From positions 1 to 64,000 of IMG/VR virus record IMGVR_UViG_3300017913_001553: DNA of 64,000 nt. One strand, given 5' to 3'. This document shows, one piece after another, positions 1 through 64,000 of the stretch. Source of the DNA: a virus (taxonomy: Duplodnaviria; Caudoviricetes). How positions within the stretch are numbered: the stretch's first letter is position 1; each line of letters opens with the position of its first letter. The position numbers were made by a program, and so were the translations under genes. The notes under the pieces are model-generated. The model saw nothing but the letters and a program-made list of their open reading frames with translations. It did not search any database and was not told the origin of the DNA.

Positions 1-1
1 C

Positions 2-1741
2 ATCGATGCGGAAGCAGCGACACGTGCCGCAGCAGATACAGCACACTCAAACAGTATCACAGCACTAGAAACAGAAATGACTGCTACACAAACAGCAGCA
101 GGTCTAAATGCTGACGGTACATACACAGCAAATGCTTCAGCTAACTATATTGCGGCAGCAACATCACTACAAGATGCGGATAACAAACTAGACGCAGCTA
201 TCAAAGTGAATGCTGATGGTCTTGCGACTGAAACTACTGCTCGTATTACAGCAGTAACTAACGAGAAGAACCGTGCGGAAGCAGAAGAGGCACGTATTGA
301 AGCACTGATTACATCAGAGTCATCAACACGTACATCAGCAGATACTGCAAACGCAAATGCAATTCAAGCAGTAGCAGACAACCTAGCACAAGAACTACTA
401 GATCGTGCGGCAGGTGACACAACTCTACAAGGTAACATCGATACACTAGATGCGAAAGTAGACAACATCATCAGCAACACAGACGCAGCAGCTCTTGACT
501 CACTAACAGAGATCGTGACAGCGTTCCAGAATGCTGACTCAACTCTAACAGGTGCGGTAGCAGCAAACTCAGCAGATATTCTAGCAGAAACAACTGCTCG
601 TATCTCAGCAGACGATGCTCTAGGTGTACGTATTGATAATGCTATCACAGCATATGAAGCAGCAGATACAGCAGCGACAGCAGATCGTGGCGCAATCCGC
701 AGTGAATTTGCAGCAGCAGACTCAGCACTACAAGATAACATTGATCTAAAACTAGCACTAGCTGGTGGAACAATGAGTGGTGAGATTGCGATGGGTGGTA
801 ATAAAATCACTGGTCTAGCAGCGGGATCAGCATCAACAGATGCGGTTAACAAGCAGCAATTAGACGCAGCAACAGCAGCACTACAAATCTCAAACTTTGA
901 CACTGATGATGTAAGTGAAGGTTCAACAAATCTTTACTTCACAGACGCACGTGTAAGAGCGGCAGTATCAGCAAGTGGTGATCTATCATACGATAGCGCA
1001 ACAGGTGTATTCTCAGTAGATACATCAAAAGCACTAACAGGTCTAACAGACTATGTAGGTGGTACAGATTATACAGCAATGAAGAACTATGTTCTACAAG
1101 TTAACGATGATATGACAGGCGTGGAACTTGTTGATCCATCAACAATCGCGTTCCAATCAGTTCGTCGTCAAACAATTGATGGTGATGGTTCACAAACTGT
1201 ATTCGCTCTGGACTTCTACACAACACAGTCAGACGCAATGATTTTCGTTGGTGGTGTTATTCAGGACCCTGTATCACACTATACAATCAATTCATCAGAT
1301 CAAACTCTGACATTTGTACAAGCAATCCCACTAGGTACACAGGTAGTTGTAATTGCTAACCCAGTTGCATCAGTTCCATTCATCGAAACAGGTGCTGTAA
1401 CAAAAGAGAAACTAGCTTCAGATGTGAAAGCATATACACAGAAACTAGCAGTATCAGCAGGCACATCTGGTACAGTTGTAGATACATTTGATGGTACAAC
1501 ATACCGCACAGGTAAGTATATCATCCAAGTTGAAAACAATGGTGAGTTTGAAACACGTGAAGCACTAGTAGTACATGACGGTACAAACGCATACATCACA
1601 GAGTACGCGATTGTATATACAGGTTCAGGTCTACTAGGTGATGCGACAGTTCAAATGAACGGTTCAAATGTAGAACTAGTATACACAGCTAACTCAGCAG
1701 GTGCAACAGTGAAAGTTATCTCAACTTACATTGACGCATAA
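2..1741 (+). CDS. Tail fibre/virion structural protein, 5'-truncated by the window edge
   Basis: The frame is open from position 2 (IDAEAATRAAAD...), upstream of the track's Met at 77. It has Ala/Thr-rich coiled-coil repeats, an ALDSLTEIV motif, a KITGLAAG...DAVNKQQLD fibre motif and a beta-rich C-terminal domain. Confidence 0.75.
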   Translation: MDAEAATRAAADTAHSNSITALETEMTATQTAAGLNADGTYTANASANYIAAATSLQDADNKLDAAIKVNADGLATETTARITAVTNEKNRAEAEEARIEALITSESSTRTSADTANANAIQAVADNLAQELLDRAAGDTTLQGNIDTLDAKVDNIISNTDAAALDSLTEIVTAFQNADSTLTGAVAANSADILAETTARISADDALGVRIDNAITAYEAADTAATADRGAIRSEFAAADSALQDNIDLKLALAGGTMSGEIAMGGNKITGLAAGSASTDAVNKQQLDAATAALQISNFDTDDVSEGSTNLYFTDARVRAAVSASGDLSYDSATGVFSVDTSKALTGLTDYVGGTDYTAMKNYVLQVNDDMTGVELVDPSTIAFQSVRRQTIDGDGSQTVFALDFYTTQSDAMIFVGGVIQDPVSHYTINSSDQTLTFVQAIPLGTQVVVIANPVASVPFIETGAVTKEKLASDVKAYTQKLAVSAGTSGTVVDTFDGTTYRTGKYIIQVENNGEFETREALVVHDGTNAYITEYAIVYTGSGLLGDATVQMNGSNVELVYTANSAGATVKVISTYIDA

Positions 1742-1765
1742 GTTTAGTTTATAACATAATAAATT

Positions 1766-1797
1766 GGGCGGTAATCTTAGGGTCACCGCCCTTTTTT
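1766..1797 (+). terminator. Rho-independent terminator
   Basis: GGGCGGT (1766-72) / ACCGCCC (1785-91) stem followed by TTTTTT. Confidence 0.85.
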
Positions 1798-1854
1798 ATA
1801 TCCTTATATAATAAAAATATCATTTTCAAAGTAGTTAATTGACGACGAATGAAA

Positions 1855-1861
1855 ATAAATA
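1855..1861 (+). promoter_or_regulatory. T4-like late promoter (ATAAATA)
   Basis: NTAAATA motif recurs upstream of most structural genes in the window; T4 late consensus is TATAAATA. Confidence 0.6.
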
Positions 1862-1918
1862 TTAATGGGAGTCTTCGACAGGCTCCGTCTTTTTTGATCA
1901 AAAAAGGAGTCCAATAAA

Positions 1919-4900
1919 ATGGCACAAAGAAAATTTTTGATTGACGGTGGTTTCTTAGTTAATGATGATTCAGAAATCAACGCAAATCTAACAATGACAG
2001 GTAATATCCTTCCATCTGTTGACTCAGACGGTACAACTGGTTATGATCTTGGTTCACCATCAGCAAAATGGCGTGACCTTTATCTATCAGAAGGATCACT
2101 ATATATTAACAACCAAAAAGTTATCGAAGATAACTCAGGTACGATTATTGTTCGTGCTGACGAAGACCAATCACTAACTGTTAAAACAGAAGGTACTGGT
2201 GTTCTAACACTACAATCAGCACAGACAGTTAACTTTGCAGCAACACTACAAATGGCAGCAGACAAGCGCATCACAGATGCGGGTGGTGACGCAGTTACAT
2301 TTGGTGACAAAGTTGACATGGATGGTAACCGTATTGTAGGCATGGGTGCACCAATTAACGACAACGATTCAGCAACAAAAAAATATGTTGACGACAAGTT
2401 TGATGACGTTCTAGGTGGCGCACCAGCAGCACTAGACACACTAAACGAACTAGCAAATGCTCTAGGTGATGACGCAAACTACGCAGCAACAATCACAACA
2501 GCACTAGCAACAAAGGCAACAACAACATATGTTGACACACAGATTTCAAATCTACAAACAACAGTAAACGCAAACGCATACGGTGATAGCGATGTAGCAG
2601 ATTATATTTCTGGTAACCAAACATTCTTCAGCGCAATCCGAGCAAACACCTCTTCTGCAACGATTGGTACATGGACAGACCCGTTCCGTCAAATAAATGG
2701 TAAGACTATTGGTTTAACAGAGTCTCTTTACTGGCCAAGTAGTAATGCCCCACATGGTTCTTACACGATGGTTGAGATCAAAGGTCAGGATGGTACAGGT
2801 CAACTTCACGCAGAGTTCTACCCAGACGTAATCAAACCAGGTGGTTCAACTGCTGGCGACAATGTTAAACTAGAACCTAATACAGGTGGTTTTGTTGATG
2901 TAAGCGATAGTAAAATCTCAAACGTATCAACACCAACAGGCAACACAGATGCAGCAAACAAAGCGTATGTTGATTCGCAAATTGCAGCAAACGCATACGG
3001 TGATAGCGATGTAGATGCACGTTTACAATCAGGCGCACTTGGCAGCGTTAACCTTGAAGGTGAATTTGAAGTTGGCCAAGGTGATTCACTATCATTAGAC
3101 GGAAGAGGTAGTAATAAAGCAAGAATCATTTACAAATCAGAAACAAATAGCGGAACGGATGTTGATTATGACCTATTAAGTAACAGTGGTCAATTCCCAA
3201 CACTACATGCTTACATGTTTAAACCACTAAGTGGTACTAGCAATCTGCTTCTACGTACAGGAACAAATGGTTATGTTGATGTAGGTAATGCTAGAATCGC
3301 TGATGTTGCAACACCAACAAGCAACCAAGACGCAGCAAACAAAGTGTATGTTGACGCAGCAGAATCAGCAGCAAACGCATACACAGACGCAGCAATTACT
3401 AATCTAATTGGTGGAGCACCAGGAGCACTAGATACACTAAATGAACTAGCAGCAGCATTAGGTGATGACGCAGACTACGCAGCATCAATCACAACAGCAC
3501 TAGCAGCAGTTGAGTCAACAAATACTACACAAGCAACACAGATTGCAGCAAACTCAGCAGCACACGCACAGAATGCTTCAGATATCGCAGCAAACGCAAC
3601 AGCAGTTGCAAACGCAATTACAACAGCATCAGCGGATGCGACATCAAAAGCAAACGCAGCAGAAGCAGCAGCTAAACTATACACAGATCAGCGTGAAACA
3701 GCAATCACAACTGCGTATACAGATGCAATCGCAACAGCAGTAGAAGCAAAAGATGCGGTTTCAGAACTAGCAGATGTTTCATTTGGAACACTACAAAATA
3801 ACCAAATTATGCGTTATAATGCTACATCTGGTCTATGGACAAATGTTACACAATCAACAGATGCAGTTGCAGAAGGTACAAATCTTTACTTTACAGACCA
3901 ACGTGCAAAAGACGCAGTAGCACAAGATATTGCTGATGCAGTAGCAACAGAAACGTCAAATCGTATTATTGCACAAAACGCAAACGCACAAGCGATCTCA
4001 ACAGAAGCAACAACACGTGGTGACGCAGACGCAGCACTAAGTGGTCGTCTAGATGTAATCGAAGGCGCAGATACAGTTGAAGGTTCTGTAGCAAAAGCAC
4101 TAAAAGACGCTAAAGCGTATGCAGATCAAGCAGAAGTAGATGCAAAATCATACACAGATGCGCGTGAAACTGTACTACAAAGTAACATTGATACAGAAAA
4201 AGGTCGTATTGATGCTATCCTAAATGCAGCAGACGCAGACAAAGACTCATTTGCAGAAATCGTTACATTTATCAACTCAGTTGACACAACAAATGATGAC
4301 GCACTAGGTACAGAAATCACAACACGTGCGGCAGCAGATACAGCACTAAGTGGTCGTCTAGATGTAATCGAAGGCGCAGATACAGTTGAAGGTTCTGTAG
4401 CAAAAGCACTAAAAGACGCTAAAGCGTATGCGGATACAGCAGAAGCAGACGCAGTATCAACAGCAGCAGCAGATGCATCAGACAAAGCAAACGCAGCACA
4501 ATCAGCAGCAGTAACAGCAGCGAATTCTTATACAGATGCTCGTGAAACAGCTATCACAACTGCATATGAGTCATATGCGGATACAGCAGAAGCAGACGCA
4601 GTATCAACAGCATCAGCAGATGCGACATCTAAAGCAAATACGGCAGAAGCAAATGCTAAAGCATACACAGATGCACGTGAAGTTGTACTACAAGGCAATA
4701 TCGATACAGAAAAAGATCGTATTGACGCTATCCTAAGTGCTTCATCAGCAGACAAAGACACATTTGCAGAAATCGTTACATTCATCAACTCAGTTGATAC
4801 ATCAAACGATAGCGCATTGGGTACAGAAATTACAACACGTGCGAACGCGGACGCAGCACTACAAAATGATATCAATGATGAAATCGCAGATCGTATTGCA

Positions 4901-5626
4901 GGTGATCAAAACCTACAATCACAAATTGACGCGATTGATATTGGCAATGGTAACTTCTCAGTAATCGGTGGTACAGGTCTAACTGGTAGTGGATCAATGT
5001 CTGCTAACCAAGACACTAACTCATCAGCAACACTTTCTGTAGATACATCATGGTTGAATTCAGTAGTGGACGCACGTGACGAGTTTGTAAGTGGTGTAAG
5101 TTTCAATACTGGTAACGGTGTTCTAACACTTGATCGTCAACTAGGTTCAAACCTAACAGTTGATCTAGATGGTCGTTATGAACTTGCTGGAACAAATGAT
5201 AACTACGGTTCATGGACAATCCGTGATCACGATGGCACATCATACACAGTAACATCAGGTGACGTACTACAGATCAAAGAAGGTTATGGTATTGATGTAA
5301 ACTTCACAGCAGATGATCAAATGACAATTACTGCTAAAACATCAACACTTGATAGTCGTTATGTACAACCAGGTGATCTATCACATGAGCATGGTACATT
5401 TGTAGTAATCTCATCAACACATGCGGACAACAACGCAACAGATAACACAAACCCATCAATTGATCTTGGCGTAACAGGTCTAGTAAGTTACACAGTATTC
5501 CTAAACCGTCAACTTCTACGTCCAACAGAATTTACATATAATCCAGCAACAGGTGGATGTGTATTCTCTGTAGGTCTACTATCAACAGACGATGAGGTAG
5601 AAATTACAGGTCTAAAACTATCATAA
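1919..5626 (+). CDS. Long tail fibre / virion fibre protein
   Basis: 1235 aa. Contains two GAPxALDTLNELAxALGDD fibre motifs, DAANKxYVD motifs, long Ala-rich coiled-coil repeats and GYDLGSPSAKWRDLYL near the N-terminus. Confidence 0.8.
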   Translation: MAQRKFLIDGGFLVNDDSEINANLTMTGNILPSVDSDGTTGYDLGSPSAKWRDLYLSEGSLYINNQKVIEDNSGTIIVRADEDQSLTVKTEGTGVLTLQSAQTVNFAATLQMAADKRITDAGGDAVTFGDKVDMDGNRIVGMGAPINDNDSATKKYVDDKFDDVLGGAPAALDTLNELANALGDDANYAATITTALATKATTTYVDTQISNLQTTVNANAYGDSDVADYISGNQTFFSAIRANTSSATIGTWTDPFRQINGKTIGLTESLYWPSSNAPHGSYTMVEIKGQDGTGQLHAEFYPDVIKPGGSTAGDNVKLEPNTGGFVDVSDSKISNVSTPTGNTDAANKAYVDSQIAANAYGDSDVDARLQSGALGSVNLEGEFEVGQGDSLSLDGRGSNKARIIYKSETNSGTDVDYDLLSNSGQFPTLHAYMFKPLSGTSNLLLRTGTNGYVDVGNARIADVATPTSNQDAANKVYVDAAESAANAYTDAAITNLIGGAPGALDTLNELAAALGDDADYAASITTALAAVESTNTTQATQIAANSAAHAQNASDIAANATAVANAITTASADATSKANAAEAAAKLYTDQRETAITTAYTDAIATAVEAKDAVSELADVSFGTLQNNQIMRYNATSGLWTNVTQSTDAVAEGTNLYFTDQRAKDAVAQDIADAVATETSNRIIAQNANAQAISTEATTRGDADAALSGRLDVIEGADTVEGSVAKALKDAKAYADQAEVDAKSYTDARETVLQSNIDTEKGRIDAILNAADADKDSFAEIVTFINSVDTTNDDALGTEITTRAAADTALSGRLDVIEGADTVEGSVAKALKDAKAYADTAEADAVSTAAADASDKANAAQSAAVTAANSYTDARETAITTAYESYADTAEADAVSTASADATSKANTAEANAKAYTDAREVVLQGNIDTEKDRIDAILSASSADKDTFAEIVTFINSVDTSNDSALGTEITTRANADAALQNDINDEIADRIAGDQNLQSQIDAIDIGNGNFSVIGGTGLTGSGSMSANQDTNSSATLSVDTSWLNSVVDARDEFVSGVSFNTGNGVLTLDRQLGSNLTVDLDGRYELAGTNDNYGSWTIRDHDGTSYTVTSGDVLQIKEGYGIDVNFTADDQMTITAKTSTLDSRYVQPGDLSHEHGTFVVISSTHADNNATDNTNPSIDLGVTGLVSYTVFLNRQLLRPTEFTYNPATGGCVFSVGLLSTDDEVEITGLKLS
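4032..4431 (+). repeat. 91-bp exact direct repeat (4032-4122 and 4341-4431) in the fibre gene
   Basis: cagcactaagtggtcgtctagatgtaatc...gctaaagcgtatgc occurs twice and encodes ALSGRLDVIEGADTVEGSVAKALKDAKAYA. Confidence 0.95.
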
Positions 5627-5759
5627 TATAGATTAGTCCAACGGTGGGGGGTTGACAATCCCCCCACTTAGTCAAAGTTAACACTAGTTAATGGAGACAG
5701 TGGTAGGAACAGAGTTCACTACTTCGAGGCTAACAAAAACTTTTGAAAGGAGTTTTAAA

Positions 5760-7733
5760 ATGTCATCAGAATATATTAAACACAATGGTGCCCGCGTTAA
5801 AAAACGTAGCATTATGACACGTGGTAAAAAATACAAATATAACAAAGCAGGTAAAATCGTTGAAATCGGCGGTATTGACCCAGATACAAACCAAACAGTT
5901 GTTCAAACAACAGACGACTTTGTTATTGGCGGTACAAAATCATCACTAAGACGTATTGCTGATCTAGAAGCAAACGTTGCTATTCTTTATACAAAACTAA
6001 CAACATCAGACGGTGAACAGGCAGCAGAATCAGAAGATTCAGACGATATCTCAGTTGGTAAATCAAATCAGACAACACGTTTTAAAGGTAATGTGCGTTT
6101 TGAAAAGAACGTTGACGCAAAATCATCTGCATCTGTTGGTTCAACATTTGCTAACAAAGTTATTGATGCGGCAAGAGAGCGTATCCAAGATATCGCTATC
6201 AAACCAATGCTTACAGGTAACACAGAAAGTGGTATCACAGTAACATATGATGATAGTGGAAATGAAATCGATTTCACTGTTACAAAAGCACCAAAATGGT
6301 CAACAGCACGTACAATTACACTAACTGGTGATTTAACTGGTGATGCTACATTTGATGGTTCAGGTGACTTTTCACTATCAGCATCAGTTAAGGATGATTC
6401 ACACAATCACACGATTTCAAACATTGATGGTCTACAGGGTGCTCTAGATGCAAAAGCAACACCAGCAGATATTACATCTGCTATCAACAATCTAGTTGAC
6501 GGTGCTCCAACAGCACTTAACACACTAAACGAACTAGCAGCGGCAATTGGCGACAACGCATCATATGCATCATCAATTACAACTGCACTAGGAAACAAAG
6601 TGTCAACTAACTCAGTACAAGCACTGGCAGCAGATGGTAATGCTCTAACAGTATCAAATGACACAATTACACTACGTAAAGGCAATGGTACAACAGAGTC
6701 AGTATCAATTTCAGATGCTAACACAACAGATTTCTATGTTGCAAACTCAGGTGGCACAAACCAGTTCAAGGTTGACAAAAATGAAAAAGTACGCTTTGCA
6801 GGATCAGGTGCTACATCAGTATCATTTGATGCAGCGACAAACAAAGTTACAATTTCATCAACAGATACAGACACAAACACATGGCGTCCAATCCACGATT
6901 CGCCAGTAGACGGTGCGACAACAACATCAATCTCATCAAACTGGGCATTTGATAATGTTAAAAAAGCAGTTCCATCAAATGCGGTATTTACAGATACAAA
7001 CACATGGCGTGGTATTAGTGATTCACCAGGCAACGACAGTGGTACATCAATCTCACGTAAGTGGGCGATGAATGCGTTTGTTGGCGCAAGTGTATCAAAC
7101 GATACAATCACTTTCACAAAAGGTGACGGTACAACAACATCAGTTACAACAAGTGATGCTAACAGCAACACATATGTAACAGGTGCGTCATTCAACACAT
7201 CAAATGGTGTTCTAACAATGACACGTAACAGTGGTTCAGTAACAGTTGACCTAGATGGTCGTTATCAAGCAGCAGGTTCTTATGCGGCAGCAGGTCGTGT
7301 AATTACAGCAGGTAACGGTCTAACAGGTGGTGGTAACCTAACAGCTAACCGTACAATCAACGTTGGCGGTGGTAACGGTATCACAGTATCAGCAGACGGT
7401 GTTGCAATGAGTGGTTCATACACTGGTACATTCACAGCGTCAGGTGACGTATGTGCGTATTCAGATGCTTCACTAAAAACTAACGTACAAACAATTGAAG
7501 GTGCTCTAGATAAAGTATCAGCAGTTCGTGGTGTTACTTTTGAACGTATCGCAGACGGTTCAGTTTCAGCGGGTGTTGTTGCTCAAGAACTAGAAGCAGT
7601 ACTTCCAGAAGCAGTTAAAACAGACGAAGAAGGCGTAAAGATGGTTGCTTATGGTAACATCACAGGTCTACTAATCGAAGCTGTTAAAGAACTATCAGCA
7701 CAAGTTGAAGAACTAAAGAAAAACCAGAAATAA
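5760..7733 (+). CDS. Tail fibre protein with C-terminal peptidase S74 intramolecular chaperone
   Basis: Start moved to ATG 5760 behind an AGGAG SD. Has GAPTALNTLNELAAAIGD and the S74 signature AYSDASLKTNVQTIEGALDKV...GVTF...GVVAQELE...VAYGNITGLLIEAVKEL. Confidence 0.85.
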   Translation: MSSEYIKHNGARVKKRSIMTRGKKYKYNKAGKIVEIGGIDPDTNQTVVQTTDDFVIGGTKSSLRRIADLEANVAILYTKLTTSDGEQAAESEDSDDISVGKSNQTTRFKGNVRFEKNVDAKSSASVGSTFANKVIDAARERIQDIAIKPMLTGNTESGITVTYDDSGNEIDFTVTKAPKWSTARTITLTGDLTGDATFDGSGDFSLSASVKDDSHNHTISNIDGLQGALDAKATPADITSAINNLVDGAPTALNTLNELAAAIGDNASYASSITTALGNKVSTNSVQALAADGNALTVSNDTITLRKGNGTTESVSISDANTTDFYVANSGGTNQFKVDKNEKVRFAGSGATSVSFDAATNKVTISSTDTDTNTWRPIHDSPVDGATTTSISSNWAFDNVKKAVPSNAVFTDTNTWRGISDSPGNDSGTSISRKWAMNAFVGASVSNDTITFTKGDGTTTSVTTSDANSNTYVTGASFNTSNGVLTMTRNSGSVTVDLDGRYQAAGSYAAAGRVITAGNGLTGGGNLTANRTINVGGGNGITVSADGVAMSGSYTGTFTASGDVCAYSDASLKTNVQTIEGALDKVSAVRGVTFERIADGSVSAGVVAQELEAVLPEAVKTDEEGVKMVAYGNITGLLIEAVKELSAQVEELKKNQK

Positions 7734-7758
7734 TTATAACTATAATTTTTTCAAACTT

Positions 7759-7785
7759 GGGCGGCAGAAATGTCGCCCTTTTTTT
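7759..7785 (+). terminator. Rho-independent terminator
   Basis: GGGCGGCA-GAAA-TGTCGCCC followed by T7. Confidence 0.9.
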
Positions 7786-7786
7786 G

Positions 7787-7794
7787 TATAAATA
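7787..7794 (+). promoter_or_regulatory. Late promoter TATAAATA
   Basis: Exact T4 late consensus directly after the terminator. Confidence 0.7.
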
Positions 7795-7833
7795 AACATA
7801 GTATATAATCTAGAAAAGAGGTTGTTAATAGAT

Positions 7834-8346
7834 ATGGCAAACGAAGAAAAAAAACTTTTTCCTTATATGGAATACTTTGATGAAAACTTTCCGTTTACTG
7901 GTAAAAAAAATCCAGATATTGAAAAATTAAAACTAGAGTGGATTGATCCTAATGATATTTTTGTGACACAAAGACAAAAAAATTCTTGGAACCCAGGAAA
8001 ACTTGAAAATATCTTACCAAATTTTTGTATTGGTAGACTTAAAAGTGTAAACATTGCTAGAATCATGGGTGTTAATATTTGTTGGAATGGGCAGCACACT
8101 ATCGCTTCATTATTGTGTAATGGTTGGGAAAAAGTACCATGTATGGTTTATGAATGTGAAGATATGAGATGGAGAGAAGAAACTGTAACATATATGCATT
8201 TTAGTCAACGACAAAGATCAGAAATCGCATTTGATTTGATTGAGGAGCTTGAAGAAGAACTTATGGAAACAAAAGGACATGGTATAGAGAGTTTTGAGCA
8301 CTTGATGGAAATACTTGAATTCACAAAAACAAAAAGACCAAAATAA
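7834..8346 (+). CDS. ParB/Srx-like domain protein (putative)
   Basis: WIDPNDIFV..RQ...NIARIMGVNICWNGQHT...GWEKVPCMV resembles the ParB N-terminal DGxHR fold. ATG 7834 follows a GAGG SD. Confidence 0.4.
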   Translation: MANEEKKLFPYMEYFDENFPFTGKKNPDIEKLKLEWIDPNDIFVTQRQKNSWNPGKLENILPNFCIGRLKSVNIARIMGVNICWNGQHTIASLLCNGWEKVPCMVYECEDMRWREETVTYMHFSQRQRSEIAFDLIEELEEELMETKGHGIESFEHLMEILEFTKTKRPK

Positions 8347-8382
8347 TAAATACATATATAATTATTTGAAAGATAAATTTAC

Positions 8383-8829
8383 ATGACATTTAGAAGAATT
8401 CAACATCCAAATCTTGTTACAACAAATACTTCCTTTGATGATCCAGTTATTGTTTTTGGTAAATCACAAACATCTGTTGATGATATTGGTTTTTTGGCCA
8501 AAAAGATCAACAATAACTATGCTGGATTAATTAGAGATAGTGATACAAATTCTTGGATTCTTATAGATAACTATACACAAGTTGATTTAAATTCAAACGA
8601 TATTGACGCAGATGATAATAGTCTTGTAAAGGGTACACTTGAAGTAGGTGGTATTAATATTGATACAAAATTTGTAGTTCCAGTGGGTACTACTGAAGAA
8701 AGACCATCACTTCCCACGATTGGTGAAATTAGATTTAATACAACTACAAGCGTTTTTGAAGGATATGATGGTACACAGTGGGTACAATTTATTCCAACTA
8801 CTTTACAAATAACAAACAATGATCCATAG
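8383..8829 (+). CDS. Small virion/tail-associated protein
   Basis: VPVGTTEERP...GEIRFNTTTSVFEGYDGTQW motif common in T4-like fibre/baseplate proteins; ATAAATA upstream. Confidence 0.55.
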   Translation: MTFRRIQHPNLVTTNTSFDDPVIVFGKSQTSVDDIGFLAKKINNNYAGLIRDSDTNSWILIDNYTQVDLNSNDIDADDNSLVKGTLEVGGINIDTKFVVPVGTTEERPSLPTIGEIRFNTTTSVFEGYDGTQWVQFIPTTLQITNNDP

Positions 8830-8880
8830 ATAATAAACTCTTTTGTAATAAATACATATATTACTAATGGAGAAATAAGA

Positions 8881-9921
8881 TTGGCATTTAAGGATTATTC
8901 AAAAGGTATTGAAAATGTACTCACATCAACCGTTGATGGAAGTGCTGAAATCAGATCAGAAAAAACGATTAGTTTATATCCGGGTTCAGATAGTCCACAA
9001 GGTGATCTTGGTGGAGAAAAACTTGTATGGATTAGAGATGGTGCTAAACTAGTATTTGAGGGAAGATATCCAGATGACTACGAGGCAAAACTTTATGTAG
9101 ATGAGTTAACTGAAGATAGAGAAATTACCTTACAGGATAAATCTGGTACTATTGCCTTATTGTCTGATCTAGAGAATATTGATTTAACATATACAAATCT
9201 TACACCAATGCCAAATGAAGTAGGTGGTTTGGAAATTGGAACAACTTTTGACAGTGTTTCATTTGAAGATATGTTTACATCCTTATTATATCCTTATCAA
9301 TACCCATCTTTTTCTAATTTTTATATTAGTGAACTACCAAGTACAATTTTAGAAGTTGGAGATTCTATTCCATCAGGCGACAAAACATTTGTGTGGTCTA
9401 CATTGAATAATTATAATATTGCTGATAGTAGTATTACAATAACAAATGGAAGTGATATTCTTGTTGAAAATATTGATAATGATGGATCAGAAGTTATTAA
9501 TTTTTCATCACCTATTACTAAAGCATCTAGTGGATACGAAACATTTAAGATAGTTGGTAATAACACAAAATCTCAGTCATTTGAAAGAAATTACTATGTA
9601 AATTGGAGATGGAAAACATATTATGGTACTAATTCATCTTCAACTATTAACGAATCAGATGTGAAAAATTTACAAAGTAAACAGTTGGAAAGTAATTTTT
9701 CAGGAAATAAATCATTTTCTGCTGGAGATTACAAATATATTGTTTATCCTGTGGTATTTGGGCAAAAATCATCATTCTTTGATCAATCAACAGGATTTGT
9801 AGTTGCTATGGAAGCACCATATATTATTGAAATTACAAATGATTATGGAATTTCTACTGATTATTATGTACACAGAACAACAAATACGATTGTCGGCACA
9901 ATCACTATTGGAGTAAGTTAA
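8881..9921 (+). CDS. Virion structural protein (TTG start)
   Basis: FEGRYPDDYEAKLYVDELTEDREITLQDKSGTIAL motif of large-myovirus structural proteins; beta-rich C-terminus; late promoter and GGAG SD upstream. Confidence 0.5.
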   Translation: MAFKDYSKGIENVLTSTVDGSAEIRSEKTISLYPGSDSPQGDLGGEKLVWIRDGAKLVFEGRYPDDYEAKLYVDELTEDREITLQDKSGTIALLSDLENIDLTYTNLTPMPNEVGGLEIGTTFDSVSFEDMFTSLLYPYQYPSFSNFYISELPSTILEVGDSIPSGDKTFVWSTLNNYNIADSSITITNGSDILVENIDNDGSEVINFSSPITKASSGYETFKIVGNNTKSQSFERNYYVNWRWKTYYGTNSSSTINESDVKNLQSKQLESNFSGNKSFSAGDYKYIVYPVVFGQKSSFFDQSTGFVVAMEAPYIIEITNDYGISTDYYVHRTTNTIVGTITIGVS

Positions 9922-9922
9922 T

Positions 9923-12900
9923 ATGGCACAAATTCCTGGCGCAGTAAATTTAACAGGTATGATAGCACCTACGGATTCGCAAGATGTATATCCAACCCAC
10001 TCCAGTGAATATGGATTGGGCGGTTACAGAGAAGTAGTAGATCAGACAGAACGTGATTCTATACCCCTTCAACGTAGAACGTATGGAATGATGGTATTTC
10101 AACAAAGTGACGGAAAGATTTATCAACTTGGCAGTGGACTTACAAATTCGGATTGGAGTGAGTTTGTATTAACATCAACAACAGATGATCTAGTAGAAGG
10201 TTCAACTAATCTTTACTATACAGATGCGCGTGTGCAAACAGTTATAGATAATAATACATCAGGATTTTTAACTTCTTATACAGAAACAGACCCCATCTTT
10301 AGTGCAAGCGATGCGGCAAGTATTACTTCGACTGATATATCAAATTGGAAAACAGCACATGGATGGGGAGATCATGGGGTAGAGGGATATGCTACAGAAA
10401 CATATGTCAATACGCAAGTTGCTAATTTAGTTGATACTGCACCAGCAGCACTAGATACCTTAAATGAACTAGCAGCAGCACTTGGCGATGACCCTAATTT
10501 TGCCACAACTGTAACAAATAATATTGCTACAAAAGTAAGTAAATCTGGTGATACTATGACAGGTCCTTTGGTTCTTAGTGGACCACCCACACTTGGTTCA
10601 CATGCGATTACGAAGGATTATGTAGATTCTGCTGTTAATAGTGTCTCTAGTACAGTTAATTCTCTTGTAACAGATGATATTTCAGAAGGATCAATTAATT
10701 TATGGTATACAGATGCCAGAGTTGATGCACGAATTCCAACAAAACTTTCAGATTTTACAAACGATGTTGGTTACTTGACAAGTGAAACTGATAGTCAAAC
10801 ACTAACATTCAATAGTCCTAATTTGACCATCAGTAATGGCAACAGCGTAGATTTATCAGCATTGTTGGACGATACAAATACAACGTATAGTGCAGGTAGT
10901 GGTCTTAATTTAACTGGAACTGAATTTAGTATTGATAATACAGTAGCATTAAAAACTGAATTATTCAGTGGAGATTACTCAGATTTAACAAATATTCCAA
11001 GTGATCTAGTGACAGTCTTTGATTTGGAGCAATATCTTGGAGATAGTTCTATTGATGGTACAATTGGAAATACAGTAATTTCTAGAATTAATAGATCATT
11101 GGACTATGCTAAAGATTATACAGATGATGAAATTGCAGCAATCGTAATACCAACAAACATTAGTTCATTTACAAATGACAGTGGATATATTACAGGATAT
11201 ACAGAAACTGACCCAACTGTTCCTTCTCATGTAAAATCGATAACAACTACTGAAAAGTCTAATTGGAATACGGCATTTGGATGGGGAGATCACTCAACCC
11301 AAGGTTATCTAACAAGTGAAACTGATCCTATCTTTGCAGCAAGTGATGCTGCGAGTATTACTTCTATTGATATTGGAAATTGGAATACTGCGTATGGATG
11401 GGGAGATCATAGTGTAGAAGGATATGCTACTGAAACATATGTTAATACAGCGGTAGCAAATGTTATTGATACTGCGCCCACTACATTGGATACCTTAAAT
11501 GAATTGGCAGCAGCACTTGGTGATGACCCTAACTTTGCTACAACCATTACTAATGCTATTGCCACAAAAGCAGATTCTGTAGATTTAAATACAAAAGTTT
11601 CTAAATCTGGCGATACAATGACAGGTGGACTTACTTTTGGTAATAATAACAAACTTACACTTGGTGGATTTAATGCATTACAATTGTATGCTACAGGAAC
11701 CAACAGTTTAGTTTTTAACAATATTGGTGATCTTTATTTCTATAATAATGTTGATGATCGTAGTATTATTTTTAGAACAGATAATGGTAGTGGTGGGACA
11801 GCAAACTATATTATTGCTAATGGCGCAACTGGTAGTGTTGAACTTACACATTATGGCACAGAAAAATTTAAAACTACATCTAGTGGTGGCGAATTGTCTG
11901 GAAACTTAGTATTATCGGCAGCACCCACAGCGAATGATCACGCAGTTAGAAAAGATTATGTAGATAACGCATTAAGTAGTGTAAGCACAGCGGTTGGAAA
12001 TCTAGATACAGATGATGTTCCAGAAGGAACAAGTAATCTATATTATACAGATGAACGTTCAAGAGAATCAATTTCGGTTAGTGGGTCTCTAGGATATAAC
12101 AGTAATACTGGTGTTATATCATATACTCAACCAACAAATGTGAGCGCATTTACAAATGACAGTGGATACTTAACATCTTATACAGAAACAGACCCAACTG
12201 TTCCTTCTCATGTAAAATCGATAACAACTACTGAAAAGTCTAATTGGAATACGGCATTTGGATGGGGAGATCACTCAACCCAAGGATACTTAACATCTTA
12301 TACAGAAACAGACCCTATTTTTACAGCAAGTGATGCTGCGAGTATTACTTCTATTGATATTGGAAATTGGAATACTGCGTATGGATGGGGAGATCATTCA
12401 ACTCAAGGATACTTAACATCTTATACAGAAACAGACCCAACTGTTCCTTCTCATGTAAAATCGATAACAACTACTGAAAAGTCTAATTGGAATACGGCAT
12501 TTGGATGGGGAGATCACTCAACCCAAGGATATCTAACAAGTGAAACTGATAGTCAAACACTAACATTTAATAGTCCAAACCTGAGTATTAGTAATGGTAA
12601 CACTGTTGATCTATCAGCACTATTAGACGATACGGATACAAATACATACCTACAATCACTTGGTTTTAATCTACAAAATGGCGTATTAACAGCAACATTA
12701 AATGATTCTTCGACTGTAACAGTTGATCTAGATGGTAGATATTCAACAACAGACACAACATATTCCCAAGCAACAAGCACAACACTTGGATTGGTAAAAG
12801 TTGGATATTCTGAAAATGGTAAAAATTATCCAGTAGAACTTTCAAACGGTCAAATGTTTGTAAATGTTCCTTGGACTGATACAAATACTGATACAGACAA

Positions 12901-14041
12901 CTATGTAGATAGTGTTGCGTTCAATACAACCAATGGTATTCTTACATTAGGAAGAACAGGCGCATTAGCAAACTTAACAGTTGATTTAGACGGAAGATAC
13001 TCTACAACAGACACAAATACAACGTATAGTGCAGGTAGTGGTCTTAATTTAACTGGAACTGAATTTAGTATTGATAATACAGTAGCATTAAAAACTGAAT
13101 TATTCAGTGGAGATTACTCAGATTTAACTAATAAACCTACTATTCCAACAATACCAACAAATGTTAGTTCATTTACAAATGACGCTGGATATTTAACATC
13201 TCATCAATCACTAACAAATTATGCTACAAAAACATATGCAGATAACGCAGCAGCGGATGCGGTTGCGAACATAGTTGATACTGCACCAGCAGCACTAGAT
13301 ACACTAAACGAACTAGCAGCAGCACTTGGTGATGACCCTAACTTTGCTACGACTGTATCTACGGATATAGGCACAAAAGTATCAAAAACGTCAGCACAAG
13401 CATTACGCGCAACTAATGCGCTAACAGTATCAAATGATACGATCACAATCCACAAAGGTGATGGTACATCAGAATCTGTATCGATTTCGGATGCTAACAC
13501 ATGGAGACCAATTCATGATACACCTGTAAATGGTGCTACGACAACATCAATTTCATCAAATTGGGCATTTGATAATGTTAAAACAGCAGTTCCATCAGGA
13601 GCAGTGTTTACAGATACAAATACAACATATACTGCTGGAAATGGATTACAACTTGTTGGCACAGAATTTAGTATGAGCGGAAGTTATTCTGGAACTTTCA
13701 CAGCATCTGGAGATATCTGTGCGTATGGTACAGTTTCTGATAGACGACAAAAAGAAAATGTGATAAAATTAGAAAACGCACTAGACAAAGTGAATCAGTT
13801 AAACGGTTATACCTTTAATTATATTGGCAAAGAAGATCGCATGACTGGTGTAATGGCACAAGAAGTAGCAGAAGTATTGCCAGAGGCAGTATTTGAAACA
13901 AAAGCATTTGGTGCTGAAGAATCAACTATGGCAGTTCGTCATGGTAATATGGTTGGTTTATTGATTGAAGCAATTAAAGAACTAACTGAACAAAATCGTC
14001 AAATGGCAGAAGAAATAAAACAGTTAAAAAATAAACCATAG
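9923..14041 (+). CDS. Long tail fibre with internal repeats and C-terminal peptidase S74 chaperone
   Basis: 1372 aa. Three DTAPxxLDTLNELAAALGDDPNFATT motifs, six TETDP...NWxTAxGWGDH repeats, and the S74 signature SDRRQKENV...GYTF...GVMAQEV...LLIEAIKEL. Confidence 0.85.
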   Translation: MAQIPGAVNLTGMIAPTDSQDVYPTHSSEYGLGGYREVVDQTERDSIPLQRRTYGMMVFQQSDGKIYQLGSGLTNSDWSEFVLTSTTDDLVEGSTNLYYTDARVQTVIDNNTSGFLTSYTETDPIFSASDAASITSTDISNWKTAHGWGDHGVEGYATETYVNTQVANLVDTAPAALDTLNELAAALGDDPNFATTVTNNIATKVSKSGDTMTGPLVLSGPPTLGSHAITKDYVDSAVNSVSSTVNSLVTDDISEGSINLWYTDARVDARIPTKLSDFTNDVGYLTSETDSQTLTFNSPNLTISNGNSVDLSALLDDTNTTYSAGSGLNLTGTEFSIDNTVALKTELFSGDYSDLTNIPSDLVTVFDLEQYLGDSSIDGTIGNTVISRINRSLDYAKDYTDDEIAAIVIPTNISSFTNDSGYITGYTETDPTVPSHVKSITTTEKSNWNTAFGWGDHSTQGYLTSETDPIFAASDAASITSIDIGNWNTAYGWGDHSVEGYATETYVNTAVANVIDTAPTTLDTLNELAAALGDDPNFATTITNAIATKADSVDLNTKVSKSGDTMTGGLTFGNNNKLTLGGFNALQLYATGTNSLVFNNIGDLYFYNNVDDRSIIFRTDNGSGGTANYIIANGATGSVELTHYGTEKFKTTSSGGELSGNLVLSAAPTANDHAVRKDYVDNALSSVSTAVGNLDTDDVPEGTSNLYYTDERSRESISVSGSLGYNSNTGVISYTQPTNVSAFTNDSGYLTSYTETDPTVPSHVKSITTTEKSNWNTAFGWGDHSTQGYLTSYTETDPIFTASDAASITSIDIGNWNTAYGWGDHSTQGYLTSYTETDPTVPSHVKSITTTEKSNWNTAFGWGDHSTQGYLTSETDSQTLTFNSPNLSISNGNTVDLSALLDDTDTNTYLQSLGFNLQNGVLTATLNDSSTVTVDLDGRYSTTDTTYSQATSTTLGLVKVGYSENGKNYPVELSNGQMFVNVPWTDTNTDTDNYVDSVAFNTTNGILTLGRTGALANLTVDLDGRYSTTDTNTTYSAGSGLNLTGTEFSIDNTVALKTELFSGDYSDLTNKPTIPTIPTNVSSFTNDAGYLTSHQSLTNYATKTYADNAAADAVANIVDTAPAALDTLNELAAALGDDPNFATTVSTDIGTKVSKTSAQALRATNALTVSNDTITIHKGDGTSESVSISDANTWRPIHDTPVNGATTTSISSNWAFDNVKTAVPSGAVFTDTNTTYTAGNGLQLVGTEFSMSGSYSGTFTASGDICAYGTVSDRRQKENVIKLENALDKVNQLNGYTFNYIGKEDRMTGVMAQEVAEVLPEAVFETKAFGAEESTMAVRHGNMVGLLIEAIKELTEQNRQMAEEIKQLKNKP
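10874..13128 (+). repeat. 116-bp exact direct repeat (10874-10989 and 13013-13128)
   Basis: acaaatacaacgtatagtgcaggtagtgg...ggagattactcagatttaac present twice. Confidence 0.9.
11210..12528 (+). repeat. 95-bp repeat x3 (11210-11304, 12191-12285, 12434-12528) interleaved with a 72-bp repeat x2 (11339-11410, 12326-12397)
   Basis: gacccaactgttccttctcatg...cactcaacccaagg and gcaagtgatgctgcgagt...ggggagatcat appear identical between copies by eye. Confidence 0.9.
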
Positions 14042-14128
14042 CGTTAAGTAAAGATACTTTTACGATAAATAAATGAGTAAGGAAAAAACCTTGCTATTAA
14101 CGTTAATAAAAATAAGGAGTTCCATAAC

Positions 14129-14311
14129 ATGGCATTACCAGCAACCGGGTCGTATATTACGATGGGTACAGTACGTAACTATTTTGGTCTATCAGGCACA
14201 ATTTGTCTATCAACACTAGGTTCGTATATTTCACCATCAGTGACATCAAATATTAAACTTTCTGCAACTTTCGGCGGTTGGCAGAATCCTAACTCAACAG
14301 GTGCATCATAA
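14129..14311 (+). CDS. Small fibre-associated protein
   Basis: 60 aa, MALPATGSYITMGTVRNYFG. This type of N-terminus commonly follows S74-capped fibre genes. GGAG SD and late promoter present. Confidence 0.55.
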   Translation: MALPATGSYITMGTVRNYFGLSGTICLSTLGSYISPSVTSNIKLSATFGGWQNPNSTGAS

Positions 14312-14429
14312 GCATAAATGAGTAAAAATAAATAATAGGTGTTGTTGATTTTTCTTGACAACACCTAATATTTAACTATTATAAAATTTAATTAAAAACT
14401 TAATGTAAACTCAAACACAGGAGAAAACT

Positions 14430-14846
14430 ATGAGTATCAGAACACGATTTGAAATTGAAACATTTCTTTTGGGATCACACCCAACAGCAGCACGTCAAGC
14501 ACAGCAACTAGTAACAGAACTAGAACAGGCACGTGCACAAAACCACCCAGACCTTCCAATTCTAGAAGCAGTATATAATGATTTTGCAGCAGCAAATGAT
14601 GTAGAAGCACTTCTAGGTAGTATTGAAGATAGTGAAGAAGAGTATTGGGTAAAGCGTCTTTCACGCCTAGCAGCAATCGATATCCTTACAATTGGTAAAG
14701 TACAACCAGAGCATATGAACTATATGGCATCACTAAATGATGATGCATTCGCAGCATGTGTAAAGGGTGCGGCAGCATTGGCAAAAACATTGAATGATCA
14801 AGTTCGTGAAATCGAAGCAGAATTGGATCAAGATTTAGCAGACTAA
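14430..14846 (+). CDS. Hypothetical protein
   Basis: 138 aa helical ORF with strong GGAG SD and biased codon usage. Confidence 0.6.
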   Translation: MSIRTRFEIETFLLGSHPTAARQAQQLVTELEQARAQNHPDLPILEAVYNDFAAANDVEALLGSIEDSEEEYWVKRLSRLAAIDILTIGKVQPEHMNYMASLNDDAFAACVKGAAALAKTLNDQVREIEAELDQDLAD

Positions 14847-14853
14847 TTTTGAA

Positions 14854-15501
14854 ATGGTTTCAATACCAACATACTATCACAAAGTTAAGAAAAATGCTGT
14901 AATAGCAATATGCGTTCCTGTGCGAGATATTGTTACCGCATCATTTTCCTATAGTCTCGCCATGCTCATGAAGAAATGTGGCGAGACTGGTAGGAAAGTG
15001 ACATTACATATGGTAATGGGTAGCGAGATATCGTCACAAAGACAGCAGTTGGTAGAACAAGCACTAGAAACAAATGCCACACATATCTTATGGTTAGATA
15101 GTGACATGAAATTTCCTATAGATATAATAGATAGATTATTATCACATGATAAAGATATTATCGCATGTAACTATAGCACACGTGTTCCACCTCACCGTCC
15201 AGTAGCATTCACTTCTAGTATTGATATGGACGCAAGACTTAACAAAAAAGATGGAACATCCCAAGTTTTTGCCGTTGGTATGGGATGTATGTTAGTAAAT
15301 ATAGATGTATATAAAAACATTTCAAGACCTTTTTTTAGTGTAAGTTGGAATGACGACTACACAAGTTTAGAAGGCGAAGATTTATATTTTTGTAAAAAAG
15401 CAAGCAAAAATAATTATAATATATGGATTGACAATGAAGCAAGTCAATTGGTAGCGCATGTAGGAACACATGCGTATACATTAAAAGGAGATTGTATATG
15501 A
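14854..15501 (+). CDS. GT-A fold (GT2-like) glycosyltransferase
   Basis: IAICVP start, RQQLVEQAL helix, ILWLDSDMKFP DxD motif, GMGCMLV, GEDLYFC, HVG. Confidence 0.75.
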   Translation: MVSIPTYYHKVKKNAVIAICVPVRDIVTASFSYSLAMLMKKCGETGRKVTLHMVMGSEISSQRQQLVEQALETNATHILWLDSDMKFPIDIIDRLLSHDKDIIACNYSTRVPPHRPVAFTSSIDMDARLNKKDGTSQVFAVGMGCMLVNIDVYKNISRPFFSVSWNDDYTSLEGEDLYFCKKASKNNYNIWIDNEASQLVAHVGTHAYTLKGDCI

Positions 15502-16595
15502 TAGAAATTTCAAGTTCAGAATTGCTATCTTTTAAAGGACAGAGTGTAATTACTCCATGGGATAGATTGAAAAAGCATATTTTTCAAGAATACCCACGTT
15601 GTACAATTGATCCTAGTGAAGTAAAAACAGAAGATGATTATCTAAGAATTGCTAGTGATTATAGTGACAAAGATGATATGGTATGGATTGTTAAGTCTGA
15701 TGCCAAAGTTCGTGAAGATTTCCCTTGGCACTTTAGACCAAGTGATCTTGGTAGAAACTTTATTCACTATTTTCCAAAAACAACAAAAAGATCAAAGCGT
15801 GTTATCGAATGGGGTGATGTTACTCTGGTACCAACAGGTGGTGTTCATCATGGTACGTTTGAGAATAAAATTATTTCAGCATATCATGAGGCAGATTTTG
15901 ATATTGTTATGATTAGTTTCCACGAACAGGAAGCAGATGAAAAATTCTTAGCACTAAAAGAGCGTTTTCCAGATATTAAGCATGTTAAAAATGTTAAAGG
16001 TATTGCAGCAGCACATAAAAAGGCAGCACAAATCGCAGAAACAGATATGGTTTGGATTGTAGACGCAGACACTGACGTTCTAGATTCTTTTAAGTTCGAT
16101 TATTCACCACCATTGGCAAACAGAAAGAATACAACATATACTTGGTTTGCTAGAAATCCTATCAACGATTTGGAATACGGTTATGGTGGTATCAAATTAT
16201 TCCCACGTGATCAATTATTAGAAATGGGACATGAATTACCAGACTTCTCTACAGGATCAGCATTTTATCAACCAGTAAAAGATGTAGCAAGTGTTACAGC
16301 ATTCAATAAGGACCCATTCCGCACATGGCGTAGTGCGTTCCGTGAATGTGTTAAACTTTCAAGTGGTATTAACCCAAATAATCCTGTTGATGAAACAGTA
16401 GAAAGATTAGAAGCATGGTGTACAGTAGACAACGGTGCACGTTTTGGTCGTTATTGTATCAAGGGTGCTTTAGAAGGAAAAGCATACGGTGAAGAAAACA
16501 AAGACGATGTTACCGCACTGAATAAAATCAATGATTTTGAGTGGTTGCGCCAGAGATTTGTTGAAAGTATGCGCAATAATCAAATTAAACCTTGA
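15498..16595 (+). CDS. Glycosyltransferase-like protein with internal domain duplication
   Basis: C-terminal domain has VMISFHE...VKGIAAAHKKAA...WIVDADTDV (DxD); N-terminal degenerate copy WIVKSDAKV. ATGA overlap with the upstream GT. Confidence 0.6.
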   Translation: MIEISSSELLSFKGQSVITPWDRLKKHIFQEYPRCTIDPSEVKTEDDYLRIASDYSDKDDMVWIVKSDAKVREDFPWHFRPSDLGRNFIHYFPKTTKRSKRVIEWGDVTLVPTGGVHHGTFENKIISAYHEADFDIVMISFHEQEADEKFLALKERFPDIKHVKNVKGIAAAHKKAAQIAETDMVWIVDADTDVLDSFKFDYSPPLANRKNTTYTWFARNPINDLEYGYGGIKLFPRDQLLEMGHELPDFSTGSAFYQPVKDVASVTAFNKDPFRTWRSAFRECVKLSSGINPNNPVDETVERLEAWCTVDNGARFGRYCIKGALEGKAYGEENKDDVTALNKINDFEWLRQRFVESMRNNQIKP

Positions 16596-17048
16596 TTATA
16601 AAGTATCTAACCAATTAGAGCCATCCATGGAACAATTTTCATGGATGGTTTTTATTTTTTTAATTACATCTTTTTTCATAAGTTGTGCTTTCACGCCCGG
16701 ATGTAATGGTCTAGGCCAATTTCCTAGTTTAACCCACGCATATCCATCACTTTCATTATTTAAAACTGGTATAAATTCTTGATATACAGTTACTACAAAT
16801 GATGTATATACAAACTTTTTGTCTGGACTTGTAAATGAATCGAGTGGATATATTTTCTCTACACTTGGAATCATTCCAATTTCTTCATCTAACTCACGAA
16901 GTAGAGTTTCAATAGGACGCTCTTTTTTTTCTGCTTTTCCACCAAAATATCCCCATGTTCTAGGGTGTGGACTATCACTACTTCTTTGTTGTAATAAAAC
17001 TCTTCCAGTATCAACTGCCAAAAAGATACAACCGCTTGCTTGTATCAT
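16596..17048 (-). CDS. NUDIX hydrolase
   Basis: Nudix box GGKAEKKERPIETLLRELDEEIG. Start ATG 17048 overlaps the upstream TAA (TAATG). Confidence 0.9.
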   Translation of the reverse strand: MIQASGCIFLAVDTGRVLLQQRSSDSPHPRTWGYFGGKAEKKERPIETLLRELDEEIGMIPSVEKIYPLDSFTSPDKKFVYTSFVVTVYQEFIPVLNNESDGYAWVKLGNWPRPLHPGVKAQLMKKDVIKKIKTIHENCSMDGSNWLDTL

Positions 17049-18394
17049 TATAAGTACAATCTCCAAAAACCAGGATTGTATATACCTTCGTGACTGTTAA
17101 CCCAATCTGATCCTGTCCATTCCAATTGATCATCACTTTTTAAATTGTGGACATATTCCTTTGTGGGTACAGATTTACTATCAAAGACTACGTTCCATCC
17201 ACTTCCATTGTATTCAATAATGTCGTTTTTATTTGCGACAACTCCCCACGTAGAAGGTGAATCACTCATAAGTAACCATCTATCGCCAAGTGTTGCATTT
17301 GGAACACTACCATCTCCTGGGTAGTTGTTTTGTGGATTAACTACACCATTGATTGGTTGTAGTGTATTGGATGGTAAAGTATCAACATCAACATCTACGA
17401 TAAGTGCGTTTTCATTATTATCGTCAATCATTAGTCTACCAATAACATCATGGTCAAGTGATCCTGGATTATTTGACTTTCTTAAACGTATTTGACTGAT
17501 GCCATCACGTAGTTCGCCAAACTTTTCAAGATGCTTTTGCCATTTTAATAGGTTACCGTCACTATCATAATTACTCCCAACACTACTTAATAGATATGCT
17601 TTTCCATTTTCATATTTTAGTTTCATATCTTCAAATGTTGTAATGATATAATTTACATTTTCAACATTTAGCGGTAATCCTTCTAAACTTTCAAGTTCAT
17701 CACCTGACATTGTTTCTAGTTGATTGATAATTGTATGAATAATACGCTGTTGTTTTACTTTTGCTGGTGGTGTAATTAAAATAGGAATCGTGAAAGTGAG
17801 TGTAGATACATCTATAATATCATCAATACTACTTTGTACGCTTCTACTACTCCAAATACTATTTGTCATTTCTACGTATCCAAAAGCAGTCCAATCAAAC
17901 GCATTACTACTTGTTCTGATGTTTAGTGTAGGATTGAAAAGAACCATAATTTGCTCTAGTAGTTGTAATTTCTGATCTGTGTTTGAAGTCCAAATATCAC
18001 AGTTCATTACTAGATTGTATGGAACAGGCATATGACGCTCAATGGTGTATGTATTTCCAACTTCATTTAAGTATTCGCCAGTATTGTCGTCATATTTCTT
18101 TTCACGAACTTGAACTTTATCAACGTGTGTTTGATCAACACGTCTTTCTGGTGCCATATTAAGATCAGTTACATAACAACTGATAAAAGGAACAGTGTTT
18201 ACGATATTCTCACTATTTTCACGTGTAATATGTGCTGCCATACGATTGATATCACCATATCTTACAGGAACTTGTTGGAACAATGGCAGTTTATCATCAG
18301 TATATCCCATTTGTACACTAAATCCACCGAATAGACGGATAAATTGTTGAATATATCTTCTGATTTGTTTATCATAAAAAAATTGTTGTGCCAT
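17048..18394 (-). CDS. Tail terminator / sheath stabiliser, T4 gp15-like, with C-terminal extension
   Basis: FFYDKQIRRYIQQFIRLF...VPVRYG...PVPYNLVMNCDIWT...LQLLEQIMVLFNPT matches the gp15 pattern. Confidence 0.7.
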   Translation of the reverse strand: MAQQFFYDKQIRRYIQQFIRLFGGFSVQMGYTDDKLPLFQQVPVRYGDINRMAAHITRENSENIVNTVPFISCYVTDLNMAPERRVDQTHVDKVQVREKKYDDNTGEYLNEVGNTYTIERHMPVPYNLVMNCDIWTSNTDQKLQLLEQIMVLFNPTLNIRTSSNAFDWTAFGYVEMTNSIWSSRSVQSSIDDIIDVSTLTFTIPILITPPAKVKQQRIIHTIINQLETMSGDELESLEGLPLNVENVNYIITTFEDMKLKYENGKAYLLSSVGSNYDSDGNLLKWQKHLEKFGELRDGISQIRLRKSNNPGSLDHDVIGRLMIDDNNENALIVDVDVDTLPSNTLQPINGVVNPQNNYPGDGSVPNATLGDRWLLMSDSPSTWGVVANKNDIIEYNGSGWNVVFDSKSVPTKEYVHNLKSDDQLEWTGSDWVNSHEGIYNPGFWRLYL

Positions 18395-19461
18395 TATTCA
18401 AAATCACTCTTTGGTTTGATAACTTGTGACAATGGTTGGCGTTCTGGGAATTCTTGATTGTCAATAACTGTTGTATTTTCGTTATTTACAAACTGACCAG
18501 CATTGTATGTTTTGTCTGCCCATTCATTGTTTTCAATATTATCGTATAATCTATGCCAACGTGAACCACGAAATACAAAAAGTCTATTTGGGTTAAAATC
18601 TGTTCTTACAAAATATGTACCGTCATTTGGTTGTTGTGGGAATTGATCACCACTTTCTAGTGTTTCACCATGGTCATATTCTTCTTTGGGTGTATCTTCC
18701 CCAAAAAGATGATCTATAAGTGGAATTCCTAGTGGATCATTATCTTCTGCACTTTTGATAATCGCATTTGAAATGTCCATTTCTGTTCTGTAAGAACTAA
18801 TATCATTTTTAAGTGAATTTTCATCACTTGCTGTACCTAAAATATCTGCGTATTCTTGTGTATCTGTTAGTGGTGCTACTTTTACTCTCCAAATATGAGG
18901 ATACCATGTTTGTGAGAAACCTTCACTGCCCCTAGCAGCATCTTGAACAACATAAAATTTGTTTACGGCATCTCTTTCTGCATTTAGTAGTAGTTCATCT
19001 CTTAAATGTGGTAATTCAAGTACATCACCTGGCATTAGTTTTCTATTTAATCTCTCTACCATATCATTGATATGGAATGTAATGAATAGTGTATCATTTG
19101 TAAGAAATAGACCAAACTGTGTTAGGTCAAAATCATTGTCACTTACATTGTATACACCACGTAATTCATATACATCGCTATCGTATTTACGATCACGATT
19201 TTCCATAAACAATAAGTCTTGGATTTTCGTTTCGTCGATCAGTGAATCAGGATTAATTTCTTCGCCTGATACAAAATCTGTTTGTTGACCACTGCCATAG
19301 TTAGGTTCACTTGCGTCTCCACTATCTACAATCGACTTTGGACCGATATATTTGTGTACATGGACTGCGGTTCCACCAATAAGAAACTGTTCACGAATAT
19401 TCCTATCCATGAATTTGTAATCATTTCCTTTGTTTGGTTTGTATAAACTTAATCTTGGCAT
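18394..19461 (-). CDS. Neck/head-closure protein, T4 gp14-like (putative)
   Basis: Start MPRLSLYKP at 19461 behind a CTAAATA late promoter; KLMPGDVLELPHL...FYVVQ...WRVK barrel; adjacent to the gp15-like gene. Confidence 0.5.
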   Translation of the reverse strand: MPRLSLYKPNKGNDYKFMDRNIREQFLIGGTAVHVHKYIGPKSIVDSGDASEPNYGSGQQTDFVSGEEINPDSLIDETKIQDLLFMENRDRKYDSDVYELRGVYNVSDNDFDLTQFGLFLTNDTLFITFHINDMVERLNRKLMPGDVLELPHLRDELLLNAERDAVNKFYVVQDAARGSEGFSQTWYPHIWRVKVAPLTDTQEYADILGTASDENSLKNDISSYRTEMDISNAIIKSAEDNDPLGIPLIDHLFGEDTPKEEYDHGETLESGDQFPQQPNDGTYFVRTDFNPNRLFVFRGSRWHRLYDNIENNEWADKTYNAGQFVNNENTTVIDNQEFPERQPLSQVIKPKSDFE

Positions 19462-19504
19462 AAAAAACCCCTTTATTGTAGTATTTAGTCTAAAAACAAA
19501 GGAT

Positions 19505-19533
19505 TTGACAAATAGTTTGATATATAATACTAT
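19505..19533 (+). promoter_or_regulatory. Sigma70-type early/middle promoter
   Basis: TTGACA-N17-TACTAT. Confidence 0.8.
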
Positions 19534-19565
19534 CAAAATGGAAAAAACGAATCAGAGGTACGAGA

Positions 19566-20813
19566 ATGTCTAGAAAAACAGTAAAAATACCAAAAAAGAG
19601 CGCAAAATCGCGTGTAAATCGAAAGCTTGGTTTTGAAGAACCATCTTTTGATGGGTATGAGCGTTGGAATGGCGAAAAGTATCACCGATTTGTAGAAAAA
19701 TACAAATGGATGTACTATTCACAATCTAATACAAAAGAATTTGTAGGATTCATTGTAGAATGGATGCAAGAGCATCAGTATTCAAAGTCTGATATTAGTA
19801 TTGTTATGCGTTCAAAGCATATTTCTGATAATACAGCAATTCTTTGTCGTTTAAGAACACTTGGTATGCCCTCTTTCAATAAAAAGCAAGATGAATATTG
19901 GCAGAGTTTGCCAGGAACTTCTGGCGGTATGTCAGATGTTGATGAACGTATCAAGAATCATATTTCTGATCTTGTTAATAGAAATAATGTTGTTGAGACA
20001 GTAGAAAAACCAAAAACTACCAATAAACCATCTATTCAAGAGAACATAAAAGCAAAGGCATACTCTATGGCAGAGTGTGTTGAAAAGGTTTTAGATGAAT
20101 ATACAAAAAACCCTGTTCAAAAGAAGTTTAAATCATTTGATCCATTAAAAGAATTCAAGCGTTTGATGGTAAAGGCAACACATGCGCGACATATTCGTGA
20201 ATTTTATCGTGAAGAATATGAAGAAATAAAAAAGTTAATGAGTATGCCTACTTCTACTGAATTGAAAAAGATGAATGCCCAAGAAAAAGATGATTGGCAA
20301 CAATTGGCAGAGGGATATTCTCATATGAGTAATAGGGAAGTAAAAGTTTACTTTGATTTCTTCACAAAACTTATGGATGCTCTTGATCAAATTGAAGAAG
20401 AAACAAAGGCACACCGTAAACCACGTAAAGTAAAACCAAAACCACCTTCGAAGTTGGTTGAAAAATTAAAGTATCTCGAAAAATCAGACGAATATGGTGT
20501 TGAAAGTGTTAATCCAGAAAAAATCATTGGTGCAATGGGGATTTTGGTGTTTAACTGTAAGAACAGAAAGTTAGGTTTTTATATTTCTAAAGGAGACAGT
20601 GGTCTTAGTGTTAGAGGAACGACTATTATTGGATTTGATGAAAAGAATAGTGTTCAAAAAACAGTTAGAAAACCAAAAGATGTGATTAAAAAGATTGCAA
20701 AGGCAACAAAGTCACGTTCTGTAAATCAATTTAAAGATTTAACAACCACAGAAACTAAAATGAATGGTAGGATAAATGGTGATACTGTTATTTTGGCAAT
20801 CTATAGTAAATGA
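19566..20813 (+). CDS. Hypothetical basic protein
   Basis: 415 aa, Lys-rich, with its own sigma70 promoter; C-terminal EKIIGA..ILVFNCKNRKL...SVRGTT domain. Confidence 0.6.
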   Translation: MSRKTVKIPKKSAKSRVNRKLGFEEPSFDGYERWNGEKYHRFVEKYKWMYYSQSNTKEFVGFIVEWMQEHQYSKSDISIVMRSKHISDNTAILCRLRTLGMPSFNKKQDEYWQSLPGTSGGMSDVDERIKNHISDLVNRNNVVETVEKPKTTNKPSIQENIKAKAYSMAECVEKVLDEYTKNPVQKKFKSFDPLKEFKRLMVKATHARHIREFYREEYEEIKKLMSMPTSTELKKMNAQEKDDWQQLAEGYSHMSNREVKVYFDFFTKLMDALDQIEEETKAHRKPRKVKPKPPSKLVEKLKYLEKSDEYGVESVNPEKIIGAMGILVFNCKNRKLGFYISKGDSGLSVRGTTIIGFDEKNSVQKTVRKPKDVIKKIAKATKSRSVNQFKDLTTTETKMNGRINGDTVILAIYSK

Positions 20814-21124
20814 TTTCCAGAAGTACAGTTTTCTACACAAACTGGGCTTGGGTTATTTTCCCATCCATCGTAAAATGTATATTCTGTAAATAGTTTGTCT
20901 TTTATAATATCATTAAATTTATGTTTTTTAAGATCATTCCAATCTGGGTGATCTTTATTTTTATTATTGAACATATTATCGGTAATTGTTATATTTTCTT
21001 TCGGCATGATTGGTTTGTATATTTGACTAAAATAGCAACAAGGCCAGACTTTAAGATATTCATCAATATAATATATTCTTTTTTTATCTGAATGAACTTC
21101 GCAGTATATTTTTTTCATCCCCAT
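20801..21124 (-). CDS. Stand-alone SPASM/twitch-like Fe-S domain
   Basis: IYC...IYYIDEYLKVWPCCYF...WNDLKKHKFNDII...PVCVENC; overlaps the radical SAM gene. Confidence 0.6.
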   Translation of the reverse strand: MGMKKIYCEVHSDKKRIYYIDEYLKVWPCCYFSQIYKPIMPKENITITDNMFNNKNKDHPDWNDLKKHKFNDIIKDKLFTEYTFYDGWENNPSPVCVENCTSGNHLL

Positions 21125-21750
21125 AATAATCCTCTAATATAGTTTAAATCTTTTAACACATTTTCTTTATTATGGTCTGAAATTAGTCCCCAATGTCTAT
21201 CATTGAATTTATATTTAAAAGGAATTCTGTGTAAAATAGCATATCCAAATGCTTTGAACAATTGATGGTGATTCCATTCAAAAATTATAAAACTCCAAAA
21301 CCCACGTCCATCATTTTCAAACCAAGTGTTCATGTTTTTCCATGCTTTTTCAAAATTTACGTTTTCTCTGTATTTTTCATTTGTATCTGCGTCTAAACCA
21401 TCTATCCCCCATTGGATTAGGACATTTTTATTAGAGGCATGTTTCTTATAAAAAGATTCATTTCTTAATCCACCATTTGTGTGAATTTCTACAATGAACT
21501 TATTTGTTATAATATCTATTATTTGATCAATATGTGGATGCATCATAGGATCACCATATTCACCACACAACACAATAAAGTCTATGACATCTTCATCTAA
21601 ATTTTCTACAATTGATTTTATATCATCTACATCTACGTGGTGAACTACCAGCCAATCTACAGTTTTTCCTGTTTCTGGATCAGTTCTAAGACATGATCTA
21701 CAAGATGCTTGGCAATGTGTGGTTATTTCTATTTCTACAGCGTTTTTCAT
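21115..21750 (-). CDS. Radical SAM enzyme core
   Basis: IEITTHCQASCRSC (CxxxCxxC), LCGEYGDP, IHTNGG, WGIDG. Confidence 0.85.
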   Translation of the reverse strand: MKNAVEIEITTHCQASCRSCLRTDPETGKTVDWLVVHHVDVDDIKSIVENLDEDVIDFIVLCGEYGDPMMHPHIDQIIDIITNKFIVEIHTNGGLRNESFYKKHASNKNVLIQWGIDGLDADTNEKYRENVNFEKAWKNMNTWFENDGRGFWSFIIFEWNHHQLFKAFGYAILHRIPFKYKFNDRHWGLISDHNKENVLKDLNYIRGLLWG

Positions 21751-21758
21751 TATGGTAA

Positions 21759-21770
21759 TATTTATAAATA
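21759..21770. promoter_or_regulatory. Palindromic bidirectional late promoter TATTTATAAATA
   Basis: 12-bp palindrome giving TATAAATA on both strands, between divergent genes at 21750(-) and 21791(+). Confidence 0.7.
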
Positions 21771-21790
21771 CTATATAAGGAGACTTTGGC

Positions 21791-22528
21791 ATGAGTGTAA
21801 AAAATGATCTAATTAAAGAAATGGAATTACGTCTTGGTGGCGGTATGGTTGATGTTGAACTTGACCCAGAGCATTATGAGTTGGCGATTAGTAAAGCATT
21901 GGCAAAATATAGACAACGAGCAGAAAATGCAGTTGAAGAAAGTTTTGTATTCCTACAATTATTGCCAGATATTAATGAATATACACTGCCAAAGGAAATT
22001 ATCGAAGTAACAGATATTTACAGACGTACTACTGGTGTAAGCAGTGGCACAGGTAATGATATTGAACCATTCCAAGCAGCATTTATGAACACATATCTAC
22101 TAGGATCAAGTCGTAATGGTGGATTGGCAACATTCGATTTTTTACAACAAAATCGTGAAACGATGGGTAGACTATTTGGTGCCGAAATTATCTTTACGTG
22201 GAGAAAACAAGATCATAAGTTACTTTTACACAGAAAAATTAAAGCAGAAGATAATTGTATGCTAAAAGTTTACAATTATAGGCCAGATGATAACCTTATT
22301 GAAGATCAGTATGCAGGTCCGTGGTTGAAAGATTATGCGTTTGCTCATGCTAGACTAATGTTGGCAGAAGCGCGTGGTAAGTTTTCACAAATCGCTGGTC
22401 CACAAGGTGGAACAACAATGAATGCTGATCAGTTGCGCACAGATGCCCAACAAGATTTGGATAAATTGGAAACAGAGTTAACACTTTACAATGATGGTAG
22501 TTCTGGATTAGGGTTCATCATCGGTTAA
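21791..22528 (+). CDS. Neck protein, T4 gp13-like
   Basis: RLGGGMVDVEL...AISKAL...WLKDYAFAHARLMLAEARGKF...GGTTMNADQL...LETEL. Confidence 0.8.
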   Translation: MSVKNDLIKEMELRLGGGMVDVELDPEHYELAISKALAKYRQRAENAVEESFVFLQLLPDINEYTLPKEIIEVTDIYRRTTGVSSGTGNDIEPFQAAFMNTYLLGSSRNGGLATFDFLQQNRETMGRLFGAEIIFTWRKQDHKLLLHRKIKAEDNCMLKVYNYRPDDNLIEDQYAGPWLKDYAFAHARLMLAEARGKFSQIAGPQGGTTMNADQLRTDAQQDLDKLETELTLYNDGSSGLGFIIG

Positions 22529-22640
22529 AAACTATATACTTAATTCTATTTGGGGGTGTTTTTGCGAACATTTCACTAAATACTGATAGAATATAGTATT
22601 CTATTACATGTAAAAAGAGTATATAAAGGAGAACTCCAAA

Positions 22641-25001
22641 ATGGCAAATCTAGTTTCACCTGGCGTGAAAGTATCGATCACCGATGAATCAGCATACGGT
22701 TCAGCAGGTGCAGGCACAGTTCCAATGATTTTTGTGGCAACAGCATCAAATAAAGTTGACCCAACAGGAACTAGTGATATCGCAGAATTCACAAAGCCAG
22801 AAAATGCAGGTAAACCAGTTCTAGTTACTTCTCAGCGTGAACTAACACAGTACTTCGGTAACGTAGACTTCCGTAAAGTAGGTGGTAGTGTTGTTCAAGG
22901 TGATGAAACAAACGAATACGGTTTATTGGCAGCATATTCATTCCTAGGTCAGTCAGCAGGCGCATATGTTGTTCGCGCAGACTTTGACCTATCATCAGTA
23001 CGTCCACTATCAAATGAACCAAAAGGTCCAGCAGCAGTTGGTACATTCTGGTTCAACCCATCAAACAGTAACTTCGGTATGTTTGAGTACACAGCAGCAG
23101 GCTGGGCGGCAGTAACACCAACAGTGGAAATCACTGCAGGTGGTGCTCCAACAGCAGCAGCAGTTGAGGGCGAATATCTAGTACAAATCGATGTAGACGG
23201 TGGCGTTACAAGCGTAAACTATCTAGTTGGTGACGATAGCCCAGCGTGGATTGCGGCAACAGCAACATTCGCACCACACTACAGTGAACCATCAGCACCA
23301 TCAGTTGGTGATGTATGGGTTAAAACAACACAACCAGGTGGTGGTGTAGATTTTGATATCAGATTGTTCACAGCGGGTGCAGGTGACTTCGTAGCACAAG
23401 AAGTACTATACGCACAAGACGCAGCACCAACAGGTGTATCATCAGACACATTCCAAGACGGTACAGCAGGTTCAGCACGTTCATTAGCAGAAGGTGATAT
23501 TTGGTTAGATCAAGAAAATTCATCACTAATTATCAAAAAATGGACAGACGATGCGTGGGCAAACTTTGGTACAGACGTACAAGTTTCAGAACCAAAAGGT
23601 GACGCAGTAGATGGTACAGTGTGGTTTGACCCAGATATCAACGAATTGGCAATTTTCGAAGTTGCTAATGATGGTGGTACACAAAAATGGGTTCGTGTAA
23701 CAGACGTAGCATACACAACATCAGCACCAGCAGTAGGTGCAGTAGGCGCATATTGGATCGATACTGACGCAGATGGTTACCCAGTAATCTATCGCTCAAA
23801 TGGTTCGGCATGGGTACTAAAAGATAACGCAGACCAAACAACATCAAACGGTGTGGTATTTGGTGATATTACAGCAAACGACACAGCAAACGGCAGTTTC
23901 GTGGCAGCAGAGGATGTACTAGCAGGCGGTCCAAACCCACTAGTATTCCCAACAGGAACAACAGGTATCAATATGTGTCGTTCAGGCGGTACAGTTCGTA
24001 TCTATGACGCTTCATTAGGCACAGCATGGAAGTGGAGAAATCTGGCACCGGCACAAGCAAATGGTGCAGGTTCATTTGGACGTAAGGCACAACGTGCGGT
24101 TGTAGTACAAGCACTACAAGCATCAGCACTAGCAAGCGAACTACGCCAAGAAACTCTAACATTCCGTCTAATCGCAGCACCTGGTTACCCAGAAATGTTT
24201 GATGAGATGACAGCACTAAATGCAGATCGTGGTGATTCAGCATTTGTAATCGTAGACGCTCCATTCCGTAAAAATCCAACAGATATTATCACATGGATTG
24301 ACGGTACAGAAGCAACAGAAAACGGTGAAGATGGTCTAGTAGGTCGTAACAAATACGCAGCAGCATACTATCCAAGTGTTCTAACAACAGACCCAACAAG
24401 TGGCGCAAGTGTAGTTGCTCCAGCATCACACGCAGCACTTTATACATATGCTTATAATGACAACGTATCATACCAATGGTTCGCTCCAGCAGGTCTAACA
24501 CGTGGCGTTGTATCAAACGCATCAAATGTTGGTTATCTAAACGACGAGGGTGATTTCGTGGCAGTAGCACTAACACAAGGTTCACGTGACGCAATGTACA
24601 ACAAGAACCTAAACCCAATCGCACGTTTCCCAACAGAGGGTATCGTGGTATTCGGTCAGAAGACACTTTCACCAATCGCATCAGCGCAAGATCGTGTAAA
24701 CGTTTCTCGTCTAGTAGCATATCTAAATGAGCGTTTCAACGTAATCGCACGTCCGTTCCTATTTGAACCAAATGATGAGCCAACACGCACAAACGCAAAG
24801 GCACTATTTGATGGTTTCATGGGCAATATTCTAGCACAGCGCGGCGTATATGACTTCCAAGTTGTATGTGATGAAACAAACAATACACCAGCACGTATTG
24901 ACAGAAATGAACTATGGATTGATGTAGCAATCGAACCTACAAAGGGTGCGGAATTCATCTACATTCCAGTTCGTCTTGTGAATACTGGTGAACTATCATA
25001 A
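22641..25001 (+). CDS. Tail sheath protein, T4 gp18-like
   Basis: SPGVKVSITDES N-terminus; WFAPAGLTRG, NLNPIARFP, GQKTL, RVNVSRL, FEPNDE, NNTPARIDRNELWIDVAIEP C-terminus. Confidence 0.95.
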   Translation: MANLVSPGVKVSITDESAYGSAGAGTVPMIFVATASNKVDPTGTSDIAEFTKPENAGKPVLVTSQRELTQYFGNVDFRKVGGSVVQGDETNEYGLLAAYSFLGQSAGAYVVRADFDLSSVRPLSNEPKGPAAVGTFWFNPSNSNFGMFEYTAAGWAAVTPTVEITAGGAPTAAAVEGEYLVQIDVDGGVTSVNYLVGDDSPAWIAATATFAPHYSEPSAPSVGDVWVKTTQPGGGVDFDIRLFTAGAGDFVAQEVLYAQDAAPTGVSSDTFQDGTAGSARSLAEGDIWLDQENSSLIIKKWTDDAWANFGTDVQVSEPKGDAVDGTVWFDPDINELAIFEVANDGGTQKWVRVTDVAYTTSAPAVGAVGAYWIDTDADGYPVIYRSNGSAWVLKDNADQTTSNGVVFGDITANDTANGSFVAAEDVLAGGPNPLVFPTGTTGINMCRSGGTVRIYDASLGTAWKWRNLAPAQANGAGSFGRKAQRAVVVQALQASALASELRQETLTFRLIAAPGYPEMFDEMTALNADRGDSAFVIVDAPFRKNPTDIITWIDGTEATENGEDGLVGRNKYAAAYYPSVLTTDPTSGASVVAPASHAALYTYAYNDNVSYQWFAPAGLTRGVVSNASNVGYLNDEGDFVAVALTQGSRDAMYNKNLNPIARFPTEGIVVFGQKTLSPIASAQDRVNVSRLVAYLNERFNVIARPFLFEPNDEPTRTNAKALFDGFMGNILAQRGVYDFQVVCDETNNTPARIDRNELWIDVAIEPTKGAEFIYIPVRLVNTGELS

Positions 25002-25028
25002 TACAAATTATGATTTAATTTAAACACT

Positions 25029-25064
25029 AATTAAGGACAGATTTAATCTGTCCTTAATTTTTTT
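25029..25064 (+). terminator. Rho-independent terminator
   Basis: 14-bp stem AATTAAGGACAGAT-TTA-ATCTGTCCTTAATT followed by a T run. Confidence 0.85.
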
Positions 25065-25074
25065 ATGTGTTTTG

Positions 25075-25082
25075 TATAAATA
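25075..25082 (+). promoter_or_regulatory. Late promoter TATAAATA
   Basis: Exact consensus upstream of the tail tube gene. Confidence 0.8.
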
Positions 25083-25117
25083 CATTATATAAGATAATCT
25101 AATAAAGGAGATTTAAC

Positions 25118-25708
25118 ATGGCTGTAACTACAAACTTTGGTGTACCAACTTCTGACGAAAGTGGTGCAACACTAATGCCAAAACTACAATATCGTTTTCG
25201 TGTAACATTTACAGGTTTAGGCGTAGACGGTGGTTCAACTTCTTTTGTTACTCGTAATGTTGTGAGTGTAACACGCCCAGCAGTAGATCATGATGATGTA
25301 ACAATCGATACATATAATTCAAAAATTCGTCTAGCAGGCAAGCACATGTGGCAAGACGTTACACTAGTTCTACGCGATGACGTACAAAGTCTAGTGGTAA
25401 GTAAACTAAATCAACAAATGCAAGAGCAGTTAGATCATGAAACGCAGTCATCACCAACTGTTGGCGCAGCATCATATAAATTTGGTATGAAAATCGAAAC
25501 ACTTGATGGTGGAAATGATGGATCAGAATCAGTTCTAGACACATGGACAATGGCGGGTTGCTTTATTCCAAGTCTACAATTTGGTGATCTAAACTACGCA
25601 ACAAGTGATGTTGTTCAGGTAACGGCAACTATTCGTTATGATAACGCATCATATGAAGGTACACTTGTTGGTGATAGCGCAGTAGCAACAACAAAAGACC
25701 AAAACTAA
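25118..25708 (+). CDS. Tail tube protein, T4 gp19-like
   Basis: PKLQYRFRVTF...RPAV...YNSKIRLAGKHMWQDVTL..RDD...WTMAGCF...LNY...TIRYD; follows the sheath gene. Confidence 0.9.
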   Translation: MAVTTNFGVPTSDESGATLMPKLQYRFRVTFTGLGVDGGSTSFVTRNVVSVTRPAVDHDDVTIDTYNSKIRLAGKHMWQDVTLVLRDDVQSLVVSKLNQQMQEQLDHETQSSPTVGAASYKFGMKIETLDGGNDGSESVLDTWTMAGCFIPSLQFGDLNYATSDVVQVTATIRYDNASYEGTLVGDSAVATTKDQN

Positions 25709-25724
25709 TTTTTGAGAGTTAAAA

Positions 25725-26351
25725 ATGTCTTTTTTGTATAAGAACCGCGCGTCTCACGTTTATTTTGGGGGTGAAACTCCATCTAGTGGCACGGCCATGA
25801 GCGCAGTTCCAAGAAACAAATTTGACTTTCAAGTAGAAGTAAAGTTTTCAGGCTCCTTATCGAGCCTGAAACTTAATAGAATAAGTGAAGTACAGTTACC
25901 AAGTCATATTTTTAAAACGGTAGCATTAAATCAATATAATAGAAAAAGAATTACAAACGTTGGTGTAGATTATACACCTGTGTATTTTGTGGCATATGAT
26001 ACATATGACAATTTTATCCAAGAACGTTTACTAAAACCATACGCAGATTACTACTACAAGGGCGTTGGTACATCAACTGGAACAGTAGAAAAAAATTATA
26101 GTGATATTGTAAATGAATTTTTTCTTGGGAATAGTGGAAAAGGGTTAAACATAGTTCCACGTAAAAACTTTATTGAGCAAATTGACATAATTAGAAGTGG
26201 AACAACCACATCATTGTTTGCTCCTATGATTACAGGCGTTTCAGCAGATACACTATCTTATGATAGTAGTGCTCCTGTACAATACAGAATCGAATTAGCA
26301 TATGAAGGGTACAATGTTTCTACGTCTGGTAAACCATTTGACGGAGAATAA
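25725..26351 (+). CDS. Tube-like paralog / baseplate tail-tube initiator (gp54/gp48-like)
   Basis: PRNKFDFQV...VQLPSHIFKT..LNQYNRKR....YTPV.F..YD repeats the gp19 fold pattern. Confidence 0.55.
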   Translation: MSFLYKNRASHVYFGGETPSSGTAMSAVPRNKFDFQVEVKFSGSLSSLKLNRISEVQLPSHIFKTVALNQYNRKRITNVGVDYTPVYFVAYDTYDNFIQERLLKPYADYYYKGVGTSTGTVEKNYSDIVNEFFLGNSGKGLNIVPRKNFIEQIDIIRSGTTTSLFAPMITGVSADTLSYDSSAPVQYRIELAYEGYNVSTSGKPFDGE

Positions 26352-26353
26352 AA

Positions 26354-26803
26354 ATGCCAAAATTTCAAAATGGTGAATATGTGCCGCAGAACGCCAACAA
26401 GTATGTTGGTAAAAAATTTCCAAGATATCGCAGTGGTTGGGAATTGGCAGTTTTCCGTATGTGCGATAATCATCCATCAGTTATAAAATGGGGCAGTGAA
26501 ACGCATAGAATTCCATATAAAAATCCACTCACTGGAAAAAATACAACATATGTTCCAGATTTACTAATGGTATATCAAGATAAAAATGGAAACAAACATG
26601 CTGAAATGGTAGAAATCAAACCAAGTAAGCAGATGATGGAAAATGCTAAAACACAACATGATAAAATGCACGCAGTTGTAAATGCTGCCAAATGGGAAGC
26701 AGCACGTGCTTGGTGTAAAGCAAATGGATTGGGTTTTCGTGTCATCACAGAAAATCAAATTTTCAATAAACCTCAAAATAGTAAAAGGAGGAAAAAGAGA
26801 TGA
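26354..26803 (+). CDS. Head completion protein, T4 gp4-like
   Basis: KYVG...YRSGWELAVFRMCD.HP.V.KWGSE..IPY..P...YVPD...EIKP..Q...N.AKWEAA..WC...FRVITE. Confidence 0.9.
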   Translation: MPKFQNGEYVPQNANKYVGKKFPRYRSGWELAVFRMCDNHPSVIKWGSETHRIPYKNPLTGKNTTYVPDLLMVYQDKNGNKHAEMVEIKPSKQMMENAKTQHDKMHAVVNAAKWEAARAWCKANGLGFRVITENQIFNKPQNSKRRKKR

Positions 26804-27021
26804 CACTACCAATAGCATTATTTTTAAGTGTTTTTGTTGTTGAGACAGAAAGAACTATGTCTACAACATCACAAATGAGATTTGAAACAATCGAAAAGTG
26901 TGAAAACTTTATTTTATATATGAGTTCTGGATATCCATATCATAGAAATGATCAAGGCGCACTTGTATTGACAAATCCAGAAAATGGAAACATTATTACG
27001 GCAAGATGTTACGAGGACTAA
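26800..27021 (+). CDS. Small hypothetical protein with hydrophobic N-terminus
   Basis: 73 aa; ATGA overlap with the gp4-like gene. Confidence 0.5.
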   Translation: MTLPIALFLSVFVVETERTMSTTSQMRFETIEKCENFILYMSSGYPYHRNDQGALVLTNPENGNIITARCYED

Positions 27022-27022
27022 T

Positions 27023-27562
27023 ATGACAAAAAAATTAGAAGAAGAATTTAACTTACCTGATATCGAAGATTTAAAATATGATTTCGAAGAAGAGATTGAA
27101 GAAGAACCTGATTTAGATGAACTTAAAAATCAGATCACGGTTTCACAATCTGAAATGGAGATGAGCAAAAAAGTTGACGCGGCACTTCCAATTGTAGAAG
27201 GTATGGAAACTCTTGAACGTGAAATGGATGAATATGCTGATAAAGCAATGGATGCTTTTCAAGAACTTATTGATCTTGGTAAAAATGTAGAAGATCGACA
27301 TGTTGCTCCAATTTATGATAGTGCTAGTAAAATGCTAACAGCAGGATTACAGGCAAAGCAAGCAAAATTGGATAAAAAACTAAAAATGGTAGAACTCCAA
27401 ATGCGTAAGCAGAACCTTGATATGAAACAAAAAGAATTATCGGAAAAATTGAAGTCAAAATATGGTGATGAAGATGCAACAGAAGTCGAGGGTAGAATTG
27501 TGGGTGATAGAACACAGATGCTTGCTGAAATTATGAAAAATATGAAACAAAACGATAAATAA
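27023..27562 (+). CDS. Putative terminase small subunit
   Basis: Helical DEYADKAMDAFQELIDLGKNVE...IYDSASKML core plus IVGDRTQML tail; lies in the packaging module. Start ATG 27023 after a GAGG SD. Confidence 0.45.
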   Translation: MTKKLEEEFNLPDIEDLKYDFEEEIEEEPDLDELKNQITVSQSEMEMSKKVDAALPIVEGMETLEREMDEYADKAMDAFQELIDLGKNVEDRHVAPIYDSASKMLTAGLQAKQAKLDKKLKMVELQMRKQNLDMKQKELSEKLKSKYGDEDATEVEGRIVGDRTQMLAEIMKNMKQNDK

Positions 27563-27583
27563 CTATATTAGGAGATTCATATA

Positions 27584-28066
27584 ATGAAGTCATTTACACA
27601 ATATTTAACAGAGTCTAAACAATCATGGTCTTGGAAGATCAAGATGGCAAAAGAGCCAACTGATCGTGATATGGAGAGAATCGAAAGGCACTTATTAAAG
27701 TATGATGTTAAAAAAGTTTCAGCACCAAAGAAACTTATGCTACAATCATCGCCAGTTGATTTCCCTAATTTACGTGGTTATGAAATCTTTGTAGTAGAAT
27801 TTGAAACAAACATTCTTGCTAGTGGTTTTCAAATTCAGATTGAATTACAAGATATGTTAGGTCTAAACGATGGTATCCTTAAAGTAAAGGGTGCGCATGA
27901 ACCAGATGAAGTTGAGACGAAAGATGTAGAGAGTATACTGGCAGACGCTGAATACAAGGACGCGGAAAAAGTAAATGGCGAAGATTATTACGGTGATAAG
28001 TTCAACAGTGGTTTTGTAAAAGAATTACTGAAGCTACGTAAAGATAAGGAGAAAGACGATGAGTGA
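27584..28066 (+). CDS. Probable head-internal/prohead protein
   Basis: N-terminus MKSFTQYLTE-S resembles the T4 capsid targeting sequence (MKTYQEFIAE); late promoter upstream. Confidence 0.5.
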   Translation: MKSFTQYLTESKQSWSWKIKMAKEPTDRDMERIERHLLKYDVKKVSAPKKLMLQSSPVDFPNLRGYEIFVVEFETNILASGFQIQIELQDMLGLNDGILKVKGAHEPDEVETKDVESILADAEYKDAEKVNGEDYYGDKFNSGFVKELLKLRKDKEKDDE

Positions 28067-29144
28067 TATGGACAGAATTCTAAAACTTGCAGGTCTGGCT
28101 ACAAAAAACGTAGCAGAAGAAGCAGTAAATGAATGTGATTGTGATTGCGGTGAAACACCATGTAAAGCATGTGGTAAAGATCATCACGCAACAAGTGAAG
28201 CACGTGATCTAAAAGATGGCGTTGAAGAAGCAGTGGGTGATTTTGCTGACCCAATTCTTGATCTGATTGATGAAGTTGGATCACATCAAATTGTGTTGGA
28301 TGAATTAATTCGTTACTTAGACGGTGATACAATTGAAGATTTTGTAGCAGACTTCCGCAGACACAATGATATGAATATGGAAGAAGCAGAACTGTCAGAA
28401 GAAGAACTAGCAGAAGCAATTCCTTATATGTATAAATTACATAAGGATGGAAAAAGTCATGAAGAAATTGCTAAAGAACTGAAAATGTCAGTTAAAGCAG
28501 TTAAAGATGCGATGAGTAAAACAGACGAGGCAATCAATGAAGGTTGGTGCGCCGTTTGTTTAGAAAGTCCATGTGCTTGTACAGATTCTGCAATTGCAGA
28601 AGGTGGACACAAAGATGAAATTATTGATGACGCACAAAGCATGGACCTAGAAGATTTTTGTGATAAACATGAGGGTTATGGCATGGATCGTGAAGAATGT
28701 GTCGCACAATGGAAATACATCAATGGTGTAAAAGAGTCTTCACTAGAAGAGGGTCGTATGAGTGATCAACTAATTCATGACGCAGAAAATATGTCAAGAG
28801 AAGAGTTTGAGAAAAAGCACGGTAAAGAAGCAGCAAAAGATATGTTTGATGAAAGTGTAGAAATCTCAGAAGCACCTACAATGGATACAACACAACTAAT
28901 TACACTTCTAAAAAATGCTGGTCTTACAGAAGAAGCAATTGAAGAAAAACTAACAGAGTGGGCAAATACACCAGAGGGTGTTGGTGAAGTAGAACCAACA
29001 GAACATGGTGATGCTTACGAAATGGCACAAAGTGTAAACCTAAGTCTAAAACGTTATCTAGACGCAGAAGATGCCAAGGTTCAAGTATCAGAGCATAAAG
29101 TGGAAAACATGAAAGCACTTTATGAAGCAAAGAAAAACAAATAA
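28059..29144 (+). CDS. Acidic prohead core/scaffold-like protein with many (I/L/V)xE sites
   Basis: Very Glu-rich, with repeated xE-(A/G/S) junctions and embedded Cys-rich and HTH-like modules. Confidence 0.5.
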   Translation: MSDMDRILKLAGLATKNVAEEAVNECDCDCGETPCKACGKDHHATSEARDLKDGVEEAVGDFADPILDLIDEVGSHQIVLDELIRYLDGDTIEDFVADFRRHNDMNMEEAELSEEELAEAIPYMYKLHKDGKSHEEIAKELKMSVKAVKDAMSKTDEAINEGWCAVCLESPCACTDSAIAEGGHKDEIIDDAQSMDLEDFCDKHEGYGMDREECVAQWKYINGVKESSLEEGRMSDQLIHDAENMSREEFEKKHGKEAAKDMFDESVEISEAPTMDTTQLITLLKNAGLTEEAIEEKLTEWANTPEGVGEVEPTEHGDAYEMAQSVNLSLKRYLDAEDAKVQVSEHKVENMKALYEAKKNK

Positions 29145-29174
29145 GCTCTACCAATTGAGCGGTCTCCCCCAGAC

Positions 29175-29207
29175 AAACGGTGTAGGAAACTACACCGTTT
29201 TTCTTTT
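29175..29207 (+). terminator. Rho-independent terminator
   Basis: AAACGGTGTAG-GAAA-CTACACCGTTT followed by a T-rich tract. Confidence 0.9.
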
Positions 29208-29214
29208 ATAAATA
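29207..29214 (+). promoter_or_regulatory. Late promoter TATAAATA
   Basis: TATAAATACTATAT, identical to the copies at 21763 and 41803. Confidence 0.8.
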
Positions 29215-29237
29215 CTATATAATTACAGAGGTTTATT

Positions 29238-30803
29238 ATGTCTACAAGTGGAACTGCTAATACCAGTTTGGTAAAAACTCCATATAAAAAAGAAGAATAC
29301 ACAGAAGAACAGATCATTGAATTAGCAAAGTGTGCCAGTGATCCGTTGTATTTTATTCGTGAGCATTGTTGGATTCAGCATCCAACAAAGGGACGCATGA
29401 AATTTAAACTTTATGAGTATCAAGAAGGACTGATAGACGCATATCATAATAATAGATATAGTGTTGCTTTGATTTCTCGACAGATGGGCAAATCAACTGC
29501 TGCGGCAGCATATCTACTTTGGTATAGCATGTTTAATCAAGACCAAACTATTTTGGTAGCAGCACACAAATTTAGTGGTGCGCAAGAAATTATGTCTCGA
29601 CTGAGATTTGCTTATGAACATTTGCCAGACTATTTAAGAGCAGGTGTAGTCTCATATAACAAAGGTTCTATTGAGTTTGATAATGGTTCACGTATTATCG
29701 CACAAGCAACAACAGAAAACACTGGTCGTGGTCTTTCTATTTCGTTAGCGTATCTGGACGAATTTGCATTTGTGCGTCCTAATATTGCCACTGAATTTTG
29801 GACTTCACTATCTCCAACATTATCAACTGGTGGTAAATGTATTATTACAAGTACACCTAACCAAGATGATGACCAATTTGCTCAAATTTGGCGTGAAGCA
29901 ATTAAAACGGTTGATGAATATGGCAATGAGCAGGAAGTTGGCAAAAATGGTTTCAAGGCATACAGTGCGGATTGGAAAGAACACCCAGATCGTGATCAAG
30001 ATTGGGCAGATGAAGAAATGTCTAAAATTGGTGAAGAAAGATTTAGACGTGAACACCTTAATGAATTTATCGCATACGATGAAACTCTTATTGATAGTAT
30101 CAAATTGTCCCTTATGGAATCAAAAGAACCATATGCTAAATTGGGACAAGTTCGTTGGTATAAACCACCAGTTCCTGGTAAAATATATTTGTTAGGACTT
30201 GATCCAAGTTTGGGTACAGGTGGTGACGCATCAGCAATTCAAGTATATGAGCTTCCTGGTATGAAACAAGTAGCAGAGTGGCAACACAATAAAACTACTG
30301 TACAAAACCAAGTTAAAATTATGATTCAGATTTTGAATTATATTGAAGCAGAAACTCATGGTGAAGTAGAGTTGTATTATAGTGTTGAAAATAATACATT
30401 GGGTGAAGCAGCACTTGTTGTGATTTCTGATATTGGGGAGGACATGATACCGGGAACATTTTTGTCAGAACCAAGAAAACGTGGCGCAAGTTTAAGAATC
30501 AGACGTGGTTTTACAACTACATATAAATCTAAATTGGCGGCATGTAGTAAATTAAAACATTGGGTAGAAACTGACAAAATTGAAGTTGCTAGTAAAAACT
30601 TACTTAGGGAATTAAAAACATTTATTGCCAGAGGAAATAGTTATTCTGCTAAAGAAGGTGAACACGATGACCTTGTTATGGCACTTGTTTTAATTGTCAG
30701 AATGGCACAAGAATTGACTAAGTATGAAGAGGATGCGTTTGAGTATTTACAGGCAGAAGATGATGATGATTGGGATGAGCCAATGCCATTCGATTTGATC
30801 TAA
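29238..30803 (+). CDS. terL: Terminase large subunit, T4 gp17-like
   Basis: YQEG Q motif, SRQMGKST Walker A, AYLDEFAF Walker B, TSTPN, GLDPSLG and HDDLVMA nuclease aspartates. Confidence 0.97.
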   Translation: MSTSGTANTSLVKTPYKKEEYTEEQIIELAKCASDPLYFIREHCWIQHPTKGRMKFKLYEYQEGLIDAYHNNRYSVALISRQMGKSTAAAAYLLWYSMFNQDQTILVAAHKFSGAQEIMSRLRFAYEHLPDYLRAGVVSYNKGSIEFDNGSRIIAQATTENTGRGLSISLAYLDEFAFVRPNIATEFWTSLSPTLSTGGKCIITSTPNQDDDQFAQIWREAIKTVDEYGNEQEVGKNGFKAYSADWKEHPDRDQDWADEEMSKIGEERFRREHLNEFIAYDETLIDSIKLSLMESKEPYAKLGQVRWYKPPVPGKIYLLGLDPSLGTGGDASAIQVYELPGMKQVAEWQHNKTTVQNQVKIMIQILNYIEAETHGEVELYYSVENNTLGEAALVVISDIGEDMIPGTFLSEPRKRGASLRIRRGFTTTYKSKLAACSKLKHWVETDKIEVASKNLLRELKTFIARGNSYSAKEGEHDDLVMALVLIVRMAQELTKYEEDAFEYLQAEDDDDWDEPMPFDLI

Positions 30804-30831
30804 AAAGATAAATACCAACAAGGAGAAAGCA

Positions 30832-32106
30832 ATGGAACAGATAGCATCAGATATTTTTGATATTCTAAAAGGCGCAAACTTTAAATTACGTCTTTTTGAT
30901 TACAGTGGTGGACAAACAGTGACACCAGAAAATGCTACACGTTTTTATGCGTATGATCAAGATTTTTTGGTAACATTACGTATAGATGACGGTAATCTTG
31001 AAGTTTTAGTTCAAACAGGTACAGATTTTAATATCGCAAACAACCATGGACTTGTTAAACAAATCAAGCAAGTTGCTCATAATAATTTAGGTGAATTCAC
31101 AGTGAGAAAATTTAGTAAAAATATCGAACCAAAAGATTTTAGTCACCAAAGTGTGAATGAAAGCGCATATGGCAAATCATATGGTAGTGTAAAAACAAGT
31201 TACGTTCCATTCAAGGAATCAAAACTAATTATCAAACACACAAAGGCAGTTAACGAAGAAAAGCGTGGTTCAAGATCACGTAATATACACAGCATTTTTA
31301 TTGAAAGTTCAGGGGGTGAACGTTTTAGATTCCCAATGAACTATTTAGCGGGTGCTAGAGCAATGGCAATGCATGTGAGTAATGGTAATACACCATACGA
31401 TCAAAAAGGACAATCGATCCTTTCAGTTTGTGAAGAAATTTCAGACTTGACAAATTTTGTTAAGCATGTAAGATCAAACAAACTAATGAACGAAAACAAT
31501 AGTACTACTGTTGAGATCGTGAAAGAGAGATTAGCATCTCAAAAAAATCTAATCAAGTCTCTAACAACTACAAGAGGTTATAACAATTTTGAAGTTCAAG
31601 AGAGTGAAGAAAATTTAGATGTTGACATTACAGAGGATTTTATGTATAATAGTTTTAATACTGATTCGCTAAATAAAGTTCTAAACACGGTAAACCGTGT
31701 AGTCAACGAAAACAGAAAGAAAGACAACATGCAAAAAGAATTATTAGGAAAACTTATGGATATTGTAGGAAATGGTGATTTAGGACTAGACCACCTTGAT
31801 CCAAATGACCCTGAAAATCCAAACAACGAAGATCAGGAAAAGTATAGTGGATCGCAAGGCATTGACGCGAAATTAAGTAGCATGTTGTCTTACATCGCAA
31901 AGCGTACAAAAAATGATTCGCTTGCGAATATAGCAGCCCAAATGGCAGATGAAGTACATAACAAAATGCCAATGGAAGTAAAGGTAGCACTTGCGAAGTT
32001 TGTAAACTTTGCTATGCTTTCACACAAAGTTAAAAAAGAAGATACATCTACTGAATCAGTAGTTGAATCAGTTGAAAATTCTATGAAATCAAAAATTTCA
32101 AAGTAA
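30832..32106 (+). CDS. Hypothetical protein, probably virion-associated
   Basis: 424 aa; ATAAATA and GGAG upstream; internal VNE-SAYG junction. Confidence 0.55.
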   Translation: MEQIASDIFDILKGANFKLRLFDYSGGQTVTPENATRFYAYDQDFLVTLRIDDGNLEVLVQTGTDFNIANNHGLVKQIKQVAHNNLGEFTVRKFSKNIEPKDFSHQSVNESAYGKSYGSVKTSYVPFKESKLIIKHTKAVNEEKRGSRSRNIHSIFIESSGGERFRFPMNYLAGARAMAMHVSNGNTPYDQKGQSILSVCEEISDLTNFVKHVRSNKLMNENNSTTVEIVKERLASQKNLIKSLTTTRGYNNFEVQESEENLDVDITEDFMYNSFNTDSLNKVLNTVNRVVNENRKKDNMQKELLGKLMDIVGNGDLGLDHLDPNDPENPNNEDQEKYSGSQGIDAKLSSMLSYIAKRTKNDSLANIAAQMADEVHNKMPMEVKVALAKFVNFAMLSHKVKKEDTSTESVVESVENSMKSKISK

Positions 32107-32119
32107 TTTCAAAAATTGC

Positions 32120-32148
32120 TTGACAATGAGCAATAAAAATTATACATT
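32120..32148 (+). promoter_or_regulatory. Sigma70-type promoter
   Basis: TTGACA-N17-TACATT upstream of the SSB gene. Confidence 0.75.
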
Positions 32149-32224
32149 GTAAGAGGCAAACAAATTAAGGCAATCGTGAATTATCACAAAAAGGCAAACA
32201 AAGGCTAATATAGGAGAAATAATT

Positions 32225-33223
32225 ATGGCAACTTTGGCAGAAATCCGTGCAAAACTTCTTGCACAACAAACAAACACAGATCGTAAAGCATCAACTGGTG
32301 GAGGAGACAATGCGATTTTCCCACACTGGAATATTCCAGAGGGATCAACCGCAACCATGCGTTTCCTACCAGATTCTGATGAAGAAAATACATTCTTCTG
32401 GAAAGAACGTCAAATGATCCGCTTGGAATTTCCAGGTGTCAAGGGCGGTGATGAACATAAAGCAATCACAGTTCAAGTACCATGTGTAGAAATGTGGGAC
32501 GAAACATGTCCAGTACATAGTGAAATTCGTCCATGGTTTAAGGACCCTTCACTAGAAGATACAGCACGAAAGTATTGGAAGAAGCGTTCGTATCTATTCC
32601 AAGGTTTTGTTCGTGATCATGAGTATTCTGACGATGAAACTCCAGAGAATCCAATTCGTCGTTTTGTAATCTCACCACAAATCTTTAAAATTATCAGTGC
32701 GGCGTTGATGGACCCTGATTTTCCAGAGATTCCAACTGACTATGAAGCAGGAACAGACTTTAAGATTGTTAAGTCAACAAAAGGTCAGTATGCTGATTAT
32801 TCAACTTCGAACTGGGCTCGTCGTGAACGTAGTCTAGATCAATCTGAGCGTGATGCTGTAGAAAACTATGGTCTATTTAATCTTGGTGATTTTCTACCGA
32901 AAAAACCAAGTGCTGATGAACTAAATGCGATTGCGCAAATGTTTGAAGCGAGTGTTGATGGTCAATTGTATGACCCAGACCTATTTGGTAACTTCTATCG
33001 TCCATATGGAATGGATGCTCCATCAGGCGGTGGCACAGTGGCACCACGTCCCACCCCAGAGTCAACTGTAAATGATACAGGGTGGAAAGAACCTGAAGCA
33101 GCAGCACCTACTTCAACCCCAACTCCACAACCAGAACCAGAACCTGTTGCATCGGCAGCATCTTCTGGTGATGATAAACCAAGTGCGCAAGACATTCTTG
33201 CCGCTATCCGCAATCGTGGATAA
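32225..33223 (+). CDS. Single-stranded DNA-binding protein, T4 gp32-like
   Basis: MATLAEIRAKL, MRFLPD, CVEMWDETCPV, DYEAGTDFKI, YADYSTS, Pro-rich linker and C-terminal DILAAIR. Confidence 0.9.
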   Translation: MATLAEIRAKLLAQQTNTDRKASTGGGDNAIFPHWNIPEGSTATMRFLPDSDEENTFFWKERQMIRLEFPGVKGGDEHKAITVQVPCVEMWDETCPVHSEIRPWFKDPSLEDTARKYWKKRSYLFQGFVRDHEYSDDETPENPIRRFVISPQIFKIISAALMDPDFPEIPTDYEAGTDFKIVKSTKGQYADYSTSNWARRERSLDQSERDAVENYGLFNLGDFLPKKPSADELNAIAQMFEASVDGQLYDPDLFGNFYRPYGMDAPSGGGTVAPRPTPESTVNDTGWKEPEAAAPTSTPTPQPEPEPVASAASSGDDKPSAQDILAAIRNRG

Positions 33224-33272
33224 ATCAGTTTAACAGAAGGGGGATAATAATCCCCCTTAGATTGGAGAAATT

Positions 33273-34358
33273 ATGGTAAAACCTTTTGATGTAAGTAAAT
33301 TCCGTAAAAGCATTACAAAAAGCGTTCCTGGTTTGAGTACAGGATTTCGTGATCCTGACACTTGGATTAGTACAGGGAATTATACTTTAAATAAACTAAT
33401 TAGTGGAGATTTTAATAAAGGTGTTCCACTAGGAAAAGTGTCTGTATTTGCGGGCGAAAGTGGCGCAGGGAAGTCATTTATTTGTTCTGGAAATCTTGTT
33501 CGTGAAGCACAGCAGCAAGGTATTTTTGTTGTTCTTATTGACAGTGAAAATGCTCTTGATGAAAAATGGTTACATGCGCTTGATGTTAGTACAGATGAAG
33601 ACAAACTTTTAAAACTAAACGTAGCAATGATTGATGATGTTGCCAAAGTTATTAATGACTTTATGGCAGATTACAAAAAAGAATACACTGATATTGAATC
33701 AGAAGATCGTCCTAAAGTATTGTTCGTATTGGACTCATTGGGCATGATGCTTACACCAACTGATGTTGATCAATTTAGTAAAGGTGATATGAAAGGTGAC
33801 ATGGGTCGCAAACCTAAAGCACTCACTGCACTTGTTCGTAACTGTGTCAATATGTTTGGTGATTATAATGTTGGACTAGTGGCAACTAACCATACATATG
33901 CGTCACAAGATATGTTTGATCCAGATGATAAAATTAGTGGTGGTCAGGGATTTATCTATGCGTCAAGTATTGTTGTTGCTATGCGTAAATTGAAACTAAA
34001 AACAGATGCAGATGGAAATAAAACTACTACAGTAAATGGTATCCGTGCAGCATGTAAAGTTATGAAGACACGTTACGCAAAACCATTTGAAAGCGTACAA
34101 GTTGAAATTCCCTATGAAACAGGAATGAGTCCTTATAGTGGACTTACTGAGTTTTTTGAAGCAAAAGGACTTTTGAAAAAGTCTGGTAATAGTCTTGAAT
34201 ACATTTCACCATTGACTGGCGAAGTTATCAAAAAGTTCCGTAAAGCATGGAACAAAAATGATAATGGTTGTTTAGATACAATTATGGAAGAATATAATGA
34301 AGATGCTACAGAAGATTCAATAATTGATGATGTAGGTGTTGAAAATGAGATTGAGTGA
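33273..34358 (+). CDS. uvsX: RecA-like recombinase UvsX
   Basis: GESGAGKS Walker A, LIDSENA, FVLDSLG, DMGRKPK, NHTY, SGGQGFIYASS, KTRYAKPF. Confidence 0.95.
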   Translation: MVKPFDVSKFRKSITKSVPGLSTGFRDPDTWISTGNYTLNKLISGDFNKGVPLGKVSVFAGESGAGKSFICSGNLVREAQQQGIFVVLIDSENALDEKWLHALDVSTDEDKLLKLNVAMIDDVAKVINDFMADYKKEYTDIESEDRPKVLFVLDSLGMMLTPTDVDQFSKGDMKGDMGRKPKALTALVRNCVNMFGDYNVGLVATNHTYASQDMFDPDDKISGGQGFIYASSIVVAMRKLKLKTDADGNKTTTVNGIRAACKVMKTRYAKPFESVQVEIPYETGMSPYSGLTEFFEAKGLLKKSGNSLEYISPLTGEVIKKFRKAWNKNDNGCLDTIMEEYNEDATEDSIIDDVGVENEIE

Positions 34359-34596
34359 TCAAGAATTAGAAATTTATCTTGGAATTTATGAAAGTGCCAA
34401 GGGATTGGTTCCAGTAAAAGATCGTCCAGATTGGGCATTTCGATTCCTCGAACTTCTTGATGGTGAGGGAATTGAAATTAAATTATACAGTCAAGAGATC
34501 GTAGATTGCTGTCCGTATCTTGATAAGGCAATGGATATTGTTCTTGAAGATATGGAAGAAGATTGGGAAGTTGACCAAGACGACGAGTGGGATTAA
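34345..34596 (+). CDS. Small acidic hypothetical protein
   Basis: ORF between uvsX and uvsY, abutting both. Confidence 0.55.
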   Translation: MRLSDQELEIYLGIYESAKGLVPVKDRPDWAFRFLELLDGEGIEIKLYSQEIVDCCPYLDKAMDIVLEDMEEDWEVDQDDEWD

Positions 34597-35055
34597 ATGA
34601 GTCAGTGGTACGGAAAAGTGACAAAAGATATGGCACAAATTGTGAGTGCCATATCTCACTATGAACAGCAATTAGATGAAGCGCGTTTTGAGTGCGGCAT
34701 GAAGGGCAATCTAGAAAAGCAGAGTCGTGATATGCCAGGAATTGTTGAGCACCGCTTTAATCAACTTCAAGAAATTGAAGCAATACTTGAACATCTAAAC
34801 ACTGAAATGCGTAAATTACGTAGTAGAACATTTAGAAAGTATTTGGAAAATTACAATCGCGCATTAAGCAGTCGTGATGCTGAAAAGTACGTTGATGGTG
34901 AACAAGAAGTTGTTGATCTACAATACTTGATTAACGATTTTAGTTTGGTTAGAAATAAATTTCATGGTGTAATTAAAGCATTAGAAGCAAAGCAGTTTCA
35001 AATTAATAATATTGTTAAACTACGTGCTGCTGGACTAGAAGATATTTCATTATAA
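34597..35055 (+). CDS. uvsY: Recombination mediator UvsY-like
   Basis: Helical; FRKYLENYNRALSSRDAEKYVDGE...KALEAKQFQINNIVKLRAAG; downstream of uvsX. Confidence 0.75.
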   Translation: MSQWYGKVTKDMAQIVSAISHYEQQLDEARFECGMKGNLEKQSRDMPGIVEHRFNQLQEIEAILEHLNTEMRKLRSRTFRKYLENYNRALSSRDAEKYVDGEQEVVDLQYLINDFSLVRNKFHGVIKALEAKQFQINNIVKLRAAGLEDISL

Positions 35056-35079
35056 AATAGATTTTGAATACCCCAAACT

Positions 35080-35103
35080 TGCCCCTTTATGGGGCATTTT
35101 TTT
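35080..35103 (+). terminator. Rho-independent terminator
   Basis: TGCCCC-TTTAT-GGGGCA followed by T7. Confidence 0.85.
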
Positions 35104-35104
35104 G

Positions 35105-35133
35105 TTGACATGTAAAGTGTTTTACTATACTAT
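35105..35133 (+). promoter_or_regulatory. Sigma70-type promoter
   Basis: TTGACA, ~17 nt spacer, TACTAT. Confidence 0.75.
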
Positions 35134-35190
35134 AAAACTATAAGGAAACGAATCTGAAATAATGATTCATATCGTAGGACATACACAAAC

Positions 35191-35892
35191 ATGACAAACG
35201 TAAATAAAAAACTATCTCAAGTGTCAGTTGAAAAAGTATTGGCATTATCTATTATGGTGTATGAGACTTTTGGTTTTGTGCGTAGTAATCAAGGTTATTA
35301 TAAGGAACTAGAAGATGGTACCCTTGTAAAAATAAATGACAGTAAAACTGAACTATTAGGTTTTATCGATCAAGATGTTGAACCATCAGCAGAACATATC
35401 AAACTTGCCAATGAAATTTTAGAAAAATTTAATCAGAAGTATATGGTTAAAAAACTATCTGGTGGTTTGACTTCTTTTGAAAAAAATGTTGCTAATGCAT
35501 TTTCCACAGATAAACTAACATCATTTGACGTTGCTATTTTGGCAAGCATTCCAAATATGAATGAGGTTGATAAGAAGCGTCAGGAAGTAGACGATATTAT
35601 TGAGGGTGTTCGTTTTACTAGTTCGTACTTTGGCGCAGTTCGTGAAAGATATGAACTAGTAGTTAAAGTTGTTGATTGTAAATACATTCAAGCGAGTGGT
35701 GTCTATATGATCACCACATTGCGTGAACAGCAAGACATTATTAAATTCTGGTGGCGTGACCAACCAGACCTTAGTGATATCATAGAAGGTCGTGAACTTA
35801 TGATTCGGGGCACAGTGAATCGTCACGAAAAAGGGCGTTTCTCTGGTGCGCAAGAGACTATGATGAATCGTGTAAAGATACTTTCAAATTAA
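35191..35892 (+). CDS. Hypothetical protein with possible C-terminal OB fold
   Basis: GAVRERYELVVKVV...YMIT...IKFW...LMIRGTVNRHE...ETMMNRVK. Confidence 0.5.
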   Translation: MTNVNKKLSQVSVEKVLALSIMVYETFGFVRSNQGYYKELEDGTLVKINDSKTELLGFIDQDVEPSAEHIKLANEILEKFNQKYMVKKLSGGLTSFEKNVANAFSTDKLTSFDVAILASIPNMNEVDKKRQEVDDIIEGVRFTSSYFGAVRERYELVVKVVDCKYIQASGVYMITTLREQQDIIKFWWRDQPDLSDIIEGRELMIRGTVNRHEKGRFSGAQETMMNRVKILSN

Positions 35893-35911
35893 AAAAAATT
35901 ATAACTCATTG

Positions 35912-35940
35912 AAAAGGCAAGATTTTTTCTTGCCTTTTTT
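35912..35940 (+). terminator. Rho-independent terminator (possibly bidirectional)
   Basis: AAAAGGCAAGA / TCTTGCCTTTT stem flanked by A and T runs. Confidence 0.85.
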
Positions 35941-35942
35941 AG

Positions 35943-35973
35943 TTGACAAGTAAAGCATTTTACTTCATACTAT
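35943..35973 (+). promoter_or_regulatory. Sigma70-type promoter
   Basis: TTGACA with CATACT at 17 nt or TACTAT at 19 nt. Confidence 0.65.
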
Positions 35974-36002
35974 ATAAGTAATCAAGAGAAAAGGAATCAG
36001 TT

Positions 36003-36869
36003 ATGGCGAAAGTAATGGAATTGAAAGTAACTAAGAAAAAAGCGGTAGGTCGCCCACGCAAAAACGCAGCAAAGACTGTAGAAGCAGAACCAAAGATTGT
36101 TGAATCAGATGATCAAATCATGGAACGTTTGCGTGAACGATTCCAAATTCTAGAAGACATGACACAAGCAAGTGTTGATGGTATTGTACGTGGTATGGTT
36201 GTCACTGGACCTCCCGGTGTTGGTAAATCATATGGTGTTGAGAATGTCATTGACAAGAACAGTTTGTTTGACAAAATGGCTGGCAATCGTCTACGGTTTT
36301 CAATTGAAAAGGGTGCCGCATCTGCGATTGGTCTTTATAAGTTACTTTACAATTACAGCGATAAGAACAATGTTTTGGTTCTTGATGATTGTGATAGTGT
36401 TCTTTATGATGAAACATCACTTAACCTATTGAAAGCAGCACTTGATAGTGGTCAAAAACGCCGCTTGTCATGGAATACTGACAGTGCTATGCTTCGTCGT
36501 GAAGGTATCCCAGATACATTTGAGTTTAAGGGATCAGTTATTTTTATCACAAACTTGAAGTTTGATAAGGTGCGTGGCAAGATCAAAGATCATTTGGATG
36601 CTATCATGTCTCGTTGTCACTACCTAGATTTGACTATGGATACTACACGTGAAAAGTTGCTTCGTATTAAGCAAATCGTTGGTGATGGTATGCTCAATTC
36701 ATATGGTTTTCAAAATGGTGAAGACAAAGAAGTTGTTGAATGGATCATCGAAAATCAAAATCGCCTACGTGAAGTTTCATTGCGCATGGTTTGTAAGGTT
36801 GCTGATCTGCGTAAAGCAATGGATAGTCGTTGGAAAATTATGGCAGAATGTACTTGCCTAGTGCGCTAA
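36003..36869 (+). CDS. AAA+ family ATPase with N-terminal AT-hook-like motif
   Basis: VTGPPGVGKS Walker A, VLVLDDCD Walker B, IFITN sensor 1, AIMSRC arginine finger; KKKAVGRPRK near the N-terminus. Confidence 0.8.
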   Translation: MAKVMELKVTKKKAVGRPRKNAAKTVEAEPKIVESDDQIMERLRERFQILEDMTQASVDGIVRGMVVTGPPGVGKSYGVENVIDKNSLFDKMAGNRLRFSIEKGAASAIGLYKLLYNYSDKNNVLVLDDCDSVLYDETSLNLLKAALDSGQKRRLSWNTDSAMLRREGIPDTFEFKGSVIFITNLKFDKVRGKIKDHLDAIMSRCHYLDLTMDTTREKLLRIKQIVGDGMLNSYGFQNGEDKEVVEWIIENQNRLREVSLRMVCKVADLRKAMDSRWKIMAECTCLVR

Positions 36870-36891
36870 AAGTACTATTACGAAAGTAGAG

Positions 36892-36917
36892 ATAATCCCC
36901 TCTTGGGGATTATTTTT
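36892..36917 (+). terminator. Rho-independent terminator
   Basis: ATAATCCCC-TCTT-GGGGATTAT followed by a T run. Confidence 0.8.
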
Positions 36918-36920
36918 AAT

Positions 36921-36949
36921 TTGACAAACATAAACAAAAATGATATATT
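36921..36949 (+). promoter_or_regulatory. Sigma70-type promoter (leaderless)
   Basis: TTGACA-N17-TATATT, 7 nt before the uvsW ATG. Confidence 0.7.
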
Positions 36950-36956
36950 GAATATT

Positions 36957-38402
36957 ATGAAATGTAAAATTATTCTAAAAGATGAAGTCAATTGTAAGAT
37001 TGAAGGTCTTGATCTAGACACTCGTAAAAAGTGTGAGAAAGAACTCAAATTTAAACTACCATATGCATATCACGTGCCTGCCTATAAATTAGGTAGATGG
37101 GATGGTTGTGTTAGTTTCTTTAGTATTGGTGGCGTGACATTCACTAATCTATTAGAAGATATTATACCAACTATTATTGGTGGTGGATATGAAATTGAAT
37201 TAGAGGACCATAGAGATCATACTAAATTACCATTTGATCCAGTTGACGAAACTACATTTCAACATAAGGTGTGGCCAAAAGGACATCCAGTAGAAGGTCA
37301 ACCTGTAACACTTCGTGACTATCAGATTCAAATTGTAAATCAGTTTTTATCAACACCACAGTGTTTACAGGAGATTGCCACTGGTGCTGGCAAGACACTT
37401 ATCACAGCAGCATTGAGTAACCAAGTTGAGAAATATGGACGTAGTATTGTAATTGTCCCCAATAAAGATTTGGTAAAACAAACACGCGATGATTACGTGA
37501 ACTTGGGACTTGATGTTGGTGTGTATTTTGGAGATAAAAAAGAACTTGGTCACATGCATACTATTTGTACTTGGCAAAGTTTGAATAGTATTAAAAAGCA
37601 GTTCAAAGAAGCAAAGTCAGATTTAAGTTTGGCAGAATTTGCAGAGGATGTTGTCTGTGTCATTGTTGATGAAGTTCACCAAGCCAAAGCAGATGTTTTA
37701 AAAGAATTGTTGACCAGAGACTTTTCTCATATTCCGCTACGTTGGGGACTTACAGGAACAATTCCAAAAGAGAAGCACGAGAAGACAGCATTAAAGGCAT
37801 CATTGGGTGAAGTTGTCAATAAACTAGAAGCAAAAGAACTTCAAGATATGGGAGTGCTTAGTGATTGTCATGTTAACATCATTCAGATGCTAGAAACAGT
37901 TCAGTATGATAATTATCAAAGTGAACTAAGTTATTTGACAACTGACCCAGATCGTATGGAATATGTTATAAATTTAATTAAAAATATTAGTGAGAGTGGT
38001 AATACTCTTGTTCTTGTAGATAGATTAAAATCAGGGAACCTATTAAAAGATAATATAGAAGGATCAAAGTTCGTACATGGAGAAGTTAAAGACCGTAAAT
38101 CAACATATGATGAAATTAATGAAAGTGATAATTCGATCACTATTGCAACCTACGGCGTGGCTGCTGTTGGTATTAATATTCCACGTATTTTTAACCTTGT
38201 ACTTCTTGAACCAGGTAAATCTTTTGTTAGAGTTATACAGTCAATCGGTAGAGGAATCCGTAAGGCAAGTGACAAAAACCATGTAGAAATTTGGGATATA
38301 ACTAGTACCGCCAAGTATAGCAAAAAACATTTAACAGAACGAAAAAGATTTTATAAAGACGCCAATTATCCATTCACGATTGAAAAGGTAAATTGGCACT
38401 GA
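36957..38402 (+). CDS. uvsW: SF2 helicase UvsW
   Basis: LRDYQ, ATGAGKT, VDEVHQAK (DExH), GLTGT, ATYGVAAVGINIP, IQSIGRGIR. Confidence 0.92.
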   Translation: MKCKIILKDEVNCKIEGLDLDTRKKCEKELKFKLPYAYHVPAYKLGRWDGCVSFFSIGGVTFTNLLEDIIPTIIGGGYEIELEDHRDHTKLPFDPVDETTFQHKVWPKGHPVEGQPVTLRDYQIQIVNQFLSTPQCLQEIATGAGKTLITAALSNQVEKYGRSIVIVPNKDLVKQTRDDYVNLGLDVGVYFGDKKELGHMHTICTWQSLNSIKKQFKEAKSDLSLAEFAEDVVCVIVDEVHQAKADVLKELLTRDFSHIPLRWGLTGTIPKEKHEKTALKASLGEVVNKLEAKELQDMGVLSDCHVNIIQMLETVQYDNYQSELSYLTTDPDRMEYVINLIKNISESGNTLVLVDRLKSGNLLKDNIEGSKFVHGEVKDRKSTYDEINESDNSITIATYGVAAVGINIPRIFNLVLLEPGKSFVRVIQSIGRGIRKASDKNHVEIWDITSTAKYSKKHLTERKRFYKDANYPFTIEKVNWH

Positions 38403-38412
38403 GGCACAGTAA

Positions 38413-38913
38413 ATGAAAATTTTAACAAATCAAAATACAACGTATGAGTTGGATGAAATACCAGAGACAGTTGATGATCTAAGGTATGGTATCTTGGACT
38501 ATACCAATCCAAAAAACGTTGATTATTATTTTATTCCATTGATATTTTTGGAAAGTTTCTATAGTCCAGCAGCAGTATTGCAGATCGGAAAATATACAGT
38601 AAATGTCCCCCTTGATTGGAGCATCGTAATTTGTGATTCACAAGTTGGAAATCCAGAAGTTGTTAGTGTCATGGGGTTGAATGACCGTGGGCTACAGGCA
38701 TTTGCTCTTAATCCAATTTCTGGTTATACGCCACAATATCTTGACATTTCAATTACAAATGTGTACAGTGATGTTAAGTGGCATGCACCAAAACTAAAAT
38801 TTGGACACGTTCTTTGTGTTCCACTAAGTGATGAACCAGAGAGTCCTTGTATTCTCATTTTAAAAGATAGCAATAAAATCCCAGAAGTATTAGATATTAA
38901 CGATATTTGGTAA
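38413..38913 (+). CDS. Hypothetical beta-rich protein
   Basis: 166 aa ORF in the uvsW operon. Confidence 0.55.
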   Translation: MKILTNQNTTYELDEIPETVDDLRYGILDYTNPKNVDYYFIPLIFLESFYSPAAVLQIGKYTVNVPLDWSIVICDSQVGNPEVVSVMGLNDRGLQAFALNPISGYTPQYLDISITNVYSDVKWHAPKLKFGHVLCVPLSDEPESPCILILKDSNKIPEVLDINDIW

Positions 38914-39374
38914 TGAAAGAAAAACTTCCACTAAAGCAGCAGTTAGATGCGATAGATTACAAAAAGAGAAAGTGGTATAATTCACTCTCGGATGAAGATA
39001 AGAAACAAGTAAGTCCATGGGTTCTAATGCGTTTTCTTTCTTCATCTGGTGGATCGCGTGAGTTTCAGGAATATTTTCTTGAAATGACAAACGATGTAGT
39101 AAATGTTCACTTTAATACAGTTCGGCATCACCCTGATCTTCAGGTTGGACTGATGCAAGCAGTTGGTTTAAAGCAATCAATTGGACACCCTTGGATTGCT
39201 CCAGGAAAGCGTGGACAACAATCAAAATTGCATATGATTGTATCTGAATTACATCCAAATTTAAATGACGATGAAGTTGATTTGTTTGTTCGTGAGCAAT
39301 CCAAAGACGATATGATTGATATGTTAGATCAGCTCGGTTATGAGAAAAAAGAAATCAAAAAAATATTGAAATGA
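38913..39374 (+). CDS. Clamp loader small subunit, T4 gp62-like
   Basis: LDAIDYKK...YNSLSDEDKKQVSPWVLMRFLS...MTNDVVN...HPDLQ...PWI...LHPNL..E pattern. Confidence 0.6.
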   Translation: MKEKLPLKQQLDAIDYKKRKWYNSLSDEDKKQVSPWVLMRFLSSSGGSREFQEYFLEMTNDVVNVHFNTVRHHPDLQVGLMQAVGLKQSIGHPWIAPGKRGQQSKLHMIVSELHPNLNDDEVDLFVREQSKDDMIDMLDQLGYEKKEIKKILK

Positions 39375-40186
39375 TCAAGCATTCTCACATTTATACATCT
39401 GATGGTATGTTCACAGGTGTATTAGGTCATATTTTGGAACAGAGTGACAGTTATAAAAGTTCAAACTTTTGTTTTAATTCGTCACTTTATAATGATATTA
39501 TGATGGGTAGAGAACAAAACCGTGATCCTTGGGATAATCACAGTATGGATAAAGATCATTGGAGTCACAAATATATTCAACACATAGAAATAGCAGATCG
39601 CTCTTTTGAATGGTTAAACAGTTTTGTTGATAGTTTTAATCATCCAACTGTTTTTGGTATTAGTTATGGTGCCTATTCTAAAAAAGATAGTTGGAACAAT
39701 AAACAAGTTCAGCATATTGGATCAAAGTATAATAGAGAAATGACACTAATATATTTCCATTGTTATTTTTGTAGAGAATTTAATACAGATGATGTAATTG
39801 AAAGCTTAGATATGCATATACACGATCATTTTCAAGATGATCCAGAATATAGAAAATATGCGATGGAAAAGTTCGGCAATGCCGCAATACAAATTTCTAA
39901 ATCAGAACCTATTGAATTTTGGCAACTTCAATCTTGTTATCATCATGGATACGAAGGTATACCAGATAAAAATCGCAAAGATGAATTTATAGAACATATA
40001 ACAAGTTCTAATAAACAAAGTTCTATATTTTTAGATAATAATGATGTTTATACTATTGACCCTTTTGATATTGATATGTATAGTATTTGTGATAAGTTAG
40101 AAATCCAACCTAATAAAAAAATGAATCGTTCTATCAATCAATGGAATAAGTTTACAAAAAAGATTTTAAATGACATACAAGTGTGA
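39371..40186 (+). CDS. Hypothetical protein (inserted, His/aromatic-rich)
   Basis: 271 aa; overlaps both neighbours; no motif recognised. Confidence 0.55.
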   Translation: MIKHSHIYTSDGMFTGVLGHILEQSDSYKSSNFCFNSSLYNDIMMGREQNRDPWDNHSMDKDHWSHKYIQHIEIADRSFEWLNSFVDSFNHPTVFGISYGAYSKKDSWNNKQVQHIGSKYNREMTLIYFHCYFCREFNTDDVIESLDMHIHDHFQDDPEYRKYAMEKFGNAAIQISKSEPIEFWQLQSCYHHGYEGIPDKNRKDEFIEHITSSNKQSSIFLDNNDVYTIDPFDIDMYSICDKLEIQPNKKMNRSINQWNKFTKKILNDIQV

Positions 40187-40841
40187 ATATTGTGGGAAAA
40201 GTTTTGCTAGGGAAAGAACCCTATCTGTCCACATGTGTGAAAAAAAGCGTAGACATCTTTCAAAGAGTGATAAAGATATTCAGTTAGCATTTAGAGTATA
40301 TCAATTATTTTACAAGATTGCTACAAATACTAAAGCATTAAAGACATTTGAAGATTTTTCTAGTAGTCAATATTATCTTGGTTTTGTTAAATTTTCTAGA
40401 TACTGTATTGATCTTAAGATTGATGATGTTGAGAGTTTTGTGAAGTGGTTATTGACTAATCAAAAAAGTTTAGATCGTTGGGCAAGTGATACTAATTTTA
40501 TTCAATGGACAAAAGAACGTCTCAAAAAAGAAAGTCCAGATCGCGGAATTGAGAGAACAATATTATTCCTACAAGAATGGCAAGAAGAAACAGGTAACAA
40601 CTTCAACGAATATTTCAATATTGTGTCTCCAAATATAGCAGTGTTTCATATTTGTAGTGGTAAGATAAATCCTTGGGTGATATATAGTAGTTCAAGTGCT
40701 ATGAATTTAATAGAAAGACTAAACCAAGAACAACTAAACATGGTCATAGATTATATTGATCCTGATTTTTGGGAAAAGAAAATAAAGATGCAAAAAGATG
40801 ATCATCAGTGGGTAAAGAGTGTGTTAGGTAACGTATTATGA
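40170..40841 (+). CDS. Zinc-finger protein (C2HC/C2H2-like)
   Basis: YKCEYCGKSFARERTLSVHMC at the N-terminus, followed by a helical domain. Confidence 0.7.
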   Translation: MTYKCEYCGKSFARERTLSVHMCEKKRRHLSKSDKDIQLAFRVYQLFYKIATNTKALKTFEDFSSSQYYLGFVKFSRYCIDLKIDDVESFVKWLLTNQKSLDRWASDTNFIQWTKERLKKESPDRGIERTILFLQEWQEETGNNFNEYFNIVSPNIAVFHICSGKINPWVIYSSSSAMNLIERLNQEQLNMVIDYIDPDFWEKKIKMQKDDHQWVKSVLGNVL

Positions 40842-41413
40842 TTGTAACAACAGACGTAGATATTGACGTTGCTGATCGTCAAAAAGTTTTGGACTTGATA
40901 AAACATATCCCTGCTATGATGAATACAGATGGCAAAGTATCAAAACATAAAACAGGTGTATTTTTTCATGATGTTCCAGTTGACCCATTCACTGGATTAT
41001 GTACGGTGGACTATAAAACAGCAGAAGATATTGGATATTTTAAATTAGATATTTTGAATGTAAGTATCTATGATGGGTTGACGGAACAGGAAGTTTCCGA
41101 ATTTGTTGATAAAGAACCATTGTGGGAGTTATTGGAACATGAAGATATTGTAAAGAAATGTTTTCACATTCATAATCATTTTGATATTGTGTCTAAACTA
41201 CAACCAACATCTATAGAGCAACTGGCAGCAGTACTTGCAATTATTCGCCCAGCAAAAAGATATTTGCTAGATAAAGATTGGACTACTATTATGAGTGAAG
41301 TTTGGGTAAGACCAAAAGGTGATGAATATTTCTTTAAAAAAGCACACGCGATTGCTTATGCCACTGCTATTGTTGTTCAACTCAATAAAATTGTTAAAGA
41401 TTTTTCTTCATAA
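40838..41413 (+). CDS. Miniature DNA polymerase III alpha (DnaE/C-family)-like protein
   Basis: TDVDID (cf. DnaE PDFDVD), KHKTGV, GYFKLDIL (cf. KFDFL), PTSIEQLAAVLAIIRP, FKKAHAIAYA (cf. FNKSHSAAY), all in 191 aa. Confidence 0.8.
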   Translation: MIVTTDVDIDVADRQKVLDLIKHIPAMMNTDGKVSKHKTGVFFHDVPVDPFTGLCTVDYKTAEDIGYFKLDILNVSIYDGLTEQEVSEFVDKEPLWELLEHEDIVKKCFHIHNHFDIVSKLQPTSIEQLAAVLAIIRPAKRYLLDKDWTTIMSEVWVRPKGDEYFFKKAHAIAYATAIVVQLNKIVKDFSS

Positions 41414-41765
41414 GATTTATACTTCGTCTTTTAACACGCTTTGTTATACTATCACTCAATCTAACCTCTGGACCTTCTACCACTGTCATTTGTTTGACAT
41501 TAAAACTCTGAACGCAATACCCAAAAGGCCAACGATTGAGCAAAGCAATATTAATAGGCAACTTACGATTAGTTTCCCACCACCATTCTTCCCCAAGTTC
41601 TAAAAACAATTTTTTCTCTTCTTCCGATCTTAGGCGTTCATAAGAATATAAACTTGCTACATGATTGTCTATATTCTGAACTATACCAATATATTCTCTT
41701 CCAGAATATTCTAAGATAGTAAGAAACGGATATTGTTTTATAATTTCTTTGTACTCATTTCCCAT
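41394..41765 (-). CDS. Hypothetical protein
   Basis: 123 aa; CTAAATA late promoter at 41774-80 on the minus strand. Confidence 0.6.
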   Translation of the reverse strand: MGNEYKEIIKQYPFLTILEYSGREYIGIVQNIDNHVASLYSYERLRSEEEKKLFLELGEEWWWETNRKLPINIALLNRWPFGYCVQSFNVKQMTVVEGPEVRLSDSITKRVKRRSINLMKKNL

Positions 41766-41828
41766 ATTGAATGTATTTAGTATGATTATAATTCGTAGTT
41801 TTTATAAATACTATATAGGAGAAACAAT

Positions 41829-42653
41829 ATGAGTAGCAATTACAGTTCTAGTTATTATATCAATCAATCAGGCGACTTATATGCGGTTGGCGCACCTAAT
41901 GTAACACCTGGAATGTCAAAGTATTCTAGTACAAGAGGCACAGCAGTCAATTCACCTGCAAACTATGACAAGAAAAAGTTATTTTTGGGATTTGATAATA
42001 AGTATTTGTTTTTTATTAAAACACAGGATAGAAAACCTCTTCCATTAAACGGAATAACTGTAAACGCATCGCTTATATATCGTGAAAATGGATCAACAAT
42101 TATTTCAAGAAAATGCCAAATTGTTGATTATGATAATTCTCAAATTGAATTTTTTGTAAAATCAACAGAAATTGCTAACTTACCAGAAGGTTTATGTGAT
42201 ATTGTACTGAGTTATACAGATAACTACGGTAATACATACCCTCTTTATAGTGATTTGAACATGCGTCCTACTCATACACTTGAATGTACAAATGAGGCAG
42301 GATTTATTCCAAAAACATCACAAATTATTACTAATTTTAACTATATTGATGGGTATGGATATAGTACGGTTATTTTAGGTCCAGCATATTTCTATAAACC
42401 AAATGGTTATATTACGGTTGGTGTGTATTGTAGTAATTATACAGGTGATTTCTATCTTCAGGGTGCTACGTCAGCACATCCACACGAAGATGATTGGTTC
42501 AATCTTGAATTGGGTACGCAGTATTATTATCACAATTTTACTAATTTTAGTGGTATCGAACCGTTTAGTTTTCAAAGTAATCTTCAATATATCAGAGCAA
42601 AATATCAAGTAGATAACGTAGGAACAGTTGACAAAGTTGTAGTTAGAGTGTAG
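41829..42653 (+). CDS. Probable structural protein (beta-rich)
   Basis: TATAAATA at 41803-10 and GGAG SD; FFIKTQDRKPLPL...IEFFV...CDIVLSY Ig-like pattern. Confidence 0.5.
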   Translation: MSSNYSSSYYINQSGDLYAVGAPNVTPGMSKYSSTRGTAVNSPANYDKKKLFLGFDNKYLFFIKTQDRKPLPLNGITVNASLIYRENGSTIISRKCQIVDYDNSQIEFFVKSTEIANLPEGLCDIVLSYTDNYGNTYPLYSDLNMRPTHTLECTNEAGFIPKTSQIITNFNYIDGYGYSTVILGPAYFYKPNGYITVGVYCSNYTGDFYLQGATSAHPHEDDWFNLELGTQYYYHNFTNFSGIEPFSFQSNLQYIRAKYQVDNVGTVDKVVVRV

Positions 42654-42656
42654 TAT
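42628..42656 (+). promoter_or_regulatory. Sigma70-type promoter (leaderless)
   Basis: TTGACA-N17-TAGTAT with TG extension, 6 nt before the primase ATG. Confidence 0.7.
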
Positions 42657-42662
42657 AACTGT

Positions 42663-43670
42663 ATGTCGGTAATCTTAAATTATGTACAGAAGATGATTCC
42701 CCCCAATTGGGATACAACACCTAGTGGGTGGACGCATGGGAACTGTCCTATGTGTATTCTTAATGGAGAATCACGTCCCGACGAAAAACGCCGTGGTGGT
42801 TTTACCTTTGACGAAGATGGGTTTGTGTATAATTGTTTTAATTGTGGGTATAAAGTTGTTTATAAAAACGGATATTCATTTACAAATAGATTAGAAAGAC
42901 TGATGAAAGGATTTGGAACGCAAGATTCTGATATTCAACGTCTTAAATTAGATTTGATGAGAGAAGGTGATATCTCTCATCTCGTTTCTAATACAAAGAA
43001 AAAGAAAACACTACTGTATGATTGGAAAGATATAGAGTTACCAAAAGATGCGAAACCACTAATTCAGTGGGAAGAAGTAGATGATAATATTATATCTGCT
43101 ATTCAGTATCTTGAAGATCGTGGATTTGATTCGTCTGATGAACGATTTATGTATAGTAAAACAAAACTAAATGGAAGAATGAACAAGCGGTTTATTATAC
43201 CATTTACATATAAAAATAAAATAGTAGGTTATACTGCTAGATGGATTGGTAAACCGCCAGAAGGAATGCCTAAATATTTTAATCAGTCTCCTAAGAATGA
43301 TTATGTTTACGGCATTGATCGTCAGAAAAATAAAAAAATTGTAATTGTCACAGAAGGACAGTTGGATGCTATTATTACTGATGGTGTTGCTATAGGTAGC
43401 AATAAAATAAATGATAGTCAGGCAGAAATTATTGAAAGTTTGGCAGATAGGATTATAGTTTTGCCAGATTTTGATGGTGCTGGTGCAAATATGGTTGATT
43501 TTGCGTTGTCTCGTAAGTGGGAAGTAAGTTTTCCAGAATGGGAGAATTGTAAAGATGCTGGAGACGCTTTAAAAAAATATGGTCGTCTCTATACTATCAG
43601 AAGTATAATTGACAATTCCCAAGGAAATAAGGTCAAGATAGAAATGTTAAAAAGAAAGTTTTGCAAATGA
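42663..43670 (+). CDS. DNA primase (DnaG/gp61-like)
   Basis: Zn-binding CPMC...YNCFNCG, IIPF...VGYTARWI, KYFN, TOPRIM VTEGQLDA, LPDFD, KDAGD. Confidence 0.9.
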   Translation: MSVILNYVQKMIPPNWDTTPSGWTHGNCPMCILNGESRPDEKRRGGFTFDEDGFVYNCFNCGYKVVYKNGYSFTNRLERLMKGFGTQDSDIQRLKLDLMREGDISHLVSNTKKKKTLLYDWKDIELPKDAKPLIQWEEVDDNIISAIQYLEDRGFDSSDERFMYSKTKLNGRMNKRFIIPFTYKNKIVGYTARWIGKPPEGMPKYFNQSPKNDYVYGIDRQKNKKIVIVTEGQLDAIITDGVAIGSNKINDSQAEIIESLADRIIVLPDFDGAGANMVDFALSRKWEVSFPEWENCKDAGDALKKYGRLYTIRSIIDNSQGNKVKIEMLKRKFCK

Positions 43671-44428
43671 ATATAGAATTACTTAATAGTTATCCAGAAG
43701 ATAATAGTTTAAATAGACCCATTAATCGAGGGAGTATGACTCTACTGCGTGACCTTATCACCTATAAAGTAGAAAATTTTTCCAACGTAAAAAACATTGT
43801 TGAATTAGGAGTCGGCGGCGGCGGTAAGCATGTTTTTTGGGGTAATGTGTTTTTAGATGCCAATGTATATGGAGTTGAGATTTTTCATCCAAATGGAGAG
43901 TGGGCAAGTTCTTTGAATAAAGAAATGTTTGATTTTTTTATGAAAGGATATGAGTGTAGTACTAGGCAAGTAGTTGATTTGGAAAATGTTACTCTACTAC
44001 ACGGTTTTGATAGTTATAAACAAGAAACAATTGATGTACTTGTCAAATATTTAAATGATGAAAAACTTGATTTTATTGTTGATGATAGTGATCCGAATGG
44101 CAATGAAGTACAGACTGATAGAATCAATGCTCATAATATGTGGAAAACTATTCTTAAAGATGATGGATTTTTCTGGTCAGAGACTCTTATGGGGCAAGGA
44201 ACAGATAATGCTATTGCTCTTCAGGGAACAGAAAAAAATGAAGAATTTATGAAAGAATATGCCAGAAATGGATGGGTATTGTTTGATTTAACACCATATG
44301 CTAATTATGAAAGACTACAAGCACCATCAAATAGTTATTTTGGTATTTGGGCACATGATTTAGGTTTATACAAAGATGTCTTATTAAAATATGAGGATTG
44401 TATTTTGTATGGTCGTGAAAATTTTTAA
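43667..44428 (+). CDS. Class I SAM-dependent methyltransferase
   Basis: IVELGVGGG motif I, VYGVEI, HGFDS, LDFIVDDS, LKDDG..W.E; ATGA overlap with primase. Confidence 0.75.
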   Translation: MNIELLNSYPEDNSLNRPINRGSMTLLRDLITYKVENFSNVKNIVELGVGGGGKHVFWGNVFLDANVYGVEIFHPNGEWASSLNKEMFDFFMKGYECSTRQVVDLENVTLLHGFDSYKQETIDVLVKYLNDEKLDFIVDDSDPNGNEVQTDRINAHNMWKTILKDDGFFWSETLMGQGTDNAIALQGTEKNEEFMKEYARNGWVLFDLTPYANYERLQAPSNSYFGIWAHDLGLYKDVLLKYEDCILYGRENF

Positions 44429-44475
44429 TTGACTTTTTGCACAATACATACTAAATTATTTAAAAAGGTTTCCAT

Positions 44476-45867
44476 ATGAGCGATATTAAAGATTACAGTG
44501 TTGATCTTCAAAAATTATTTTTAGAATTCTTAGCACAAGACAAAGATTTATTTGTTCGTGTTAATGGTATTCTTGAATCATCTTATTTTGATAGAACTCT
44601 GCGCAAAGGGGTTGACTTTGTAAAATCACACGTGAGTGAATATGGAACTATCCCCACAGTTGACCAAATCAAAGCAACAACTGGAATTGGATTAAAAGAT
44701 ATCGGCAATGATATCAATGAGCGTCATAAAGAATGGTTTATTGATGAATTTGAACAGTTTTGTAAACACAAGGCATTAGAATCTGCCATTCTAAGTAGTG
44801 CTGATTTGTTGGAGCGTGGAGATTTTGGTGCTGTTGAAAAGAAAGTTAAAGATGCTGTTCAAATTGGTTTAGCAAAACATATGGGAACCAACTATTGGGA
44901 CAATCCAGCAGAGCGTATTGATAAAGTTAGAAACCAACGTGGTGGCACAAGCACAGGTTGGAAAGATATTGATGAAAAACTCTATGGTGGGTTTAATCGT
45001 GGAGAACTCAATATCTTTGCTGCCGCATCTGGCGGCGGTAAATCATTATTCCTACAAAATCTTGCCTTAAATTGGAGTTTAGCAGGATTGAACGTGTTGT
45101 ATGTATCATTGGAACTTAGTGAAGAACTGTGTAGTATGCGACTTGATAGTATGCTTACAGGTATGAATACAAAAGAAGTTTTCAAGAATGTAGAAGATGT
45201 AAGTTTGAAAGTTGGAATGGAAGCAAAGAAATCTGGTGCCATTCAGATCGTCCAACTTAAAAATGGTATTACTGTCAACGATCTGACTAGTTACTTACGA
45301 GAATTTGAAACACAATCTGGTATTACAGTTGATGCTATCTTGTTAGATTATTTGGACTTGATGATGCCAGCACAGCGTAAGGTTCCACCCAGTGATTTGT
45401 TTATCAAAGACAAGTTTGTAAGTGAAGAATTACGTAACTTTGCTGTTGAAAATGATATACTATTTGCTACAGCATCGCAGTTGAACCGTGCCGCAGTTGA
45501 AGAAATTGAGTTTGACCACTCGCACATCAGTGGTGGTTTAAGTAAGATTCAAACAGCAGACAATGTTATTGGTATTTTCACATCACAAGCAATGAGAGAG
45601 CGTGGAAAATATCAAGTTCAGTTTATGAAAACACGTAGTAGTAGTGGTGTCGGCCAAAAGGTTGATCTGAACTTTGATCGTTCTGGTTTGAGGATTTCTG
45701 ATATTGGGGATGATGAAGAGACCGTGGATGAAGTATCAGAACTTTACAATAAACTGAAAAAGAAAAGCAATGAGACATCATCGGTTGAACAAAACACAAC
45801 CCCTGCATCGACGATGGCAGTTGTGGACACTGATCGCCTAAGAAGTATACTTAAAAAGCAAGATTAG
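44476..45867 (+). CDS. Replicative helicase, T4 gp41/DnaB-like
   Basis: STGWKDID...GGFNRGEL, AASGGGKS, YVSLEL, LLDYLDLM, ATASQLNR, KTRSS. Confidence 0.95.
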   Translation: MSDIKDYSVDLQKLFLEFLAQDKDLFVRVNGILESSYFDRTLRKGVDFVKSHVSEYGTIPTVDQIKATTGIGLKDIGNDINERHKEWFIDEFEQFCKHKALESAILSSADLLERGDFGAVEKKVKDAVQIGLAKHMGTNYWDNPAERIDKVRNQRGGTSTGWKDIDEKLYGGFNRGELNIFAAASGGGKSLFLQNLALNWSLAGLNVLYVSLELSEELCSMRLDSMLTGMNTKEVFKNVEDVSLKVGMEAKKSGAIQIVQLKNGITVNDLTSYLREFETQSGITVDAILLDYLDLMMPAQRKVPPSDLFIKDKFVSEELRNFAVENDILFATASQLNRAAVEEIEFDHSHISGGLSKIQTADNVIGIFTSQAMRERGKYQVQFMKTRSSSGVGQKVDLNFDRSGLRISDIGDDEETVDEVSELYNKLKKKSNETSSVEQNTTPASTMAVVDTDRLRSILKKQD

Positions 45868-45896
45868 ACTAAATACTTCTAATAGGAGATAATGTT

Positions 45897-46136
45897 GTGA
45901 AAAAGAGAACAAAATCATTACTGCAAGAAATCAATAGTATTGCGCCCACAAAAGACAAAACGCATCTTTTAGAGGCACGTGGTACTAATGCTATTACGTC
46001 TTTGATTAATCTTTTAGAGATGGTCGAGAATAATTTTGATTCTGAAACATCACAGGATATCCAAAAAAGAATTATTCTTTCTATTAAAAACAGAGATGAT
46101 GACCGTTTTAAACGTGGAATCAAAAAATTGAGGTAA
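45897..46136 (+). CDS. Small hypothetical protein (late)
   Basis: CTAAATA and GGAG upstream; 79 aa helical ORF. Confidence 0.6.
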   Translation: MKKRTKSLLQEINSIAPTKDKTHLLEARGTNAITSLINLLEMVENNFDSETSQDIQKRIILSIKNRDDDRFKRGIKKLR

Positions 46137-46142
46137 TTTCTT

Positions 46143-47342
46143 ATGAAAATTAAAGATATTATCGGTGGCACAAAAAAGCGTAAACACAGAAATTCAAGAA
46201 AACATAGAATTCACCAACGTGATCTTCATAAAGTTGCAGCATCTGATCTGAAAGAAGCAAAAGGTCGTGAAATTAATCATATTGAAGACCTTGTATTGTT
46301 TTATGGATTAGAGGGCACACGCCGCGCTATTTCAACTCTTAAAAATTTAGAAAATAATCAAGCAGATACAACTATCAAGTGGGATGGATCACCTGCACTT
46401 GTTTTTGGTCGCAATGATCAGGGACAATTTGTATTGACTGATAAAGGTGGGTTTGCTGCTAAAGGATATGATGGTAAGGTTACAAACCCAAAAGATATGG
46501 AACAAATGTTCTTGAATCGTAAGATGAAAGACCCATCTCCTCAGAAGAAAATTGAACGTCAAGAATTTGCCAGAAGTATGTCAAATCTTTGGTCAACCTT
46601 TGAAAAGTCTACACCAGAAGATTTCAGAGGTTATATGTTTGGTGATTTGATGTATACACAGACACCACAAGTTGAGGATGGTAAATTTGTAATTCACCCA
46701 AATACAACAAAGTATCTTGTAAATCCAAAAAGTGATATTGGTCAAAAGATTGCCAATAGTAAAGTTGGTATTGTTGTCCATTTCAAACAGGATTTGGATG
46801 GTGAAAAAACAAAGCCTGATTTTTCAGGATTTCAGGGTGGCGATTTATTGATCATGCCACCAGTGAGTCCAAATGTTCCTAGTGAAGTTGGCAACTATAA
46901 CAGTGAATTAGATAAAATTGAAAGTAATTTGGGATCAATTTCTAAATTGGACGATTTTTTAAATCCCCCAGCAGAATTAAAAATGAAAGATTTTCAAAAC
47001 ATTCTATATGCTCACGTAAATTCAACTGTAAAAACAGGTGACTTGCCTGGCAAAAACTTTATTAATTGGGTTCAAAATAATCCAAAGATTAGCAATCCTA
47101 AAAAAGAAAAAATTATTCAGTGGTGCTCAGAGCACAAAAATGAGTATGAAAATATGTGGCAAATTTTCAATAGTATTTCAGATATTAAAAACAAAATTAT
47201 TGCTCATATGGATGATCAACCTGCCGACATTGAAGCATATACGGATGGTCAGCGTGGGGGTGAAGGATACGTTGTTGGCAAAGATGTAAAACTAGTTAAC
47301 AGAAGCGGATTTTCTGCAGCAAACTTCAGGGGTAATCAATAA
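46143..47342 (+). CDS. Ligase-like nucleotidyltransferase-fold protein, probably head-packaged
   Basis: TIKWDGSP (motif I KxDG), GDLM (III), IVVH, GEGYV (IV), VKLVNR (V); basic N-terminal leader ending in LKE-A. Confidence 0.55.
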   Translation: MKIKDIIGGTKKRKHRNSRKHRIHQRDLHKVAASDLKEAKGREINHIEDLVLFYGLEGTRRAISTLKNLENNQADTTIKWDGSPALVFGRNDQGQFVLTDKGGFAAKGYDGKVTNPKDMEQMFLNRKMKDPSPQKKIERQEFARSMSNLWSTFEKSTPEDFRGYMFGDLMYTQTPQVEDGKFVIHPNTTKYLVNPKSDIGQKIANSKVGIVVHFKQDLDGEKTKPDFSGFQGGDLLIMPPVSPNVPSEVGNYNSELDKIESNLGSISKLDDFLNPPAELKMKDFQNILYAHVNSTVKTGDLPGKNFINWVQNNPKISNPKKEKIIQWCSEHKNEYENMWQIFNSISDIKNKIIAHMDDQPADIEAYTDGQRGGEGYVVGKDVKLVNRSGFSAANFRGNQ

Positions 47343-47542
47343 TGCTTAGTAAAGAATGTAGACTACATATGGAAGAAGCAGGAATGACACGTTGGCAGCA
47401 TTTTAAACATGCTATGGGTATTGCATTTAAATTAAAGTTGGCAGTGGGTGCGGTATTCATTCATGCTTTCGCGCCAAGGTTTTTTAAAACTTATGCTAGT
47501 GATGTTTGTAAACAAATTGCGGAGAAACATAATGTCAGATAA
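47342..47542 (+). CDS. Small membrane-associated protein (DUF6356-like)
   Basis: HMEEAGMTRWQHFKHAM...AVFIHAFAPRFF..AS pattern, recognised from memory. Confidence 0.45.
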   Translation: MLSKECRLHMEEAGMTRWQHFKHAMGIAFKLKLAVGAVFIHAFAPRFFKTYASDVCKQIAEKHNVR

Positions 47543-48251
47543 GTATACGCCCGAAAAAGAAGAAAAAGGTCTATCATTCATGCAGGAACTTTCAGAAGCG
47601 AGATTGTTTAAAACACGAAATCAAATTTCAAATGAAGGTGCTCGTAGTATTTCAGATCATATTTTTGTAAGTATTCTTTCACTTTATATTATGTCAACTG
47701 ATTATCAATTTAATCCAGTTGCGGTGAAATATGCGGCAAGAACAAATATGTATGGTGCATATAATCGTCCAAGTCCGAGTGGAACGGATTTATATCAAGC
47801 ACTTTATAGTGTTCAGCGTCCAGAACTTTTTAAGGGACAAGCAAAAGATGATCTTCTTATGGATAAAATTAGAGTTGAACCACAAAAAATTAAGAAACTA
47901 CTAGATCAGATCAAACATAATAGAGTAAATTCGTCTACTGTATCTAGTGAACTTTATAGACTTGAAAGAAATCTTAAAATCCAAGACCCAAAACTACGTG
48001 CGGCAAGAAGATTAGCACAGAATTGGGAACAATTAAATACATCACAACGCCAACTTGTGGCAACGCAAATCAATCGTTATTTTATGATGAATGCTATGCG
48101 TAGTGATATCTATCCATTGTTCTCTAAATTTGCTAAGTCACAAAATCTTATTGTTGGTGATAGTAAAAAGGCAGCAATTGGCAAAGCAATTGCTAGAAAA
48201 GCAGCAGCATTTGGTGCTGGTTATGCGTTAGGTAGATCACTAGAACTATAA
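47532..48251 (+). CDS. Hypothetical protein, probably head-associated
   Basis: ATG 47532 after a GGAG SD; FMQELSE-A junction; C-terminal AFGAGYALG. Confidence 0.55.
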   Translation: MSDKYTPEKEEKGLSFMQELSEARLFKTRNQISNEGARSISDHIFVSILSLYIMSTDYQFNPVAVKYAARTNMYGAYNRPSPSGTDLYQALYSVQRPELFKGQAKDDLLMDKIRVEPQKIKKLLDQIKHNRVNSSTVSSELYRLERNLKIQDPKLRAARRLAQNWEQLNTSQRQLVATQINRYFMMNAMRSDIYPLFSKFAKSQNLIVGDSKKAAIGKAIARKAAAFGAGYALGRSLEL

Positions 48252-48253
48252 TA

Positions 48254-48661
48254 ATGAAAAAAGAAATTTATGAAATCTATACTCTTATAGATGTTACTAA
48301 TACAGGAGATACCAATCCTAAAGGAAACTCTAGAGAATATAGACAGCAACAAAATTTACAAACATTTATTCAATCTCTTAGTATGAGAACGCAAATTTTT
48401 ATACAGAGTGTAGAGGTGGATGAATTATCTGCAAAAAAACTAAAATTTGGTAAAGATTTTTCTGGTAAGTTAAGATATTGGAAAATATCATTTTATCCCG
48501 ATGCGACTGATCCGTGGAGACGAGACAAGGATTATTTTTTCCATTTATATTCTGACCTAAGAGGATCGCCGGTGTATACAGAATTAGATGAAATTAGCAA
48601 TGTAAAGGATTGTATACAATTCACAGGTTCTGGAAAAAATACATACATTACAAAATCTTGA
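48254..48661 (+). CDS. Hypothetical protein
   Basis: 135 aa ORF, YTLIDVTNTG...QQQNLQT. Confidence 0.55.
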   Translation: MKKEIYEIYTLIDVTNTGDTNPKGNSREYRQQQNLQTFIQSLSMRTQIFIQSVEVDELSAKKLKFGKDFSGKLRYWKISFYPDATDPWRRDKDYFFHLYSDLRGSPVYTELDEISNVKDCIQFTGSGKNTYITKS

Positions 48662-48734
48662 TATTTAATAAATACTAACATAGATTACATTAGTAATTGT
48701 GCTCTTGTGAGGCACATTGTGGAGAGTATATATT

Positions 48735-49019
48735 ATGGCAATGCAACAGTCAAGATTAGAGCGTGAAAATCTAGAGGCACACGTAGATTTGTGTGCAGAA
48801 AGGTATCGCGTTTTGGAAGAAAAATTTAATAGATTAGAGACAAAAGTAGATAATATTGCCGAAACAATGGGAAAAATGGCAGAGAAACAAGCAACAGATA
48901 AAGCAGCGGGTAACAAATTGGTAATTGGTGCGGCAGCAACCGTTATTGCGGGTTTGTTATCAACAATCGTTCTTCTTCTGTTAAATTTACAAACAGTCAC
49001 ACCTATGATGGGACAATAA
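48735..49019 (+). CDS. Coiled-coil protein with C-terminal TM helix (holin/XhlA-like, tentative)
   Basis: LEEKFNRLETKVDNI coiled coil followed by hydrophobic LVIGAAATVIAGLLSTIVLLLL; late promoter upstream. Confidence 0.5.
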   Translation: MAMQQSRLERENLEAHVDLCAERYRVLEEKFNRLETKVDNIAETMGKMAEKQATDKAAGNKLVIGAAATVIAGLLSTIVLLLLNLQTVTPMMGQ

Positions 49020-49023
49020 TTTG

Positions 49024-49314
49024 ATGAAGTTTCTTAATGAATCATATAATACAGTAATGTCGGAAAGCAAAGTAGTATTTGCTAGACGTGGCAAAACTGT
49101 AGCACGTAAATTTAGATGCACGGTTGGTAAACGTAAAGGTCGTGTGGTCTCAAGTCCACAGCAATGTGTTGCGCCAATTGATCTAAAGAAAAGATTTGTT
49201 ATGAAGAGAACAAAGGCATCGCAAGGTAAGCGTATGATGCGCAAAGCACAAAGAACGAAAAGAACAAATCCAGCAAGTAAAATTATTGCTAAATTAAACA
49301 GGGCGAGAAGATAA
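49024..49314 (+). CDS. Highly basic prohead core protein (gp68-like, tentative)
   Basis: LNE-S / MSE-S junctions, then an Arg/Lys-rich body ending RTKRTNPASK. Confidence 0.45.
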   Translation: MKFLNESYNTVMSESKVVFARRGKTVARKFRCTVGKRKGRVVSSPQQCVAPIDLKKRFVMKRTKASQGKRMMRKAQRTKRTNPASKIIAKLNRARR

Positions 49315-49790
49315 TGAAAATCCAAGGCGATTCAATTGTAGATACGGTTATTCAGTTTGCTAAACTACATTTCAATAAAAAACTTGAAGTAGAATATGTT
49401 AGTGATCAGATTAAAAAATTATCTTTTGCTAAAAACTTAGAATTGGTTGACAGCATTAAAAAAGACGATGTTGAAGATTTCCAAAATCTTATTTCACTTC
49501 CAGTAGAAGAAGGGTATGGTACAGATCAAACAGCAGGAGCAAGCAGAGCAACTGTGAGAGCAGCGACAAATTCTCAAAAAATTGCTGCTAGACGTGCTAA
49601 TATGACACGTGGTGGTGGAGCAAATAGAACCACAGCAGGCGCGGGTAATGTAAAACCAACTGGACAACGAACAGCGGTTGATCCCGATGATTCACAAAGA
49701 AACGCAAATAGTGATCAAATTAGTGCGAACACTGCAGAACTTAAAAGTATCGGAGATGTTGTTCGTAAAATTATTTCTAAAGGACGTTGA
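49314..49790 (+). CDS. Hypothetical protein
   Basis: 158 aa; VEE-G junction followed by a low-complexity basic tail. Confidence 0.5.
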   Translation: MKIQGDSIVDTVIQFAKLHFNKKLEVEYVSDQIKKLSFAKNLELVDSIKKDDVEDFQNLISLPVEEGYGTDQTAGASRATVRAATNSQKIAARRANMTRGGGANRTTAGAGNVKPTGQRTAVDPDDSQRNANSDQISANTAELKSIGDVVRKIISKGR

Positions 49791-49792
49791 AG

Positions 49793-50020
49793 ATGAAAGC
49801 AGTAGAAGCACCAGGCGGAATTTCTATATTTTTAACTAATGATGAGTTTAAGATGTGGGAAGCATTAGGCGAAGAGACGTGTAAATCCAATATGACTGAA
49901 CGACAGCAATATCTGGCACAATCTTTGGTAGATAGAGGTGTTGCTAAAAGAAATATCAAAGAAGGAAAGACATACTTTTTTAGAATTAAAAGTAGTCTTG
50001 GTGAATGTGGAAACCATTAA
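49793..50020 (+). CDS. Small hypothetical protein (winged-helix-like, tentative)
   Basis: LTNDEFKMW...MTERQQYLAQSLVDRGVAKR. Confidence 0.45.
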   Translation: MKAVEAPGGISIFLTNDEFKMWEALGEETCKSNMTERQQYLAQSLVDRGVAKRNIKEGKTYFFRIKSSLGECGNH

Positions 50021-50036
50021 TTAAGAGGATACAACA

Positions 50037-50624
50037 ATGCCAACACCAGAAGAAACAAAAGCAATGGCAGACATTCTGGAAAAGTTACAGAATGCTGAAC
50101 ATAGAGTACAACAAGAACCTACGATCAAAGAAGATGGTACAGTTTTTAATCCCAAAGTTAGTAATGACGCACAGGAAATGTACAATATTCTTAATAAACT
50201 TCAAAATGCTACAGAAAGCACGGCAAAAACGCTTGTCAAGGAAAGTGTTGATGTACAATCTTCTAATGAAAGTTTTGGTGTTGGTGGATTGAATGTTGTT
50301 CTTAACAAAACAACAGTTTATGGGTATAAAAAGACTTTCTATAACATTACTGAAAATGGTAAAGAACTATATTCAGATATTGCGCTATTTGAAAGCGCAA
50401 TGGCAATTGTTAAAAATATGCTAAACAAAAATGATCAAAATAGAACAAATAAAATCTTGGAATTAGATGCGTCATATGGAAATTATTTGTCAGAGGCGGC
50501 AGGTTATAAGCAGCGCACAAAAACAGTAACAGAATCTGTTAAGAAAGATGTTTATATGGCAAAGCATAATGTGGCATCTGATCGTATGAAAGCAATAAAG
50601 ACGAAAATTAAATCGTTCCTTTAA
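50037..50624 (+). CDS. Hypothetical protein
   Basis: 195 aa; GAGG SD; VKE-S junction. Confidence 0.55.
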   Translation: MPTPEETKAMADILEKLQNAEHRVQQEPTIKEDGTVFNPKVSNDAQEMYNILNKLQNATESTAKTLVKESVDVQSSNESFGVGGLNVVLNKTTVYGYKKTFYNITENGKELYSDIALFESAMAIVKNMLNKNDQNRTNKILELDASYGNYLSEAAGYKQRTKTVTESVKKDVYMAKHNVASDRMKAIKTKIKSFL

Positions 50625-50695
50625 AAATCATTTTTGTATAAATACATAATATATACAGATGTTATTAACATTTGAAAAATTATGAGGGTAAAAAA

Positions 50696-51454
50696 ATGAA
50701 TTTAACAGACTTAAAGGATGGTAGTTTTTCTAAATTAAACAGCACTCTTAAAGAAGTATTTGGTATTCAACTAGATTTCAACAAAGATGCAGGAAAACTA
50801 AAAGCAATTAAAGAATCAACAATTAGGCAAATCGAAAATCTAAGAGATAATGGCATCGATCAATCAAACAGAGATTTTCAAAAACTACTTCTAATTAAAG
50901 AAGGTTTAGATTATGCCATTGAAACGAAAGAAGAAGTTATGGAAACACAAGACCTAGACCAAGCAGAGGTTCTACTAGCAGCAAAACAAATGGCAGATGA
51001 TCTACAAAAAATGGCAGAAAATCTAGCAAGTATGCAGGTTGAAGAACTAATGAGTATCACAAACGCAATGAAAGACGAAGTTGGAACAGCAGAAGCAGAC
51101 GCATTTAACGCAGCAGCAGAAGCGGCAATTGGTGGCGCACTAGAAGCAGTTAAAGGTGCCAATGAAGCAGTTAATAACGCGGTTCTGGCAGCACAAGGTC
51201 AGAATGTAGAAACAGACATGGACATGGACATGGGCGGCGAAGAACCAGATATGGGTGGTGACGAAATCGAAATGGAACCAGAAATGGGTGATGATTTTGA
51301 AGGCGCAGATGCAGCAGACGAAATGTCAGATGAAGATGGTCGTGAAATGAAAGAAGATGCGTATCTAGCAGCATTGCGTATGATCAAGGAAGCGCAGCAG
51401 GATGGTAAAGTAAGCAAGGACCTTCTAAAGAAAGCATTTGGTACTTTAAAGTAA
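50696..51454 (+). CDS. Scaffold-like acidic coiled-coil protein
   Basis: TATAAATA upstream; VME-T junction, Ala-rich helix and DMDMDMGGEEPDMGG acidic linker. Confidence 0.5.
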   Translation: MNLTDLKDGSFSKLNSTLKEVFGIQLDFNKDAGKLKAIKESTIRQIENLRDNGIDQSNRDFQKLLLIKEGLDYAIETKEEVMETQDLDQAEVLLAAKQMADDLQKMAENLASMQVEELMSITNAMKDEVGTAEADAFNAAAEAAIGGALEAVKGANEAVNNAVLAAQGQNVETDMDMDMGGEEPDMGGDEIEMEPEMGDDFEGADAADEMSDEDGREMKEDAYLAALRMIKEAQQDGKVSKDLLKKAFGTLK

Positions 51455-51798
51455 TGAGAATTAATGATATCATAGCACCATTGTTTGAAAATGATGTAAA
51501 GTCAAGTATCATGGACATGCTGGTAACCCTCGCAGCAGAAGATATTGACAGTGTATCAATTGATTCAATTCAAAAAGAACTTTCTATCCAAGGATTGGAA
51601 GTTGATCCTGCTATGATATTTGATATTGCTGATAATATGGACATTGTTCAAAATATCAAAGATAACGTGGTGTTTTTTGTTACATCTTCTAAGAGTGGAC
51701 ATTATGGAATTCAAAATAAAGAAGGTGATCCTGAAAAGCAGGATAAAACAATTGATACATTAGCACGTAAGCAAGTTAAAAAAGAGATAAGCAAATGA
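51454..51798 (+). CDS. Hypothetical protein
   Basis: MRINDIIAPLFE-N N-terminus; overlaps the upstream stop. Confidence 0.55.
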   Translation: MRINDIIAPLFENDVKSSIMDMLVTLAAEDIDSVSIDSIQKELSIQGLEVDPAMIFDIADNMDIVQNIKDNVVFFVTSSKSGHYGIQNKEGDPEKQDKTIDTLARKQVKKEISK

Positions 51799-52409
51799 GT
51801 TTTGAGATTAATGCAGCACAAGCAAGAATGAAAAGTCGTAAAGACTTATATATTTTTGATGAGTGCCAGACTATCATGAGAGCAATTATTGCGGCATCTG
51901 AAAATAATGAATATGAAATCACTATATCAGATGGCACTGCGATGACTGAAAGTACTCCAGAGCGTAAGTTTGTTGGTAATGTTCAAAATCCTACTATTTC
52001 AGTAGGTGACACTCTTATTATAGATGGTAATACAATTTCTTTAGGGTCTACTGGAACAAATTTGAATAGTATTATTTGTGATATTAATGATGCGAATGTT
52101 GATGGTATTGTGGCATCAAAAGAAAATGGATACCTAGTTATCACTATCACTGCCAAACAAACAGAGTGGGTAACGGTCATTGAAAATGGTACGGCAAATT
52201 CTAGTGTTGGTTTTGTAAATGGAACGTATTCCATTGATTACCCAGAAAGTGTAAAATTTCATGATGTGTGGCAAGGTGTGGTGACGGATCGTGCGTTATT
52301 TAATCAGATGGATCAAGTTGTAAATTATTTTAGAAATCTTGGATATAAAATTGAGCGAGTGAGCAATACGCAAACGTCAAAAACATTTAGTTGGTATATA
52401 TATTGGTAA
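51795..52409 (+). CDS. Probable virion structural protein
   Basis: GDTLIIDG..ISL...LNSIICDIN.ANVDGIVAS..GYLVIT insertion domain typical of tail/baseplate proteins. Confidence 0.45.
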   Translation: MSFEINAAQARMKSRKDLYIFDECQTIMRAIIAASENNEYEITISDGTAMTESTPERKFVGNVQNPTISVGDTLIIDGNTISLGSTGTNLNSIICDINDANVDGIVASKENGYLVITITAKQTEWVTVIENGTANSSVGFVNGTYSIDYPESVKFHDVWQGVVTDRALFNQMDQVVNYFRNLGYKIERVSNTQTSKTFSWYIYW

Positions 52410-52413
52410 TTGT

Positions 52414-53232
52414 ATGAGTAAAAAAATAGCATTTATTGGAGATAGTTACTTCAGTATGGAAGAAGACTATTTCGAACAGAAAGATAATCCCAATAATTGG
52501 ACTTGGTTATTGGCAAAAAAATATCCCCAACATACATATTATAATTACTCAAAGGGCGGACAATCTATTGAGTATTTTCAAAGAGCGTTGGTTGACGCAA
52601 AAAAGAAAAAATGTGATATTGTATTTCTTGTAAAAAGATTTCCGGGAAGATTGTGGGTAGATTGGCAACCTATAGAAGAAAGAGATTTCGGTGGCACATG
52701 GAATCAAGCAGATGTGTCTCAATATGATCAAAATTTAAAATACTTTAATATGCTGCCGACTTTTAGCGGTTTTTGGTTAACACCAAGTGATACTGGATTT
52801 GGTGGGTCGAGTGGAATGGACTTTGATAAAAATAAAAAATTCGCAGAAGAATTTGCAAAATCTTATCGAACTTATATAGCACCTAGTGAACCAAGAACAA
52901 AATGGGAGTTAACGTGGTTAAATACGTCTCACAATATGTATAATTTTGAGAATCTATTTTTGGTAAATTGGAGTTATTCTCGCGCGGGCGGTTACAAGTA
53001 TCCAGATGAATTATATACAAATCTTCATAGTACAGTAGGAGATGTTTTATTTCGTCATTTTCCAGAGAACTGTATAACTGAAAATATGAGAAGAGATTGG
53101 ACAGAATCTTTATATCGTAGTGGATTGAGTTTGGCACTAGATGATGACCATCTCACAGATAGGGGTCATGAAATTGTGTGTGATGAACTTATTTTATCAG
53201 ATAAATCTGTATTAAAAGCATTATCTTCTTGA
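52414..53232 (+). CDS. SGNH/GDSL-family hydrolase
   Basis: Block I IAFIGDSY, block II NYSKGGQS, block V DDDHLTDRGH. Confidence 0.75.
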   Translation: MSKKIAFIGDSYFSMEEDYFEQKDNPNNWTWLLAKKYPQHTYYNYSKGGQSIEYFQRALVDAKKKKCDIVFLVKRFPGRLWVDWQPIEERDFGGTWNQADVSQYDQNLKYFNMLPTFSGFWLTPSDTGFGGSSGMDFDKNKKFAEEFAKSYRTYIAPSEPRTKWELTWLNTSHNMYNFENLFLVNWSYSRAGGYKYPDELYTNLHSTVGDVLFRHFPENCITENMRRDWTESLYRSGLSLALDDDHLTDRGHEIVCDELILSDKSVLKALSS

Positions 53233-53256
53233 CTTTTTATATCGAACTGATATAAT
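53229..53256 (+). promoter_or_regulatory. Sigma70-type promoter (leaderless)
   Basis: TTGACT-N16-TATAAT, 6 nt before ATG 53263. Confidence 0.7.
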
Positions 53257-53262
53257 ATAGTT

Positions 53263-53943
53263 ATGCCTAATATTACAAAACCTTTTGAGTACAAAGAACT
53301 ATCACGAAAATCGGTTGATGGTAAGCGACTCTATGAAAATCCTTGGGGCGATCCTGTTCCAAGTGTTACAACCATTCTTGATAAAACCAAACCACGCGAA
53401 AAGCGTGAAGCACTCTCTAATTGGAGAAAGCGTGTGGGTGAACAAGAAGCAACTAGAATTACTACCGAAGCAGCAAATGTTGGTACGGTAATGCATGCTA
53501 TCTTGGAACATTATGTTCTTGATCAAGAATACGATCCAGGAAACAATATCGTTCATAAGCAAGCAAAGAAAATGGCAGCAGAAGTCATTTCTAATATTGA
53601 TAGTAGTTTAGATGAAGTTTGGGGAGCAGAAGTTAATCTGTGTTCTCCTGGGTTATATGCTGGCACTGCAGACCTTGTTGGTGTGTGGAAGGGTAAGCCA
53701 ACTATCATGGACTTTAAGCAAACCAATAAACCTAAAAAGCGTGAATGGATTGAAGATTATTTTCTTCAAGGTGCTGCCTATGGAATGGCACACAATGAAT
53801 TATACAATACGGAAATTGAAAATATTGCGATCTTTATGTGTAGTAGAGCGGGTGAGTTTCAGTTGTTTGAAGTAACCAAAGATGAATTCCAAGATTGGGA
53901 ATTAAAATGGGCAAAACGACTACAAGAATACTATCAACTATGA
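53263..53943 (+). CDS. PD-(D/E)XK exonuclease
   Basis: PSVTTIL, GTVMHAILE, AEVNL, YAGTADL, IMDFKQT, YFLQ..AY. Confidence 0.85.
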   Translation: MPNITKPFEYKELSRKSVDGKRLYENPWGDPVPSVTTILDKTKPREKREALSNWRKRVGEQEATRITTEAANVGTVMHAILEHYVLDQEYDPGNNIVHKQAKKMAAEVISNIDSSLDEVWGAEVNLCSPGLYAGTADLVGVWKGKPTIMDFKQTNKPKKREWIEDYFLQGAAYGMAHNELYNTEIENIAIFMCSRAGEFQLFEVTKDEFQDWELKWAKRLQEYYQL

Positions 53944-53979
53944 TAAATACTAACATAATTTAATAAGAAAGTATTTGAT

Positions 53980-54738
53980 ATGGCAACAGAAATTAAAAGA
54001 CAACGTGTACGTCAGGGTAATTTTATTGACTTACCTAACCTAGCATCGGGCGAATTTGGATACGCAGTAGATCAGAATCGTCTATTCATTGGTAATACGG
54101 AAATCACGAAACATCAATCAACTGCAATGGTTGATGCTGATGGATTTATGGTCTTTAATTTTGGTGTTGACCTTGATAATAAAGATGGCACATTCACACT
54201 TTATAAACAAAGTGGTGATGATACAAATACAAGAACTATTGTACAGTCAGGTGAGTATGATATAGATAATCTTCAAATCAAGATAAAGCAAGGCAGCCAT
54301 CTTATTGAAACCCAATCATTAATTCTTGTTCACAATTCAGAGATTGGTGTAATTGGTGCTGACCAAGATCGTCCAGTTGAATTTAAAGAAATTCTCAATG
54401 GAGAAGGTGGAACACTTGTGCAGGTTTATGTAGATTCAACCAGATCGGATAATTACACAATTAATTATTCTATTAGAACACAGAGTGGCACGAGAATTAG
54501 AAATGGTGTTATGAAAATATTCGCATATGATATGGGAGAAACAGCAACAGAAAATAATTATACATTTGTTGAAGAGTTTTCGCAAAATATCTATCCACAT
54601 GATTCATTGGATATGCAATTTTCTATAAATCAAGTAGATGATACATTTATGATTGACTATACAGCAAATACATCTGAAGTAGATACGCAAATTACATTTG
54701 TTGTTGAACGCTATAAATCTAATGCGTATTCAATATGA
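53980..54738 (+). CDS. Virion protein with Mtd-like/hyaluronidase-type N-terminal domain
   Basis: RVRQG...LPNLASGEFGYAVDQNRLFIGN; late promoter upstream. Confidence 0.55.
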   Translation: MATEIKRQRVRQGNFIDLPNLASGEFGYAVDQNRLFIGNTEITKHQSTAMVDADGFMVFNFGVDLDNKDGTFTLYKQSGDDTNTRTIVQSGEYDIDNLQIKIKQGSHLIETQSLILVHNSEIGVIGADQDRPVEFKEILNGEGGTLVQVYVDSTRSDNYTINYSIRTQSGTRIRNGVMKIFAYDMGETATENNYTFVEEFSQNIYPHDSLDMQFSINQVDDTFMIDYTANTSEVDTQITFVVERYKSNAYSI

Positions 54739-55166
54739 GTTTCTGGCTACTAGATTCATCTTCTAGATTAGCAGATTTCAGAAACTTTAGAATAGAACTT
54801 TCTAAAATCTCCAAATTAGAAGAAAAACTACATATATTGGTAGAAAAATGGAAATACGTTCCTATTTCTTCCAGAATACTAGACCCATACTCTTCTCATG
54901 CGTGGCCATCGCCGTGGGAAATTCTTTATGAAAATAACTATGATGAAAACGCAATAGCATATATGATGGCTTGTATATTGGAAATGAGCGGAACTACAAG
55001 TGAAGTTTTATTTGTTGAAGATGATCAAAAAACTTTTCAAAAGTTAATTATTTTAGTTGACGACATCTATGTTTTGAATTATAGTTATGGGATAGTTGAA
55101 GACAAAAAAGTAATAAAAGAATGCAAGATATTAGAAAGTTGGAAGAGTTCTACAATTTTAAGTTAA
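54735..55166 (+). CDS. Hypothetical protein
   Basis: 143 aa; ATGA overlap with the upstream gene. Confidence 0.55.
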   Translation: MSFWLLDSSSRLADFRNFRIELSKISKLEEKLHILVEKWKYVPISSRILDPYSSHAWPSPWEILYENNYDENAIAYMMACILEMSGTTSEVLFVEDDQKTFQKLIILVDDIYVLNYSYGIVEDKKVIKECKILESWKSSTILS

Positions 55167-55268
55167 AACAGTAGTTTACATGAGAGACATTGACTTAAAT
55201 AGTTTCACGTTGGCACGAAAACCTCGACTAATAATATTCTCTAAGAAAAATAATAATAAGGTATACGT

Positions 55269-57572
55269 ATGACAAAAGAAATTTTTGTAACAAAAAGGGA
55301 TGGTTCAAAAGAACCCCTTGATTTAGAAAAACTACACAAAGTTGTTTTTTATGCTTGTGACGGTATTACTGGCGTTAGTGCAAGTGAAGTAGAACTAAAA
55401 TCACATATTCAATTTTATAATGGAATTACAACATCAGAAATTCAAGAAACACTGATTAAATCAGCAGCAGACTTGATCTCAGAAGAGACACCAAATTATC
55501 AATATGTTGGTGGTAGACTGATTAATTATCATCTACGAAAAGAAGTGTATGCATCTGCCACGCCATTACACCTACGTGAAATTGCACAAAAAAATATTGA
55601 TATGGGATATTATGATTCTCAGTTCTTTGAACTTTATTCTGATTCTGAAATTGATCAGTTGAACAGTTTTATTAAGCATAATCGTGATGAAAATATTACA
55701 TATGTGGGCATGGAACAATTTCGTGGTAAGTATCTAGTTCAGAACCGTGTGACAGGCACGATCTATGAGACACCACAGGTTGCGTATATGATGATTGCCG
55801 CAACTTTATTTTCAAACTATCCTAAAGAAACTCGCCTACGTTATGTTAAAGATTTTTATGATGCAGTAAGTAAATTTGACATCTCGCTTCCAACGCCAAT
55901 TATGGCTGGACTACGTACACCACAGCGTCAGTTTAGTAGTTGCGTTCTAATTGAGACAGGAGATTCCCTTGATTCGATTAATGCTACATCAAGCAGCATT
56001 GTTAAGTATGTTTCTCAAAAAGCAGGTATTGGTGTAGGCGCAGGTAGTATTCGTGCTATTGGATCACCAGTACGTAATGGTGATACATCTCATACAGGTG
56101 TGATTCCATTTTATAAGATGTTCCAAAGTGCTGTAAAATCATGTTCACAAGGTGGTGTGCGTGGTGGTGCGGCAACTCTATACTATCCGCTATGGCACTT
56201 GGAAGTTGAAGACCTACTTGTTCTAAAGAACAACAAGGGTACAGAGGATAACCGTGTCCGTCACTTAGACTATGGTGTTCAGTTTAATAAACTAATGTAT
56301 GAACGCTTGATTAAAGGCGAGAACATTACTTTATTCTCACCTAATGATGTTCCTGGATTATATGATGCGTTTTTTAATGACCAAGACAAGTTCCGTGAAT
56401 TATATGAGACAGCAGAGCGTAATACACGTTTGCGTAAAAAGAGTATTCCTGCTAGTGAACTATTCTCTATGTTTGTTGAAGAGCGTAAAAACACAGGTCG
56501 TGTTTACTTGATGAACGTAGATCATGCAAATACACACGGTGCGTTTGATGAAAAAGTAGCACCTATTCACCAATCAAACCTATGTTGCGAAATTGATCTG
56601 CCAACAAAACCACTAAATCATATTTTTGATGAAGAGGGTGAAATTTCATTGTGTACACTAGCAGCAATCAATTGGGGTAATATTAAAGAACCAAAAGATT
56701 TTGAAAAAGTATGCGATTTAGCAGTTCGTGGACTAGATGAACTTCTAGATTATCAAAACTATCCAGTGATCGCAGCAGAACTATCCACAATGAAACGCCG
56801 CCCACTTGGGATTGGTATTATCAACTTTGCTTATTGGTTGGCAAAAAATGATACATCATATCAAAACCCCAATTTGGAATTGATTGATGAATGGGCAGAA
56901 GCATGGTCATATTATTTGATTAAAGCAAGTGCTAACCTAGCAGTTGAAAAGGGAAACATCGAAGGTGCCCATGAAACAAAGTATGGTAAAGGTATTACGC
57001 CGAATATGACTTACAAGCAAGAACTTGATGAATTAGTTCCGCATATTGAGCGTCAGGATTGGAATAGTTTACGTATTCAACTTTCAGAAACTGGAATTCG
57101 TAACTCTACTCTAATGGCACTTATGCCTGCTGAAACATCAGCACAGATTTCAAACAGCACAAATGGTATTGAACCACCACGTGCGTTTGTTAGTGTCAAG
57201 CAGTCAAAGCACGGTGTACTAAAGCAAGTTGTTCCAGAATTTAAAAAATTAAAAAATAAATATGACCTATTATGGGATCAAAAATCTCCAGAAGGTTACT
57301 TGAAAATCATGGCAGTTCTACAAAAATACATCGATCAAGGAATTAGTGTTAATACAAGTTACAATCCAGAATTTTTTGAAGATGAGAAAATTCCACTTAG
57401 TGTTATGATTCAACATATTCTTATGTTCTACAAATATGGTGGTAAGCAGTTGTATTATTTTAATACATACGATGGTCAGGGCGAACTTGATTTTAATAAT
57501 GAAGAGGCATCTTTGCCATTGTCAGAAACGCCTAATGACGATGATGGTGCATGTGATGCGTGTGTAATATAA
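55269..57572 (+). CDS. nrdA: Class Ia ribonucleotide reductase alpha subunit with ATP cone
   Basis: VTKRDG ATP cone, PTPIM, QFSSC, QGGVRGG, SNLCCEI, CTLA, MPAETS, C-terminal CDACVI; no intein or intron seen. Confidence 0.97.
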   Translation: MTKEIFVTKRDGSKEPLDLEKLHKVVFYACDGITGVSASEVELKSHIQFYNGITTSEIQETLIKSAADLISEETPNYQYVGGRLINYHLRKEVYASATPLHLREIAQKNIDMGYYDSQFFELYSDSEIDQLNSFIKHNRDENITYVGMEQFRGKYLVQNRVTGTIYETPQVAYMMIAATLFSNYPKETRLRYVKDFYDAVSKFDISLPTPIMAGLRTPQRQFSSCVLIETGDSLDSINATSSSIVKYVSQKAGIGVGAGSIRAIGSPVRNGDTSHTGVIPFYKMFQSAVKSCSQGGVRGGAATLYYPLWHLEVEDLLVLKNNKGTEDNRVRHLDYGVQFNKLMYERLIKGENITLFSPNDVPGLYDAFFNDQDKFRELYETAERNTRLRKKSIPASELFSMFVEERKNTGRVYLMNVDHANTHGAFDEKVAPIHQSNLCCEIDLPTKPLNHIFDEEGEISLCTLAAINWGNIKEPKDFEKVCDLAVRGLDELLDYQNYPVIAAELSTMKRRPLGIGIINFAYWLAKNDTSYQNPNLELIDEWAEAWSYYLIKASANLAVEKGNIEGAHETKYGKGITPNMTYKQELDELVPHIERQDWNSLRIQLSETGIRNSTLMALMPAETSAQISNSTNGIEPPRAFVSVKQSKHGVLKQVVPEFKKLKNKYDLLWDQKSPEGYLKIMAVLQKYIDQGISVNTSYNPEFFEDEKIPLSVMIQHILMFYKYGGKQLYYFNTYDGQGELDFNNEEASLPLSETPNDDDGACDACVI

Positions 57573-57590
57573 AAATTGGAGATTTAGGGT

Positions 57591-58718
57591 ATGGCAGTTT
57601 TAAATACTGAAAATAAAAAACATCACACAGAAGCAATGGCATTTCTAGACGAAGGTCTGGGTATGCAGCGTTATGATGTTATGAAATATAAACAGTTTGA
57701 TAAATTGACAGAAAAGCAACTTGGCTTTTTCTGGCAACCACAAGAAGTGGATGTTAGCAAAGACAGTAAAGATTTTAAAAATCTTACTGAACATGAGCAG
57801 CATATTTTTACATCAAATTTAAAACGTCAAATTCTTCTTGATAGTGTTCAGGGTAGAAGTCCAAATTTGGCACTTTTGCCTATCACTACACTTCCAGAAC
57901 TCGAAACATGGATTGAAACATGGGCATTTAGTGAGACAATTCACTCACGCTCGTATACACATATTATTCGTAACATCTATTCGGACCCAAGTGTTGTTTT
58001 TGATACTATGTTGGATAATAAAGAAATCGTTGATTGTGCAGACGATATTTCAAAGTATTATGATGATCTAATTGAATATTCACAATACTATCAACTATTA
58101 GGCGAAGGTGAGCATACAGTAAATGGTAAAACAATTATTATTGATCGTCGTGAATTGAAAAAGAAAATCTGGATGTGTCTTAACAGTGTTAATGTACTAG
58201 AAGGTATCCGTTTCTACGTTTCATTTGCGTGTAGTTGGGCATTTGCTGAACTTAAAAAGATGGAAGGTAATGCTAAGATTATTAAATTCATCGCACGTGA
58301 TGAGAACGTTCACCTAGGTTCAACGCAATATATTCTGACAAAGGTACTTCCAAAAGAAGACCCAGAGTTTGCTGAAATCGCAAAAGAATGCGAACCAGAA
58401 ATTATCCAAATGTTTGTAGATGCGGTTGAACAAGAAAAGCAATGGGCAGAATATCTGTTCAAAGATGGATCAATGATTGGTCTAAATACAGAACTTCTAA
58501 ATAATTACATTGAGTGGATTTGTTGTAAGCGTATGACTGCACTTGGACTAAAATGCCCATACACTACACCACAGGCAAATCCTCTGCCATGGACGCAAAA
58601 GTGGATTAGTGGCGCAGAAGTTCAAGTAGCACCACAAGAAACAGAGATTTCATCATATGTTATTGGTGGTACTAAAAAAGATGTCAATGAAGACACATTT
58701 AAAGGATTTAGTTTATGA
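57591..58718 (+). CDS. nrdB: Class Ia ribonucleotide reductase beta subunit
   Basis: FFWQPQEV, LDSVQG, ETIHSRSY (tyrosyl radical), LEGIRF, RDENVH, PQETEISSY. Confidence 0.97.
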   Translation: MAVLNTENKKHHTEAMAFLDEGLGMQRYDVMKYKQFDKLTEKQLGFFWQPQEVDVSKDSKDFKNLTEHEQHIFTSNLKRQILLDSVQGRSPNLALLPITTLPELETWIETWAFSETIHSRSYTHIIRNIYSDPSVVFDTMLDNKEIVDCADDISKYYDDLIEYSQYYQLLGEGEHTVNGKTIIIDRRELKKKIWMCLNSVNVLEGIRFYVSFACSWAFAELKKMEGNAKIIKFIARDENVHLGSTQYILTKVLPKEDPEFAEIAKECEPEIIQMFVDAVEQEKQWAEYLFKDGSMIGLNTELLNNYIEWICCKRMTALGLKCPYTTPQANPLPWTQKWISGAEVQVAPQETEISSYVIGGTKKDVNEDTFKGFSL

Positions 58719-58969
58719 TTACAATTTATGGAAAACCAGCATGTCCTAGTTGCACAAAAGCAAAGCAACTATGTGAGATGCGTGGATACGATTATGAATA
58801 CCAAGAGTTAGGTAAAGATTTTGAACGTGAGTTTATTTTGGAAACATTTCCAGGTGCACGTACATTCCCACAAATCGTCATTAATGGTGAAAAGGTTGGT
58901 GGATTTGAAGGTATGACAAAATATATTGAAGACACAAATTATAATGGAACAGGGCACACGATCTCATGA
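58715..58969 (+). CDS. Glutaredoxin
   Basis: IYGKPACPSC (CxxC), TFPQI, GG. Confidence 0.92.
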   Translation: MITIYGKPACPSCTKAKQLCEMRGYDYEYQELGKDFEREFILETFPGARTFPQIVINGEKVGGFEGMTKYIEDTNYNGTGHTIS

Positions 58970-59256
58970 TTATTGAAAAACCATATGATGTTGGTGACGT
59001 ATTGAGCATCAAATTGTCAAGCGGTGAAGAAATGGTTTGCCGTTTAGAAAAAAAAGGTGAGAAAACGCTAACAGTTAAGAAACCTATGATGCTTGTTGCC
59101 GGACCAGATGGAGCAGGATTGGCACCATTTATGTTCACAGTTGATCAAAACGCAAGTTTTAAAATTCAACTAAATAATGTTATCGTGGTAGTGAAAACCG
59201 CAAAAGATGCGGCAGACATGTACACCCAAGCAACAACAGGAATTGTAACAGTATAA
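58966..59256 (+). CDS. Small beta-barrel (Sm-like) protein, tentative
   Basis: IKLSSGEEMVCRL...TVKKPMML...LAPFM. Confidence 0.45.
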   Translation: MIIEKPYDVGDVLSIKLSSGEEMVCRLEKKGEKTLTVKKPMMLVAGPDGAGLAPFMFTVDQNASFKIQLNNVIVVVKTAKDAADMYTQATTGIVTV

Positions 59257-59558
59257 TGCCAGCAGTAAGTCGCAAATCAGACAGTTTAAGTACAGGTCAC
59301 GGTTGTGATGGATCAACTATTCTTGCGACACCTGCACAGGGTACTGTTTATGCTAATGGCAGATTGGTTGCCAGAATTACTGATAAAACAATTGTACACG
59401 CTATTCCAAGTGGTCCAGCGTGTGTACCACACACCGAACAAGTACGTGCGGGTAGTGGAACAGTATATACCGAAGGACTAAAAACAGCACGTATTGGCGA
59501 TGCCGCAGATGGTGGTAATATGACGAGTGGTTCGCCAAATGTTTATGCGGGCGGTTAA
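59256..59558 (+). CDS. PAAR-repeat spike tip protein
   Basis: MPAVSRKSD..GH, VYANG..AR..D...H, GSGTVY.EG..ARIGD, GSPNVYAG. Confidence 0.88.
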   Translation: MPAVSRKSDSLSTGHGCDGSTILATPAQGTVYANGRLVARITDKTIVHAIPSGPACVPHTEQVRAGSGTVYTEGLKTARIGDAADGGNMTSGSPNVYAGG

Positions 59559-59566
59559 AAAATATA

Positions 59567-59595
59567 TTGACAATCGTGATTTTATTTGTTATAAA
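59567..59595 (+). promoter_or_regulatory. Strong sigma70-type promoter for the tRNA/enzyme operon
   Basis: TTGACA-N17-TATAAA with TG extension; an ATAAATA late motif follows at about 59598. Confidence 0.8.
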
Positions 59596-59622
59596 AGATA
59601 AATAAACATGGTAGTTAATAAT

Positions 59623-59698
59623 GCTCCTATAGCTCAGTTGGTAGAGCAACTGATTTGTAATCAGTAGGTCCGCGGTTCGAGTCCGTGTGGGAGCACCA
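59623..59698 (+). tRNA. tRNA-Thr(UGU) with encoded CCA
   Basis: Acceptor GCTCCTA/TGGGAGC, D arm GCTC-AGTTGGTA-GAGC, anticodon arm ACTGA-TTTGTAA-TCAGT, GGTTCGAGT T loop. Confidence 0.97.
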
Positions 59699-59702
59699 TT
59701 AT

Positions 59703-59787
59703 GCGGTTGTGGTGGAATTGGTAGACACGCTAGATTTAGGTTCTAGTGCTTCACGGCGTGAGAGTTCGAGTCTCTCCAACCGCACCA
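59703..59787 (+). tRNA. tRNA-Leu(UAG), long variable arm, encoded CCA
   Basis: GCGGTTG/CAACCGC acceptor, GGAATTGGTAGACAC D arm, CTAGA-TTTAGGT-TCTAG anticodon arm. Confidence 0.97.
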
Positions 59788-59856
59788 AATTATAAAAAAT
59801 ATTATATAGTACATTTTAATTAGTGGACGTTACGATTAGGAAATTTTAATAATTGC

Positions 59857-59894
59857 GTAGGTTGCAAGACCCTATCATTTGGTAAAAAACTTGC
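59857..59894 (+). ncRNA. H-type pseudoknot resembling a preQ1-I riboswitch aptamer
   Basis: P1 GTAGG/CCTAT, loop TTGCAAGAC, 3' tail TAAAAAACTTGC. GCAAG (59864-68) pairs with CTTGC (59890-94). Confidence 0.5.
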
Positions 59895-59897
59895 TTT

Positions 59898-59973
59898 GGG
59901 GAATTAGCTCAGTTGGGAGAGCGTCTGATTTGCATTCAGAAGGTCATCGGTTCGATCCCGGTATTCTCCACCA
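59898..59973 (+). tRNA. tRNA-Ala(UGC) with encoded CCA
   Basis: GGGGAAT/ATTCTCC acceptor with the G3:U70 Ala determinant; TCTGA-TTTGCAT-TCAGA anticodon arm. Confidence 0.97.
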
Positions 59974-59992
59974 TTTCACTCTGGAGACCTAA

Positions 59993-60934
59993 ATGAATTA
60001 TTTTGAACTACAACCAGAGGAAAACACTTTTCTCAATATCGTTGTAGATTTGACACACAAGTGCAATATGGAATGTGCTAACTGCTATATTCCAAATAGA
60101 GATATCCCTGATCTAGATAAAGATCGTTTAGAGGATTTCTTGACACGACTTCCGTTTAGAACATATATTAGATTGATTGGTGCTGAACCAACCATGCGTG
60201 ATGATTTGCCAGAAATTATTGCCATGGTTAAGCGGTTAGGGCATCGTCCTAGTCTAACAACAAACGGACTTAAATTGGCACATATGCCGTATACGCAGAG
60301 TCTTAAAGATGTTGGATTGCGTCTAATGCTTCACAGTATGAATGGGGCAGACGATGATGAAGCATATAAAGTATTAGATATGGGTAAATGGGCAGAAGTA
60401 AAAACACGTGCTCTGGATAATATCTTGGCATGTCGTCTACCTATCAATACAGGGACAATTATCGCACGTGATGTAAATGAGCACTGTGTTCGTCGTCAGG
60501 TAGAAGTATTCGAAAAGTATTGTCTAAAGAATGATATCAACCTAGATACAACAGCACCTTACAATAGAATTACGCCAGTGTTGCGTATGAAAAGTGTCGG
60601 CAGTCTTGGTCGTAATATGGGGAGTGATTTGGCATTGGGTATTTCTGAATTGGCAGAAATCGCATCAGAAGAATTTAGCATTCCAATTGATGAAATTATC
60701 GCAAGTAAAGTTAGCGCAGGTGTTGTAAAAGCAGGCAACTATGGCGAAGCATTAACTAGTTTAATGTTTCCAGTTCATACAGCAGCAGGTAAACTTTTTA
60801 TCCGTTTAATTGATTGGAGTGTAAACGACGAGGGTGTTATTGATCATGATAACCCTAATCGTGGTAGATTAACACAAGACTTTAAAGTAGCACCATTTTT
60901 TGAACACGTTAAGAGGAATGAGTTTGGGTATTGA
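59993..60934 (+). CDS. MoaA-like radical SAM enzyme lacking auxiliary-cluster cysteines
   Basis: DLTHKCNMECANCY, IRLIGAEP, LTTNG; C-terminal DNPNRGRLTQD where MoaA has CxxCxRxRLxxD. Confidence 0.8.
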   Translation: MNYFELQPEENTFLNIVVDLTHKCNMECANCYIPNRDIPDLDKDRLEDFLTRLPFRTYIRLIGAEPTMRDDLPEIIAMVKRLGHRPSLTTNGLKLAHMPYTQSLKDVGLRLMLHSMNGADDDEAYKVLDMGKWAEVKTRALDNILACRLPINTGTIIARDVNEHCVRRQVEVFEKYCLKNDINLDTTAPYNRITPVLRMKSVGSLGRNMGSDLALGISELAEIASEEFSIPIDEIIASKVSAGVVKAGNYGEALTSLMFPVHTAAGKLFIRLIDWSVNDEGVIDHDNPNRGRLTQDFKVAPFFEHVKRNEFGY

Positions 60935-61523
60935 GGTTTATACAGCAACACACAAGGATGCTGATTTTAAAGATTATTGTGCGGCAATAGATAGGTTCCA
61001 TTTACATTTAGAGAAACATGGAACTAATGATAAACTTATTGAAAATTATCGTCCAAAAAGATTACAGTCACGTGATAGTATTGGAATCACTGTTTACTTG
61101 GATGATGGAGCATTATTGGGATTTAGCACAGTAATCACACGTGATATTTTTGGCAATGGGACACGTGTATTAAATCGCTTTGTAAAATCTCCAGTGTATA
61201 GATTTGAAAATGAACGCCGTAGAGTTAGTCAAGAAACAAAAGATATGATACAGCAACAATTAACGATTAGTCGTGAATTAGGGTTTGACTATTCGTTTAT
61301 GAGCCGTTATACTACTACAAATACAAGTAATTTTGACCATTATGGAAAACAGTTAACATTTGCTGAGTGGAAGAACGAACCGGGAAGATACTGCGTAACT
61401 GAAAACTTTCATCATAAAACAAGTTACCAGCATCTTATCTGGACTAGTTTTAATGATAATGTAAAAGAATTACCTATGTATTGGATAAGTGATGGAGAGT
61501 TCAATGAACTTGAAGAATTGTAA
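60918..61523 (+). CDS. GNAT-fold protein (putative acyl/aminoacyl transferase)
   Basis: ITVYLDDGALLGFS hairpin, VLNRFVKSPVYR motif-A-like strand, MIQQQLTISRELGFDYSFM helix-strand. Confidence 0.5.
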   Translation: MSLGIEVYTATHKDADFKDYCAAIDRFHLHLEKHGTNDKLIENYRPKRLQSRDSIGITVYLDDGALLGFSTVITRDIFGNGTRVLNRFVKSPVYRFENERRRVSQETKDMIQQQLTISRELGFDYSFMSRYTTTNTSNFDHYGKQLTFAEWKNEPGRYCVTENFHHKTSYQHLIWTSFNDNVKELPMYWISDGEFNELEEL

Positions 61524-62349
61524 GTTTGGATATATGATTGAAGATTTAGACTTCAATGACTATGATCCAAAAGAGATATTAAATTTAGTCGGTGATGGAC
61601 GTTTCGTTGTTATTAGAAACAATGAAAGGGTATTGCCATCGCAAATGGTAAAGTTATATAAAGAATTAGGTACAGTAGTATCCCAAAATGAAAAAGTAGA
61701 AAGTGCAGGAGTAGATGGGTTCCGTGAGTTGGTTAAGGTTCGTAGTAATGGTATGTTTACTGGTAACGATGATGGTGAGCTTGAATATCATTGCGCAGGG
61801 ATGAGTCGCACAGGTGGCGAGGATATCGTTGCAATGTATATGTATGACAAAGGAATAAGTGGTGGTATAACATATTATACAGATTCACAAACGGCATTTG
61901 ACGATTTGAGTGATGATGTAAAAGATTTGTGTAGAAAAGTAAATAGCAAAATATTAACATACAGCAAGAAAACAAAACTTGAAGGTAGTTACTACAAAAA
62001 GATTTTTAATGATGAACAGACCATGATGGAATTTCGTGATCCTGATGGTGAAAAAGTTTTTTTCAAGCAAACCCCACGAAAACAATTAGTGATTGAACAT
62101 CCAATTAATGGAAAAGAGGGATTATATTTCCCATGGAGTGTGATTAGAGGATTTACTGGGTTGGACCCACAGGAACAAAAAGATTTATACAGTCATTTAA
62201 AACAGCATACACTAAAAGAAAAATATGTGTATGCTCATGAATGGCAAAATAACGATATTATATTGAGTGATCAGCATCATAGTTTGCATAGACGTGATGC
62301 CTATGAAGGTGATCGTGAACTTTGGAGAGCAGGAATATGGTTGAATTAG
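61504..62349 (+). CDS. TauD/TfdA-family Fe(II)/2OG enzyme with H-X-A metal site (putative halogenase)
   Basis: YHCAG in place of WHxD, GGITYYTD, HPING, YAHEWQNNDIILSDQHHSLHRR...DRELWR. Confidence 0.75.
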   Translation: MNLKNCKFGYMIEDLDFNDYDPKEILNLVGDGRFVVIRNNERVLPSQMVKLYKELGTVVSQNEKVESAGVDGFRELVKVRSNGMFTGNDDGELEYHCAGMSRTGGEDIVAMYMYDKGISGGITYYTDSQTAFDDLSDDVKDLCRKVNSKILTYSKKTKLEGSYYKKIFNDEQTMMEFRDPDGEKVFFKQTPRKQLVIEHPINGKEGLYFPWSVIRGFTGLDPQEQKDLYSHLKQHTLKEKYVYAHEWQNNDIILSDQHHSLHRRDAYEGDRELWRAGIWLN

Positions 62350-63035
62350 AATACGGTGAAATTGATAATATCAATATTCGTGAACAATTATTAGAGCATG
62401 GATTATTAGTAATCCGCAATGCTGATATCTCTATGGATGAATTTAAAGAACGTGTGACATCTATGGGTAAACCACTGGTTACAACAAAGCATGTGTTGGA
62501 TGATGATCGTGTTGTTCAAGAATTAAGTGAAAATGGTTTGTTTAGTAACAATGATGTGGATTGGCACAATGATTGGAGTTACGGTAGAGGTAATTATTTT
62601 GGAACTGCCTTGCGAAATGTAGAAGGTGGTGAACTAAGTGAAACACATTTTTGTGATATGACAAAAATTCCACAAAGTATTATGCGTATGTACGAGGGCA
62701 AGGTAGGAAAATATTATCCACCGCAATCATTACATGATGTCTGCTTTACTGAAAAACAGTTACGAATTTTGGAAAAGCAAAAAGTAGAGCGTCCAATAGT
62801 TATGGATCATCCAATTACTGGAACGCCTCTTGTATTCTGTAGTCCTGGAACAATACAAAATGATGATATTGACTTGATGCCAATTATTCTTTATGCAGAT
62901 GTAGATGCGTATAATTACAAACACAAATGGAAACCAAATGATATTCTTATTTGGGACAATTATAGAATGATGCACAGACGTATGGCATTTGAAGGACACC
63001 GACTATTGTGGAGAATTCAATTCACATTAGAATAA
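62337..63035 (+). CDS. TauD/TfdA-family Fe(II)/2OG dioxygenase (canonical HxD)
   Basis: GLLVIRN, DWHND, ETHFCD, HPITG, HKWKPNDILIWDNYRMMHRR...RLLWR. Confidence 0.88.
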   Translation: MVELEYGEIDNINIREQLLEHGLLVIRNADISMDEFKERVTSMGKPLVTTKHVLDDDRVVQELSENGLFSNNDVDWHNDWSYGRGNYFGTALRNVEGGELSETHFCDMTKIPQSIMRMYEGKVGKYYPPQSLHDVCFTEKQLRILEKQKVERPIVMDHPITGTPLVFCSPGTIQNDDIDLMPIILYADVDAYNYKHKWKPNDILIWDNYRMMHRRMAFEGHRLLWRIQFTLE

Positions 63036-63069
63036 AGTAAAAATTATTTAAAAAAGTAATAATTTATAC

Positions 63070-63098
63070 TTGACAACTCTATCTTTACAGTATAGTAT
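63070..63098 (+). promoter_or_regulatory. Sigma70-type promoter
   Basis: TTGACA-N17-TAGTAT. Confidence 0.75.
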
Positions 63099-63128
63099 GA
63101 TCTTATATGATTAACATAGGAGATTAAT

Positions 63129-63416
63129 ATGAGAGCAACAACATGCTCTGATGGAGTAAAACGAATTAACGCTAAAATTGAAGTTCCCATGACTCATGTG
63201 GATGTGAGTGATTACGTATTATCAGCAGTGTCTGGTGAGGTAATCACTCTTGAAAGTGTGCAACAATTAAACAAGCGACAACTACTACAAGTTGCAAAAG
63301 AAGAAGTATATAATTATGGTGTTGCTGTTCCGCGTCAACGTGCAAAAGAAGTTGATACTAAAACAAACATTATTATACGAAACTATGTAAAAAACATGTT
63401 TCCAGAGATCGATTAA
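63129..63416 (+). CDS. Small hypothetical protein (early)
   Basis: GGAG SD and own promoter; 95 aa. Confidence 0.6.
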   Translation: MRATTCSDGVKRINAKIEVPMTHVDVSDYVLSAVSGEVITLESVQQLNKRQLLQVAKEEVYNYGVAVPRQRAKEVDTKTNIIIRNYVKNMFPEID

Positions 63417-63427
63417 GGAGAATAGAT

Positions 63428-63958
63428 ATGTTTAAGAAATTCGCAATCACAGCAACTGCTATTATGATCACGTCAGCGGCAGCAGCACAATCAACTGCTT
63501 ATGCTACAATTACAAAAGTAGTCCCTAATTACACAAACGGTGGAACAACTCAACAAGCATATCAGAGTTGTGAAATTGTTAGTGTGCCAGTTACTCGCAC
63601 AGAAACTGTTCGTGAAGGCGGCAGTTCGGGTGAGGGAGCATTGGCAGGAATGATTATCGGTGGTATTCTTGGTAAAGGAGTATCTGGTAACGATAAAGGT
63701 GCGGCAGCAGGTGCTGTAATTGGTGGCATTATTGGTGCTGATAAAGGCGGTAATGGTCGTACAGTTGAGCGCAATGTGACACGATATGAAGATCGTGAAG
63801 TGTGTACGACAAAATATCGTACAGTCCATGGATCACGCCAGATCAAAAATTATAAGATTACCTATGAATGGGCTGGTGTAACTGGAACAAGTTATACTTA
63901 TAATTCATATAATGTAGGTGATCAGATTCCGGTAACTGTTTCTATTAACGCAAAGTAA
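63428..63958 (+). CDS. Exported glycine-zipper (2TM) protein
   Basis: Signal peptide MFKKFAITATAIMITSAAAA; GALAGMIIGGILG...GAAAGAVIGGIIG zipper; YKITYEW..G beta domain. Confidence 0.8.
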   Translation: MFKKFAITATAIMITSAAAAQSTAYATITKVVPNYTNGGTTQQAYQSCEIVSVPVTRTETVREGGSSGEGALAGMIIGGILGKGVSGNDKGAAAGAVIGGIIGADKGGNGRTVERNVTRYEDREVCTTKYRTVHGSRQIKNYKITYEWAGVTGTSYTYNSYNVGDQIPVTVSINAK

Positions 63959-64000
63959 GAGGTTATTATGTATCGCTCATTATTAGTTGGCATTGCTCTA

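What the first reader, a model, noticed from the sequence alone, without database searches (positions are those of the whole stretch)
59567..63035. Candidate new system: a tRNA-linked phage biosynthetic operon (radical SAM + GNAT + two TauD-like Fe/2OG enzymes)
Seen in sequence: one strong sigma70 promoter precedes three tRNAs, and 19 nt after the last CCA come four overlapping genes with no intervening terminator. The genes are a MoaA-like radical SAM, a GNAT-fold protein, a TauD-like H-X-A enzyme and a TauD-like HxD enzyme. Established knowledge: this enzyme mix is typical of secondary-metabolite or nucleoside tailoring clusters, whereas known phage DNA-modifying dioxygenases are mostly TET/JBP-type. 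Inference: the phage makes an oxidised, acylated and possibly halogenated nucleotide or small molecule. Possible uses are modifying its DNA or tRNAs against nucleases, antagonising nucleotide-signalling defences, or signalling. The upstream preQ1-like RNA and the retained MoaA arginines both point to a guanine-derived substrate.
Basis: partly seen in the sequence, partly recalled or inferred. Interest (0 to 1): 0.9.

Follow-up and report, generated by a model that had tools for sequence, protein, structure and literature searches.

The report
Phage radical-SAM, oxygenase, acyltransferase cassette
A marine jumbo-phage fragment carries a real four-gene enzyme cassette that is inherited as a unit, whose relatives in phages and bacteria sit with oxygen-dependent iron enzymes and acyl-transfer proteins, so it more likely tailors and attaches an acyl group than makes a guanine-derived nucleoside; its product is unknown.

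Summary
Three tRNAs are followed, 19 nt after the last CCA, by four overlapping genes: a radical SAM, a GNAT-fold protein with no Pfam family, a TauD with His-x-Ala, and a TauD with His-x-Asp.

The cassette is co-inherited. All 19 IMG/VR viral contigs whose TauD1 homolog is at least 48% identical keep the same four genes in the same order, with H-[S/C]-A invariant.

- The tRNA linkage is not conserved.
- No preQ1 riboswitch is detected.
- The 'MoaA arginines' have no significant sequence support. The enzyme lacks MoaA's auxiliary-cluster cysteines, and its best structural match is the lipid-coupling enzyme GDGT-MAS.

Across 82 distinct loci of the radical SAM family, 72 have an O2-dependent iron oxygenase within three genes. 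These are TauD, AspH-like cupin (sometimes fused to the radical SAM), membrane desaturase-like or heme-oxygenase-like enzymes. 38 loci have an acyl-transfer part: this GNAT family, classical GNAT, HlyC, MBOAT or ACP.

The nearest cellular relatives lie in RTX/type I secretion operons. The same phage record also carries two desaturase-like genes, a B12 radical SAM and an SDR downstream.

Best reading (confidence about 0.4): an acyl-chain tailoring and transfer module. Earlier notes of this scan concern this same genome only.

The parts
59567..59595 (+). sigma-70-like promoter match TTGACA-17 nt-TATAAA, 27 nt upstream of tRNA-Thr
   Evidence: Read from the sequence. It is a consensus match only: such sites are not enriched over shuffles in this region.
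59623..59698 (+). tRNA-Thr (UGU)
   Evidence: ARAGORN; Rfam tRNA 73 bits.
59703..59787 (+). tRNA-Leu (UAG)
   Evidence: ARAGORN; Rfam tRNA 58 bits.
59898..59973 (+). tRNA-Ala (UGC). The neighbourhood with the cassette is specific to this phage and not conserved.
   Evidence: ARAGORN; Rfam 66 bits. Related cassettes have no tRNA directly upstream.
59993..60934 (+). Radical SAM enzyme of 313 aa. It has a single CX3CX2C cluster (C24, C28, C31), no auxiliary-cluster cysteines, and an invariant C-terminal R-G-R...H..E motif. This is the constant core of the system.
   Evidence: PF04055 at 44 bits. Family alignment invariants. AF2 model pLDDT 81. Best structural matches are GDGT-MAS Z 23.1 and MoaA Z 19.6. 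938 homologs, mostly marine and viral.
60918..61523 (+). ORF2, a GNAT-fold protein of about 201-207 aa from an unannotated family. The likely start is ATG 60918; the longest ORF runs from TTG 60900. It is the presumed acyl or aminoacyl transferase.
   Evidence: No Pfam, NCBIfam or PHROG hit. AF2 pLDDT 85. GNAT matches: Foldseek E 1e-6; VIA Z 11.0, with FeeM at 10.1 and AHL synthases at 9.6/8.8 in the tie. 610 clusters found by HMM search, and none of the 10 members scanned has a Pfam family.
61504..62349 (+). TauD1, a TauD/TfdA-family Fe/2OG enzyme with H-C-A in place of H-x-D. The distal His and the 2OG Arg are kept. The likely start is ATG 61504 after GGAG; the longest ORF runs from GTG 61489.
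   Evidence: PF02668 at 88 bits. H-[S/C]-A is invariant in all orthologs. WHSD of TfdA aligns to WHSA.
62337..63035 (+). TauD2, a TauD/TfdA-family Fe/2OG oxygenase with the canonical H-N-D...H...R. The likely start is ATG 62337 after GGAGAG; the longest ORF runs from TTG 62322.
   Evidence: PF02668 at 85 bits. Triad conserved. The nearest solved relatives are TfdA, ScoE/Rv0097 and TauD.

Best explanation
The four genes form a self-contained module for tailoring and transferring an acyl group. It belongs to a wider, undescribed system whose constant core is this radical SAM enzyme. That core works with an O2-dependent iron oxygenase and an acyl-transfer protein.

Proposed mechanism (inferred, not shown):
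1. The radical SAM enzyme abstracts a hydrogen from an unactivated carbon of a fatty-acyl or similar chain carried on ACP or CoA.
2. TauD2 hydroxylates the chain.
3. The two-His TauD1 carries out a second oxidation or a halogenation.
4. The GNAT-fold ORF2 transfers the tailored acyl group to an amine acceptor, which could be an amino acid, a lipid head group or a protein lysine.

In the infected cell this would remodel an envelope lipid or lipidate a protein. The desaturase-like, B12 radical SAM, SDR and amino-acid dehydrogenase genes 2.5-7.5 kb further downstream in the same phage record probably belong to the same pathway. The three tRNAs upstream are ordinary phage tRNAs that happen to be adjacent here.
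For: Shown:
- Co-inheritance. All 19 IMG/VR viral contigs with TauD1 at 48% identity or more carry rSAM-ORF2-TauD1-TauD2 in order. The flanks differ.
- Neighbourhood of the radical SAM family. Of 82 distinct loci, 72 have an oxygenase within three genes: TauD, AspH-like cupin PF05118, FA_desaturase PF00487 or heme-oxygenase-like PF14518. 38 have ORF2, GNAT PF00583, HlyC PF02794, MBOAT PF03062 or ACP PF00550.
- AspH-radical SAM fusion proteins exist (L088 confirmed by Pfam; the others called by length).
- The radical SAM tree tracks the oxygenase type (18 changes against 48 in shuffles). It places the window in a clade of SH-aLRT 100 with Geminicoccaceae loci arranged RTX-rSAM-TauD-GNAT/HlyC-HlyB-HlyD.
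- The best structural match of the radical SAM is the lipid-tail-coupling GDGT-MAS, with Z 23.1 over 287 residues and profile E 3e-23.
- The ORF2 fold ties with the acyl-ACP-using FeeM and with AHL synthases. By my reading of the alignment, it lacks a Q/RxxGxG/A CoA loop.
- The same record holds two desaturase-like genes with HRxxxH/HxxHH/HxxHH boxes. They are homologous to the desaturases that flank the radical SAM elsewhere. B12 radical SAM and SDR homologs also recur near the cassette.

Inferred: the substrate class, the order of the steps and the acceptor.
Against: - No substrate or product is shown, and everything about chemistry rests on association and fold.
- The TauD family mostly acts on small polar molecules.
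- A solo TauD1-like gene (H-N-A) sits beside DNA polymerase B and sugar-nucleotide genes in L133.
- Basic residues conserved in the family (R60, R198, R290, R292) could bind a nucleotide triphosphate as in MoaA, or equally CoA or ACP.
- The 72-kb record has no ACP, AspH or HlyC homolog, but the record is only about 20% of the genome.
- 44 of the 82 loci show no recognised acyl-transfer gene within three genes.
Confidence: 0.4

Rival explanations
1. Protein or peptide maturation system. The radical SAM enzyme and the oxygenases modify residues of a secreted or structural protein, and the GNAT/HlyC-type enzyme acylates a lysine. This would be a variant of RTX-toxin activation or of RiPP tailoring. 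The phage would use it on a virion or effector protein.
For: The window's radical SAM clade includes loci arranged RTX-rSAM-TauD-GNAT-HlyB(C39)-HlyD and rSAM-TauD-HlyC. RTX proteins or type I secretion parts lie within 8 kb in L032, L034, L036, L049, L056, L079 and L088. HlyC-family enzymes are known only as acyl-ACP:protein-lysine acyltransferases (established knowledge). AspH-family enzymes hydroxylate protein residues (PMC10915816).
Against: No RTX-repeat protein is present in the 64-kb window or in any phage locus. Membrane desaturase-like partners and ACP in other branches fit a lipid-type substrate better than a residue. No precursor gene is conserved beside the phage cassette.
Confidence: 0.25
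2. One reading: a nucleotide- or nucleoside-derived product, from guanine or another NTP, that is oxidised, possibly halogenated and acylated. It would modify DNA or tRNA, or counter nucleotide-signalling defences.
For: Fold and profile similarity to MoaA (E 7e-21; Z 19.6) and more distantly to viperins (Z about 16). The invariant R-G-R lies at a position compatible with MoaA R266/R268 by the aligned ranges (model 12-310 to chain 12-285). TauD-family enzymes acting on nucleotides are known (own knowledge: LipL/Cpz15). A solo TauD1-like gene sits beside DNA polymerase and sugar-nucleotide genes. The cassette is adjacent to ribonucleotide reductase and tRNAs in this window.
Against: There are no auxiliary-cluster cysteines and no GG tail. 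MoaA R17 is a Val here. The C-terminal similarity is no better than shuffles, and hhalign stops at residue 184. MoaA and viperin NCBIfam scores are far below their cut-offs. No preQ1 RNA is detected. The tRNA and RNR adjacency is not conserved. Among the neighbours that received a family label in the radical SAM loci, none is a nucleotide-metabolism gene, whereas acyl-transfer genes are frequent.
Confidence: 0.15
3. Free amino-acid tailoring. TauD1 halogenates and TauD2 hydroxylates an amino acid, as in the Bes or SyrB2 logic. The radical SAM enzyme rearranges it and ORF2 N-acylates it, giving a small diffusible N-acyl amino acid.
For: The H-x-A site keeps its distal His and Arg in all orthologs. 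Heme-oxygenase-like oxidases accompany the radical SAM in another branch, as BesC does in the Bes pathway (own knowledge). An amino-acid dehydrogenase lies downstream in the record. ORF2 ties structurally with the N-acyl amino acid synthase FeeM.
Against: A PDB profile search with TauD1 finds only hydroxylase-type relatives and no halogenase. A two-His site can belong to a hydroxylase (PMC13168262). This model overlaps with the best explanation and differs only in what is tailored.
Confidence: 0.12

Closest known systems
MoaA (GTP 3',8-cyclase)
   Same: The radical SAM core with CX3CX2C. Profile similarity over residues 15-230 (E 7e-21). Whole-chain fold match Z 19.6. A C-terminal beta-hairpin carries an R-x-R-like motif.
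   Different: No auxiliary [4Fe-4S] cysteines and no C-terminal GG motif. R17 is replaced by Val. NCBIfam scores are 53-56 bits against cut-offs of 231-325. It never sits with moaB/C/D/E in the loci examined.
GDGT-MAS / Tes (archaeal tetraether lipid synthase)
   Same: The best structural match (Z 23.1, 287 aligned residues) and the best sequence match in the PDB. It acts on unactivated lipid-tail carbons, which fits the acyl context found here.
   Different: About 200 residues shorter and without its additional clusters. NCBIfam Tes scores 52 bits against a cut-off of 450.
hlyCABD-type RTX toxin activation (HlyC acyl-ACP:lysine acyltransferase)
   Same: The nearest cellular relatives of the phage radical SAM and TauD genes sit in RTX-...-HlyC/GNAT-HlyB-HlyD operons. 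The logic is an acyltransferase next to its target and exporter.
   Different: Classical operons have no radical SAM or Fe/2OG enzyme. The phage has ORF2 in place of HlyC, and no RTX protein or exporter was found.
Fe/2OG halogenases (SyrB2, BesD, WelO5 types)
   Same: The carboxylate ligand of the facial triad is replaced by Ala, while the distal His and the 2OG Arg are kept.
   Different: TauD1 has a TauD/TfdA-family scaffold. The known halogenases I recall belong to other Fe/2OG subfamilies (own knowledge). None appears in the PDB profile search. The chloride pocket cannot be assessed.
ACP-linked acyl tailoring pathways (JamABC alkyne formation; ScoA-E isonitrile lipopeptides)
   Same: A membrane desaturase-like enzyme plus a dedicated ACP, or a TauD-family enzyme (ScoE) acting on a fatty-acyl derivative. 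ScoE/Rv0097 are among the nearest solved relatives of TauD2.
   Different: Those pathways contain no radical SAM enzyme. The similarity to ScoE is at family level only (19 bits against a cut-off of 400).

Membership tests
MoaA (GTP 3',8-cyclase) | N-terminal CX3CX2C radical SAM cluster | tested here: met
   C24, C28 and C31 are invariant.
MoaA (GTP 3',8-cyclase) | C-terminal auxiliary [4Fe-4S] cluster bound by three Cys, which coordinates GTP N1 (PMC12625886) | tested here: not met
   No conserved Cys outside the CX3CX2C in 19 family members.
MoaA (GTP 3',8-cyclase) | Arg17, Arg266 and Arg268 of the GTP site, and the C-terminal GG motif (PMC12625886) | tested here: inconclusive
   The position of R17 is Val. 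The protein ends ...NEFGY, so there is no GG. R290-G-R292 is invariant and positionally compatible by structure ranges, but it is not supported by sequence statistics.
MoaA (GTP 3',8-cyclase) | Score above the NCBIfam equivalog cut-off | tested here: not met
   53-56 bits against cut-offs of 231-325.
GNAT superfamily | GNAT alpha/beta fold | tested here: met
   AF2 pLDDT 85. More than 300 GNAT chains at Foldseek E <= 1e-3. VIA Z 11.0 over 152 residues.
GNAT superfamily | Q/R-x-x-G-x-G/A pyrophosphate-binding loop, and a sequence-family match | tested here: not met
   By my reading, the motif is absent between beta4 and alpha3 in the alignment. No Pfam hit for 11 members at E <= 0.1.
TauD/TfdA Fe/2OG dioxygenases (PF02668) | Pfam score above the gathering threshold | tested here: met
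   88 and 85 bits against a threshold of 27.
TauD/TfdA Fe/2OG dioxygenases (PF02668) | His-x-Asp...His facial triad and the 2OG-binding Arg | tested here: met
   TauD2 has H-N-D, a distal H and R. For TauD1 this feature is NOT met: it has H-C-A.
Fe/2OG halogenases | The carboxylate ligand replaced by Ala or Gly, with the two His kept | tested here: met
   H-[S/C]-A is present in every ortholog in the four-gene cassettes, and the distal His and Arg are invariant.
Fe/2OG halogenases | Halide binding and C-halogen bond formation; homology to a proven halogenase | not testable with these tools
   No halogenase appears among the PDB profile hits, which is inconclusive. Two-His hydroxylases exist (PMC13168262).
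preQ1-I riboswitch | Match to the Rfam covariance model | tested here: not met
   No preQ1 family is listed at E <= 10 in 59400-60100. The spacer fold has z 0.82.
RTX toxin-activating acyltransferase system | HlyC-family acyltransferase (PF02794) together with an RTX substrate and a type I exporter | tested here: not met
   Met in the bacterial relatives L032 and L034-L037. In the phage, ORF2 has no HlyC match, and the window has no GGxGxD-repeat protein.
Membrane diiron desaturase/hydroxylase family (downstream genes of the record) | Three His boxes and hydrophobic segments | tested here: met
   HRHLSH/HKEHH/HTEHH and HRYFTH/HIKHH/HTDHH, with TM-like N-terminal segments. PF00487 at 38 bits against a threshold of 29.7.

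The most novel reading that the evidence does not exclude
The radical SAM enzyme, its iron oxygenase and its acyltransferase would form a previously unrecognised, widespread maturation system. The system would install a new, oxidised and possibly halogenated lipid-type modification on proteins: on secreted RTX proteins in Alphaproteobacteria, and on a virion or effector protein in marine jumbo phages. TauD1 would then be the first halogenase built on the TauD/TfdA scaffold.
Probability: 0.12. Interest if true: 0.85.

Novelty: new variant of a known kind. Interest (0 to 1): 0.62.

Why it matters
If the reading is right, marine jumbo phages carry a complete module that makes or attaches a tailored acyl group during infection. 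No such module has been described among phage auxiliary functions, as far as my searches reach.

The comparative result stands apart from the phage. One radical SAM family, with 938 homologs at E <= 1e-5, is almost always paired with an O2-dependent iron oxygenase of one of four unrelated folds. In some loci the two are even fused. The pair often comes with an acyltransferase, and in one branch it sits inside RTX/type I secretion operons.

This gives three concrete, testable entry points to new enzymology:
- an oxygen-sensitive radical SAM enzyme working with oxygenases;
- a GNAT-fold family of about 600 clusters with no annotation;
- a strictly conserved two-His TauD enzyme.

It also hints at an unknown maturation step for RTX proteins.

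Tried and rejected
- Deposited phage genomes. Megablast found only the tRNAs. tblastn with the radical SAM and TauD1 gave 3 and 1 weak hits.
- Literature. Five full-text searches ran (a sixth was rejected for a bad term). None found a paper on this gene combination.
- preQ1 riboswitch: rejected.
- C-terminal homology to MoaA by sequence. hhalign aligns residues 14-184 only. Local alignment of the C-termini scores no better than shuffles. MAFFT placed the MoaA CxxCNRxR differently from the motif resemblance.
- ORF2 family assignment. Pfam, NCBIfam and PHROGs gave nothing. The word-indexed search with the profile was swamped. hhalign of ORF2 against the GNAT, HlyC and c16 clusters was negative.
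- Unknown partners (c16/c11/c92, c20, c21, c39, c9, c14). No family was found. The Atlas look-alikes are unnamed viral clusters.
- Co-transcription. One metatranscriptome holds only contigs over the tRNAs and over 60728-61297, about 5% diverged, so from a relative. Nothing bridges tRNA-Ala to the radical SAM gene. These are contigs, so strand and transcript ends cannot be read. No conclusion is drawn.
- Complex prediction (radical SAM + ORF2). The machine was unreachable in six tries, so it was not run.
- The fold search 'atlas' library was unavailable.
- Homologs of AspH, ACP, c16, c20, c21 and c39 in the 72-kb record: none found. The record is about 20% of the genome, so this is no evidence of absence.
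- A wobble-uridine tRNA-modification idea. All three tRNAs have U34, and Elp3 is a radical SAM + GNAT enzyme. I dropped it because the tRNA adjacency is not conserved and nothing else supports it.

Full report
**What is there.** The window is the first 64 kb of a 72-kb IMG/VR virus record. CheckV rates the record about 20% complete, so the genome is probably a jumbo phage of roughly 350 kb. Relatives of the cassette lie on viral contigs of up to 376 kb. ARAGORN and Rfam find tRNA-Thr(UGU), tRNA-Leu(UAG) and tRNA-Ala(UGC) at 59623-59973. The consensus-like TTGACA-17-TATAAA lies at 59567-59595. Nineteen bases after the CCA of tRNA-Ala, behind a GGAG, the first of four overlapping genes starts.

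From Shine-Dalgarno spacing, the likely starts of the other three genes are ATG 60918, ATG 61504 and ATG 62337. These give overlaps of 17, 20 and 13 nt. No terminator-like hairpin lies within the block. A 93-nt AT-rich spacer with promoter-like hexamers separates it from the next gene. Promoter-like matches are no more frequent here than in shuffled sequence, so the 'strong promoter' is only a consensus match.

**The four proteins.**
- Gene 1 is a radical SAM enzyme (PF04055) with a single CX3CX2C and no other conserved cysteine.
- Gene 2 has no hit in Pfam, NCBIfam or PHROGs. With ten homologs as the alignment it folds confidently (pLDDT 85) into a GNAT fold. Foldseek gives E 1e-6 and VIA-align gives Z 11.0. 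The N-acyl amino acid synthase FeeM (Z 10.1) and AHL synthases (Z 9.6 and 8.8) fall within the tie. By my reading of the alignment, it lacks the Q/RxxGxG/A CoA loop. An exhaustive HMM search finds 610 clusters of this family, and none of the ten members scanned has a Pfam domain.
- Genes 3 and 4 are both TauD/TfdA-family enzymes (88 and 85 bits). TauD2 has H-N-D, the distal His and the Arg. TauD1 has H-C-A at the same place, and the WHSD of TfdA aligns to WHSA.

**Co-inheritance.** Searching IMG/VR with the radical SAM enzyme gave 28 loci. Searching with TauD1 gave 23. All 19 contigs whose TauD1 is at least 48% identical carry rSAM-ORF2-TauD1-TauD2 in that order, with H-[S/C]-A invariant. The genes on either side differ from contig to contig. 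The cassette therefore moves and is kept as a unit. Most of these contigs add three unknown genes and a small AspH-like cupin downstream. Those genes are absent from this record. Seawater metagenomes from at least two studies hold the stretch.

**What is not supported.**
- None of the related four-gene loci scanned has a tRNA directly upstream. The tRNA adjacency is therefore a feature of this phage, not of the system.
- Rfam finds no preQ1 riboswitch, even at E <= 10, and the spacer folds no better than shuffles.
- The enzyme is MoaA-like in its core (profile E 7e-21). However, it lacks the three cysteines of the auxiliary cluster, which in MoaA coordinates guanine N1, and it lacks the GG tail (PMC12625886).
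- MoaA Arg17 corresponds to Val.
- hhalign against E. coli MoaA stops at residue 184, and the C-terminal parts align no better than shuffles.
- The invariant R290-G-R292 sits on a predicted beta-hairpin at a position compatible with MoaA R266/R268 by the aligned ranges. That is a resemblance, not a demonstrated homology.
- NCBIfam scores for MoaA, Tes, TrsS and viperin are all far below their cut-offs.
- By structure, the best match is the lipid-tail-coupling enzyme GDGT-MAS: Z 23.1 over 287 residues, against 19.6 over 254 for MoaA.

**Context of the family.** I collected 80 further loci from prokaryotic genomes and clustered all neighbours. Of 82 distinct radical SAM loci, 72 have an O2-dependent iron oxygenase within three genes. 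This is TauD, an AspH-like cupin (PF05118), a membrane FA_desaturase-family protein (PF00487) or a heme-oxygenase-like, CADD-like protein (PF14518). In several bacteria the cupin and the radical SAM enzyme appear as one polypeptide. L088 is confirmed by Pfam, and the others are called by length.

Thirty-eight loci also have an acyl-transfer component. These are the ORF2 family, a classical GNAT (PF00583), HlyC (PF02794), MBOAT with a GDSL-like protein, or an acyl carrier protein. A further unknown family of about 200 residues (c16/c92/c11) recurs in phage and Bdellovibrionales loci.

The radical SAM tree follows the oxygenase type: 18 label changes against 48 in shuffles. Relatedness inflates such clustering. 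The tree places the window in a clade with SH-aLRT 100. That clade contains the phage cassettes and Geminicoccaceae/Rhodospirillales loci arranged RTX protein - rSAM - TauD - GNAT or HlyC - HlyB-type exporter - HlyD. This is the quick tree, because the careful search did not finish.

**The rest of the record.** Just beyond the window's end the same strand encodes the following genes:
- a Glu/Leu/Phe/Val-type dehydrogenase;
- a 613-residue B12-binding radical SAM methyltransferase-like protein;
- two membrane desaturase-like proteins with HRxxxH/HxxHH/HxxHH boxes;
- an SDR.

The two desaturase-like proteins are homologs of the family that flanks the radical SAM enzyme in other phages and in Bdellovibrionales. 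Homologs of the B12 radical SAM protein and the SDR also recur near the cassette elsewhere. The functional unit therefore probably extends beyond the reported coordinates.

**Interpretation.** All four oxygenase families have members that act on fatty-acyl chains: LpxO/OlsC, the desaturases, UndA and ScoE (established knowledge). All the transfer components handle acyl groups. The closest structure of the core enzyme is a lipid enzyme. The most economical reading is therefore an acyl-chain tailoring and transfer module (confidence about 0.4). The acceptor is undetermined and could be an amine-bearing lipid, an amino acid or a protein lysine.

The RTX-operon relatives keep a protein-maturation reading alive (0.25). 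The nucleotide model retains some weight (0.15), for three reasons. The conserved arginines could bind a triphosphate. A solo TauD1-like gene sits among DNA polymerase and sugar-nucleotide genes. TauD enzymes acting on nucleotides exist.

The strictly conserved two-His site of TauD1 is compatible with halogenation. But AspH shows that two-His Fe/2OG enzymes can be hydroxylases (PMC10915816, PMC13168262), and a Bdellovibrionales relative has H-T-N instead.

**Novelty and verdict.** I found no description of this gene combination in the paper library. The family is almost absent from deposited phage genomes. The parts belong to known superfamilies, so I class it as a new variant of a known kind: a phage-borne tailoring cassette. 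The partnership between a radical SAM enzyme and oxygenases is uncharacterised and widely distributed. Interest is moderate to high (0.62).

Noticed in passing
Beyond the window: record positions 65572-70568 (L112:2573-7569): A second enzyme block on the same strand. It holds an ELFV-type amino-acid dehydrogenase, a 613-aa B12-binding radical SAM (KedN5-like, 135 bits, below cut-off), two membrane desaturase-like genes with three His boxes, and an SDR. The desaturases, the B12 radical SAM and the SDR have homologs next to the radical SAM cassette in other loci.
   Followed up: partly
L088:7350-8861; also L087, L089, L096, L104: Single polypeptides that join an AspH-like cupin to the radical SAM enzyme, found in Alphaproteobacteria and Acidobacteriota. 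L088 is confirmed by Pfam; the others are called from length and cluster membership.
   Followed up: partly
L032:5517-13925; L034-L037: Geminicoccaceae/Rhodospirillales operons arranged RTX protein - radical SAM - TauD - GNAT or HlyC - C39-type ABC exporter - HlyD. This suggests an undescribed extra maturation step for an RTX protein.
   Followed up: partly
L082, L090, L100, L105, L107, L110 (about 8000-12200 in each): In Caulobacteraceae, Erythrobacteraceae and some Gammaproteobacteria the radical SAM enzyme is followed by a CADD-like heme-oxygenase-like protein, an MBOAT and a GDSL-like protein. This resembles AlgI/AlgJ or DltB/DltD-type surface-polymer acylation sets.
   Followed up: no
L133:4959-5840 and L134:4965-5858: A more distant TauD1-like gene with H-N-A but no radical SAM within 5 kb. 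It overlaps the end of a family B DNA polymerase gene and is followed by cytidylyltransferase-like, phosphomannomutase and epimerase/dehydratase genes.
   Followed up: partly
L040:6778-7737: A Bdellovibrionales chromosome has a TauD1-like enzyme with H-T-N as the only TauD, next to the radical SAM enzyme and an ORF2-family protein. A Schlafen/AlbA_2-domain protein follows.
   Followed up: no
window 63428-63958: A 176-aa protein with a signal-peptide-like N-terminus and a glycine-zipper region (weak matches to Gly-zipper_Omp and YiaD-like families), directly after the cassette.
   Followed up: no
window 59639-59747: In a seawater metatranscriptome, a 109-nt contig with one mismatch spans the tRNA-Thr/tRNA-Leu junction. 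This is compatible with an unprocessed dimeric precursor, or with DNA carry-over.
   Followed up: no
L005:1199-1599: ARAGORN calls a permuted tmRNA-like gene (tag AKPEIRLAA) about 4.4 kb upstream of the cassette on a related viral contig.
   Followed up: no
L020:1072-3245: An array of ten tRNA genes on the opposite strand, about 1.1 kb upstream of a type-B cassette (radical SAM - desaturase - ACP - unknown). This shows that tRNA neighbourhoods near this family are variable.
   Followed up: no

What the first reader, a model, noticed from the sequence alone, without database searches (positions are those of the whole stretch)
61504..62349. TauD-family enzyme with the halogenase-type His-X-Ala site
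The paralogs align as GMFTGNDDGELEY-H-C-A-G versus GLFSNNDVDW-H-N-D-W. The carboxylate ligand Asp is therefore replaced by Ala (codons cat tgc gca, 61789-97), while the distal His (SLHRR) and the 2OG-binding Arg (RELWR) are kept. In Fe/2OG halogenases (SyrB2 HXA; WelO5, BesD and the nucleotide halogenase AdeV with Gly) this substitution opens a halide-binding site. I am not aware of a described phage halogenase. Alternatives are Cys ligation or a non-catalytic partner subunit.
Basis: partly seen in the sequence, partly recalled or inferred. Interest (0 to 1): 0.85.

Follow-up and report, generated by a model that had tools for sequence, protein, structure and literature searches.

The report
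Phage TauD enzyme lacking its carboxylate ligand
A marine jumbo-phage gene encodes an iron/2-oxoglutarate enzyme of the TauD family whose usual metal-binding aspartate is replaced by a strictly conserved alanine; this is the signature of radical halogenases, but it also occurs in at least one ordinary hydroxylase, so chlorination is a good hypothesis and not yet a finding.

Summary
ORF 61504-62349 is a TauD/TfdA-family protein (Pfam E 1.6e-24; AF2 pLDDT 89). It reads His96-Cys97-Ala98 where its downstream paralog and solved relatives read HxD. Both His ligands and the 2OG-binding Thr/Arg residues are kept.

- **The Ala is real and selected.** All 75 homolog clusters at 46-97% identity have HxA, with synonymous codon variation (GCA/GCT). 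The Cys is not conserved (mostly Ser).
- **The family is essentially viral.** There are 48 IMG/VR loci against two distant hits in about 185,000 cellular species genomes.
- **It sits in a fixed cassette.** Every member at 47% identity or more lies in the order radical SAM, GNAT-fold protein, HxA TauD, canonical HxD TauD.

Three things temper the halogenase reading:
- The closest outgroup is a large HxN clade in which D, N, A, H and G interchange.
- A sister cassette puts an HxN enzyme in the same slot.
- Human AspH naturally lacks the carboxylate yet only hydroxylates.

No known halogenase is a sequence relative or a listed fold match.

My odds are: halogenase about 1/3, non-halogenating open-site oxygenase about 1/2, inactive partner about 1/10.

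Phage halogenases are already described, but they are flavin-dependent (VirX1); I found no viral Fe/2OG halogenase. The scan had already noted this stretch of the same genome in overlapping reads.

The parts
59623..59973 (+). tRNA-Thr(tgt), tRNA-Leu(tag) and tRNA-Ala(tgc) cluster ending 20 nt before the cassette (context only)
   Evidence: ARAGORN
59993..60934 (+). Radical SAM enzyme, 313 aa, with a single CxxxCxxC cluster; first gene of the cassette
   Evidence: Pfam PF04055 E 2.9e-11. Only generic relatives: TrsS, MoaA, Tes, PqqE, BlsE. It is 46-71% identical across the cassettes, the best-conserved member
60900..61523 (+). GNAT-fold protein, about 207 aa (start uncertain: TTG 60900 or a later ATG); second gene; overlaps both neighbours
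   Evidence: No Pfam, NCBIfam or PHROG hit. AF2 pLDDT 73, pTM 0.77; all listed Foldseek PDB hits are GNAT N-acyltransferases, E about 2e-7, TM about 0.5. Cassette orthologs are 35-40% identical with invariant basic motifs
61504..62349 (+). TauD/TfdA-family Fe/2OG-type protein, 281 aa, with a His-X-Ala site (the finding)
   Evidence: Pfam PF02668 E 1.6e-24, 87.7 bits against a cut-off of 27. AF2 pLDDT 89.3; Foldseek top hits are RdpA, AAD-1, TauD, AtsK and PlaO1
61789..61797 (+). Codons CAT TGC GCA = His96-Cys97-Ala98; Ala replaces the facial-triad carboxylate
61777..61779 (+). Glu92 (His-4), 96% conserved in the HxA group; candidate second-sphere or relocated carboxylate, or a binder of a substrate amine
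   Evidence: association suggestive, median p 0.125
62278..62289 (+). His259-Ser260-Leu261-His262: the distal metal His262, plus His259 and Ser260 that are characteristic of the clade
62314..62328 (+). Arg271 to Arg275 (RELWR), the 2OG C5-carboxylate-binding region; both Arg invariant
   Evidence: assignment by alignment to TauD-family structures
62337..63035 (+). Canonical TauD paralog, 232 aa, with HxD (His77, Asp79), His213, Thr103, Arg222 and Arg226; fourth gene; overlaps the HxA gene by 13 nt
   Evidence: Pfam E 1.3e-23. Site residues are invariant in cassette orthologs. It falls in the canonical WDN/HxD clade on the tree

Best explanation
Shown: the gene encodes a folded TauD/TfdA-type double-stranded beta-helix protein. 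It keeps the two iron-binding histidines (His96, His262) and the 2-oxoglutarate-binding Thr123, Arg271 and Arg275, but has a strictly conserved alanine where the third, carboxylate, iron ligand should be. It belongs to an almost purely viral clade. It is the third gene of a fixed four-gene phage cassette: radical SAM, GNAT-fold acyltransferase, HxA TauD, canonical HxD TauD. Inferred: it is an active Fe(II)/2OG enzyme with one protein-free coordination position on the iron. The single most likely specific mechanism (about one chance in three) is radical halogenation. In that mechanism chloride or bromide binds the open position, O2 and 2OG give a cis-halo-oxo-Fe(IV) species, that species abstracts a hydrogen from a small, probably amino-acid-like and N-acylated substrate made or prepared by the radical SAM and GNAT enzymes, and the halogen rebounds. 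The neighbouring HxD paralog would then hydroxylate the same scaffold or process it further. Taken together, the non-halogenating readings of the same open site are more likely than halogenation.
For: - **Family and fold:**
- **Ala aligned to the Asp of the paralog, RdpA and CarC:**
- **HxA conservation:** it is present in all 75 clusters at 46-97% identity, and in 19 of 21 rows of a clade with 100% support reaching down to 34% identity. Elsewhere in the wider clade the same column is labile, so Ala itself is under selection here.
- **Synonymous variation at and around the Ala codon:**
- **Metal and 2OG residues are invariant:**
- **Not a decaying copy:** it is at least as conserved as the canonical partner in 16 of the 18 distinct cassette versions compared.
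- **Sign of a new function:** the HxA clade sits on a long stem branch with many fixed changes around the site, namely a DG insertion, A-G-M, Met113, His259 and Ser260. This fits the literature finding that turning a hydroxylase into a halogenase needs many second-sphere changes (10.1101/2024.09.19.613983) and that a bare D-to-A change kills TauD and P4H (PMC2767507).
- **Setting:** marine metagenome sources, so halide is abundant.
Against: - No homology to any known halogenase lineage. None appears among PDB sequence hits at E up to 10 or among the listed Foldseek matches.
- The sister group is HxN, a state not known in halogenases. D and N interchange there with no visible co-changes.
- A related cassette uses an HxN TauD in the same slot.
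- AspH has the same kind of 2-His site, holds a water there and does not halogenate.
- A conserved Glu92 near the site is enriched when the carboxylate is lost. It could hold a water or disfavour anion binding.
- No substrate, product, halide dependence or metal-site geometry is known.
Confidence: 0.33

Rival explanations
1. An AspH-like open-site oxygenase. The enzyme is active, but the vacant position is filled by a water that second-sphere residues hold in place (Glu92 at His-4, Gln257, His259 or Ser260). It therefore hydroxylates, desaturates or otherwise oxidises its substrate without taking up halide.
For: - AspH is a natural precedent: two His ligands, a water at the carboxylate site stabilised by Asp721, and no halogenation even with pseudohalides (PMC13168262).
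- The whole DQ clade tolerates D, N, A, H, G and C at this column.
- HxN and HxD members of that clade are otherwise indistinguishable.
- An HxN enzyme fills the same cassette slot in L055 and L056.
- An acidic residue at His-4 occurs in 80% of carboxylate-less rows against 34% of HxD rows.
Against: - Inside the HxA clade the Ala is strictly kept rather than drifting, as would be expected if the column were unimportant.
- The His-4 association is not significant after phylogenetic correction (median p 0.125).
- In TauD itself D101A abolishes hydroxylation (PMC2767507).
- This protein is not related to the AspH family (PF05118).
Confidence: 0.3
2. A substrate-completed or relocated triad. The third iron ligand comes from the substrate (a carboxylate, phosphate or thiolate group) or from a different protein residue (Glu92 or His259), so the chemistry is ordinary oxygenase chemistry gated by substrate binding.
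For: - Glu92 is 96% conserved and His259 98% conserved in the HxA group.
- The loop at residues 81-100, which carries Glu92 and the clade-specific DG insertion, is the only low-confidence and possibly mobile part of the model.
- The GNAT and radical SAM partners suggest an acylated, carboxylate-bearing small substrate.
Against: - His259 also occurs in 38% of the DQ-clade members that keep Asp, so it is not specific to carboxylate loss.
- A 3-His variant of P4H is inactive.
- No geometry is available.
Confidence: 0.17
3. A non-catalytic paralog. The HxA protein has lost iron chemistry and serves as a substrate-binding, regulatory or scaffolding subunit for the adjacent canonical HxD TauD.
For: - It lies next to, and is translationally overlapped with, a canonical paralog in the window. 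The four genes are linked in the same order in all 27 cassette loci.
- A carboxylate-less TauD is paired with a canonical TauD again in L055 and L056.
- D101A TauD is inactive and binds iron less well.
Against: - Both His ligands and all 2OG-binding residues are invariant across sequences down to 34% identity.
- It evolves no faster than the HxD partner.
- More distant HxA members (P0082, P0085, L040-L043, L046) and the HxN protein of Pelagibacter phage Mosig occur without a TauD partner.
- In at least L004 another gene separates the two TauDs.
Confidence: 0.1

Closest known systems
TfdA / RdpA (AAD-1) / TauD / AtsK group of Fe(II)/2OG dioxygenases (Pfam PF02668)
   Same: Closest by sequence (profile E 1e-26 to 1e-14) and by fold (Foldseek E about 1e-17, TM 0.70-0.76). 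Same positions for the two His ligands, the Thr and Arg that bind 2OG, and the overall double-stranded beta-helix.
   Different: The Asp ligand is replaced by Ala. The W-D-N motif before the distal His reads S-D-Q. There is a two-residue DG insertion before the HxA motif and an insert of about 40 residues at 148-189. The substrate is unknown.
Fe/2OG radical halogenases (SyrB2/CytC3 with HxA; WelO5, BesD/HalA and DAH with HxG; the nucleotide halogenase AdeV)
   Same: The carboxylate ligand is replaced by a small non-coordinating residue while the two His ligands and 2OG binding are retained, which is the defining active-site signature.
   Different: No detectable sequence relationship, and none among the listed structural matches, so any halogenase activity would have arisen independently inside the TauD/TfdA group. 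No carrier protein or NRPS/PKS genes lie nearby. Halide binding is untested.
Human aspartate/asparagine beta-hydroxylase AspH
   Same: A natural 2OG oxygenase with only two His ligands and nothing from the protein at the carboxylate position (PMC13168262). It shows that such a site can support hydroxylation.
   Different: A different family (PF05118). It acts on EGF-domain proteins. Its water ligand is held by Asp721, and no equivalent has been demonstrated here. Separate PF05118 genes do occur in the same phage islands.
Flavin-dependent phage halogenases (VirX1 of cyanophage Syn10; the annotated tryptophan halogenase AGH07741.1 of cyanophage S-SSM6a)
   Same: Halogenases, or predicted halogenases, encoded by marine phages. 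The S-SSM6a one lies in an island with carbamoyltransferases and sugar-nucleotide enzymes; carbamoyltransferase, HAD phosphatase and nucleotidyltransferase genes also flank this cassette in L001.
   Different: An unrelated enzyme class (flavin-dependent, about 495 aa) with an electrophilic rather than radical mechanism.

Membership tests
TauD/TfdA family (PF02668) | Matches the family profile above the curated threshold | tested here: met
   87.7 bits against a cut-off of 27, E 1.6e-24, covering profile positions 15-266 of 267
TauD/TfdA family (PF02668) | Double-stranded beta-helix fold of the TauD type | tested here: met
   AF2 pLDDT 89.3, pTM 0.89; Foldseek hits RdpA, TauD, AtsK and PlaO1 at E 5e-18 to 1e-15
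TauD/TfdA family (PF02668) | [quoted passage not shown] | tested here: not met
   His96 and His262 are present; Ala98 takes the Asp position
TauD/TfdA family (PF02668) | Residues binding the 2OG C5 carboxylate (Thr on the strand after HxD; Arg after the distal His) | tested here: met
   Thr123 is 96% conserved; Arg271 and Arg275 are at least 98% conserved in the group and invariant in alignment A1
TauD/TfdA family (PF02668) | Fe(II)- and 2OG-dependent turnover | not testable with these tools
   Needs purified protein
Fe/2OG radical halogenases | Carboxylate ligand replaced by Ala or Gly with both His ligands retained | tested here: met
   HxA in all 75 clusters at 46-97% identity and in 19 of 21 rows of the fully supported clade
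Fe/2OG radical halogenases | Descent from, or detectable similarity to, a characterised halogenase lineage (SyrB2, WelO5, BesD, AdeV, DAH) | tested here: not met
   No halogenase among 52 PDB sequence matches at E up to 10, and none among the listed Foldseek matches
Fe/2OG radical halogenases | Halide bound to iron and a halogenated product | not testable with these tools
   No coordinates and no biochemistry; the substrate is unknown
Fe/2OG radical halogenases | Sister hydroxylases differ by HxD against HxA/G, together with second-sphere changes | tested here: inconclusive
   The HxA clade has many fixed changes near the site, but its nearest outgroup is mainly HxN, not HxD
AspH-type 2-His hydroxylases | Member of the Asp/Arg hydroxylase family (PF05118) | tested here: not met
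   PF02668 is the only Pfam match
AspH-type 2-His hydroxylases | Water at the vacant site held by a second-sphere carboxylate | tested here: inconclusive
   Glu92 at His-4 is conserved and enriched in carboxylate-less members (80% against 34%), but the phylogenetically corrected test gives median p 0.125 and no geometry is available

The most novel reading that the evidence does not exclude
This is the first virus-encoded Fe(II)/2OG radical halogenase and the first to arise inside the TauD/TfdA group. It works in a mobile four-gene cassette (radical SAM, GNAT, halogenase, hydroxylase) with which marine jumbo phages make a chlorinated or brominated small molecule during infection. The abundant HxN relatives, including one in the cultured Pelagibacter phage Mosig, would then be a second, undescribed type of carboxylate-less iron site.
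Probability: 0.3. Interest if true: 0.85.

Novelty: new variant of a known kind. Interest (0 to 1): 0.6.

Why it matters
- **If it halogenates.** It would add a new, independently evolved scaffold to the small set of enzymes that chlorinate unactivated C-H bonds, and these are sought after as biocatalysts. It would also show that ocean phages make organohalogens with radical chemistry.
- **If it does not.** It would join AspH as a natural example of how a 2OG oxygenase works without its carboxylate ligand. The large HxN/HxA clade gives many natural D/N/A variants with which to study what that ligand is for.
- **In either case.** These genes are routinely labelled 'taurine dioxygenase' and counted as viral sulfur-metabolism genes; for example, tauD is reported as the most abundant viral sulfur gene in PMC8940887. 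For this clade that label is very probably wrong. The cassette context points to secondary-metabolite biosynthesis, not taurine catabolism.

Tried and rejected
- **Heterocomplex prediction** of the HxA and HxD proteins with Fe riding along. It returned no verdict (score 0.00), so it is not evidence either way.
- **Read-level confirmation and expression** (look-up of sequencing runs).
- **Metal-site distances.** Model coordinates are not exposed to the script box, so no distances could be measured.
- **Atlas search with the GNAT-like protein.** It failed because the sequence is not stored. The atlas search with HxA homolog P0009 gave only generic viral TauD clusters.
- **Word-based homolog search for the GNAT-like protein.** It found only one near-identical cluster, so orthologs were taken from the cassettes instead.
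- **Idea that the 'amino acid halogenase' AGH07741.1 predicted in S-SSM6a is a homolog.** Rejected: it is a 495-aa protein annotated as tryptophan halogenase.
- **Idea that radical SAM plus GNAT is a split Elp3.** Rejected: there is no Elp3 signal, and the closest relatives are Tes, PqqE, MoaA and BlsE.
- **Cys97 as a metal ligand.** Rejected: it is Ser or Asn in most homologs.
- **Sequencing error at the Ala codon.** Rejected.
- **Promoter and terminator scan.** Matches were at chance level.
- **The 203-aa protein after the radical SAM in L055 as a GNAT ortholog.** No support from hhalign (probability 0.8%).
- **Contexts of HxN proteins P0103 and P0105.** The contigs were too short to be informative.
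- **DNA search of phage records with the cassette.** Only the tRNA-Ala matched.
Full report
**1.

- The window holds an ORF at 61504-62349 (+). It overlaps the upstream gene by 20 nt and the downstream gene by 13 nt.
- Its product (281 aa from ATG 61504, the start that homologs support) matches Pfam TauD (PF02668) at E 1.6e-24, 87.7 bits against a cut-off of 27.
- The downstream ORF (62337-63035, 232 aa) matches the same family at E 1.3e-23.
- The two are 24% identical (E 4e-14). The alignment places His96-Cys97-Ala98 (codons CAT TGC GCA, 61789-61797) opposite His-Asn-Asp of the paralog.
- Independent alignments to solved relatives RdpA and CarC put their HxD on the same residues.
- The distal His262, Arg271, Arg275 and Thr123 are present.

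**2. The alanine is real and under selection**

- A search of 5.8 billion proteins returned 75 clusters at 46-97% identity, mostly from marine metagenomes. An exhaustive HMMER scan of 1.84 billion representatives added more distant relatives.
- All 75 close clusters read H-[S/C/N]-A.
- His96, His262, Arg264, Arg271 and Arg275 are invariant in alignment A1, and Thr123 is nearly so.
- The middle residue is Ser in most homologs, so Cys97 is not a conserved ligand.
- In ten loci from independent assemblies the Ala codon is GCT, against GCA in the window. The flanking His (CAT/CAC), Ser (AGT/AGC/TCT) and Gly (GGG/GGT/GGA) codons vary synonymously. This is what purifying selection looks like, and it rules out a sequencing error.

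**3. Fold and nearest known relatives**

- AlphaFold2 on the family alignment gave pLDDT 89.3 and pTM 0.89. The only low-confidence stretch is the loop at residues 81-100, just before the HxA motif.
- Foldseek against the PDB returned RdpA/AAD-1, TauD, AtsK, PlaO1 and Rv0097 (E about 1e-17 to 1e-15, TM 0.70-0.76). No halogenase is among the listed matches.
- A profile of the family searched against all PDB sequences found TfdA (1e-26), RdpA, TauD, AtsK, CarC and ScoE. It found no SyrB2, CytC3, WelO5, BesD/Hal or AdeV, even at E up to 10.
- Any halogenase activity would therefore have arisen independently inside the TauD/TfdA group.

**4. An unexpected evolutionary setting**

Tabulating the ligand column over the 206 relatives long enough to align gave these counts:

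| State | Count |
|---|---|
| HxA | 86 |
| HxN | 60 |
| HxD | 44 |
| HxE | 4 |
| HxG | 2 |
| HxH | 2 |
| HxC | 1 |
| column gapped | 7 |

- The alignment is unambiguous: ELxWH[S/C]AG, ELxWH[C/S/T]NG and WHxD.
- On a maximum-likelihood tree of 133 rows a split with 99% support separates two clades.
  - One is a canonical clade of 26 rows, all HxD/E with the W-D-N....H motif. The window's own downstream paralog falls here.
  - The other is a 'DQ' clade of 107 rows, with D-Q in place of D-N and no Trp. Its ligand column is highly labile: N 60, A 22, D 20, plus H, G, C and E. At least 25 changes are needed overall.
- The query lies in a clade of 21 rows with 100% support: 19 HxA, one HxE and one HxC.
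- HxN and HxD members of the DQ clade have nearly identical residue profiles elsewhere. The HxA clade, by contrast, has many fixed differences: a DG insertion at 90-91, A-G-M, Met113, Gly121, Asp127, His259, Ser260, and an insert at about 148-189.
- The only cultured-phage relative found, the 'putative taurine catabolism dioxygenase' of Pelagibacter phage Mosig, is an HxN/DQ protein.

**5. A conserved, mobile, viral cassette**

- The window is a 72,026-bp IMG/VR record estimated at 20% complete, which implies a jumbo phage. Its NrdA is closest to those of large myoviruses such as DLP6, XaC1 and PBECO4.
- A scan of one genome for each of about 185,000 bacterial and archaeal species found only two relatives, both 26% identical. 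One lies on a single 349.5-kb contig labelled 'MAG: bacterium'.
- IMG/VR gave 48 loci. The atlas clusters nearest to a homolog are 89-98% viral.
- A tblastn census shows that every HxA protein at 47% identity or more (27 loci, several of them duplicate copies of the same contig region) has the four genes in the same order: radical SAM, small protein, HxA TauD, HxD TauD. Every HxA protein at 46% or less stands alone.
- The flanking genes differ between loci, so the cassette moves as a unit:
  - nrdAB and tRNAs in the window;
  - carbamoyltransferase, HAD phosphatase and nucleotidyltransferase in L001;
  - DnaB and ThyX in L005 and L016.
- The small protein has no family match, but it folds as a GNAT acyltransferase (pLDDT 73; all listed Foldseek hits are GNATs at E about 2e-7, with modest TM of about 0.5).
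- The radical SAM has a single CxxxCxxC cluster and only generic relatives: TrsS, MoaA, Tes, PqqE and BlsE.
- The HxD partner keeps a complete canonical site.
- Across the 18 distinct cassette versions compared, the HxA protein is as conserved as or more conserved than its HxD partner in 16 (for example 57/45, 62/54 and 55/42 % identity to the window proteins).
- L055 and L056 carry a sister arrangement: an HxN/DQ TauD, then an ortholog of the HxD TauD (47-50%), then an ortholog of the radical SAM (47-48%), then an ATP-grasp enzyme.

**6. What it most likely does**

- The invariant metal and 2OG residues, the strict Ala and the slow evolutionary rate argue for an active enzyme with one protein-free coordination position on the iron.
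- Which ligand fills that position cannot be decided here.
- For halogenation:
  - the signature itself (literature);
  - strict retention of Ala in a clade whose relatives vary freely at this column;
  - the long stem branch with many changes near the site. This fits reports that a bare D-to-A change inactivates TauD and P4H (PMC2767507) and that converting a hydroxylase needs many second-sphere changes.
- Against halogenation:
  - the HxN sister group, and an HxN enzyme in the equivalent cassette slot;
  - the AspH precedent: a natural 2-His site with a tightly held water and no halogenation (PMC13168262);
  - the published caution that HxA/G motif searches give false positives (PMC13519999);
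  - the conserved Glu92 at His-4. An acidic residue there occurs in 69 of 86 carboxylate-less rows against 16 of 47 HxD/E rows. In phylogenetically independent pairs the association runs in the compensating direction about 5 to 0.6, but the median p is 0.125.
- From my memory of the TauD structure, the His-4 position (Asn95) contacts the substrate amine. Glu92 may therefore simply bind a cationic substrate. This is not tested.
- My odds:

| Reading | Probability |
|---|---|
| Halogenase | about 0.33 |
| AspH-like water-bearing oxygenase | about 0.30 |
| Substrate-completed or relocated triad | about 0.17 |
| Inactive partner subunit | about 0.10 |
| Something else | remainder |

- The substrate is unknown. 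A GNAT plus two TauD-type enzymes suggests an N-acylated, amino-acid-like small molecule. This is inference only.

**7. Comparison with the literature**

- Phage halogenases are not new. VirX1 is a characterised flavin-dependent cyanophage halogenase (cited in PMC13519999).
- Iyer et al. 2021 (PMC7824862) predicted a halogenated metabolite cluster in cyanophage S-SSM6a. The halogenase they name, AGH07741.1, is a 495-aa protein annotated as tryptophan halogenase, so it belongs to a different enzyme class.
- Three full-text searches found no viral Fe/2OG halogenase.

**8. Verdict**

- This is a real, conserved and almost exclusively viral variant of the TauD family with a halogenase-type site, embedded in a conserved biosynthetic cassette.
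- The halogenase reading is attractive and directly testable, but it is a minority probability on present evidence.
- The wider and equally interesting result is that a large clade of marine-phage 'taurine dioxygenases' lacks the canonical carboxylate ligand altogether.

Noticed in passing
L021:3755-4564 (Pelagibacter phage Mosig, MT647606.1) and about 60 protein clusters such as P0094, P0103, P0105 and P0121: A large clade of TauD-family proteins reads His-X-Asn (ELxWH[C/S/T]NG) with D-Q in place of the usual W-D-N before the distal His. D and N interchange repeatedly on the tree. The cultured Pelagibacter phage Mosig carries one, annotated as a taurine dioxygenase, in an island with two Asp/Arg hydroxylases, a desaturase, an aminotransferase, a methylase and an acetyltransferase. 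I know of no characterised HxN 2OG enzyme.
   Followed up: partly
L055:4752-9729 and L056:4803-10576: A sister cassette: TauD(HxN, DQ type), an ortholog of the window's HxD TauD (47-50%), one or two small genes, an ortholog of the radical SAM (47-48%), an unrelated 203-aa protein, and an ATP-grasp enzyme (PF02655, E 2.4e-9).
   Followed up: partly
L022 (JAUHVL010000001.1, contig of 349,524 bp): A single 349.5-kb contig deposited as 'MAG: bacterium' carries distant TauD relatives of this clade (26% identity, two adjacent copies). Its size and content suggest a mis-binned jumbo phage genome.
   Followed up: no
L005:9521-10090; L006:12591-13040; L018:1-277: In some phages the cassette is followed by a family-2 sulfotransferase-like gene (PF03567, 25.1 bits against a cut-off of 22), and an APS-kinase-like gene lies nearby. 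This hints that the product may be sulfated in those phages.
   Followed up: partly
L004:8888-9649: In L004 a 253-aa gene (weak DUF6473 match, below the cut-off) sits between the HxA and HxD genes. Gaps of 545-820 nt between the two TauD matches in L024, L025 and L034 may hold a similar insert. Translational coupling of the two TauDs is therefore not universal.
   Followed up: partly
L040:4118-5840: Two tandem stand-alone HxA-type TauD copies (45% and 43% identical to the query) with no radical SAM, GNAT or HxD genes nearby.
   Followed up: no
window 59256-59558 and 58966-59256: A 100-aa PAAR-motif protein (PF05488, E 4.9e-7; T4 gp5.4-like spike tip) directly follows an unannotated 96-aa ORF and the nrdA-nrdB-glutaredoxin genes.
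   Followed up: no
window 63428-63958: A 176-aa protein with an N-terminal signal-like segment and a glycine-zipper region (weak matches to Gly-zipper_Omp and the Rickettsia 17-kDa antigen family, both below their cut-offs). It may be a phage-encoded membrane or lipoprotein, just downstream of the cassette.
   Followed up: no
window 59623-59973: Three tRNA genes (Thr-tgt, Leu-tag, Ala-tgc) lie immediately upstream of the cassette. The tRNA-Ala is about 92% identical to tRNA-Ala genes of large Rhizobium phages.
   Followed up: no
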